A stretch of DNA of 64,000 nucleotides from Piromyces finnis finn. Lineage: Eukaryota; Fungi; Neocallimastigomycota. The DNA is taken from assembly GCA_002104945.1 (NCBI GenBank), contig MCFH01000012.1:682001-746000 (forward strand), in the 5' to 3' direction. The notes under the pieces were generated by a model. That model was not told where the DNA came from. It saw nothing but the letters and a program-made list of their open reading frames with translations, and ran no database searches. Positions 1 through 64,000 of the stretch are shown in pieces. Position 1 is the stretch's first letter; each line of letters starts with the position of its first letter. Position numbers and translations under genes: made by a program.

Positions 1-85
1 TTTAAAATTAAATGACTGTAGAATGAAGGTTTGATAAAAAATAGATTTATTACTCAATTCTTTAATATGTTTATTTCTTCTTTTT

Positions 86-2031
<1,946 letters not shown>

Positions 2032-3002
2032 TTTTTTTTTTTTTTTATTATTATTATTCTTTAATTATTTTACTATAATAATAAATATTTATTTATTTAT
2101 TATTTATTTTCCCCCCTTTTAATATAATAAAAAGAAATTAAATAATAAAAGAGATATGTATTTTCTTTTAATGGTTTCTTTTCTTTTTTTGTTTAATTAA
2201 AAAAAAATAAAAGAGGATTTACTTTTTTTTTTTTATTAAATAAAAGTAGGATAATTTTAAAATTTATGTTTACTTTATATAGACCCAAAATTAAAAAAAA
2301 AAAAAAATTAATATATATTTCAAATATATTAAATTATAATTTATTATATAAATTAAATATATATATATATAAAAAGGTTGACAGGTAATTTAATCATTTT
2401 TTAAAAGTTAACTCATTTAGAAAAAAAGGTTGAAAAAGAGAAAAAGAAAATAATCATTTAAAATTTTCTAATATAATATTTATTATTTCTTTCATCATGA
2501 TATAAATTCATATTTTAATAATTTTATTTATTAAAGCTTTGTTATTTCTTTTTTTCTTTTTATATTGTTAATATTAAATTATTAAATTATCCTTGAATAG
2601 TAATGTTTGTAATATTATAGTAATGAAAATAATGATTTTATTATTATTATTAATATTATTAATATTAGTATTATTATCAATAAACTTTATAGATATATAA
2701 AAAAGTATAGGTAAAATATAGAGTACACCAAAAACAAGTTTCTAAAGAAATAAATAACTGCTTTAACATTACAAATTTAATTTTATTTCATTTTTTTTTG
2801 AGGGTATGATTTGTTTTTATTTTTTTTTTATAATTGTTATCCATATTCATTTCTGTTAGTAGTATTATTAAAATTGCATGCATTCATTTTTACAAATTGT
2901 TATATAATAGGTATATAATATATATATATACTAAATAACTTTAAATAAAAATAAATAAAAAAAATCTTTTTTATCATCATTGTTATTAATTAAATTAGTG
3001 AT

Positions 3003-3040
<38 letters not shown>

Positions 3041-3185
3041 ATATATCTGTATATAAAATATAAAAAAATAAATAAAATATATAAAAGAAATGTGGTATAA
3101 AGAAAATTATTTAATAATTCATTATATTTTTTTTTCTTTTTCTTTTTTTTTTAATGAGTATATATTATAAAATCAAATCAAATAA

Positions 3186-6100
3186 TTATATTTCATCTGA
3201 AAATATAAATGTCTTATTTTTAAAGGATAGGTATTGTCTTAAAATTCCAATTAATAAAAATTCAACATTATAAATCTTGAAACCTGCTGATCTATAAAAT
3301 GACCATAAATTTTTATCTTGAGTACTAGAAATAATAATATTATCCTTTGGTATATTGTTTGGATTATTTAAATAATTCTCTTGATTAATCTATTATGTTA
3401 AGGAAGACATATATATATATATATATATATAATTTTTTATTTTTATTAAAAAGATAAAAATTAATTTAATTGTTTTCATAATAATAATAATGATGATGAT
3501 GATCATCATCATCATCGTTAATACATATTAATTAAATAAAACTATTGTATTTATTACCTTTCCACCTGCACTTGAAATAATTCTAGATAAAACAGAAAGG
3601 GATGGAAATGCATTCGGTGTTACTATAAAGGTTAAATTTTCCAATAATTTTTTTTGTTGACTTCGTTTTAACGATTCTTGCAATGAAAAGGAAAATTCTT
3701 TTTCATTGAGTTCATCTTTTAATGGGAAAAAGGATTCATCTAACATTCGTCCTGCTAGATAACTATAAGATAGCCAATCATAATGTATAATATGCTTACA
3801 GAGACTTATACCAATTAAAAATTTTTCAGTTTTTGCTATTTTTTTAGATAATAAATGAGTGCAAGTATTAATGTTTTTGACAACATTTCCACCTAATGAT
3901 TTTATTTTCTAAAAGTATATGAATATATATATATATAATAATTTGGTTAAAAGAATAAATTTTTATTTTTATTTTTAATTTTTTAATTTTATATATTGTA
4001 AATTGAATGGATAGAGGATATAAGATATACCTTTATATCTTGTTCAGTAGGTTTTGTTCCTGTAAACATAACATTAAATATTTTGTCTTTACTCGTCGGT
4101 ATTGAACTAAAATCTTTAGAATTTGTATTTGATATTGAATTATTTTTATTGGTATTTTCATCACTATTAATAATAATAGGATTTTCAGTAGATATTATAT
4201 TTTCCTTTTTCTTTAATTTTTTATTCAATGCTTCATCAACGCTATTTTTTCTTTTCTTTGAACCACCTCTTATTTCACCATTTTCTTCTTCCTTTTGATG
4301 ATCCATAGAATTGTTTTCATCTGATAAATTTTTATTTGAAGCAATTTTTTTAGTTGCTAATTTATCCTGCGCTTGATTTTTACCTTTTCCTGGCATTTGA
4401 GAGAGCTTATTCTTTTTGGATAGTGATGTTTTAATTAATGAGGTACTATCATACGTCATACTATCTAATGATTTTTCTTCTGGAATCAACTTTGTATTTT
4501 TAAAAGGTTGAGGTGAAATTGCAGGATGAGTTTCATATTGCAAAATAGTATTCTTTTTTTTTTTTCTATTCTCTTCTAAATGACCATTATCATATTTTTT
4601 GGGAATTTCATCATTAATAATTTTGGTGGGAGGAGTTACGGATGATGAGGATGATGTTAAACCTTGTTGAAATAAATATACAATATGTTGATGATTATTC
4701 CATTCAACAAAAATATTACCAACAATAGCATTTAGTTGAGGAGGGTAATAAGTATATATTGGTTTAGTTATAGCTTGAACACATCTATTACGATAGCAAT
4801 CTTCTAACCATAAATGATTTACAATTTCTATATTCCATTCTACTGCTTTTTCATATTTTTTCCCAGTACATCTATTTATTGATAAAAAAAAAAAAAAAAA
4901 AAAAAGGAGGGAATTAAATATATAATTTAATAATTTATTACATTTATTTTATAATGGTTTATTATTACTTATAAATTTATATATATGGATATATATATGT
5001 ATATTTTTAATAAAATTATTATAAGAAATGTTATAGTTACTCTCCACATATAATATGTGTATTATCTGTTGTCATATTGGATGTAAATTTAGCACCTAAG
5101 GCATATATTAATTGTATAATATATTTTCTCGCTTGTCCATGATAATTTGTTATCGTAATGGTCTTTTTTTTTTTTTTTTTTATTTTTTTTAAAGAAAAAA
5201 TGAAAATATTATTTTAATCAATTTTTTGTTTTTATAAATTAAAAAAAAAAAAAAAAAAACGACATTAATATCGTATTTAAAAAGGAATACAACTTAAAAT
5301 TAAAAAATCTTACAAAATTTTCCATTTTTGGCAAATCTAAAAATTCTAAAAAAGAATAACATAATTTTGAGTATGGTCGTATTATTCGTTTTTGCCTTAA
5401 TACATCGTATAACCAAAACTCAGTTACAATTGGTATATCTTTAATTGATTTATTCTTTTGTATTATATTTGAATTTAAAATTTATTTAGAATAGATAGAT
5501 AGATAGATATAGTGTAAAAAAAAAAATTTTTTTTAATGGCATACTGGTTAGTAATAATAATAAATTGAAAAAAAAAAAAAAAGCTCATTTCAAATATAGA
5601 ATAATATATAGGGATAACAAAAAAAAATTTTTTTCTTTTTCATTTTAATCTAGTCTTACCTTTATATAATTTATATTATTTTTATTTTTTAATACAATAT
5701 AATCAGATTGGTCTATTGAATTATTATCTAATGTTTTCACTCCAGATTCTTTTAACAAATTACTGCATTTTTCAAATTCACCATTCTTTTTTATGTCTGG
5801 ATCGATATATAATTTTTTATCTTTTAAATATGGATATGTTGGTTCTATAAATTCTATTGCTATTAATTAACGGTATAAATATTTATTTTTTATTCATTTA
5901 TTAAAATTTAGTATTATGCATCATTCAAAATCAAATAGATATAGGAATAGTAAAAATATAGGCTTATTGTGTGTTAAAAAATACCTTGTTCTTTAAAATA
6001 GAGTTCATTAATATCTTTTGTACTAAACTGAAGTAAAATTGGATTAGGATGTAAATATATTTTTTCTGGGATTTTTCTTTTTAATTTTACACAATCTTCA

Positions 6101-7444
6101 AACCAATGAGGCAATATAATTTTTACATCCTCATCACTATCTTTAATATTCTAATTATATTTTTTAGCATGAAAAAAAAATATATATATATATAAGTATT
6201 CATGAAAAAAGTATTATTTAAAAACGTAATAACAATTATTAGAGTTAAAATTGACCATTAAAATGTTAATGAATAATAGTAAATAAATAAATAAATAAAT
6301 AAAATAATTACTATTGAATCAAAAAGTGTTATAACGTGTGTTACTCCTTTTTTGTAAGTTGGTGACCATTGACCTCCAAATGTTTCTATACTTGAATATA
6401 TTTCTTTACAATCTCTTTCATCGATCTATTATACATATATATATAAAATATAAAAAATCTTATAAGAATTATGACAGGTAGTTAATATAATTTGATTATT
6501 TGGCTTTTAATGTTTATATATTATTACACCAATGGCTGTTGCAATAACCCCCGAAAAAAATAACGATAGATCTGGGCTAAAGTAAATTGGACTATTTTAA
6601 GAAGATAAATAATCGAGTTAATAAATAAAATAGTGTGTACGTATTAATATTATTTTGAAGAAAAAAAAATTTTTTTTCTTATTCTATGAAATATTATATA
6701 TAAATATAATATACTTTTGAACTATATTTGTTTTAATTGAAATGTCAACCCATGAAGGCTAGAAACATTGGATAGAATAATAAATTTGATTTATTTTATT
6801 ATTTTTTTTTTAAAAAAAAAAAAAGTTAATTTATTATTAACAGCATATAAATATAAATATTAATATAGTAATTTGCTCACAGTAACGATATTAAAATTGG
6901 TAATAGATTTTAATTCATGATTTATATCATTCGTAATATAATAGTTTAAAATTTTATTTTTGTCAATATTGACAGTATCTACAATATTTGCTCCTTCTTT
7001 AATAAGTTTTTCTTTTAACTTTTTATTTTTTCATTAAATTAAATGAAATTCGATAGTATGAAATTTAGATTTTGAATTTGAAAATATAGTTGAATGAATT
7101 ATATAAAATTATTTTAAAATTTATTATGACGTTAAAATTATATAAATGTATATTAGGTTATAAAGTTTATATTATTTTTTTTAAAAAAATTTATACAGAT
7201 AAAATTTACTTTATAATTAAGTGTGAAAGAATTGGATTCATCTAAATAAATATTTAAATTTGAAAATAACTGAAGTTCTATTTTTATTTATTTTTTTTTT
7301 ATTATAAAAAAAATAATAATAATTAGTAATACTAAATTATAATTAACATATTAATTAATTGAATATAATGTGATATATATATTATATTAAAAGTAATCAT
7401 AATAGTAATTTAATCCTACCTGGTAATTTAAAATTATTATCCAT
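3186..7444 (-). CDS. Multi-BRCT DNA-damage scaffold protein, Rtt107/Brc1/PTIP(PAXIP1)-like, many exons
   Basis: Spliced start MDNNFKLP/ELQLFSNLNIYLD. BRCT signatures: LIKEGANIV..IVT/PSWV, YFSPDLSLFFSGV, and a C-terminal tandem BRCT (FNVMFTG..., LENLTFIVTPN...IISSAGGKV, YNVEFLLIGILRQ). Some exon boundaries are approximate. Confidence 0.8.
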
Positions 7445-8484
7445 TTTTTGAAATAATGTAATCCCAATCAAACTATTATGCTATTGCATTTATAATTCAA
7501 ATTTATCTTTATTTATGCAGGTTTATTCAATTCTATTCTTGACAATAATATTCTAAATAATTAAATTAAAAATTTTGGAATTTCTTTTTCTTTTTTTTTT
7601 TTTTTTAAAAAAAATGATTTTTAATTTCAATATGAAATTTAATTATCTAATTCGAAATTAGAAATTTGATTATTTTTTCTCCCTTTTATATATATAATAT
7701 ATTTTAAAAAATATATATATAAAAATCTTTTTTTTTTCAATTAATAAATATAAAACTTTTTTCTATTCTTTTTCTTATTTTATTGTTAAATTTCTTTTTT
7801 AAAATTCTTTCTTTCTTATTGAAGTTTTACTGAGCCTTTAAATATAAAAAGTATTTAATTAAAAAAAAAAAAAAAAATTTTTTTTTTCAAATATCTCCAT
7901 TTAATAAATGAAATTTTTATTTTTTTTTTGAAATTAAAAAAATTAAAGGTTGACTTGAAAAAAAAAAACGAATAATATTTTTCTTTATATATCATTCAAA
8001 CAGACACACATAAAAATAAATACATAGAGCTATACATTTATTTATAGAAATTTGAATGAATAAACCTTGTTTTTTTTTTTTTTTTTTTACATATTTATTT
8101 ATTTATTTTATATATATATATTTCTTAATTATTCTTATTATTCTTATTATTATTATTATTTTTCCAAATGTATTATTATTAAATAGTTGATCTTGTATAT
8201 ATAATAGTAATAAAAAACAAAAACTATATATACATTTAATAAAAAAAAAAAAAAAAAAATAAATAAATAAAAATAAAAATATTTAAAAAACCTTTATTTT
8301 TTTTTTTAATAATGTTATTTTAAAGGAATTAATAATATTAATTATTTGCTAATGGTTAATTATAAATTTCTACAAAAGTTGTTATTTTTGTTTTTTAATT
8401 TTTAAATATTATTCTTTTGGTAATTTCTTTTTTTTTTTTTAAAATTATTATTATTATTGTTGTTGTTGTTGTGGATTATTATTT

Positions 8485-12111
<3,627 letters not shown>

Positions 12112-14988
12112 CTTTGTTATTTACTTTATATATAGGAAAAAACTCTTTTAAACTATGTATCTATATTTTATATAACAAATGAAATGATATTAATAATCTG
12201 TTTAATAGTCATAGAGTCATATAATATATTTAATAAAGAAAATAAAGTTTATCATTGGAAATTTCATTATTAACAAATAAATTTATTTATCTTTTTCTTG
12301 ATGCTGATAAAGAAAAAAAATAAAATAAAACTATTTAATAGTATTCTTGTTGTTTTAATTTTTCATTTTCAATTTAAAAATGTAAATAATTAAATATCTT
12401 TATAAGAAAAATAATCATTTATATTCTTTATTTATTTGGACTTTTAAAAATGAAAGAAAGAAAGATAGAAACAAAAACAAAAAAGAAACATTCTTTTTTT
12501 TTTTTTCTTTATAATTTTGGCAATAAAAAACATTATCCTTTTATTAATTGATAATAAATAATAAATAATAATAGTAATAGTAATTGGGAATATATTTACA
12601 GATTTACAGTGTATTATTTCAATCAATTAAAATATCATTATCATAGAAATAGCTTTATATTCAACAATTCCTAAAAGATAATTATTTCTTATTTTATTAT
12701 ATTAAATTAATACATAAAACTATTTATAAAAGTTGAAGTAATTGATATATAAGCTTAAATAAAAGATGGGCTGTTTAAAAGTTTTTTTAAAATGATGTTG
12801 TTTGATTTGTTGATGCCTAACAAAGATTAAAAATACTTTTTTTTAATAAAGACTAAGCAAAAAAAAAAAAAAAAAAAAACTTTAATAATAAATAATTAAT
12901 TATATTATCAAATAATAATTATTATTTATTCTATAATAAAAAATTTATTTTGAAAAAAGTATTTTCTATTAAAAAAATAAATAAACCATAAATTTAATAT
13001 ATACATATAATATATTATTATATATATTAGAATGGAGTCAACAATATTGTTTTTATATTCATTAAATGTTTAAATCTAAATTTTAAAAATTAAAAAAAAA
13101 ATAAATAAATAAATAAATAGTATATACATCAGTTGGAAACTAATTTATTTTGAATTTATTTATAATATATATAATTATATATATTATTTATATAGATAAT
13201 ATATAAAATTTAAATTGTGTAATATTAAAAATTTTAATTTTTTTTAACACTAAAAGTTCAAAGTGGTATTTTAGCATCTTTCAAAAAAAAGGATTGATTG
13301 CTTTTCAGAGATAAAATAGACATTGCCTTATGATAATGATGGTGGTAGGATTGAACTAATATACTACTTTTAAATGTACATGTTTAGCATTAAAAGTTAT
13401 ATATATTATATATAGTAATTACAATGGGTTTTGTATCTCAAAAATTGCTGATTTAAGTGACATCAAACGATGCAATTCAAGGATATTATCATTAATGCTA
13501 TAAGAAAATAATTAATAAAACGATGTGTATATCATTAAATAATAAAAAAAAATAATGAAAATATTTTTATACAGTTTCATTATTATATCATTAAAATACA
13601 ATATAGATATTTTATAATTTATTATTTTTTTTTAAATATATAATGATTGTTTTTTTTGCAAGTAATTATACTCCTTTTAATCTATGATCATTGCTATATT
13701 AAGAAAGTTTAGATCAAAGCCAGTATTTATTTATTTATTTATTTATTATTTATATATCTTATAATTTAATATTTTAAAAATAAAAGGTAATAATAGTTTA
13801 ACTAGTATTACTTAATGAATAGTGTCCCGTAGTTATATAATTTTATGTTGAAAAAACAAAAGTATTTTTTTTTTTTTTTTTTGGTTTGTTTGAATAGGAA
13901 AATTAATTGTGTATGGAATAAATTTTAGTGAAAAGTATATGCAGAAATTCTTTAATTTTGAAGATTATTTAACTATTTTCTTATTATTTTGTTGAGGCAA
14001 TAACTTTTATTAACTTTATAAAGTATATATTGAAGACTTTAAAAAATATTATTCGAAAAGTATAATAATGCTACTAATAATGCCTACGCAGTTAATATTA
14101 AATATTTTTTTAAGTAATATTTTATAAATTTGCAATTGAAAATAAAAAAAGTTCAATTATGTATTTGATCTTGATTACTGTTATTATTTAAAAGTACTAA
14201 ATAACTCAAGAATAAAAATCATACCATAAAGATAATTTTTAGTATACATTATATATATATAAAAAAAAGAAATTGTCATGGATTATAATATGTTTAAGAT
14301 TAATTACCCTTTTTAATATTGATATAAATGTTGTTGATAAATTTCAGACAAATACACACACACATACACACATGAGTAATAAATAGCAATTTAAATAAAA
14401 ATACCGAGACTTTTTGTAATTTATTAAAAAAGGTAGATAAAAAGACAATTTCATATTATATATTTCATAAAATAAAACATTAAACATTAATTATATCATA
14501 CCAATACTAATTATCAATGAGTGTGTGGACTGAATAAAAGTTGTATGGTATAGAAAATGAAAAAATTTTATATTAATTTTTAATTGATAAATGGATATTC
14601 CACTATTACAGAAAAAAATAAAAATAAAAAAAAAAGGTATTATAAAAAACAAAACCTTTTAAATATTATATTAAAAATACATTCTATTAATACTGTGTTA
14701 ATATCTATTTTATTGGTATATCTCTTATTTTCTTTTAAACAAAAAGAAAAAGAACTTGAACTTTTTTCTCTTTTGTTAATAGAATTAAAAAAAAAATTAA
14801 TTTAAATATTATTTTAAATCAAATTATTAATAAATAAAGTTTTTATATTAATAATTAAAATTCAATTGATGAATTTTTTTTTTTTTTTTTTTTTTTTTTT
14901 TCATTATTCAATAATACAAATTTTTAAAAGTTAATCTTAAAAAAAAGATTTAATTTTGAAATTTTATTCTTTGTCTAATTAATAAAAG

Positions 14989-15541
14989 ATGGGTGATGGA
15001 GGATTCTTTAAAGTAAGTAATAAATATTTATCAAGTATAAATATATGTTTTAAATATTGAATAAAAATTATTTACTAGATAATGCCTTTAAAATTTAAGT
15101 GCATTATTATATTTTTTTAAAATTTATTCATTATCATAATAGTGACGTGAAATGATGTAATATAAATTTATATATAATATGTAATATAAATTATTACAAT
15201 TTTCAATATTAAACAAGTTCTTATAGTTTTCGTATTTAAAATTTTATTCAATTTATAGTAATAGTATTATTACTGAAAAAATTTTAATACTACTATATAC
15301 TATTTTTTAATTAATAATTTATTATCAAAAAAAAAAGATTGAAAATGATTAAATATATTTAAAGAACAGATTCAATTAATAAATAAAAATGAAACTTTAT
15401 TTAAATAACAATTTTGTATTTTATAGGGGACAAGCTCTGAACAAGATAATCGATTCAGTGATAAAACAAAAAAGCAATTAAAAAATATGTCTTTTCCTTC
15501 AATATTTAATAAAAAAGTACTTATTCTCACTACTTCTATTC

Positions 15542-15579
<38 letters not shown>

Positions 15580-17259
15580 TAAATCAAATTAATATTCTTT
15601 AATAATTTATTTCTTTTAAATATATATTTAAATTAATGTTAATCATGTTTAAATCAGGTTAATTTGAAAAAAGTACATATGCCTACACTTCAACAATGGA
15701 TTAGTAAAAAAGTAATAGAAATATTGGGAATGGAAGATGATGTATTAATTAATTACATATATGAAACATTGGAAGAAACCCATGTAAGTTGTATAATTAT
15801 AATAGTAATAATAATAATTATAATGTTTTATTTTAATGTATAAAGTTGAAAAAGTAATATGTTAATAAAAATAATTTTATAGAGTCCAGATCCAAAATTA
15901 TTACAATTAAATTTAACAGGTTTTCTTGAAAAAAATGCTGGTTCTTTTGTAAAAGAACTTTGGGAACGTATTCTCAGTGCTCAAGAAAATCCAAGTGGTA
16001 TTCCTACAGAAGATATCGAAAGAGAATTAAGACATCAAGAAGAATTAAGAGTAATTTTATTTTTGTTATTTTAAAATAAAAAAAAAGAAAATTAATTAAA
16101 AATGATATTAATTTTCCCACTCTTTTTTTTTTAATAAAAACAAATAAATAAACAATTTTTTTTTAGGCAGAACAAAAAAGAGTAGCAGAAGAACTGAGGA
16201 AAAGAAAAGAGAAAGAAGAAAATGAACGACGAGAGTTGGAAAAAATAAGAGAAAAGGAGAGAAAGGTAATTAAAGTTATATACTTTCAATAAACTTTTAA
16301 GTATAATAAGAACAATAATATATATCTATCTATTTTAAAAAAAGGAAAGGGAAGAACGTAGAAATAATAGAGATAAAAGAAGTTATCGTAGTAGAAGTCG
16401 AAGTTATGATCGTAAGCGTAGACGTAGATATAGTCGTAGTCATAGTCGCAGTCGCAGTCGCAGTCGTAGCAGACATCATAATAGTCATAGATCTAGTCGT
16501 CATCATAGTAGAAGAAGCAGATCAAAGGATAGAAGCAGAAGCCGTAGTACAGACAAAAGTAAAAAAGAAGAAAAAGAAAAAACTATCAGAGAAGTCAAAA
16601 ATAATAAAGAAGTAGAAGAAAAAAAAGAAAAAATGGCTATAGATGATATTGATGAAGATGAAATGAGTCTTGAAGAAAATGAATTATATAAGAATGATGA
16701 AATTGATGGAAATGATTTAGATGGTGATATGGATTTAGTAAACGAAGATTTAACAGATAAACATTTAACTGTCGAAAGTGAAAATAAGAAAAAAGCAGAG
16801 AAGAATACAGATGAAAATGAAATGTTAAAAGATGAAAGTGATAAAGAATCAGGGGAAGAAGATGAAGAGGATAAAAAAGGAGAATTAAAAAGTAAAAATC
16901 AAGTTCGTGATCGTAGTAGAAACAGAAGTAGCAGTCGTTCAAGAAGATCGTCAAATCGTAGTAAAGATAGACATAGCTCAAAATCAAGATCTTCTAGATC
17001 AAAACATTACAGATCAAGGTATGATTCAAGATCTAGATCAAGATCTAGAAGTCGTCATCATAGACGTCATAGTAGAAGTCGTCATCATCGCTCTTCAAGA
17101 AGAGATAGAGATAGTGATGAAAAAAGGAAGTCAAAAAAGGAAAGTAAAGATAATGATGATAAAGAAGTAGAAGACCAAAAGAGAAAGCATGAAGAAAATA
17201 GTGATGAAGAAAAAGGAAAAATATCTGAAAAAGAAAATTCAGATAGTGATAATGAATAA
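14989..17259 (+). CDS. SRRM1: PWI-domain SR-rich splicing coactivator (SRm160/SRRM1-like)
   Basis: Spliced N-terminus MGDGGFFK/GTSSEQDNRFSDK..WISKKVIEILGMEDDVLINYIY..PDPKLLQLNLTGFLEKNAGSFVKELWE is a PWI domain. It is followed by RS-dipeptide-rich and acidic tracts. Confidence 0.88.
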
Positions 17260-17800
17260 ATAAAAAAAGAATCTAATCATGAATTCAATTGAATATTATA
17301 GTTTAATGGGAACAGTAATAATAAAATAATAATATATAGTAACAATAACAATAATATTAATAATAGGTATTTGTTAATACTATAACTATTATAGTTGTGA
17401 AAATATACATATATATATTAATAAATAATTCATATCTATTTTTACACTTTTTTTTTTTTTTTACTCATTAAAGTACTTTTTAATTCAATCAAATAATTAA
17501 TAAAATTTTACAATAAAAATAAATAAATAAAAAAAAGGTATTTTTAATTCATTGCTTTTTTTTGTTTTGTTTTGTTTTATTTTTTTCAAAAAGTGTTAAT
17601 TTCTTCTTTAAAAAAAAAAAAAATGGAAATAATTTTGAGATATATGAATATTATTGGTTGCTTTGCGATTTTTTTTTTTTTTTAAATAATATAAAAATTT
17701 TAAAAAAAAAAAAAAAAAAAAATTACTTAGTGTGTGGTACTATCACTTCAAGAGTTTATATTAAAAAAAATTGAAATTGAAAATATAAAAACATTAAAAA

Positions 17801-20558
17801 ATGGATAATGTATTGATTGATTGGGATTCCTACAAAAATAATAAGGATAAATTAAAAAGTTATAAAGTCGAATTAATTAATTTAGTTGAAGCACTTAAAG
17901 ATTTCGAATTTCGGTAAACCATTAATAAAAAAGTTATAAAAAAAAAAAAAATTGATATAAAGACAAATATATATATATATATAAAATAAAATTAACATTA
18001 AATAATTTTATATTTCAGTAATTCTTTTCAATATGAAAAAGAAACCTGGAAGTTAATTTCTGTTATATTAAAATGGATAAAGAACAATGATAAAATCAAT
18101 ATGGAAAATGGCAATGAAATTTACATTGAAATTTTGGAATTAATTTTTAAAATTATTCGAAATGCCAATGCTGGTGTTAGAGAAAATCAAATGAATACAA
18201 AGTAAACAAAAAAAAAAAAAAATAAATAATTATTTATATAAAGTTATGTTTTTCATTGGGCACATATAATACTTATTTGTTATTATTATTGTTGTTGTTG
18301 TTGTTGTTTATTGCAAATATTATAATAGAGACTACTTATTATCTGACATATTAAGTACCATTCCAAAATGTATTGAATTGTTAAGAAAAGATGTTACAAA
18401 TACCAAAGGTATTAATAATTCAATTGAAATTTATTATTATTGATATTATTTTTTTTCTTTCAAAATAATACTTACATATAAAATGAAATAAATAATAATA
18501 TTGATAAAAAAAATGAATCTAATAATGTATAAAATAGTAAATACTTGTGTTCAATGTGGAATTCAATGTCTTTCAAATACCTATACCCAAAATACATACT
18601 TGCAAAATAATTACAGTGAGGAATTATATAATAGTAAAATATTGAGGTAAATAGGAATTTAACAGTATCAATTCAAAATATAAAATTTCAAATTTCATTT
18701 AATTCTAATTCTAATTTTGAAAAAAAAAAAAAAAAATTATTTGTTAAAAAAAAAAATAGAACCATTTTCGATTTCCAAGATGAAAAGCTTCAATTATATT
18801 CTATAATGACTGTTCATAATCTTTTAATGAATAATGAAAAAGCTGTGTAAACTTTTTTTTTTTCCTTAATTTTATGAAAAAATTATAAAAGATTTTATAA
18901 TTTATATATATAAATTTTTATATTCCTAACAAAAACCATTAATATATCAAAACTTTATTAAATATAATATAAAAAGTGATATTATTGTTAAAAATGATGA
19001 TGGTCAAGAAGTATTAAGAAGAATTATATTATTTGCTCCAATGTATAAAGAAAATGATAAACTTCCAACCTTTGACCTCATGTAAACTTCACCTTTCATA
19101 TACATACCCATTCTTTTGATACATTTAAATTATGAAAGAAATATTTTTTAAAATTTACACTAATAATATATAATTTAACAATTTATAAATTACCAACAAC
19201 AGATTCTCATTATTTAATAATATTATAAATTTAAATAAACTCTCACAACTTTTAACAGCCTTTGCTCCAATAGAAGATGAAGAATTAGGGTAAAAAAAAA
19301 AAAAAAAAAAAAAAATTCATTATTTAAAAAATACTTTTTTTTCATTTTTTCATTAATTAATAAATACAATATTCTTTTTTATTTATTATATGTATCATTC
19401 TTTCTTTATTATATTATTTTGGTTATTAGTACTGCAGCTATATCTAGAGAACAAACCCTTCTTCTTAAATTTATTGATGGTCGTCTGGAAAATGAAAAGG
19501 ATGAAAATGGTGATGTTACTTGGGATTACCCAAAGGATTTACCTGATCTTTTAGCCCTTTTATTCAAAAGAGTAGTTTCAAGTTCTTATAAAATTATTTC
19601 CGATGATAAAGATGGTGCCTATAGTACCGCAGATACTGATGGTTTAATCCTTCTTTTGATTTGTTTTGGTAGTTTAGTTACATCCTTTGATGAAAAAACT
19701 AGAATAAGATTGTCTAATCTTGGTTTTGTAGAAGATCTTATAAGTATGTTAAAAAAAAATAATAGTTATTTTTTAAAAATAGAATATAATTTACATAGAA
19801 TATACACACAATATTCATATAAAACAATAAAGCATTTCTATACTAATGAAAATATAAAATAAATAAATAAACATTTATTTATTTATTTATAAAAATTATA
19901 ATAATAATAATAATAAAACATAGGTCTTTTAAAGAATGCCAATGAACTTCAACCAAGACTTGGAAAGTTACAAGATAAGGGTGATGAAAATAGTACCTGG
20001 TTTATGTTTAAAAGTGATATCATGACTATTATTTCTGGTATATGTTACAATTGTAAACAAGTTCAAGATGAGGTATAAAATATAAATATAAATAGATGGA
20101 TAAGAATAAATATAATAATTTTTTTTTTTAAAATTTTTCAAATATTAATAAAAACTAAATATATAGATAAGAGAATTAGGTGGTTTACCATTAGTTTTAG
20201 CTAATTGTAATATTGATAATAATAATCCATGTAAGTTTTTAATAACAATCAATTGAAATATTATAAATAATTAATTTTTCGAATTAACCCAACTATTAAT
20301 TTAAATAAAAAATTTTTTTTATTAGATATTAAAGAAAGATCTGTATTTGCCATTAGAAATTTATGTCATAAGAATCCAGAAAATCAAAAAATCATTAATT
20401 CATTAGAAGCCAAGGGTGTAGACAAGAATGCCAACCTTGATGAATTAGGTATTGATGCCGAAATAGATAAAGATGGAAAACTTCGTGTTAAAAGACTTTC
20501 AAAGAAAGAGCAAGAAGAACAAAAGGAATTTGAAGCTAGAATTCAAGAATTAAATTAA
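17801..20558 (+). CDS. ATXN10: Ataxin-10 / Ctr86-like ARM-repeat protein, many exons
   Basis: C-terminal exons encode QDE/IRELGGLPLVLANCNIDNNNP/IKERSVFAIRNLCHKNPENQKIINSLEAKG, the characteristic ataxin-10 domain. ATG at 17801, stop at 20556-20558. Confidence 0.85.
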
Positions 20559-20698
20559 AGTTTATTTGTTATCTAATTCATTCATATATAATGTAGATAA
20601 TATTTTTTTTTTAGAGTAATGTCAAAATTATATAATAAATAAAAAAAGTAATCATTAATTATAATTTATGATTTATTAATTATAGTATAAAATTTTTT

Positions 20699-20734
<36 letters not shown>

Positions 20735-21042
20735 TGAAACTTTTTCAACCAAAATTATAGATAAATGAATTGAAAATTTTTTAAAATTTTATTTTATAAA
20801 TGATCTTTTTCAGTTTAATTAAAAATAATAAGCTCATTATTGCTAACAATTTTTTTTTTTTTATATAAGCATTATGAAAAAAAAAAAAAAGTAAATATTT
20901 ATTAATTATTATAATTTTATTCAATTTTTGATTAAATAAATATAAAAAAAAAAAAAAAAAGATAATAATGAAGAAAAAAAAAAAAAGTATTTCAAATGGT
21001 ATGACAAAAAAAAAAAATAGGTAATAGGCACGATTTAATTTC

Positions 21043-24000
21043 TTATATTTTTTGATCACGTTCCGTTTGATTAGACATATAATTATTCATATTTAATAAT
21101 AAATTTAATGATGGTGATAAATCTTCCATATTTTCTTTATTTGATTTTGAATCATCAATCAAGGTAAACGTGTTATCTTTATTAAGTAAAAAAGTATCAT
21201 TAATATTAAAATCGGTACTACTATTATTATTTTTATTCCTCTCACCATTGCTATTATCATTATTATCATTATTATTAGAAATAGTAGTAGTATCATTAAA
21301 AGGATTTATGGTTGTAGTATTATTGGGTTCATTAAATGGCGATGGTAGTGAAGGAATTGTTGTTGTCTTTAATAAACCGTCAAGATCAATATTTTCTACC
21401 ATTAAGGCATCATTAAATTGATCATTATAATTTAAAGTATTATCCATCAACGAATCTTGATTAGGAAGAAGAAGAAGAGAAGAAAAATCCAAGTTTGGAC
21501 TTTTACTTTTAGTGGTTGAATTTAACAAAGAAATAGTAGATGGTGTTACTTCCATGGATAATTGTGATGGCATGGTTAGAACAGTTTCTTTATTTTTAAG
21601 CCACGACTCTTTACTACTTTCCAAAGAATTATTTTTATCGTCATTAATAAACAAAGGATGAATAGAATATTGGTGATGTTGATGGTGATGATGGTAATGA
21701 TGATCAAAACTTTCTTTGGAACTTTTTTGAAATGTTTTTGAAATTTTGTAATTATCATTTCCTAAATTTCCAATAAGTTTATTAAAAAAATGAGGAGTTT
21801 TCCCATCTTTATTAGTTTGATATTTCTTTTTTACTAATTTTCTTTTATACGAATGTTTAGGTAACCCTATTGTTTCTTTTCTATTTATTTCAGATAAATT
21901 CAAAGTCATCATTGTATTTTCATTTCCTTTAAAATAATTTTCAGAAATACTTATTCGACTATTTTTTTGTGGCATGGGGGTATTATAATTTTCGTATTCC
22001 TTTATCAAGGATTTATAGCAGGCATCTGTTTCATTTATCGATTCATTTAGTAGATGTGAGGGGTATTTTTGTTGTTTATCTTCTTCTTCCCCAGATTTTG
22101 ATTTTTTCTTTTCTTTTCTATTTCTTTTTTTAGTTTTATAGAGATCATCTTTAAAACCTTTGGCATGTGGGTTATAATTCTTTTTTAATTGATTGACCTT
22201 TTCATTTTGATAGTGAGTAACAGCTAAGAATTTGGTTTCATTAAATTTTATGGTCGATACGTATTTTTTATCGGCATCATGACGTATCAGGTAAAGACAC
22301 GGTTCATACATAAAAAATGAGGATAAATAAAAATGATTTTCAGGGAGTCTAGCAATAGAATTGATAACATTAAGCTTTGTGGATTTATGTTTAACAATTA
22401 TTTCTTTATTATCATTACTACTATTATTATTATCATCATTATTACCATTTATAGTATCATTATACTCTTCTAACATGGCTGATTTTTTAGTACTTTGACC
22501 ATTTTCAGAAATACTTTTTATATGGTTGGTTAATTTAATTTTTGAAAAGGATACACCATGCGTCATCCAAAAATGTCCTAATTTTAAAGGTTTATAGATA
22601 ATTTATATAATATATATACTATTAATTTTTTTGTTTGTTTGTTTTTAATTTTTTTTTATTTAATTATTTTACTAATTTAAAAAAAAAATGAAAATCTATC
22701 TATTATATCTTCTATTATTTATTATTACTAAATATATAAAATTTTTTATACCTGATTGTGGTGAATCAGGATGATAATATTCTTTCTTTTGGGTTGGAGG
22801 AGCAAAAAATTTAATACCTCCTGAAATCCATTTTTTATCACGGTATTTATACTTGTAAGGAGAAGCTTGTAAAATATCAATAGCAAAGGAATATTGAACT
22901 TTTGGTTCCAGATTTATAGGTTGAAATTTTAAAATGGGAAATAAACATCGACCAGATTTTGTAATGATCATTTCATTGACAACAGAGTTAAATTTTTTCC
23001 AAAGATCTGCATCTTCAAGGATAAATAAAAAGGAGGAAGTGGTATCATGAATAATTTCCGGATCATTATTCATAGTTAACTTCATTTGACCTAAATTTAT
23101 ATTATTCTTGATGTGAGAAGATAAAATTATTTCATTTTTATTTTTTGAAAGATTTCGACTATTCTTGCCTTTATCATTATTCTTTTTTGTATCATTAGGC
23201 CCGCCGTTTTTATCGACATTTTCTGTATTTTCGACAAGATCATGATTATCCTTTTCATTATTTATTAAAGTATTTTCAAATCCAAAATAAGAAAAGGATC
23301 CTTCCTTTTCACCTAATACTTTATCTGTATAATGATGATGGAGGTTTATTTTTGATTTTGAAATATTTTCAGAAGTAATAGAATCTAAAGATAAATGGGA
23401 AGAAGGTATTTCTTTAAGATCAGAATCACGAACAGGTTTCGCCAATGACATTGCTGATAATGATATTAAAGGATCACTAATGGGTGATAATTTATCCAAA
23501 CATTCCTTTTCAAAGTTATTAAAAGTTAATGTGGATTGAGAACTTGAAGACTTTTTTTTGTGAAATCTAAAATATTAATATTTAAAAAAAAATAAAATAA
23601 AATAAAATAAAATACATATATATATATATTATAGGTATGGAAAAAACAAAATTATAATATTTTAGCAATCCATAATGAATAACAAATAAATTTATTCAAT
23701 TGTTAAAAGATTTGTATGTAAATAAGATATATATATTTTCAATGGTAAATAAATACCTTTTTACTTTTTTCTGTTTTATATTTTTTAATTTTCCTTTTAA
23801 CCATTCTTTATTCATCGAATGATTACCGCCATTTCTATCAATGGATGATTTTTTTTCACCATATTTGTTAATTTTTATAATGGAGGAAATATTATTATCA
23901 TCATCATCATCACTGAGTTTGTTTGACGAACTTTGACTACTATTGAAAGGCATATCATTTTGAAATGGATTAATTAATAATGAAGATGGTACAATTTTTG

Positions 24001-26321
24001 GATTGGATGAATTTGATAAATATGAATCGTTTAACAAAGATTCATTTTTAATTGGATTATCATTAAATAAATTGAATAGATTTAAATTATCGATTTTATT
24101 AGTAGTACTAACACCACCCTCGATATCACAATTATTTTGATGATATAAAGACATTAAATCTTGATCTAAAATAGTTTTAGGTATATTTTTTGCAAATACA
24201 TCCCGAATACCACCATCTTGATCTGGATCAGAGATATTTTCAGATTTTAAATTATAATTTAGAGAATTGTATAGGAAATCTGATTCATCTTCCTCGTCAA
24301 ATACGTTCAAATCATGATTGATAAGATTTGGATTTAGGACTTCAGTAGATGATCTAGGGATAAAATTGTCATCATATAGATTTAATGGTTTATTCAGAAA
24401 AAGATTAGATTTTCGATTAGATCGATCAAAATTTAATGAATTATTTTGGTTCATGAGATTTACAGTTAAATTGGTATTATCTAAAAAGTTAGATGAAGGT
24501 AAATCGTTTATATCTTTAATTCGAATATAGGATTAATATTATAGGAAAATGGTGTTTTAAGAATATCATCAATAATTTTTTTTAACTAAATTTTAAATAT
24601 TACCTTTAAATTTTTTTTCAATTAATTTTTTTTAATAAAAAAAAAGGTGTAAATATGATAATATAAAAATTAGTAACAATAATTTATTAATAAATAGAAA
24701 TAAAATAAAAAAGAGTATGAATAAAGAAAAGTTTTTTTTTTTTTAAATATAAAAATTATTATATTAATATAGTATATAATTAGATTTATAAGGGGAAATA
24801 TATATATAATATATATAATAGTTAATAGATAATTAATATTTAATTACTATTATTACTATTATTTTTCATATAATTTAACATATTTTCATTAACCATAGGA
24901 TTTTGATTTAAAGCTAGATTTGAAATAAAGCATAATTCATCGGGATATTGAGGGAAAAGTTTGACATCACTTAATAGTTTTAAATTATCATTAGGGTTAC
25001 TGCAGCTGCCGCTACTGTTGCTGTTATTGTTGTTATTGTTGTTGGTGTTAGGGCTATTATTATTGTTGTTGCTATTATTAATAATATTATTGATATTCCA
25101 TAATACTGGATGATTAATAATATTTGAATTTGAGCCTAGGACAGCCGCCAATGAATTATTGTTTTTATTATTAAGAAAATATGGATTATTGACAGAAAAA
25201 GAACTATTTATGCTATTATTATTGTTGCTGTTACTGTAAAGGTTTATATCTGACCAAGAAATAGTATTAAAAGGGCTCATAGAAAGAGAACTTGGAATAA
25301 CAAAATTAGAATTCATAATTTTATCATTTAAAGTAATTGGTATGAATTGTAAACCATGATTAATATTATTAATAGTTGAATTTATATTGTTCGATGGGTA
25401 CGTCATTTTTGTTGATGAAAAAACATTATCATTTAAATTTTTATTTTGAAAAGAATTTATACCATCACAAAAATCTAAAGATAATTATCATGAAGTAATA
25501 AAATTATTATTATTACTATTACTATTATTATTATTATTATTATTATTCTCATTCATATTATTATTATTATTACTGGCATAATTGATATTTTTATTAATAG
25601 GATCAAAGGTATTGTTTTGAATAAAATCCTTAATTTTTGCATTTTCAATAAAACTTTTGGAATTATCTTGATATTGACAAAAATCAAATGGAAAATTATC
25701 TATAATATATACAAGTAAAAATAACTCATCAATTAATATTTTTTTCGTAATATCAAAAATAAAAATAAAAAAAAAAAAGAATTTAATTTATTTATTACCA
25801 TCAAAAACTTTATTATCTCCACAATTATCCATTAAATGATTGTCATTATTATTAATTATATTTTTATTGAGAATAGGTTGAGAAGATTGAATAAATGCAT
25901 TTTTTGAATTATCTGGTTTAATATTAGGAATATCATTATTGATCCAATTATTTGAAAAATCATTATTTTTATTAGAATTGAATTTTTCATTACCATTAAA
26001 TAAAGGACTAATGATCTTATCCTGCTCTGAATTATTGCTTTCTTTCATATTTGCTAATTTACCATTTTTATCATCATTATTAGGTTTAAAATCAGTACCT
26101 AATTTTAAACAACCTTTATTAGAAATAAAGCATGAACTTAATATATTAAAATTAGGACAAACTTCTTTTTTATTTTCCAATTTAATATCTGGTATTTCTT
26201 GAATTCCTTTATCATCCTCTGTACTCTCATGAATCTTCAAATCCTCACCTTCTTTTTCGTTTTCCCTTTTAGTATTATCAGAAATGTTATCCGTTATTTT
26301 ATTTTTTGTAGTAGTATCCAT
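21043..26321 (-). CDS. T-box transcription factor; the 5' exons (24.5-26.3 kb) are tentative
   Basis: T-box domain at 22147-23021: LEDADLWKKFNSVVNEMIITKSGRCLFP..YHPDSPQSG/HFWMTHGVSFSKIKLTN..FNETKFLAVTHYQNEKVNQLKKNYNPHAKGFKD, split by a GT-AG intron. The exon at 23696-24454 splices to it. Linkage of the Asn-rich ORFs at 24840-26321 is plausible but was not fully resolved. Confidence 0.85.
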
Positions 26322-26900
26322 TTTTTTTTTTTTTTGTGATATTAACAGAAAAAAAAGTGTATGTAATAATTATTACTCAAATTATTAATAATTAAACATT
26401 AAAACATTTCTTACTCTATAATTTTTAAACCTTTTTTTTTTTTATTATTATTAAAAATTTTTATCAACTAATAATCTATTAATAATAATGTCTACTTTAT
26501 TGCTCTTAAATACCTATGATAATCATTCCTAATATTCAATAGTATTATCCAAAAAAAATAAAAATAATTATCTATAAATACTAAAATATTTTTTAAATAT
26601 AGACTGGTTAAACATAAAGACTTTAAATCTATTTTAATAATTTATATATTGAAAAATTAAAAAAAAAAAAAAATGAAAAAATTTTATAAAACGAATATAA
26701 CTTTTTTCTCTATTTAAAAAAAAAAAAAAAAAGAGTTTATTTTTTCTCACTTTTAAAGCTCTTTTTTTTTTCTTTTTTTATTTTGTAGCTTAGTTAAAAT
26801 TTTAAACTATCTATATAAAACTATAATATAATTTTATTTCAAAATAACTAAAAAAAAAAATACACATTATCTATAATAAAAACTTTTTTTTTTCAACTAG

Positions 26901-26901
<1 letters not shown>

Positions 26902-26988
<87 letters not shown>
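26902..26988. repeat. (ATT)n microsatellite near the left edge of the accessory island
   Basis: Perfect trinucleotide array read directly. Confidence 0.9.
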
Positions 26989-27925
26989 TCTTTATTCATA
27001 TTTCATATTTCATATACTATTATACTATTTTTATTTAACTTTTTAAATTGCATTTATCTTTTATACAATAAAAATAGGTGGCGTTTATTTAACAGAAAAG
27101 TAACTGCGGTATGAACATTATAAATTTTAAATTAACATAGAATTTTATTATTTAAAAAAAGTATAGTTTAAACTTTTTGATATACATATAATATCTAAAT
27201 ATTATTATATATAATAAATAGAACTATTGATATATTGATATATATACATATTTTTTTTTTTTTTAACTTGTTAAAAAACTAACTTTTGAGTAATTGATTT
27301 CCCTAACCTTATAATAATAATAAAAAAAAAAAACATATTAATAAAACTCTAACAATAATTGTAAAATAGAATTATTTATTCTATTGAAAACTGAAATTAA
27401 CTCTATAGGAATTTTAAAAGGAAAAAGTATTTCTTTTAAAATTAATAGAAGCTACTCCAAAAACTATTAAAACTATTTATAATATAAAATAAAAATAGAA
27501 TATTTTTCATTAATATTACAATATGTTGTAATATTTAAAGATTTAAAGAAATATTAAAATATATTAGTTTCGAATATTACTTTAGAAACATATTTCTAAC
27601 GAATACCTAATCATTTAATTATATCTTCTTTCCTATATTACTTATTAATCCCTTATTGTTTATTTTATTTTTTTTGAATATTAAATTTTTGAAAATCTTT
27701 TCATAATTTTTATTTTTATTTTATAATTATCGTATTATTGAAATTTTCTACTTCATTCAGTCTTAGTTTTTAAATACCAAATTATTTTAAGCTTTCTTAT
27801 ATAATACTCTTTTATAAAACCATTTAATTCATTAAAATACAACATATATATATATATTATAGAGTATTTATACTATTTATTTTATTGAACTATAAAAGAA
27901 ATAATATAGCCAACTTAATAATAGA

Positions 27926-29530
27926 TTATTCCCTACAATAAAAAATACTTAAATTATGCTCAAAATCTAAAATAGGTTTATGAATATCTTTTTTATCAAA
28001 TAAAATTAAGAATGGATTTTCTTTCAATAATAACTTAGAGTAGTAATCCAACACAGTTAATACTTTTTTATCTTTTACTTTATATAAAAATATTACCAAT
28101 CTAAATAAATTAATTAATGGAGATAAAATATTATTTTCATATAGTATTGCTATATATTCTATAAGCTTAATATAATGTTTATTAATAATTAATAATTCTA
28201 TTGTTGGTAAATATACGTTTTTAATACGTTGTTTGTATTCACTCTCGAAAAATAATCTTGAAAAAGATATATCTTTTAAACGAATAGGATGCATTTCATC
28301 TATTATATATTTTAAATATTTTTTAAACAAAACTATATTACCATTCAATAATAAGTAATATTGCATTAATTCTAAATGTCCAATGTAATTATTCATCCAA
28401 TAATAACTTAATTTTTGAAATTTTATATTACCATTATCTAAAATATTATTAATAAAATTATAATCTAAAAATCCACATAATAAAAGTTTTTCCTTTTTAC
28501 ATTCTTTAATATAAGTATATTCATAACTCTTGATAGAATCAATAGAATCAATAGTAAAGTCTATTACATTATAAATGGCATTATTCAAAATCTTATTAGT
28601 ATATATTTTATCATAAATGATAGAACAATTTGTAAATACAAAAGCCATATAATTCATATAATTATTATTAAAATAATCATATTTTAACCCGTTTCTACAC
28701 CATAAACAGTTATTTTTATTATTATTATTATAATTTAAAATTGTTCTTTCAAAATCAACTATTTTATATACATGGTCTACAGTATCACAACTAGCAATAC
28801 ATGAAATTGTATTATAATTCAAATAATATTCAACATTAAATATATCACCAAAGACTGAATTCAAATATACATAATCATAATCTACAATCATGTAATAAGG
28901 CATAGTATAACTTGTAGGTACGCAAAATAACTTATTAATTAAATTATTGTAAAAGTTTTCATCGATATTGCTTGATAAAATTATTTTATCTTTTTCCTCT
29001 ATTAAATAATTGAAATATATTTTTTCAATACAGTACATTTTATTATTGAAGTTTTTATGTAAAATATTTTCTTTATGCTTTTTCGATTTACTTGCATAAT
29101 ATAAAGAATAATGAACAATGTAAGAATTAATTATCTCTGCATAATGAGAAAAATAAAAACAAGTATTAGCAAAATAAATATTCCTATTGAATATATCTAG
29201 ATTATTTATTGAATCTATTTCTTCAAAATTTTCAAGGAAGTGGTAAAAATCAAATATCTCCAACATATCAAAATAAATTAAATTTGCTATAATATTCTTT
29301 AAATAATTAATTATATCATTTATTTTATAGAATTCATTACATGTAAGACTTAAATTACATCTCAGGGGATTCTATGAATCTTTACATTTCTCGTCTAAAT
29401 ATTGTAAATGTTGTTGTATTATAGCATTTAACTCTGATTTATTTAAATATTTAAATAAACAAAGAAAATATATATTATGTGAATATTTATAGATAAGATT
29501 GGTAATTTTAAATGGTAAATATAATTTCAT
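27926..29530 (-). pseudogene. Intronless Tyr/Asn/Ile-rich orphan protein with an F-box-like N-terminus (534 codons), disrupted by one in-frame TAG; paralog 1
   Basis: ATG at 29530 gives MKLYLPFKITNLIYKYSHNIYFLCLF. TAG at 29372-29374 (codon 53). The same frame then continues into the 446-aa ORF (29530-29266 = 88 codons). Aligns along its length with the + strand copy. Confidence 0.75.
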
Positions 29531-30853
29531 TATTTTTATATTTTAATATATATAATATTTCTGTTTTACTGTTTTAATTGTTTAATATTAATCAATTTAT
29601 ATATTGGATTATTTCAAATTTTTAAATTATTATAATTTAATTATTATTTCCTATTACATTTATATATTTTAAAATAATAACAAACTACATTATGTTTATT
29701 TAATTAATAATTCGTATAAAACTAGGATGAAAGAAAATTATAAAATATTTATTATTAAATATAATAATAATATAATAAAATATAAATATAATTTTTATAA
29801 ATTTAATTATTTATCATGATATAAAAATAATATGTGACTTGAACATATTATTATATTAGTAATTTTTCCTAATATTAAATTTATATAGTTTTATTATAAT
29901 ATTAATTATTTCTATAATGTACAAGAATGTAATGTAAATGCATGACGAATGTAATATCATGTAATGTAAAAGAATAATGTAAATGAATGATCCATATAGT
30001 TCCAGCCATATAATTGGACAATTAATTATTAAGTAAGCCTCATTAGTATAAATAGACTAGAATAAATATTATTAAAAAGGGCTTCTTGTTTTAGTTAAAT
30101 TTTTAATAGTTAAACAACGACAGGACTGACGTTTTAGTATTTAGACAGAATAGAAATATTGGAACGTAATAAATAAAGTTATTAATAAAACCTATATTAT
30201 TTGAAGTTAAATCCTTTCTATATAAAAATAACCCTTATTATGCTTATTATGATTGTAGTCACGTTATTTCATTCCTATTTTAATTTATTTTATGTAATTA
30301 TTAATAAAAGATTTTTATTAATAGTTAAAGTTTTAATTTAATATTTCATATCAAAAAAGTTAAATTAATTCTTATTATTTATTTTAATTTATTTTAATAA
30401 ATTAAATCAAAAAAAAAAAAAAATATTTAATTATAAAATTTATATTTATACTAGATTAAATTATGTAAAATACATTTTACTTAGTAATATGACTTATGCC
30501 TATAATAAAGTTTAAAAGAATATTTACAATTTGTTAATTATTGAAACTTTACAAGTATAGAATATTACATTTATATATAATTAGTATGACTTATAAATAA
30601 ATATATATAAATTTAATACAAAGTTATTTATAGAAATTATTTTTTTATAAATTATTATTAATGAGTATTAAAATGATTAGCCATTTTCTGTTTTAATATT
30701 TTAATATAAAAAAATAACAAATATATAAAATAATATTTGATTTTTATAATTATAATTTATAATTATATTCTAAATGAAATTATACTTACCATTTGAAATT
30801 TCTAATCATATCTATAAATATTCACATAATATATATTTTCTTTGTTTATTTAA
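29451..30853. repeat. 80-bp inverted repeat (29451-29530 and 30774-30853) formed by the 5' ends of the two paralogs
   Basis: 75/80 identical by manual alignment, with the last 45 nt identical. Similarity starts exactly at the ATG and does not extend upstream. Confidence 0.9.
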
Positions 30854-31481
30854 TAATATAACTGATGATATAGTTAACAAATCTATTAATTATTATTTTT
30901 TAGATAATTTAAAGGAAAAGGGAAAGTCTGATAATTTTAAAAATTATTTAATTAATGGCGTAAAATCATTCTGTGTAAATATTATTAGAAATTTAGTTTA
31001 TTTCGATAAACTTTATCTTTATAAAAATACCAATATTAACATTGAATTTTTAAATTATAATTTATATAGTAGAAAATATACAACATATTCTGTATGTAGA
31101 TATTTAAAATTGAATGAAAAGTATGGAATATCTACATACATATATGAAATTATAAATTCTTATATTTTTTATTATTCAGTAATATATAATAAAGAAATTA
31201 GGAAGCCTTTATTGGTTGATAGATCAGTATTAGAATTATATTATGATAAATATCACATCTTACCTAAATTTGTATATTGTATTCCATGTAATTATCATTT
31301 AATAGAGAATATACAATATGGATATAAATATTATAATATTAATTCATTAAACGAGATTTATTATAATAATAGATTTTTAGGAATAGAAAGTTTTGATATT
31401 CCTTATAAATTAATATGTTTTCAAATAAAGAAATTATTCAACATGTATATAATCTAGTTAACATAGAAAAAATAATAATGA

Positions 31482-31543
<62 letters not shown>

Positions 31544-32152
31544 TCTACTTTATACTTTAGAAATGGTATTGATAATAACTTTTCAGTTAACGTATTATAT
31601 GAAAATTATATTTCAAATATATTTATTTGTATTTCTTTTATATTTGATGAAATATTATTAAATAATGATATATTTAATTATATTAATATCAAAGAATGTT
31701 ATAAATATTATAACAAAGAAATTCTTTTTTTACACGGTTTATCCGATCTGAATAAATATAAAATAAAAAATGGTTTTAACACTATCGATTACTTTTATTA
31801 TAATGATAGTATTTATAAAAGTGAAGATTTTGAAAATACTATTAATTTGGAAATTATTTTTGAACTTATTATTTGTAATTTTGTTGATATTTTGCAATAC
31901 AAACTACTTATTTCACACAAATATGATTTACTTAAATCTTTATTAAAATCTTATTATTTATTTATATTATCTTATGGGTCAAAATATAATAGATTATTAC
32001 TTATCCATAATATTTTTATTCCTACACTAAATTTATTAATTATTAAGAAACATGTTAAAGAATACAACATTTATATTTCTTTATTACAGAAATATAATTT
32101 ATATAATTATATTAAATTATATACATATACTCCTCCTAAAAATATTATTTAA
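30774..32152 (+). pseudogene. Intronless paralog 2 with an F-box-like N-terminus (about 459 codons), split by a 1-nt frameshift
   Basis: The 227-aa and 245-aa ORFs join as ..YKLICF/SNKEIIQHVY if one T is added to the T4 run at 31418-31421. Shared blocks with paralog 1: IIRNLVYFD/IIANLIYFD, EIINSYIFYYS/EIINSYIVHYS, QHVYNLVNIEK/DHVYKIVDFER, LYFRNGI/LWCRNGL, IFIPTLNLLIIKKH/VYLPTIELLIINKH. LPFEISNHIYKY fits the F-box core LPxEIxxxIxxY. Confidence 0.75.
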
Positions 32153-32216
32153 ATTTTATAATTATATAAATTGATTTTTTAAAACAATTTATTTTAGTTA
32201 AACAATTTTATTAAAA

Positions 32217-32297
32217 ATGAAAATAATAATTTATTTCTTATTATTTTTGAAGTTATGCATAGTGTATGCTAGTTATGAAGTAACTGGTCGATTAGAA
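32217..32297 (+). pseudogene. Block S of the scrambled secreted-protein gene: start codon and signal peptide
   Basis: ATG at 32217 gives MKIIIYFLLFLKLCIVYA|SYEVTGRLE: basic n-region, hydrophobic h-region, V-Y-A cleavage site. The frame dies 3 codons after 32297. Confidence 0.65.
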
Positions 32298-33112
32298 TTA
32301 CTTTATTAATTTATTAAATAAATTTAAAGACAAATTAGACATATTAGCATCTAGGTCTACATTAAAACCATTTTCAATATCAAAGTCTACATAATATTGA
32401 TTTCCTTTACGTGTATTAACACCAGACATGATAATAAATTTAATAATTTTATTTATATGATTATATTTATTGCCTGTATCGACATCTTCATCAGTTAAAA
32501 CTTTTACCATATAACCTAATATAGATTTAATTCGAACATGTTCATCTAAACAATCATTAATTTCTAAAAACGGTTTTAAATTTTTTTTGTAATTACTATT
32601 TTCTATTGATTCTTCGTAATGAAAAACAAATGCACTAGTTAAACATTTTATGGCTAAATCTTTATAAAATGTTTCACCTTCAAAATTTGATTCTTTAATG
32701 GTATTAAAATATTCAAACATAGATTTTATATAATCACCATTGTTATAAACACTATCCTTAATATGTTGATGGGCTTTGTCAACTATGCTCTCATTTCGAA
32801 TAAATTATCTAAATCATCTTGAAATGGATCATTAACAGATATTTTATTATTATTTTTATTATCTAGAACTCTAATATATTGTTCTAGTCTTTTTTTTGAT
32901 ACTTTTATTTTTGTAACCCTGTTGTTATCCTTACTTATTTCAGGATCAGGAGAAAGAGTAACATCATTATCAACAATTTCAAATTTTTTATCTAAAATTA
33001 GTTTATCCAATGCAAATTTATTATTTAATCTATTTGATTTATTTTCATAATATTTTGTACATAGAAAACCTAGTAATTCACCAAACACTAATTCATTACT
33101 AAACGTAGCCAT
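32298..33112 (-). pseudogene. Block C (C-terminal about 271 codons) of the scrambled gene, inverted
   Basis: The 109-aa and 140-aa ORFs join as ..DDLDNLFE/NESIVDKAHQHIKDSVY..MFEYF with one A restored at 32794-32796. It ends with TAA at 32298-32300, exactly at the S boundary. Confidence 0.65.
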
Positions 33113-35486
33113 AAATAATAACGACTTTCAATTGGAAAACGGCGATGATTTTATAACTAGTCAAATTGAGGAAGCCTATTTTGATAATGTTGGTGTTTTT
33201 TTCCAAAAATTAGATAATATTAACAATAATAATAATGAAGATAATGATATTATTGATATATATAATACACATGTTATCAATGAAGAAGCATTAAGAAAAA
33301 TTAAAAATAAACTTAAAGATATAGTAAAGAATGAAAATATGAATAATGCTATAGATAATTTTGTTAATAATAATATTGGAAATTTAGATGATAGAAGAAA
33401 TAATATTAAAAATAAAATTTTATTTAATAATGACCAAATTAATAATTTATTAGCAAATTTAAATCTTGATGACAATAACGTAAAACAAAAAAATAAACTT
33501 AAACTCGAGTTACATAAATATTTCAGTACATGCTTAAAAACTAATTTAAATGAGAATGGAAAAAGGGTTACGGGAATTAAAGATGATGTTAACGGAATTA
33601 TTCAAAAGGTATTAGGTAATAATCAAATTGATACTGAAGTTATAACTGAATTTTGTGAAGGTATTGTAAGAAATAACGAAGAGTTTAATAATGAATTCAT
33701 TAGAATTGGTAATTATGATTTTGGAAATCTTAGTGAAAATATTATTAATAATATTAATAAATTCAATAAAAAACTTTCAAAAACGATGGCAGATATGTAT
33801 TCTAATACATATTAAAAATTACTCTCATCAAATGATGCAGATTTTATTAAAGTTGTAGATTACACTAATAATAATAATAATAATAATAATAGCGATAATG
33901 ATAACAACAATAATAGGAATAATAATCTCAACACTATTAATCTAGGTTCATATATCATTAATTCTTATTTATCTATGTATAATAGTATCAATTCATTGGA
34001 TGGTAATAATAATTCTGATTATATTGCAGAAAATTTAAAAAATAATATTAGTACAGATAGTGAAATTACAAGAGATGATGATAATATACAATTAAAGATT
34101 TTAAATGCATTTAAAGCTATTATGGGAGAAAACTATTATGATGGAATTAATAATCATTTAGCCAATAATAATAATAAATGTGACTATTCTTATTTAGTTA
34201 AACACAAGAAAAGAAGCATAAATAGCAAGGATTTAACAATAAGCCTTTATACGTTAAATGAAGAGGTTGGATCAGCTAATTCCTTATTGAAGCGTCAAGG
34301 AAATGCTAGATACATTAAAATTAATAAAAGAAATTCTGTTGACCGACATACTGAAAAATCAATATCTGATATTAATACAAAATCAGAAGACGAAAAGGTA
34401 GAAGATTCTTTTTCATTATTAGTAAATTCACTTAAAAATATAAAAACAGTTTCCAAAGATAGCAAGATCTTACCAGATGATGAATATGATGAAAACGAAC
34501 CGACATTCTTTTATAAAAATTCGGATTCCATGGATGACGTATTTGAAAATATAATGGATACGTTTGATGAATTATCTGGAAATTTCGATATCTTATCGAG
34601 CAAATCAGATATGGCGAAAATAATAAATGCTCAAAGGTATCTTAAGCAATACATTGATAGTGAAGAATCGCAAGCATTTAATAATAAGGAATATAACGGA
34701 GAAAAAATGGAAAGGATTAATAATTTAAAAAGCAGATATAACATGTTACACCGTAGATTTTCAGAATCAGACATGAGCAATGACATAAAAGAAAAATTTA
34801 ACAAATCGGTGAAGACGGCCAATTTCGTTGATTTAACTAACTCAAAGGAAAAGCAAGCAGGAAAGGAAATAGCAGTTATTTCCTCAATCAAGAATATGCT
34901 TGGAGAATCTGGTTTAACGCTAGAAACAGATGGGGAATACTTTAAACCGTTTATTGATTCTAGTTCGATTTCTGAAGGTTCCACCAACTATGTTGAAGCT
35001 ATTGATAAGCTATCAGAAAGACTTGACAAAGATGAAAATGCATATTTATTGACATTAGATACCGAAAATTTAATTAAAACAGCAAATCTACTTTATTCCG
35101 ACATTTTAGAAAGAAATGGTAATTCAGGTGATTATGCTGTTACCAAAGCCCTGAATAAATTGTACAAAAAACTATATAATATTGCATCAAAAAAAGAATA
35201 TCAAAATGGAAAGTCCTTTAGAACATTTGAATTTAAATAATGGTAGTAATGATGGTAGTGATAAATAGTGATGGTAGTGATATCACAAACGAAAGTACAC
35301 AACAAGATTATTCTAATTCAAAATTATCAATAAATAAATCTGAACCCGATGAGCTTTGTGACGAGTTTTTTGTATTTATTGATGATGAAGGAAATCCTAC
35401 TAATTATAAATATGCCAAAGATAATATGGATCTTATTTCGTTTAAATGGAGATTGATGATATAAATAATATTTTAGATTATGAATC
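33113..35486 (+). pseudogene. Block B (internal about 790 codons) of the scrambled gene
   Basis: There is no in-frame ATG at its left end. The 227-aa and 421-aa ORFs are the same frame separated by one TAA (33813-33815) and 53 open codons. It continues as ..TFELNNGSNDGSDNSDGSDITNES..DNMDLISFKMEIDDINNILDYES with small homopolymer indels at 35232-35234, 35263-35265 and 35444-35446. Confidence 0.65.
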
Positions 35487-36692
35487 ATGTTAATATCATA
35501 ATACGAATAATCTAAATCATATTTATTAGAAATTAAATTTTCTATATATTGGTCCAATTCAGATATTTCTAAAAACTTACTTTTTAACGCTAATTTGAAT
35601 TTAACTTGATTATAAGAATTTGCAATTTTATTATATATACAATATAATTTATTTAAATGTAATTTATCATCAATATCATATTTGAATATTCCATTAAAGT
35701 TTTTAATTTCTCTAGTTGTCAAAGAACCGTTTTTATTTAAAATATTTTTTGTTATATAGTTTAAATTATATACCATAAATCTACTATCAATTACATCTGT
35801 ACTATATTGGTAGTTTTTTTTTGTATCTTTATTTATTGTATCCATAGAATATTCATCTTCATCATATATTTTATTATAATTATTTCTTAATACCAAATCA
35901 TTAATAATAGAAATATACTTATTTATATCATCAGAATAATAATCACCATAATAAATGGTAAATTCTTTATTACTAATGATATCTTTTAAATCTTTAAAAT
36001 AGTCCATTAGTGATTTTCCATTTATAACATTTAATGAATCATCCAAATCAGTAATAATAAATTCGTATTCATTTGTAATTTCATACAATATTTCATCTGT
36101 AGTTTTTGTTAATAACCCCTTTTCATTAATTTCAAGAGGAAAAGTAGTATACTTTGATAATTTCATTAATTCATAAGATAATTGATTATCAGGATAATAA
36201 TTAGGGTAATAGGTAATATGTAGTTTATCATCTAAATTAATAGTAATATCATAATAAGTAGTAATATAGGACATGATTTCACTTTTGTTTGCAAATAATT
36301 TATTAAACATACGTACAATATTATTATAATCATCCACATTATCGGTATTATCAATATCAGTAGATATAGAGATAATGTTCTTGTGTAATTCTATAATCAT
36401 AAAAATCTTTTCCTTATCTAAAGTATATTTTAATTTTTTGTACTTTTCATCTGTACCATCTTTCTCATTTTTATTTTCATTAAAAATCAAATGCTTGATT
36501 TCTAACATAATATCAGAATAGACATTAAATAGAGATACTGCATTTTTGGACATCGAATTTAGTTCATTTAAATAATATACATTATCCGGATTTAAATTCT
36601 TTCAAAATATTAATATACTTTTCATAATCTACAGGAATGTCGTATCCACGTCCAATAGCAGAATATGCTGGATAATTAAGGACATCTTCATT
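35487..36692 (-). pseudogene. Block A (N-terminal about 401 codons after the signal peptide) of the scrambled gene, inverted
   Basis: The 408-aa ORF extends upstream as NEDVLNYPAYSAIGRGYDIPVDYEKYINILKE/LNPDNVYYLNELNSMSKN with one extra base at 36594-36596. Its last about 54 annotated codons (35327-35486) are only the antisense of block B. Confidence 0.65.
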
Positions 36693-36832
36693 TTTGGGTA
36701 TTGTTGTTGAACTACTAATTCAACGAGTAGCAGTAAAATTTACTCTTAATAAATTGTATTAATTACATACACTTTTATTATACTCATACCTTTCTTATTT
36801 TATTAAATCGAAAAAAAAGTATAGTCATGTCT
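36693..36832. repeat. 140-bp direct repeat, copy 1
   Basis: Matches 40032-40174 apart from one substitution, a 4-nt duplication and A8 vs A7. Confidence 0.92.
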
Positions 36833-37642
36833 TCCTTACACCAATACTAATATCGAAATAAAAAGAAAAAACATTTTCTCATTTTAATAGTTTTTAGCTA
36901 TTTTTTTTTTTTTAATAATTCATCATGCCTGCCTTGTTACACCAAATTTTTATTAATTCATTTGTCCACACCCGCCGAAATTTTTAATTAATACCTTGAC
37001 CATAAAAAAAAAAAGAATTTAACCATTAAAATTTAAATTTAAAAATATATATATATTCCATTTCTTTTCTTTCTTTTTTTTTTTTTATTTGTTTCTTCAA
37101 AACAATCAACAATTAAATACTAAACATTCATTAAACGTTAAATACTTTTTTTTTTATCATTATTTATAATTGTAATAAAGGTATTTTTTAAGAATGAGAT
37201 TTAATAAAAAAAAAAAAATTAGAAATTTCAAAATCATTAAAATTTTGTCAATCTTTATTATAATGTTATTGTTCAACAAAAAACAGAAATAAAATAATAT
37301 TATAGTGGTCACTAAATAAAAAAAAAACTTAATATTTATAATATAATATATTTTTATACTATTTATGATAATGTAACAATGTAGCAATAATTATAATTGC
37401 AATAATAAATAAAATTATCAATTTAAATTTAATTATTATATATCAAATTTGTAATTGACACTACTTTAATTATAGGATTGTTTCTCATTTTCTCAATTTT
37501 TTTTATATATAATAATGTCCTTTATATAATAATAAATATATATTTTGAATATCATTTATTAATAGAAACATGAAATTAAAAACTTTAATTTTATTTATAT
37601 ATATTTTTTTAATATATAAAAAAAAAAAAAAAAAGTAACAAA

Positions 37643-38073
37643 ATGTACGAATTACCAAGTGTTTGTAATGATAAACATGCACAAGTTGGTGCTGTTTTAG
37701 ATGAAAATTACCAAGGAAAGCTTTTTAAGCCAATTACCATAAAAAACATTACTATCAAAAATAGAATTTTTGTTGCTCCGATGTAATTTTATTTATAATA
37801 AAAATATATACTTTCATAAATAATTATTAAATCTTTTTGAAATTATTTTTATTTTTTTTTATAGGGATATGTATAGTGCCAAGGATGGTATTCCAAATTC
37901 TTTTCATTTAGTTCATTATGGTAATTTGGCTCAAAGAGGTGCTGGTTTAATTATGGTTGAAGCAACTTCTGTTCAAGAAGTTGGTCGTATATCACCATGT
38001 GATCTTGGTTTATGGAAAGATGAACAAGTAAATCATTACAAACCAATGCTCGACTATATTCATTTTAATGGTA

Positions 38074-38106
<33 letters not shown>

Positions 38107-39125
38107 GTAATGTATTAACAGTAGTAATAATAACAATAGTAATAGTAGTCGTCGAGAATGCATAATAAATAATTTTTTCCCCTTAAATATTTAAAGGTGC
38201 TTATGCTGGAGTTCAACTTGCTCATGGTGGTAGAAAAGTAAAATAAAATAAAATAAAATATGATAGAATAAAATAAAAAAAAAATAAGAAATATACATTC
38301 TCATATGCATATATAATTTATATTAAAAATTAAATCAAATATAAAAAAATAATATAGTCATCTGGTACTTGTCGTTTAATTAAGGGAAATAGTATGGCAA
38401 CTGCTGAAGAAAATGGTTGGCCAGATCAAATTGTAGCACCATCTCCTATTGCTTATGATGAAACATTTGCCGTACCAAAAGAACTTTCAAAAGAACAAAT
38501 TAAGCAAGTTGTCAAAGATTTTGGTGAAGCAGCCAGAAGAGCCAATGAAGCAGGTTTTGATGTTGTTGAGATTCATGCAGCTCATGGTTATTTAATTCAC
38601 GAATTCTTATCACCAATTACCAATAAGCGTATAGATGAATATGGAGGTTCATTTGAAAATCGTATTCGTATCTGTCTTGAGGTTATTGAAAGTGTAAAAG
38701 CACAATGGCCATCCGAAAAGCCAATATTTATTCGTTTTAGTTGTGAAGATTATGTAGAAGGTGGATGGAATCTTGAAGAAACTGCAAAATTATGTACTAT
38801 TGTCAAAAAGATGGGTATCGATTTAGTAGATTGTTCTTCTGGTGGACTTTCTGCTGAACAAAAAATTACTGCTTTAGTTCCAGGATATCAAGTTCCATTT
38901 GCTAAAGAAATTAAAAAACAAAATCCAGATTTAATTGTTAGTTCTGTTGGATTAATTACCAATGGTAAACAAGCAGAGGAAATATTAGAAAGTGGAGCAT
39001 CAGATGTTATTACTGTTGGTAGAGCATTTTTAAGAGATTCCTCCACCGTTTTAGTATGGGCTGATGATCTTGGTGTTGAAATTCAATGGCCAAGTCAATA
39101 TGTTCGTGGTAAATTACCTAAATAA
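37643..39125 (+). CDS. NADH:flavin oxidoreductase / Old Yellow Enzyme, YqjM(NamA)-like, 4 exons
   Basis: LFKPITIKNITIKNRIFVAPM/DMYSAKDG..HYGNLAQRGAGLIMVEATSV..GRISPCDLGLW, GVQLAHGGRK, GFDVVEIHAAHGYLIHEFLSPITNKRIDEYGGSFENR, PGYQVPFAKEIK, VGRAFLRD. Intact reading frame with three GT-AG introns. Confidence 0.93.
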
Positions 39126-39709
39126 AGAAAAAAAACTTTTTATTAAGTTTATATTTAAAAATTATCTTTTATTTTTTTTAAAAAAAAAAAAAAAGTATTA
39201 AAACATCATTAATTATTTATTATGAAAATAAATAAGTAATAGTAAATAGGAATAAGTAAGAATAAGTATAGTAATAATAATAATAAAAAGAAGAAGAAGA
39301 AGAAGAAGAAGAAGCAATAATATTAAATAATAAAAATAAATGTAAATGATAAAAATATAAAGAAAAATAATTAAAAAGTAATGCAATGTAATCTATTAAT
39401 GAAATAAAAATTTAAATATTTAATAAATATTTAATAAATAAATATTCTTATTTTTTCAGTTAAAAACATATATTGATAAAAGAATGTATTATTTTTATTT
39501 CTAAGATTTCAATTAATAATAAAAAAGAATTGATTTTTTTTTTTTTTTTATTTTTTAATAATCACTCTTTTTATATATATATAAAAGTTAATAATAGATA
39601 ATAATAATAATATAAAAAATAAATATTTATAGCAAATTATAACTACAATAATAAGTTATAAATATTAACATAAATAGTAATATAAAAAATGATTCATAAT
39701 AATAGTAAT

Positions 39710-39749
39710 AATGATAAACTTCCAACCTTTGACTTCATGTAAACTTTAC
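39710..39749 (+). repeat. 40-bp dispersed copy of an ataxin-10 exon/intron junction (source 19053-19092)
   Basis: aatgataaacttccaacctttgac[t/c]tcatgtaaactt[t/c]ac, 38/40 identical. Confidence 0.88.
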
Positions 39750-39768
39750 TTGATAAAAAATTAAAGTT

Positions 39769-40100
39769 TACGAAGGAACACCATTTATTGACGGTAATAG
39801 CGGAACTTCTAACCAAAATCATGCCTTTTGTTATTGGCCAACAATAGATAATGTTCAAAAGGTTTGAAGCAACAACAAAGAGCGTTAATGCTAAAAAAAC
39901 AATAAGACAGACCAGGATAGTCCGCGCAACCGATGAAGATCATAATTTTAATTTATGACAAAATTTTGAACTTTGACTCCGTATCCCATTGGAAGTCAAA
40001 TGCAATTATTATACTTATTTTAAGCTGTTAGTTTGGGTATTGTTGTTGAACTACTAATTCAACGAGTAGCAGTAAATTTTACTCTTAATAAATAAATTGT
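39769..40100 (+). pseudogene. Degenerate coding relic of unknown family, running into direct-repeat copy 2
   Basis: Locally GC-richer, with protein-like frames YEGTPFIDGNSGTSNQNHAFCYWPTIDNVQKV* and ..DEDHNFNL*QNFEL*LRIPLEVKCNYYTYF, then LGIVVELLIQRVAVNFTLNK*. Several stops and frameshifts; no family recognised. Confidence 0.35.
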
Positions 40101-40174
40101 ATTAATTACATACACTTTTATTATACTCATACCTTTCTTATTTTATTAAATCGAAAAAAAGTATAGTCATGTCT
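40032..40174. repeat. 143-bp direct repeat, copy 2
   Basis: See copy 1 at 36693-36832. Confidence 0.92.
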
Positions 40175-42897
40175 AATAGTGGCTTTCTTACTTTAACTAA
40201 AATGACTCGAATACATTATACCCAATTTTTATTCATTTGTGTTTAACATATTTTTTTAATTTTATTTTTTTTATAACATGTATTATTATAATTAATAAAG
40301 TTTAAAAACATTTAATGCCTTTTAAAAAAAAAAAGTACAATTTATTCTATAGTAAACAATACTTTTATAAATTTTATAATAAATGAATACAAGTAATTAT
40401 TTTCTTACTCTTATCCTTATATATAATAATATAATATGATAATCAACCTATTTACATTGGATTTTATTTAATAAGCATTGAAATATAAAAATTATTTTTC
40501 TTATAATATTTAATAAATAGTTATATTTCATAAAGCATAAAGCATACTATATTTAAGTAAAATTATATTTTATTTTTTGAGGTTTTAAGGTAAATAAATG
40601 AAAAAAAGAAATTAAGTCATAATATTTATTATTTATTAATATTACTTTATATTACATTAAAATTAGTAAATCTATGCAAGCAAGTAATCATAAAGAGAAT
40701 TGGTTTAAATAAAAGACTAATATAGCACTACCATTACATTTTCTAATAACGGTAACTCTTAATATAATGGAAATATATTTCCTTTATCCTTTATAAAATA
40801 ATATTTTATTTGTACATTATGCATTATTATTTCATAATCATTTATATATTCAATTAAAATAACATTATAGTTATAATTTTAAAATTTAAAAAAAAAAAAT
40901 AGTTTAATACTATTGATCTATTGATAATAAATAAAAGTAAATGTTTTTTTTATTTTCGTTTATTATATATTTGTATAAATAATACTTTTGTTTAAATTTG
41001 TGAAATAAACTTAATTAATAAAAAGAAATAGGTAGGTAGAAAGGTAGAGATAGAGTAAAAGGTTTTTTTTTTTTTTTTTACAAGTAAAATTATACATTAA
41101 AAAAGAATTCATTAATTAAAATTTTAATTTATTTTTAATTTATCTTATTTATATATTATAGTGTATTGTAATATACTTTTATTGATTTTTTTCCAAAAGA
41201 ATGTAACACCAACCATTTGAACGATTTTCAATTGAGAATATTAATAAATTCTTACCAGCATTCGCCAATAAATTTCATTTTATTTGGTATTCTACCCATC
41301 CACATGAAACCTAATCCTTTAAATAATTTAAAAAAAAGAATCCACAAAAATCTTTTTTTTATATATTAAAAAAGCTTATTTATATTAAATTAAATTAAAA
41401 ATTCGAAAATTAATATAAATAGATTTCTTTAAATTCTTTTATAAAAATCTAGGCAAACAAACAAACGCAACATGCTACTTTCACTTTTTTTTCTTTACCT
41501 ATTAAAAGAAGAAAAGGAATTCGTTTTTTTTATCATTATAGTAGTTAACAATTATAAAATAATCTATTATTTTAAAAGTTTAATAACTTACAATGTTAAA
41601 AAAACTATTATATGTTATATTATAAAAAAAACAATCCATATTGTATTATACAATTAAATTATATTATTAGTAACTAAATTTTTTATCAATGGAAGGTGCA
41701 TATTATTTGAAAAAATTCTTCCTATTCGTATTTATTATTAATTTATTCATATATTTAAAAATAGTAATGAAATTTTAATGGTTTTTAAATCTTTTATTTC
41801 ATCTAAATTGTTTCTGTGAGATTATTCGTTCTATATTTATGGAATGCCAGTTTTATTGTAATGCCAATTGATCCATAGAGTTACTATTAAGTCTGCTAAC
41901 TACGTTGCTGCTAACGTTGCTGCCTTGTTCTTTGTTCTTTTAACAATGAATTGTTATTATTGTTCATTGTAGATTTAATGAAATATTCATATATTGTAGT
42001 CTATTATTAATAAATAACAATTCAATTATATTTTTAATTTTAAATATATTTTTATAGATTTACCTTTTAAATCCAATTGATTATTGGAGGATATTGAAAT
42101 AGTTTTAATTAAATAAATATATGGAAATTTAATTAAATTAAATCTTCATAGTAATATAATATACTTGGAATAAATTAATAATATATAAATTATATTTAAA
42201 ATAGTATATTAATTAATATAAAATGTATTACTTTATTAAGAAATTTTTAAATTAAAATATTAAAAGAATTGAACAAAAATGATAATGTAATACAATTTCA
42301 ATTATATTGTATTATATATTATAATAAATAATAATATATGTAATAAATAATTAAATTAATAAATAATTCAAATTAATAAATATTATATTAATGAATAAAT
42401 CCATAGATTATTAAATAAATAATAAATAAGTAAATGAATTAAAATTTAAATAAATCATCAATATATTACTAGTAATTTATTTGTTTTATTCATTTATTTT
42501 ATATTCATGAATCTATTGATTTATTTAATTTATTAATTATACATTCATTTATTAAATTTATATTCATAAAATGTCATCCTAATTTTATTATTTATGGTTT
42601 AAAAAAAAAAAAGTCTTTTTTTTATTTTCTTAACTTTTTTTAAATTTAATGTTAATAAAAATTCAAAAGAATTATTTTAAAAATTAAAGATTTTATTTTA
42701 TTTTATAATAAAATAAAACATTTTTTTTTTAATTTGTAAATAATAATAAAAAAAAAATAAAAATAAAGAAAAGCAATTTATCCTTTTTTATTAATTTGAT
42801 ATAAAAAGAGTATTTTTATTTATCATTTTTTTATTCTTATATTTTACCATTGACTTTTCTCTATTTTTTTTTTTTTTTTATAAATTGAATTTTTTAT

Positions 42898-42930
<33 letters not shown>

Positions 42931-43695
42931 CAATTTATTATACAATATAAAACAAAAATAAAAAAAGAAGTAGAAGGATTAAGTAGGAAACCTAAAAATT
43001 TGATTTTCAGAAAAAATTTGAAAAAAAAAAAAGAAAGAAATTTATACATTTTTTTCGATTGTTTTTTAAATAATTTGACAATATCGGCACACAATATAAT
43101 CAATAAAAATAACTAATAATCGATTCTTTAAATTATTTAGTTTTACTTTTTTATTTTTTCAAAGCAAAAAAAAAAAAAAAAGAGGTAAACATATAGATAT
43201 AAATATATTTATTTAATATAAAGGAATAATAATAATAGTAATAGTTATAAATCTTAATAAAAATAATAAATTATTAACTATTAATGTGTACTAATTTTTT
43301 ATTTTTATATTATATATGAATTTTTATTCTATTATTTATCCTATTTTATTAAAAACAAAATAAAAAAAAAGATATAAAGAAGACAATATTCAATATTTAA
43401 TTTAATATATTGGAACAATTTAAAAGTAATATAAATATATCTATTGCGAAAGAAAGAAAAGTTATAGAACAACAATATATAAAGTTTAATTTACAATAAA
43501 TTAATATCTGTTAATATTTAATAAATAAATAATAATAGTTAAAGTAAGTTTGCTTTTATATCATTAAACATTAAATGAAATTATTGAAAATCAATTTTTT
43601 AAAATATATAAATTAACTTAAAAATATTAAATCCAAAAATAGAATAGAATTGTATCCATATCATAATAATAAATAATAAACAAAACAATATAAAA

Positions 43696-46600
43696 ATGGT
43701 ATTTGTTTCTGTTTGTAGAGCATTATACGACTTTACTCCTGAGGAAGCTGATGCTAATGAACAATTAGCTTTTTCCGAAGGTGATATTTTATTTGTAACA
43801 GATAAAAGTAATTTTGATGATGAGAATCAAACAACAGAAGATAATGATTGGTGGGTTGCAAAACATGCAGATTTAGATGCTACTGGTGATATTCCAATTT
43901 CATATGTTGAAGAGGTAAAACTAATGAAAAGGAAAAAAAAAAATTCTTTTTTATTTTTATTATTTTATACTAGAATGTATGAATAACTTAATATTTTAAT
44001 AATTGCTAATGAATTTAAAGTTGAAATTTTTATTTAAATTAGTTAAAATTAATGAAATATATATAATATCATATAAAATAAAAGATTTCATGATAAAGGA
44101 AGAACCCCCCCTTTTTTTTTTTAACATTATAAAAACAAAAATTAATGAAATTATTTAAATAATAGTTAACTTCAATAGGTAAAGGTATTGCTTTGTATGA
44201 TTATGAAGCAAGTAATGAAGATGAAATTAATTTAGTAGAAGATGAATCTATTAATATTATATACAAGTTGGATGAAGACTGGTGGATAATTGAAAAAAAT
44301 GGCCAATATGGTCAATGTCCAGCTAATTATATTGAGGAAGAAGGTGCTGTTGAAGAAGAGGTAAGTTTAAAAAAATATAATATAGAATATTAACTTTTGA
44401 TATGAAATTTATTAAAAAACATGTAAATAATAATTCGACAACTTTTATTTAGTTTGATCAAGAAATAGAGGTTAACGAAACTTCACCAAATGAAAATTCT
44501 AATATTCAAAATTTAAATGCTGTATTAGCAGCTGCTGAAGCATCTCTCTCAGGACCTACCAATATTTCATACTATGATGTCACTGTAATTATTATTAAAT
44601 ATTTATTAGCTATATTTTTTTAAATATCAATTGTATCATAGTTATTACAACTATGTATAAGTAGTTATAAGCCCATTAAAATTTTATTATTTAATAATCT
44701 TTTTTTTCATGAAAATATTTTAATACATATTAAATAAAATAATCTATAGGAGGTTGAAAAGAAAAAAGGAAAAGTTATAAGAAAGGGAAAATTAGGTGTT
44801 AATACCGAAAATATATATTTATGTGATTCTGACAATGTAAGTTAATAATAAATAAATGGATTCATTTAAAGACTCCCATATATTATTTAATAAACATTAT
44901 TAATTTATTATATATAATAAACTTAAAATTTAATAGAAAGTGATTCAACAATGGGAACTTGGAAAATTAAAATTTTTCAAGAATAAAAAATTCAAGAAAT
45001 TAGATCTTAATTTTGGTACTGAAGTTCATGAATTTGAAACTAGTAAACAAAATATCGAGGCTATTGTTAAAGAAATTATTGATTCTCAAATGGTAAATAA
45101 AGCAAATAACATATATAAAGTAGAATATTTAATTATGCTGTTTTTGGCATTAATAATTTCATGATTATCTATTAAATAATTTGAAAATAATTAAATATTA
45201 TCAGAAAAGTAAGATAAAAACTACTTCACCAGCTGCTAATGCTGTCAGTGCTATTACTTTCTTAGCTAATAAGGCAAAGGAAGCTCAAAAGAATGCTGAA
45301 CCAGTAGTACCAGCTGCTCCAATAATTGAAGAAGAAATTGAAGAAGCTGAACCACCAAAAATTGCTAAAGTCCTATATGATTATGAAGCTACATTAGATG
45401 ATGATATCACTGTTCATGAAAATGATAATGTAATTGTTTTAGATGACTCAGATATTGATTGGTGGAAGGTTCGTGTTGTTTCAAAGAATGGAAAAGAAGG
45501 TATGGTTCCAAGTTCATATATTAAAGTTATGGTACCAGGTGAAGTTGATGAAGAACCAGAACCAGAAGCAGTTTATGAAGAAGTTGTAAGTTAATAAAGT
45601 ATTAGAAATTGTTTCTGATAGAATAAAGTATTAAACATATTATTAATAAACTTTAGGTTGACACATCAACTATTCCACCACCACTTCCTTCAAGAGGTAA
45701 GTTATTATTAAAATATTATGAAATAATTGAACTTTGTTTAATATTATTAATTTTAAATTATTGCGTAAATTCTAATAATAATTAAATGTAATAATAAAAG
45801 ATGATGATATAGCTCCTCCTCCATTACCAGATAGAGATATTGTACAATCTCCAACTATGATTACCCCACCAAATTTACCTCAAAGACCAAATATGGGTAA
45901 GTATTTAGATAAACATTTAATTCATATTGTTTTTAGAATGAAAATTTTAAAATAAACTTTTTTCTTTTAATAATGAAATAACAAAATTTATCAATTAATA
46001 GCAACATTACAAAGAACTCAAAGTAAGAAGTCAAAAAAATATTTATTAATATATAAATAAACAGTATAACTTGATTATATATATATTAATTTTTTTATAT
46101 ATAAATATTATTTTTTTTTAATAAAGCTGCACCAGTACTTCCAGCAAGACCACAAATGTCTGAAATTCCTGGTAATTATTAATTAAAATATATTAAATAG
46201 ATAGATATCATAAATTTTTTAATTTAAAATAATTTTAAACGATTTAATAATAAAACCAATATCTACAATTACCATCACTGCTACAACCACCACCACCACC
46301 ACAATAATAGATGAACCAGCTATCCCAAAAAGATCTTTCAGTATGTATTTTAATTTTGAAAAAATATATAAATGTTTGAAATTAAATAATAGAAAATAGA
46401 AAATTAATAAAATCACTATTTAAAATTTAAACAGCAAATAAAGTTATTGAAAGTCCTTCTACAATTACAATTACTAGAAGCCAAACCCAACATGTTAGAT
46501 CAGCAGGTAAATTTTATATTGAAAATAATACAATATAATTTTGTAGAGTATTTATTAATTTAACATTAAAAAATATAGGTAATATCATAGAACCAGATAT

Positions 46601-47982
46601 AAGATATGGTGCTAATTTAGATTTAAATCAACCATCTATTGATGTTGCAACACCACCAGCTCCACTTCGTTCACAATCACAAACATATCCACCACCACCA
46701 CCACAACAACAACAATCACCATCACAACAACCACAACCATGTAAATATAAAAATATAAATCATATAGTATTTAAAATAAAATGAAACAAAGAAATAATAA
46801 TTTAAAAAATATTTTTTTTAAAATTATTAAATATATTTATATTTTTGATAAATAATGAATAGCTACCGATAAGTATTCAAAGTTAAAGAGTAAGTTTTTT
46901 TTTTTTTAATATTAAAACAAAATAATATATCAATATTTATTATTTCAAGTACTGATATTTAAAATTGAAAAATTTTTCAAAATATAATCAAAAAATAGAA
47001 CCATTAAAAGAAAATCTTTGTGTATGGACTGATAAAACCGGTTCATTTGAAGTTGAAGCCCAGTTTTTAGGTTTAGTTGGTGATAAAGTTCATTTACATA
47101 AAGCAAATGGTGTTAAAATTGCTGTTCCATTAGAAAAATTAGATTCAAAGAATGTAGAATTTATCAAATCTCTTGTTGATAAAGACAATAAAAGTAATCA
47201 TTTAGTTATTCCACCACCACCAGCAGCTTCAAGAAAAGCTCCAGATGTTCCAAAAGCAACCCCACCAGCTAGAGCTCAACAAAGAAATAAATTCACCTAT
47301 CGTGGATTTAATTGGAAGAATTTCTTTGTTGAAGCTAATATTGAAGAAAAGAAAGCTGAAAAATATGCAAAAACTTTTGTTCATTCTATGTTGAATAAAT
47401 CCATCATAAAATCATTAGATGAAAACTCTTTAGCCACCTTTAATATTCAAAAGGAAGATATTCCATTAATTTTAAATTATATTAAGGAAATGGATAATAA
47501 AAAGAACGAGGCAGTTGTAAGCTATTTTTATATATTATATATATTATATTAATTAATTAATTTTTATTTCATCCTATTTTATATTAAATAATTTATTTCA
47601 TTCTATTTAAATATTCTATAATAATAATTTTACTAAATAGAATCAACAAGTTCAAAAAGATGCTGAATTAGCAAAGAAATTGCAAGACAAGGAATTTGAA
47701 AATATTCATCATTCAACATCTTTACCAAGAATTGATAATGAAGCTATCAATGAAACTATTAAGCAAGAAAATGAAAAAGAAAGATTAGAACAAGAAAAGA
47801 AGAACAATGAAGTTGTAGTTAAAGTTCCAGTCTTTTCAAAGCAAAATACTAGAAAAAGTAAAACTTTTTTTTTTTTTAATTTAATAAGAAAAATTAAATG
47901 ATAATTCCTATTAATTTATAGGAATATTATTAAATATTTCTAATAAAAATTATATAATAATTGCATAATATTAATAATTAAA

Positions 47983-48034
<52 letters not shown>

Positions 48035-50840
48035 TTTCACTTACATGTTTATAATATACCTATTTTTTTTAGAGCCAACTCAAGGTAAACAAATTACTTT
48101 TGATGAAATTGAAAAAATTCAGCAAGCTCTTTCTTCAGCATCTCCAGTTGCCGGTAAAAAAACTACAATCAAACATGAAAATGTTGTATCTCAAAGAGTT
48201 AGAGTTGGTTCTTCAAAATCAGAAGAGTTATTCCCAGGGGAAAATTGGGCTACACCATCAGCTAGACCACGTCCAACTGTTGATAAAAGTAAGCAGGTAC
48301 AAAAATTAAATTGGGATACAAATGAATTGAAGAATAATACTTCACTTGTTAAAAGACCAAATATGGGTAGTGGTTTTGATAATGATGCTTGGGCTGTTGA
48401 CAATAGTAATAATAGTAGTAACAATACTATTAACAAAAGTAGCAATAACAACAAGAATAACAGTAATAACAATAGCAATTCTAGCATAGATTTAAGTATA
48501 TTTAACAATACTCCTACCAAAGTTGAAAAGCCAAAAATTAATGCTAATTCTCTTCAAGCTCCATTAATTCCAACAAGTGGTACTGGATTAAACTTTGTTC
48601 CAACTGGTACTCCAAGTTTACCAACTTCAGCTGTTATAGCCTCCAAACAATCTAATCAAAATATTTTAAATCCTAGCTTTACTAATGCAGTTAGTAGCCA
48701 AAATACTGGTAACAGTATGAATAGCAACAACAGCATGAATAACATGAATAACATGAATAACAACATGAATAATAGCATGAATAACATGAATAACATGAAT
48801 AACAACATGAACAGTAGCATGAATAACATGAATAGCATGAATAACAACATGAACAATAGCATGAATAACATGAATAACATGAATAACAACATGAACAATA
48901 GCATGAATAACATGAATAACATGAATAATAGCATGAACAATATGAACAATAGTATGATGAATAATCAACTCAACAATAATTCTATGAATTCTATGAATAA
49001 TTCAATGAACAATATTATTTCGAACCAATTAACAGGTGGATCCATGAATACTATTCAAAATCAAAGAACTGGTGGTTCTATGAACCTTATTAAAAGTAAT
49101 ATGACAGGTGGATCTATGAATGGTATCCAAAGCCAAAGAACTGGTGGTTCCATGAATAGTATTCAAAATCAAAGAACTGGTGGATCTATGAATGGCATCC
49201 AAAGCCAATATACTGGTGGATCTATGAATGGAATCCAAAATCAATTCACTGGTAATTCTTTGAATGGCAGTAGTAATAGTTTAACAATAAAACAACAATT
49301 CACCGGAAGCAGTAATAATAATAATTTCTTAAGTAATAATACATCTCCAACAAAAGACTTATTCGACAACTTAAATCCATTAAAGGGTATGAAGACTTCA
49401 CAAAATTCCTCTGCAACTGATTTAGCATTATCTTCTAGTGCCTTCAGTCCAATAACAAGTACTGTTACTCAAACTGTTATTTCTAATCCAATTCAGAAAC
49501 AAGTTCAAACTACAATTGTTCGTCAAACAACCAATCTTCAAAATATCTCTTCCCAAGGAATGAATTCAATCATGAATAATAACATCTCTACCAATACTAA
49601 TATTAATAGTTTAGGTATGAATTCATCTTCTTTAGGTGGAAGTGCTGTCACCAGTCCAATTATGGGTTCCTCATTGAATACTGGTCTTGGTTCTTCTTCT
49701 TCTAGTCTTAATACAGGTTTAGGTGCTACAGGTCTTAGTACCACTTCAGGTCTTGGTGTTTCTGGTCTTAACTCTGGTCTTGGTGCTTCATCAAGCTTAA
49801 GTACTAGTTTAGTTCCAGCTTCTAGTATTAATACTGGTTTAGGTGCAGCCTCTGGACTTGGTGTTACAGGACTTGGTGCTTCATCCAATATTAATAGTGG
49901 TCTTGGAAGTACAGGTTTAAGTTCTATTGGACTTAATTCAAGCCTTGGATCCACTAGTCTTGGAGCAACTACTGGACTTGCCACTACTGGACTTGGTGCT
50001 ACCGGTCTTGGAACCAGTGGCCTTGGTGCTACTGCAGGACTTGGAACTACTGGGTTAAGTGCCACTGGTCTTGGTGCTACTGCAGGTCTTGGAACTACTG
50101 GGTTAAGTGCCACTGGTCTTGGTGCTACTGCAGGTCTTGGTACCTCAAGACTTGGTACAACTGGTATAGGCGCTACAGGACTTGGTGTTTCTGGATTAGG
50201 TGCCACTGGTCTTGGTGCTACAGGTTTAGGTACTACAGGACTTGGTGCCACTGGCCTTGGTGCTACAGGTTTAGGTACAACAGGACTTGGTGCCACTGGT
50301 CTTGGTGCTACAGGTTTAGGTACTACAGGACTTGGTGCCACTGGTCTTGGTGCTACAGGTTTAGGTACTACAGGACTTGGTGCCACTGGTCTTGGTGCTA
50401 CAGGTTTAGGTACTACAGGTTTGGGTGCCACTGGTCTTGGTGCTACAGGTTTAGGTGCTACAGGTTTAGGTACTACAGGTTTAGGTACTACAGGTTTGGG
50501 TGCCACTGGTCTTGGTGCTACAGGTTTAGGTGCCACTGGATTAGGTACTACAGGTTTAGGTGCCACTGGTCTTGGTGCTACAGGTTTAGGTACTACGGGG
50601 CTTGGTGCCACTACTGGATTAGGTGCCACAGGATTAAGTGGTGTAGCCACCATAAATCAAACTACTACAATAAGTGGAATTAACCCATCTTCTCTTTCAT
50701 TGCAACAACAAAGTGACTTGTTAAAATTACAGCAACAACAATTATTATTATCACAAAATGGAGCTTTAAATGACAAAGTAAAAGACTATACAAATTATGG
50801 AATGTATAATTCAAATTTAGGCAGTAATTATATGCGTTAA
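43696..50840 (+). CDS. SLA1: Endocytic adaptor Sla1: three SH3 domains, SHD1, SAM/SHD2, C-terminal repeats
   Basis: SH3 motifs ALYDF..WW..GDIPISYV, ALYDY..WW..GQCPANYI and VLYDY..WWKV..GMVPSSYI. SHD1: WTDKTGSFEVEAQFLG..VHLHKANGVKIAVPLEKL. SHD2: FNWKNFFVEANIE..KYAKTF. C-terminal IxxQxTG repeats. Confidence 0.92.
49990..50635 (+). repeat. Coding 15-bp tandem repeat, (GLGAT/GLGTT)n, in the last SLA1 exon, with 45-bp higher-order units at 50208-50432
   Basis: Read directly. It also explains the antisense VAPKP ORF at 49538-50653. Confidence 0.92.
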
Positions 50841-52220
50841 GTTTATATTTTTAATAATCCTTAACAAAATTTTTTTATTATTATAAAAAATTCATTTTAT
50901 CAAACCTATAAATATATAATACATTATATTAAAATTTTATTAACAAAGATATTTTTCTTTATTTTTTTTTTAAAAAAAATATAAATATAAAAAAATGTAT
51001 CATAATATAATATAAAAAGAAAAAAATTAAAAAAAAAGGAAAGGATTTTATATTATTATATAATTTCAATATAGAAAAAAAAAAAAAAAAAAAAAACACA
51101 TAAAAGAAAAAAAAAATTAATATAATCTATACACAATAATAAATATAATTACTACTATTATTAATAGTAATAATACTAATACTAATAATAATACTAATAA
51201 TACTAATAATACAAATAATATAAATAATATAAATAATATAAATACTATAAATACTATAAATAATAATCAAAATATAATTGACTTTAAATTTATCTGTCTT
51301 TTAAATATAAACACTAAACACAAAATAATAATAATAATAATATCTATACCTAATCATATAAAATAAAATTATTTATAAATATTAATTCACAAAAGCATTT
51401 AAAAATATTTTTTTTTAAAAAAAAAACTCCATTTATATATATATAACGTAGTAGTATTTTTTTTTTTATTTTTATTTTTATTATTATTAAATCAAAATTA
51501 ATTAATATTAAAAAGCAAAAACAAAATAATAACAAAATAATAAAAAAGAAAGAAATAATATATATATATATAAATAAAAAAAAATAAATATGAATAATAA
51601 ATATATTAATGAATATATATTAATGCCAAATCAAAACTAAAAAATCCAAACAAAAAACCAAAAAGACAAAACCCAAACTAAAAAAAAAATCAAACAAATT
51701 AATCAAAAAAAAAAGAAAAGAAAAATAAAGAATTTAAAAAAAAATTCTTTTTTCCTTTTTTTTTTTTTTTAATACACTTTTAACATATCTTTTAAAATAA
51801 TAATAATAAATATAAAATCCCTTTTTCTTTTTCTTTTTTTTTTTTTTCTTTTTAAAAAATAAAGAAAACAAATATATATATATATCATAATTAATATAAT
51901 AAATCCATTCTTTATAAAAAAGTTTTTTATTTTAATATTTTATCTTCCTTTTAAAAAAAAAAAAAAAAAAAAAAAAGTTTGTTACACCAAAATTATATTA
52001 AAAAAAACTTTTAATAGTGTTTCTTAAAGATTTTTATGAAGGAGAAGGGTAAAAGATAAACTTTGGCAAATAGAAAATTTGAATTTTATTTATTTATTAT
52101 TTTTTTTTTTATTTTATTTTTACTTATTTTCCCCTAAATGTATCCTTTTTATAAAGGATATCTTGTATTATTTAATGACGTACTATGGAATTATATATAA
52201 TAAAAAAATAAAAAAAAAAA

Positions 52221-54284
52221 TTAAAATTCAATTAATATGGCAGGTCGATGTAAATTAAAATAGTTTATTAGCAAGGATTGATTCAGTAATGGACACAGTT
52301 TTAATTGTAGTTGAATTAAATGTTTAAAATGACTGGTCCAAGATAATGTGGTTAAATCTTCATTTTCTAACCAACTTATATCATTTAATAATAAAAAGTT
52401 TAAATGTTTAAGTAAATGAGATATCATAAAAAGAACATTATGCCCATTATATTCTATAAGCGTTCCAGATATATTTAAATATTTTAAATTAGGTACATAT
52501 TCACCTAAAATTTGAACAAGTGGTATCATTTTAGGTGAAAGGAAACTACAATAGGAAATGTCTAAGGATGTTAAATTTCGAAAACCTTTAAACGTTTCAA
52601 TGGATTGATGGGACTGTGATAGCGTAAGATGCTTTTTAAATTTTTTTTCTAATATTTTAATTTCTTCTTTTATTTTTAAATTTTCATTCTCAACATATAT
52701 TTCTTCTTCTTCTTCTTCTTCCTGCTCTTCTTCCACTTTAATTTCTTTTTTTTTTTTTTAAATGAAAAAATATATATATATATGTATATGTATATATGTA
52801 CAAATAATAATAGAATTATTAAAATGAATGTTTTGTGTACATAGATATTATTATTTTTATTATTAAAACTATTTTATTTTTGTGAGAGATATAAAGTTAT
52901 ATAAAAAAAAAATTTTTTTTTTATTTAATATTTTACCTTGTATTTGTTGACTTTCTTCATCGGATGAATCATAGATATCTTCCCAACTATCACGAGGGGT
53001 TATTTCTTCTTCTTTTTCTTTATTATTTATATTATAATTCGTTAATTCCATAATGCTATTACTATTACTATTGCTATTACTGATATTGTTTTTAGTGTCT
53101 ATGGTTGTTGTATTTGAAGTATGATGTTTAGTAATATACCGAATTTTAAGAATAGTTGATAACACAGGAAAAGTTACAACAGAATGAACCAAATGTAAGT
53201 GACTAAAACCCGATTCTAAAAATAAATTAATTAATATTTCATTGGTTATTTGAGAGTTGTAAATGGGTATTCTATTCATAATTAATTCTTTTAAATGAAC
53301 AGGTAAATATTGAAAATTTCTAATCACTTTTTCATTTTCGATTGAACAAGCGATTTTTTTAATACAAATATTTTTCAGGGATAGTTTTTCATTGATTTTG
53401 TATGGCTCAGCTAATTATATTTTTATAGATAGATAGATAGATAGATAAATATGGTTATAACTATTAATAATGGCAAATTACTTTTTTTTTTTTAAAAAAA
53501 ACTTATTTACACTGACATGTTGCTATAAATAACATGAATTTTAAAATAATTAATGAAATACTATAGACTATAGTAATTGGAAAAAAAGAAAACACATATA
53601 TATATTACATGCATCATTATTAACATATAATAAAAAAAAAAAAAAAAAAAAAAGAAACAGCAAATTATTAACTATTAAAAAAAGAAAATGATAAATTTTA
53701 AAATGCATATTAAAATGACATTTCCAATTAAATATTGAAAAATTAAATAGAAATTCATTGTAAATTATAGATATCATTAGAAAATCCACTCATTTAGTTA
53801 TGTATATGTATGTATTTCATTTATATATATAAATTGGTATTTTAAATAAAAACAAAAAAGCCATAATGTTTTTTTTTTTTTTTTTTTTCCTTTTTAAAAT
53901 TTTTATTTTTTTTTTTTTTTAAAAAAAAAAATTAATTATAAATTTCTTTTTTTATAGTGTTAATCAATTACCTTTATACTTTGAAGTATTTGCATTTTGT
54001 TTCCAGGAAGCTGGTATAGGCCCTACAAAAGTAGGTATTCTATTATTTTTTTGTTTTGTAAGTTTTCTTGTATAGTTTAGGTATGAATCTGCTGATGAGG
54101 TTGATGGGTTATCATATTGCGGTTGAATTTTATACTTTGAAGCTGTGTTTAAATGAAGGCGTTCCTCGAACGTTAAATTTTTCAATTTCTTTTTATTTTT
54201 TTCTTTCTGATACCGTTTTTCCGAGGTTGTATTAACAATTTCTTTTATTTTATTTAACCTTTTGGTGTTTTTTTTTTTTGCCAT
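52221..54284 (-). CDS. Leucine-rich-repeat (RNI-like) protein, 3 exons
   Basis: Basic N-terminal exon, then EKLSLKNICIKKIA..FQYLPVHLKELIM and LRR-type segments FRNLTSLDISYC, VPNLKYLNISGT, FKHLIQLQLKLCP. GT-AG junctions keep the frame. Confidence 0.7.
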
Positions 54285-54949
54285 ATCATTTATAATGTAA
54301 AAAAAAAAAAGAAAATTAATTTTAAATATTAAAACTTTAATAATTATTTTTTTTTATTTTTTTTATATGAATCACAATATAAACGTTAAAATACATAAAA
54401 GAGAATGGTTAAAAAAAAAAAAAAAAAAAATATTATTTTCTTTATTAAAATAGTAATAAACACCTTCTTAAAACAACTCATCATTATTATGTAAAACAAA
54501 TAAAGACCAAATTTTATGTATATAAAGAATTTGCTATTTTATTTATTTTATATTTATATAAAACTGTTATATTCTTAATAATTGATATAAATCATAAAAA
54601 GTTGATAATAACCCTTTCTTTTTTTTTTTTTTATTACAGTGTATTAATTTTTTTTTTTTAAAAAAAAAAAAAAAGAATAAAGGTGGGAATATCATAAAGT
54701 AATCTATATATTATATGTTGATAATAATCTTTATAATATTCAAAATAAACTTTTATCAATAAAATAAAAAATTTTCTTATTAAAATACTGTTAACCTATA
54801 CCTATATTTTATTGTTATATTAGCAATTCAACTTAATAAATATTTATATACTCTATACCTTTTTTTTTTAATTGTTATTACTATTATTATCATTATAAGT
54901 ATATAAATTTCTATTTTTTCAAATTTTTTTTTTTTTTTAATTAGTATTG

Positions 54950-56356
54950 TTATTTACTTTCATTTTTATAATTTAATAAACGTTGTACTTGTTCAATATT
55001 ATTGGTATCTTTTAACCATTTATAAAAATCATTTCGAACTATTTCATTAATATCATCTTTGGTTGATTCAACTCTCTTTTCTGTTGATGGTTCATTATTT
55101 TCGGTATTATGATAATTGTTATTATCATTAAGTATATTATCATTATCATTATAGATTAAATTTTTATCTGATAAAATTCGTTGAACAATACAGTGTCCGT
55201 TGTGTTTATGCATTACACTTTTATAATAATCGGTCGGTAATTTATTTAAAACATTTTTACTATATACGGAATCAACCTCGTCACTTTCATAATTGAGACA
55301 TTCGTTGGATCCCTTTTTACTTTTTGATTTTGATGATTTTTCTGATGTTTTACTAGCTAAACTTTTTTTAGATCCACTAGTATTTTTCAATTTTGTTGTT
55401 GATTTTTCTTTTTTACTACCACCACCACCACTGCTACTACCACCACTACTTTTTTTATTAGATTTTGAAATATCTAGGGTGGAACTATGCTGATAATTTT
55501 CATCATATTCTAAATTTTGGATATTATCAATACTATAGGTTTTAATATTTAATTTAGATTTGGATTTTTTCTTTTTACTGAAAATAGGTATTACGAAAAG
55601 TTCATATTGTTCCGATGGTAATAAAAATAATTTTTGAATTTTTTCTTGAAGAGATAAATTCGACTTTTTTAGATTGAGTACCTTACTTAATTTATGATAA
55701 ATATTAATTTCTGAATCTTGACTGGTATCTTTTGATTTTTGATTATTCATAGTCTCGTTGTTATTATCATCACCGCCATTTCTTGTTATTTGAAGATTTT
55801 CGTATTGTTCATGGAGAGCTTTTTCAAAATCACTTTGACTAAACCATACTAATCGTAAATTATTCCAATTATTTTTTTGTCCATTCGTTAATTGAATTTG
55901 TGCTTGTTTAATATTTTTATTAATGCTTTTATACCATGAATTAATTGGAGCAAAAAATAGAGAATGAATACATTTACCTATTAATAATGAAGGTTTTTTA
56001 ATATATAAATAAGCAGTAATATTTTGACATCTTTCAAAGGTAGCCTGTTCTGTACAGGCTGAAAATTTAATATCTTGAACGGTATTGAGGGTTAATCTTG
56101 AAGAAATACAACCAAAAATACATTTACAATGATGACAATTTGTAATAGTTATTGATTTCACCGTAGTTAATATATAAATTTCACAGTAACTAATATTTTG
56201 TAGGTGTAAATGTGTATTTTCAATATATTCTTTGGGTATATAAATAAATTTTTTGGATTGATTTTTTAAAATGACTTTTTTTTTTTTTTAAAAAAAAATA
56301 AAGAAAATAAATTAATTTTAAATTAAAAATTTTAAGGATTATTTAAATATAAAATT

Positions 56357-56394
<38 letters not shown>

Positions 56395-57844
56395 TTAAAA
56401 TAAAAATTTACCATGTCGATTGATGTTGTGTTTAAGCGATTCTTTTAAATAAAATGCTGGTGGAAAAGTACCTCGAATTACACCACCTTCTGAACATATC
56501 AATTCAACGATAGGTAATAATTTAATAGAAATAAGTGGTGTAGGTTTAAATGGATCTAACTTGTCATAAAGATTATTTAATTGTTGAGTAGTATTTACCA
56601 ATTTATCAAAAATCCATTGATTAACATCTTTAATTTTAAGATAATCAAACGATTTTCCCTTGATTTTCGTAATATTTTGAATCATTGCTAGGGAAGCTAA
56701 AGAGGTATTATAACAAGGTAAAAATTCTTCTAATTTTCCATATCTAGAATAATCAATGGGATCATTTTCGTCTTGTAAGGAATCATTTTCCGTACCATTA
56801 TAAATAATGGTATTTTTACATTCTTTCACTTTACAAAATATTAAATCAATAATTTTACAATTTGTAGATGAAATAACGGTGGATGGAACTCTATTTTCGA
56901 AATAATCCGATAGTTGCCCATTTTCATTCATATAATTATACTTTTCTTCGTCATGGTTTGATTTATCTAAAAGACAATTCATTAAATATAGGTATTTATT
57001 TAAATTTCTAATCCAAAAAAATAAATTATCATTATAGTCAAAATGTGGATCTTCAATATTATCGTGAATTTCAATGTACAAATCTTCTATTTCACTTTTA
57101 TTTTCTATATTTAATTTTTTTTTTTTTTATATATATTTATATATATATTTTATTTTATTTTCCACCAAATAATAAAAAAAATATTGATTATTAATTAAAT
57201 AATATAACATTTAGAGGATATACAATAAAATATTAGTTTATTTTTATTCTATTTTATATACATATCTATCTATCCATCAATATATCAATATATCAATATA
57301 TATATATTTGCGATATACCTTCTTTAATTTGAATAAGTTGATAAAATAAAAATGTTATAAAAAAAGGCCAGCCCCATATATAATTACTTCTATCAAATTC
57401 AACAGTTTCATCATTCATATTTACTAAAAGTTCAACAGAAGTTTGAGGTGACAATTTTTTCTTTGATTTTCCTTTATTTTTTTTATGACTACTGTCACTT
57501 GAAGAGGTATTTAAGGTAGAATTTGATCTTGAATTTAAACTTTTTGATTTTTTAATTTGAGCATTTAATTCTTCTAAATTTTTATTTTGTACCACAAGTT
57601 TAGCTATTGAACTCCAAGTATCATAATAAACATTGGATTGGTAATAATCCATATCCAAGTATTGATTAGCTAATTCTTTCCATACCTCTCTTTCACAATT
57701 TGCTAGCTGCCCCGTTGAAAAATTTGAAAGTCGAGTAGAAAGGTTGATTAACGCATCATAAAATAAATTTGGGTTTTTATTATAATTGGGTAAAAGAGGG
57801 AGTTGAATAAAATTTCGAAGTAATGGATGTAATATAAGAATCAT
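54950..57844 (-). CDS. TBCCD1: TBCC-domain-containing protein 1 (centrosome/basal-body protein)
   Basis: N-terminal ILHPLLRNFIQLP..EVWKELANQYLDMDYYQSNVYYDTW resembles the TBCCD1 N-terminus. Cofactor-C beta-helix: ISYCEIYILTTVKSITITNCHHCKCIFGCISSRLTLNTVQDIKFSACTEQATFERCQNITAYLY..FAPINSWY. The start (57844) is tentative. Confidence 0.75.
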
Positions 57845-59503
57845 TATTATTACTACTATTATTATATATTTAAATTTTGTTTTATAAAAAAGAAATAAAA
57901 AAAAAATTATATAATTATTATTATTATTTTTTTTGAAAAATAACAAGATTTTATGTGGGCCTTGGTTCAATATTTATTATTTGTTTTTTGATATATAATA
58001 AATGTAAAAAGGTAGATATATTTTATTTTATTATTTAATTGCTATTTGCTTTCTTTAATAATTATAACAAATAAATGGATTATGAATAATAGAATTGTTA
58101 TATCTATATATATTTGAAAAATGATTTAAAAGGTAATTAACTTTTAATCCATCGAATATTACGATTTAAAAATAATAGTAAAGAATAAAACAAAACAAAA
58201 AAACAAAAAAAAGAAAATTATAAATTATAATTAATAATGATAAAGTTTTATATATATATGTATATATAGACATATATATATTTTATTTATTATTATTATT
58301 ATAATTAAAAAAAAAAAAAAAAGATTATTTATCTATTATTTGTGGACTTTGAATAATAAAATAAAATAAAATAAAAAACAAAAAACAAAATCTTATTATT
58401 TAACGTTTTATTTTTTTTTGTTTGATGTATCAACAACAACAACAACAACAAAATTTTTTTTTTTTTTTAAATTATAATAAATATTAAAATTTTAAAAATT
58501 GGTTTTAAATTTTTTGGAATGAAAAAGTATGTTTTTCTTATTATTTAAAAATAAAGAAAATAATAATAAAAAAAAAAAAAAAAAACCAATTTAGGGAAAA
58601 AAAAAAAAGATCAATTATTGTATAAAGGAAATAAAATAAAAAAAAAAATAAAAAAAAAAAAAGAATTATTTTTTAAAAAATACTTTTACATAAAATTTTA
58701 AAAATATACTTTTTAAAAAGTTAAACTTTGTTAAATACTAAATGCATTAGCATTTTTATTTTTTTTTTATCTATATAATTTGTTCATCCTTTATTTTTCA
58801 TTTCAAATTTTATGAATAGTCGTCGAAAAAAATAAAACTTTTTCTATAAAAATAAAAAGGAAAAAATGAAAATGAAATATGATTTTTATCATGCCAAAAT
58901 AATAATAAGAGGAAGAAATATTTATAAATATTTATTTTTTTTACTTTTATTAGGAGGATTGTCATTGAATTATACGAAATTATTTATATAATTATATTCT
59001 TTTATTATTATTATTATTTTTTTTTTTTCGGATGATTCATCATCTTTATTTTTTTTTAATATTATAAAAGTGAGAAAGAAAAGAAAATATATATATAAAG
59101 AATGAGATGAAATATAAAATAACAATAAAATAGTAATATATAAATAAAATAATGATTTAAAAAAAAAAAAACTATAATGTATATCTAAAAAAATTTTTTA
59201 ACTCTATTTTTTTTTTTTATTAGTAGTAGGTATCACTAGTATCACTATATAAACACAATTCATATTATAATTTCTTTTATAATATATAATGGTATAAAAT
59301 AATAATTTTATAATGTTAAACTTATATATATATATATATATATTATTATTCTGTTATAATTTTATTTTTTGTTAATATTATTATTTTTATTAATGATAGT
59401 TTTTTTTTTTTTTTTTTTTTTTTTAGATTTTCATTAGTAGTTGTATTTATTATTAGTAGGTAATTTTTATTTTTTTTTTATTTTTTTATTATTTTTTTTA
59501 TTT

Positions 59504-62500
59504 TTATACTGCTTCATCGTATTGAACTTGCTCTATATTATATAAATTACTTGTACTATTTTTAAAGTTTGAATAGTTATTCTTGGTAATGGTTTTACCA
59601 TGATTAATATTATTGATTATTATATCACCTGTGTTTTCTTTTTCCTCATTCAAATTTAACATTTTAACAATATTTTCAGGAACCTATTAAAAATTTTTTG
59701 GGGGTTATATTAAATTTAATAAATATAAATTATATAAATATATTATTATTAATTTTGTATTTTCATTAAAAAAAAAATTATTTACTATAAAACATACAAT
59801 AAATGAAAGCTCTGGATAGTCTATTAACTTTCTAACCGCTTTAATAGCTAATAGTGATTCATCTTTAGCTGGATCTTTATATTTAGAATATAAAATATTT
59901 GGAGCAATAACGGTAGCAAGATTTTCTGCATTCATTTTTGTACCACTATTATTATTATTATCTGTTAAAGTAGATATATGTTTTAGGAATAACAATAGTA
60001 CTTCCAATAAATCTCTATGACTTTTTGGTAATAAACAACATGTATAATTCAGTATTTTTAATGAATTTTCTTCAGTTGATGCCTCTGTTGAATGCGTTAT
60101 ATATTAAAAAAAAAAAAAAAAAAGAATAATGTCAGGGTTAATCATTCAATGAATAAATAATATATATATATATATTTTTTTTTCAAATAAATTCTTTTTA
60201 AAAAAAATTAAATCTTACTTTGTGAAATGATGAATAATTGGTGAAGTTTATAGGTTAATACTGGATTTGGTAATTCTCTTAAAAATTTTTTCATTAATGC
60301 GGCCAATTGAATCGGTGAATTGCCCTTTAGATTAATTTCATCTGGATTTTTATCAATATTATCTGAAAGTAACTTTAATTGTTTAATATTACCATTTTTA
60401 CGATATATACCTTCTACATTTAAATCTTTATCAACAGAATAATAAAATGATAGGATATAATTATGTTTATTATAAAAATTTAAATTTATTATTATTATTA
60501 TTATTACTTTAATTATTATTCTTATTCTTATTCTTATTCTTATTCTTATTCTTATTCTTATTCTTATTCTTATTCTTATTCTTATTCTTATTCTTATTCT
60601 TATTCTTATTCTTATTCTTATTCTTATTCTTATTCTTATTTCTTATTCTTATTCTTATTCTTATTCTTATTCTTATTCTTATTCTTATTCTTATTCTTAT
60701 TCTTATTCTTATTCTTATTCTTATTCTTATTCTTATTCTTATTCTTATTCTTATTCTTATTCTTATTCTTATTCTTATTCTTATTCTTATTCTTATTCTT
60801 ATTCTTATTCTTATTCTTATTCTTATTCTTATTCTTATTCTTATTCTTATTCTTATTCTTATTCTTATTCTTATTCTTATTCTTATTCTTATTCTTATTC
60901 TTATTCTTATTCTTATTCTTATTCTTATTCTTATTCTTATTCTTATTCTTATTCTTATTCTTATTCTTATTCTTATTCTTATTCTTATTCTTATTCTTAT
61001 TCTTATTCTTATTCTTATTCTTATTCTTATTCTTATTCTTATTCTTATTCTTCTTCTTTTTATTATTATTATTATTTATTGATATTATTACTCTAATTAT
61101 TATTTATTTATCTACTTTTCACAATAATAAATATAAAACTTACCCATTCCTCTCATGGATGTAATTAATTCTTCTATCAAAATAGGAATCTTTATATTTC
61201 CACTTCCTGCACCAAATTTAGATTCTATCCCGTGTTTTTCGGTAATAAAATCTAAGGATACACCAAATGTCTTGTCTTTATTTTTTTTAAAAAATACAGA
61301 TAGACAGATAGAGAGATATTTATTCATGAATTAAATGCATTTATAATAAATAGTATTTTAGTTGAGTAGTAATGGTAGATAGGTATCTATATTATTCTAT
61401 ATTATTTTATAGTATTCTATTCTGGGGTGATTGTATTATTTATTTTTTTTATTTTTTTTTTTTTATTTTACCTTTAACTTTTTGTTTCTTTTGATTTTGT
61501 TTTAATGATCCAAGTAATTTTCCCCACATTGTTTCTTTTTTATCTAAAAGAAGATTACTTAAATCAATTTGACTTGATAAATTTTCTTTTTTTAATAAAT
61601 TACTTAAACATTCAACAATTTTTTGGGTTACCGCAAGCATTTGAAATGGTGAAAGATCAGAAAATAGTATTTGATTTTCATCTAATGGAACAGAAGAAAT
61701 GCATATTGATTGTTTATAATCTTCAGTTGTACTTCTTCTAAGGGTGATGATATTTTCTGGTAGAGTTCCTTTATTTTTAAACTTTGTTAATAATGAATTA
61801 TTACTACCTTTAAAGTTATCATTTTCTTTTTCATTATTGTCTTTCTTGAAATCCATTTTTTCGGATTCATTTGGTGACATTTTATTAGATTCCTCTGATT
61901 TAATATTATAGGATTGGTAAATATCATTATAAGCATTGGCATATGGATTGGCATAGGTACTTAAACTATTATTATTATCATGATATTTATCAAAACCAAC
62001 TTCACTATCATTATCGAATTCATATCTATTTATTTCTCTTGGTGTTATGATCATATTATTCATAGGTTCTACATCTTGTGTTTTTATTTTAGATATTTGA
62101 TTCTTGATTGGCCTGTTACTATTGTTTGTATCATCACCCGATTTAACTAACAAAAAAAAAAAAAAATTTATAAAAGAATAGAATATAATTTTATTATTTT
62201 ATTCGTTATAAAAATTGTGGTTCAACCAAATAACTATAGAATAATTATGTCTATCTATATTTATTATTCTAAAATCATTCTACTATTAATTTGATAGTTA
62301 CGGTAAATATTATCGGTACTAGCAGTAATTTCATTAACATTTTTATTTATATTTTCTTCTACAATGGAATTCATTAAATTATCATTTGATACATTTGCGA
62401 CATTATCTTGCTTTTTAATTAATGCGATATCATTTATTTTTGTTTTTGATAATAAATTACTATTTTTTGACATAGTAACTTTAAGTTTGGTTAAACTTTC

Positions 62501-64000
62501 CGATAATTTGGTATCTTTTTATTAAAGTCATTAATGTTATTATTGTTATTGTTGTCGGTTGGTGGATTGGTTGATTTGAATTTTAGTTTTTTATATAAAA
62601 TATTATTAAATATAAAAAATAAATAAATATTGGTAAAGAGAACAAAAGTATGAACAGCATAGGAATATATTTAAACTTACTTTGTGGACATAATATATAT
62701 AATCTTTTTAATGAAGTTCTCAATAAAATTTTATATTGAACAAACTGGGATATAAATTGAAATTCTGATGACAAATTAGAGATTGCAATATTTTGTGCTT
62801 TTACACATCCTGGACATATTAGTATGATACCATTATTATCTGTTTTAACACGAAAACCAGAGATTTCTTTTTTTTCATTGATCAGTGATTTACTACATGA
62901 AGTACATTTAAAACATTTGGAATGCCATCTATAATTATTATTCGCTATACAATCTTCCAATATGTATTGTTTACAAAAACTACAATATTCTGTATTTATT
63001 ATGTCCATTTCATTTTCTAACTCTTTATCATATCTTGAAAAGAAAGATAGATCTTTTTGGGTGTCCTCAATTTCAACTATATGATTTAAGAAATTTTCCA
63101 TTTCATTTGGTTGATTATATATATATTCCTATATATATTTTTTGTTAAAGGAGAGGTAATTATTATTGATTAGTTAAAGAAAAAATTAAAATAGAAAAAT
63201 AAAAGTAAAGGTTATCCTTTTATATATATATACAAAAAGGAAAAAGGAGGGGACAAAAATAGATTTATAAAATTTATAAAATAAAAAAAAATATTAAAAA
63301 ATTTACTAATTTAATAACGCAATTTAAAGCTGTTCTTATTAAAAGTTTCAAGGTTTGGGCTAATAGATTAATTAGTGATAAAAATTCTTTTGTATAATCA
63401 TGTGAAATTGTGGTAGAATGAGTAATGGTTGAAAAAAAGTATATTATTTTTCGAACTAATTTTTTAGGTTCATCTTCTAAATGTAATCCGGTAGTATCGT
63501 TGAATTGACACATTTTTTTTTCGATTTCGTCCAATGCATTAAAAAGAACTTCAATGTGAAATACAAATGTTTTTGCTTGTTCTATTTCATGATCAATTGA
63601 ATTACTATTAACGTAATTTAATAATTTTTCTACACATTGTGCTGCTGATTCTCTATATATTTTAAGAATGGACCAAACCCTTGCTATTCTTTCTTCCATC
63701 CTATTTTTATCATCAAGTTCCTCTATATTACACAAATAGATTATATAATTAACAAAATATTTAAGTTTATTATTTTTAAAAATGAATGGTGATTTGAAAA
63801 AAAAAAAAAAAAAAAAACAATAATAATAATCATTATTATAAAAAGTATAATTTCTTAAATACATATATATATATATCTATATATAACTATACGTATTATA
63901 TATTACCTTCAATACTTGAATATTTTTTGGGTGGAACATACTCCGGAACCATACGAACATTCCATGCCTAAAAATAAAAATAATCAATTATATTTGGAGG
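59504..64000 (-). CDS. LRG1: LIM-domain Rho GTPase-activating protein (Lrg1 / S. pombe Rga1 type); 5' end lies beyond the window
   Basis: LIM domain CSFCKQYI..WHSKCFKCTSCSKSL..CPGC. RhoGAP: TFGVSL..IPILIEELI..VEGIYRKNGNIKQL..QLAALMKKFLRELPNPVL..KMNAENLATVIAPNIL. Stop at 59504-59506. Confidence 0.88.
60516..61050. repeat. (TTATTC)n hexanucleotide array, about 89 units, in a RhoGAP intron
   Basis: Near-perfect array with a single extra T at about 60641. Confidence 0.95.

Follow-up and report, generated by a model that had tools for sequence, protein, structure and literature searches.

Probable remains of two facing secreted-protein genes and a 0.8-kb inversion in Piromyces finnis

Strand-alternating reading frames at the locus

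The locus lies on Piromyces finnis contig MCFH01000012.1, within a stretch of 64 kb that was analysed as a whole and is referred to here as the window; the contigs used for comparison include L014, from a related anaerobic fungus, and L021. A map of stop-free stretches reveals long reading frames that alternate in strand. Specifically, the minus-strand stretches C1 (33127>32786) and C2 (32804>32301) are followed on the plus strand by B1 (33051–33812), B2 (33816–35237) and B3 (35237–35461), and then again on the minus strand by A2 (36601>35330) and A1 (36719>36585). With lengths of 474, 424, 254 and 168 codons, stretches of this kind exceed chance expectation: when the region was shuffled 300 times, the longest averaged 77 codons and never passed 146. 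To the left of these blocks, a plus-strand ORF (32217–32306) encodes a signal-peptide-like sequence and stops after 30 codons, and the left end of block B contains no ATG.

An earlier note on this DNA had described a lone signal peptide, abutting ORFs of alternating strand and a block B without a start codon at its left end, all of which are borne out by the map. It had also expected automatic annotation to call five or six unrelated genes, and the public annotation of the P. finnis assembly indeed places five unrelated gene models here. These small annotated genes are fragments of two pseudogenes, which we refer to by the families to which they belong, B and A. Rfam and tRNA scans of 32200–40400 were empty.

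The B-family gene and its inverted segment

The first gene comprises three segments: S (32217–32302, +), which holds the start codon, the signal peptide and the first mature codons; C (32303–33071, −); and B (33078–35440, +), the middle part of the gene, which is cut off after ...DNMDLIS. Their order can be judged against L014, which is syntenic with the window, as the upstream flank at 31029–32135 matches L014 6752–7789 with 60–64% amino-acid identity. S matches L014 7860–7931 (63% identity over 24 aa), C1 and C2 match 7923–8541, and B1, B2 and B3 match 8521–9135, 9289–10745 and 10767–10943, respectively. All six are colinear on one strand in L014, with C positioned between S and B in the same orientation as both, which identifies C as the N-terminal part of the B gene and not its end. 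A reading in which C forms the C-terminal end of A or of B was accordingly rejected, and BLAST gave no colinear match for it either. The proposals that S and B belong to one gene and that a secreted-protein gene was broken by DNA inversion are thus upheld, the order being colinear in L014 and inverted in the window. L014 is itself a pseudogene, and with an identity of only 35–60% it locates the breakpoints to a precision of a few nucleotides rather than exactly.

With respect to family membership, B matches two hypothetical proteins of Piromyces sp. E2, PIROE2DRAFT_16904 (P0003, 1462 aa) and PIROE2DRAFT_10418 (P0012, 1727 aa), with E values of 1e-46 to 1e-52. The alignment covers B2 and B3, which correspond to 682–1059 of P0003, 953–1308 of P0012 and 734–1112 of the L021 gene, at amino-acid identities of 39% for Piromyces sp. 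E2 and 86–95% for L021. This region belongs to the conserved C-terminal half of the family (~800 aa), with which B aligns colinearly and of which only the first ~380 residues are present. The N-terminal half of the window gene resembles L014 only, and not P0012 or the L021 gene. All three of these relatives begin with a signal peptide and lack any Pfam domain, whereas in the window copy the 5′ end is inverted, frameshifts are present and the last ~416 codons are missing. Its signal peptide is separated from the remainder of the protein by the inverted C, and the two are continuous only in L014.

The window copy contains no intact ORF: besides the 3′ truncation, it has one in-frame stop, and its frame changes at least four times. 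Relative to L021, the plus-strand lesions of B are a TAA at 33813–33815 and two frameshifting insertions, namely an extra A at 35189 in a homopolymer run and a 22-nt tandem duplication at 35244–35265. The C1/C2 boundary is also frameshifted, near 32798–32804.

Compared with L014, the window exhibits a single in-place inversion of ~769 bp (32303–33071). The left breakpoint is marked by the 8-bp sequence GAATTACT (32295–32302), in which S ends, and the right breakpoint by its 8-bp inverted counterpart AGTAATTC (33072–33079). Among random pairs of sites in the window, 0.85% showed an inverted match of at least 8 nt with 3 nt of slack allowed, corresponding to a chance P of ~0.0085. When C is un-inverted in silico, the S|C junction lies in an open frame spanned by one 72-aa HSP that runs from S into C1, and the resulting N-terminal region aligns continuously to L014; the frame is lost at the C2|B1 join, where tblastx shows 4 extra nt relative to L014. 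An inverted match at both breakpoints and the un-inverted order in L014 together characterize this as an inversion at an inverted repeat. In terms of the coordinates proposed earlier, 32297/32298 holds for the left breakpoint within the limits of the 8-bp repeat. The stop codon of C, said to lie at an outer breakpoint, is likewise present at the left breakpoint as TAA 32298–32300; it is the 'outer' inversion that is not needed. The breakpoint drawn at 33112/33113 has to be moved to 33071–33079.

In the assembly, C lies flipped in place between the copies of the 8-bp repeat; we infer that the flip most likely happened at this short inverted repeat, either through breakage and rejoining or through template switching. 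With C in this orientation, the frame of the signal peptide ends at a stop after 30 codons, and some 270 N-terminal codons lie on the opposite strand. Inversions at short inverted repeats or microhomologies can arise by end joining or by replication template switching such as MMBIR/FoSTeS. The window resembles such cases in its two breakpoints, the 8-bp inverted match, the slight imprecision at one junction and the existence of a colinear relative; it differs in the absence of filler DNA or duplication at its junctions, and a mechanism is not readable from one end-state sequence. A longer inverted repeat in the ancestor was ruled out, the longest at both L014 breakpoints being 6 nt. The inversion is seen in one long-read assembly. 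Exact-product look-ups in other assemblies for three window ORFs, two of them junction-spanning, returned no record, and metagenome scans with a pattern ending in the left repeat and with one just before the B|A junction were blank.

The A-family gene and the tail-to-tail junction

The second gene is represented by A (35441–36692, −), a 1.25-kb remnant from a separate secreted family whose members are 720–775 aa long, carry their own signal peptide and, where intact, are intronless. The remnant matches contigs L011, L012 and L021 as well as proteins P0013–P0017, among them PIROE2DRAFT_10417 (P0013, 776 aa) and 16907 (P0014). A1 and A2 align with these proteins at approximately residues 180–218 and 335–695 (E values of 1e-47 to 1e-79), or approximately codons 182–218 and 335–695 of the 723-aa P0015, and the family motifs NYPAYSAIGRGYD, DEYNNIVRM, YYGDYYSD and LKYYLY.QSPF occur in the same order in the window. 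In L011, L012 and L021, A and B occur as distinct genes. In L021, P0015 is convergent with a B gene of 1528 aa and both are intact, and at two loci of Piromyces sp. E2 an intronless 772-aa A ORF with its own signal peptide is positioned upstream of a B gene in tandem. A further A-like locus, L001, contains only an A fragment and no B, and does not settle the order.

Compared with these relatives, the window fragment has no start, signal peptide, intact frame or 3′ end, as the first 181 codons and the last 30–77 codons are missing. Also absent is a stretch matching L021 10654–11014 (361 bp), a loss that accounts for the frameshift near 36586–36589. Homology begins at 36692, where the 5′-truncated end of A abuts R1 (36693–36832, +), the left copy of a 140-bp direct repeat whose other copy lies at 40032–40174; the 36692/36693 edge pointed out earlier is therefore a real discontinuity at the start of this repeat. 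The missing parts of the A and B genes, including the first 181 codons of A, were found nowhere else in the 64-kb window.

The two genes meet tail to tail at 35438–35440, a triplet (TCG/CGA) common to both sides: B homology to L021 ends at 35440, and A homology (...HQSPFKR) extends to 35438. This is where the break previously assigned to 35486/35487 actually lies, as A homology continues 47 bp beyond that point, with MIHNLKYYLYHQSPFKR matching MLNHLKYYLYNQSPFTR. Relative to L021, the junction corresponds to a 1.9-kb deletion and not an inversion, L021 12083–14011 being absent from the window. Such a loss would have removed the last ~416 codons of B, the spacer and the last ~30 codons of A, leaving a join that shares TCG.

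The similarity to L021 is unevenly distributed. A 60-nt profile and alignment show identity jumping in frame from ~50% to ~95% at ~34400, and the tract from 34401 to 35440 (+) is 92.7% identical in DNA to the intact L021 B gene by blastn, ending at the B|A junction. Within A, 36586–36694 is 98% identical to L021 in DNA, and the central part is only ~60% identical between flanks at 98%, with the boundary (98% to 60%) at ~36512. A simple deletion history fails to explain this pattern in A. The in-frame, sharp boundaries at ~34400 and ~36512, together with the lack of relatedness among the N-terminal halves of family members, are what hints at the improbable conversion scenario considered below.

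Neither family could be tied to a known domain or fold. Pfam searches with all block translations and with full-length relatives of A and B returned no hit above threshold, and protein atlas scores of 0.5–0.6 represented no meaningful match. AlphaFold2 predicted mostly helical structures for the A family (pLDDT 52.5) and for the conserved B half (pLDDT 57.2); no fold was assigned, and Foldseek searches with both yielded TM-scores by query of no more than 0.2.

Origin of the layout

Taken together, these observations indicate that the locus probably preserves what is left of two distinct secreted-protein genes, lineage-specific and facing each other, both of them pseudogenes shaped by a 0.8-kb inversion and deletions. 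Homologies and lesions are established, as are gene order and breakpoints, and one 0.8-kb inversion plus deletions accounts for the layout. An outer 4.4-kb inversion and a nested re-inversion are unnecessary. The order in which the inversion and deletions occurred is a matter of inference.

The earlier note had instead joined the blocks into a single gene of ~1,490 codons in the order S-A-B-C, scrambled either by one multi-switch repair event or by an outer 4.4-kb inversion whose inner 2.4 kb was then inverted again. The alternating strands, the abutment of the blocks without spacers and a summed length near that of P0003 speak for such a gene, but the homologues leave it with almost no chance of being correct. 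The order in L014 is S-C-B, and A is part of a different family, whose members have a start and a signal peptide of their own. None of the three proposed joins survives: S runs on into C1 in the homologues and not into A, A is colinear past 35487 where it should pass into B, and C precedes B rather than following it. B homology starts from ~33078 and not 33113, the match to P0003 is limited to B2 and B3, and the 3-bp CAT/ATG microhomology invoked at the A–B join finds no support. A programmed, recombinase-driven switch, in which C would turn the secreted protein on and off, is similarly far-fetched. The flipped piece does sit directly behind a signal peptide with inverted repeats on both sides, an arrangement shared with the site-specific invertible systems Hin/Gin, Fim and 2-micron FLP. 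Nonetheless, the repeats are just 8 bp, far shorter than in those systems, with no matching repeat in L014; no recombinase was seen in the block translations scanned against Pfam; and the gene would be dead even un-inverted, given its frameshifts, stop and 3′ truncation.

An assembly error, with the chromosome carrying colinear S-C-B and with the inversion and perhaps the single-base frameshifts false, is unlikely. The look-ups and metagenome scans brought the inversion no independent support, and an extra A in a homopolymer run, as at 35189, is the kind of error typical of a consensus. However, a 0.8-kb segment should be crossed by long reads many times over, and most of them would have to show the inversion for it to enter the consensus; the 22-nt duplication and the 361-bp and 1.9-kb deletions are not error types. 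In addition, 97% of 31-mers sampled from the stretch were present in the contigs of one DNA run, which may be the assembly's own source; the contigs of one RNA run contained 68% of the sampled words. A more substantial possibility, though one we consider somewhat less probable than its opposite, is that 34401–36692 is a copy brought in from a paralogous B/A pair through ectopic recombination or template switching, with ends at ~34400 and at a non-homologous join at R1. The jump in identity to L021 at 34400 points in this direction, and L014 has no A gene within 1.25 kb downstream of B, while the L021 flanks are not syntenic with the window; for these last two reasons a deletion in place at the B|A junction stays unproven. 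Against a copied-in patch stand the ~60% identity of the central part of A to L021 and the absence of a donor in the P. finnis DNA covered, which is the 64-kb window. Whether this segment decayed in place or was copied in concerns only the history of the right half, and either course is compatible with two facing pseudogenes.

The 'nested inversion' reading does not hold, and the locus opens no long-standing question. It does provide a clean natural example of an inversion shorter than 1 kb at an 8-bp inverted repeat, one that could not be read without the colinear order preserved in a related fungus. For annotation, five 'hypothetical genes' become pieces of two pseudogenes, with S, C and B merged into one gene. 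It is conceivable, if decidedly improbable, that A and B form a linked secreted pair with hypervariable parts that diversifies as paralogues exchange segments by gene conversion; decayed copies would then be donor or acceptor cassettes or their record, an arrangement with a loose likeness to the pseudogene archives of parasite surface proteins. More broadly, the comparison defines two physically linked secreted-protein families of anaerobic gut fungi, with patchwork similarity among their members.

Layout of the locus

The 421-aa ORF at 33975-35240 has a single record, contig MCFH01000012.1 of assembly GCA_002104945.1, which is Piromyces finnis in a review table (PMC6690862). As the earlier note described, the region (23.5% G+C) is a series of stop-free stretches on alternating strands. 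On the forward strand lies S (32217-32306), a signal-peptide-like translation that stops after 30 codons, followed by C1 (33127>32786) and C2 (32804>32301) on the reverse strand, B1 (33051-33812), B2 (33816-35237) and B3 (35237-35461) on the forward strand, and A1 (36719>36585) and A2 (36601>35330) on the reverse strand. Stop-free lengths of 474, 424, 254 and 168 codons are far above those of shuffled sequence, in which the longest stretch averages 77 codons and reaches 146 at most. Public annotation places five unrelated gene models here, as had been anticipated.

The edge claimed at 36692/36693 is also real, as a 140-bp direct repeat begins there. Its left copy (36693-36832) adjoins a truncated A fragment and matches 40032-40174 at about 97% identity with one 4-nt indel; the two copies flank an Old Yellow Enzyme gene, and the repeat gave no tRNA or Rfam match.

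A probable single inversion at the front of the B gene

Metagenome contigs L013-L015 were reached via two short proteins approximately 62% identical to B2. One of these, L014, from a related anaerobic fungus, is syntenic with the locus (window 31029-32135 versus L014 6752-7789, 60-64% amino-acid identity). It carries matches to S (7860-7931), C1 (7923-8211), C2 (8207-8541), B1 (8521-9135), B2 (9289-10745) and B3 (10767-10943) all on one strand, and beyond B3 homology to P0012, a B-family protein of Piromyces sp. E2 (PIROE2DRAFT_10418), runs on to 11402. C is the front of the B gene, and the order S-A-B-C proposed in the earlier note is contradicted by this contig. About 650 bp downstream of the L014 B gene, a 37-nt stretch weakly resembles part of the direct repeat in inverted orientation.

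With respect to breakpoints, an 8-bp inverted repeat is present at GAATTACT (32295-32302) and AGTAATTC (33072-33079); an inverted match of such length, with 3 nt of slack, is found in 0.85% of random site pairs. Re-flipping 32303-33071 in silico makes the N-terminal alignment to L014 continuous, with one 72-aa HSP spanning the S|C1 junction. At this junction S ends ...TGRLE-LL and C1 has ...G-ELLGFLCTKYYEN, and L014 reads ...TGRLEILGVLFTKLYEN in a single frame. At the C2|B junction, which is out of frame in the window, C2 ends ...NKLIK and B goes on SNSPNTNSLL, the L014 equivalent being ...EKLIKSNRLNSML. The breakpoint formerly put at 33112/33113 is about 35-40 nt off, and the outer inversion is unnecessary. 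The B-family gene of the related fungus (L014 7800-11500; also L013, L015, L016 and L017) itself contains about ten frame changes, which recur gap-free in three other independent assemblies; the syntenic B gene is therefore dead there too, yet not inverted.

A and B as separate gene families

A HMMER search with B2 retrieved P0003 (PIROE2DRAFT_16904), a 1462-aa hypothetical protein of Piromyces sp. E2 whose residues 682-1059 are matched by B2 and B3 only. The paralogue of P0003, P0012 (1727 aa), carries a signal peptide of its own. In two Piromyces sp. E2 loci, L011 and L012, the B gene is preceded, on its own strand, by a distinct gene to which A1 and A2 align; runs of N between the genes make this relative orientation less certain. 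At L012 the A-family gene is a single ORF of 772 codons that lacks introns and has a signal peptide and a stop of its own; further full-length A-family proteins (P0015, P0016 and P0017) span 690-772 aa. Both genes are intact on L021, a 42-kb Logan contig, where A (P0015, 723 aa) and B (1528 aa) converge with 590 bp between them. A and B are different genes, and A is not, as had been claimed, part of B's gene. The two adjoin in all three contexts, in tandem in L011 and L012 (with the N runs between) and convergently in gap-free L021.

The supposed A-B join 'YYDIN|INNNDFQ' is wrong, as A2 homology runs through it: the window reads MIHNLKYYLYHQSPFKR against MLNHLKYYLYNQSPFTR in Piromyces sp. E2, and P0016 has NQSPFKR at this point. 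A therefore reaches 35438.

Two further observations concern these families. The B2 region with the ILP.D.YD...P motif (34250-34550) also matches P0003 1169-1360 (E about 1e-3), suggesting that the conserved half of B-family proteins is internally repeated. Metagenome contig L001 retains no more than the middle third of an A-family gene (6718-7476), with stops before it and unrelated sequence after; this is another decayed copy.

Decay, possible copying and the nature of the rearrangement

In a DNA comparison with L021, window 34401-35440 matches 15028>14012 at 92.7% identity and 36586-36694 matches 10653>10545 at 98%; 35456-36589 aligns to 12082>11015 at 64%. Absent from the window are L021 12083-14011 (approximately the last 416 B codons, the spacer and the last 30 or so A codons) and 10654-11014 (361 bp within A), and neither part was found elsewhere within the 64 kb. 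Since B homology stops at ...ATTTCG (35440) and A homology at CGA (35438-35440), three bases are common to both sides of the join. B also contains an in-frame TAA (33813-33815), an extra A at 35189 relative to L021, and a frameshifting 22-nt tandem duplication (35244-35265) not seen in L021.

Identity to L021 changes abruptly and in frame, rising from about 50% to 95% in B at ~34400 (L021 ~15028) and falling from 98% to about 60% in A at ~36512 (L021 ~11092), a pattern resembling that of segmental conversion between paralogous genes. Given these switches, the lack of synteny between the L021 flanks and the window, and the absence of any A gene from the 1.25 kb that follow B in L014, a paralogous pair may have been the source from which the right half was copied, as opposed to decay in place. 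We also considered an assembly artefact as the source of the inversion. Exact-product look-ups of window ORFs in other assemblies, two of them junction-spanning, gave no match, and two metagenome pattern scans were blank. Contigs of a DNA run contain 97% of sampled words of the stretch, a figure that is not junction-specific and from a run that may be the assembly's source. An artefact behind the inversion appears quite improbable. Neither the larger deletions nor the 22-nt duplication are the sort of change that assembly errors produce. Contigs from an RNA-type public run contain 68% of sampled 31-mers of window 31600-37400, again not junction-specific; this may reflect transcription across much of the dead locus or genomic DNA in the library.

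Taken together, the locus very probably records a genuine rearrangement, of a kind already known, in a pair of dead genes, and its course is less complicated than the earlier note proposed: a single 0.8-kb inversion at the 8-bp inverted repeat, plus three deletions and several smaller lesions. That account holds in part, both as an observation and as an interpretation: the ORF geometry, the repeat edge, the assignment of S and B to one gene and the breakage by an inversion agree with it.

In terms of function, no Pfam domain and no protein-atlas relative turned up for either family, and the predicted models are helical (pLDDT 52-57) with no recognisable fold (TM-scores by query 0.2 or less). 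The A and B families are secreted, lineage-specific proteins whose genes neighbour each other in three contexts, and they may represent a functionally linked pair.
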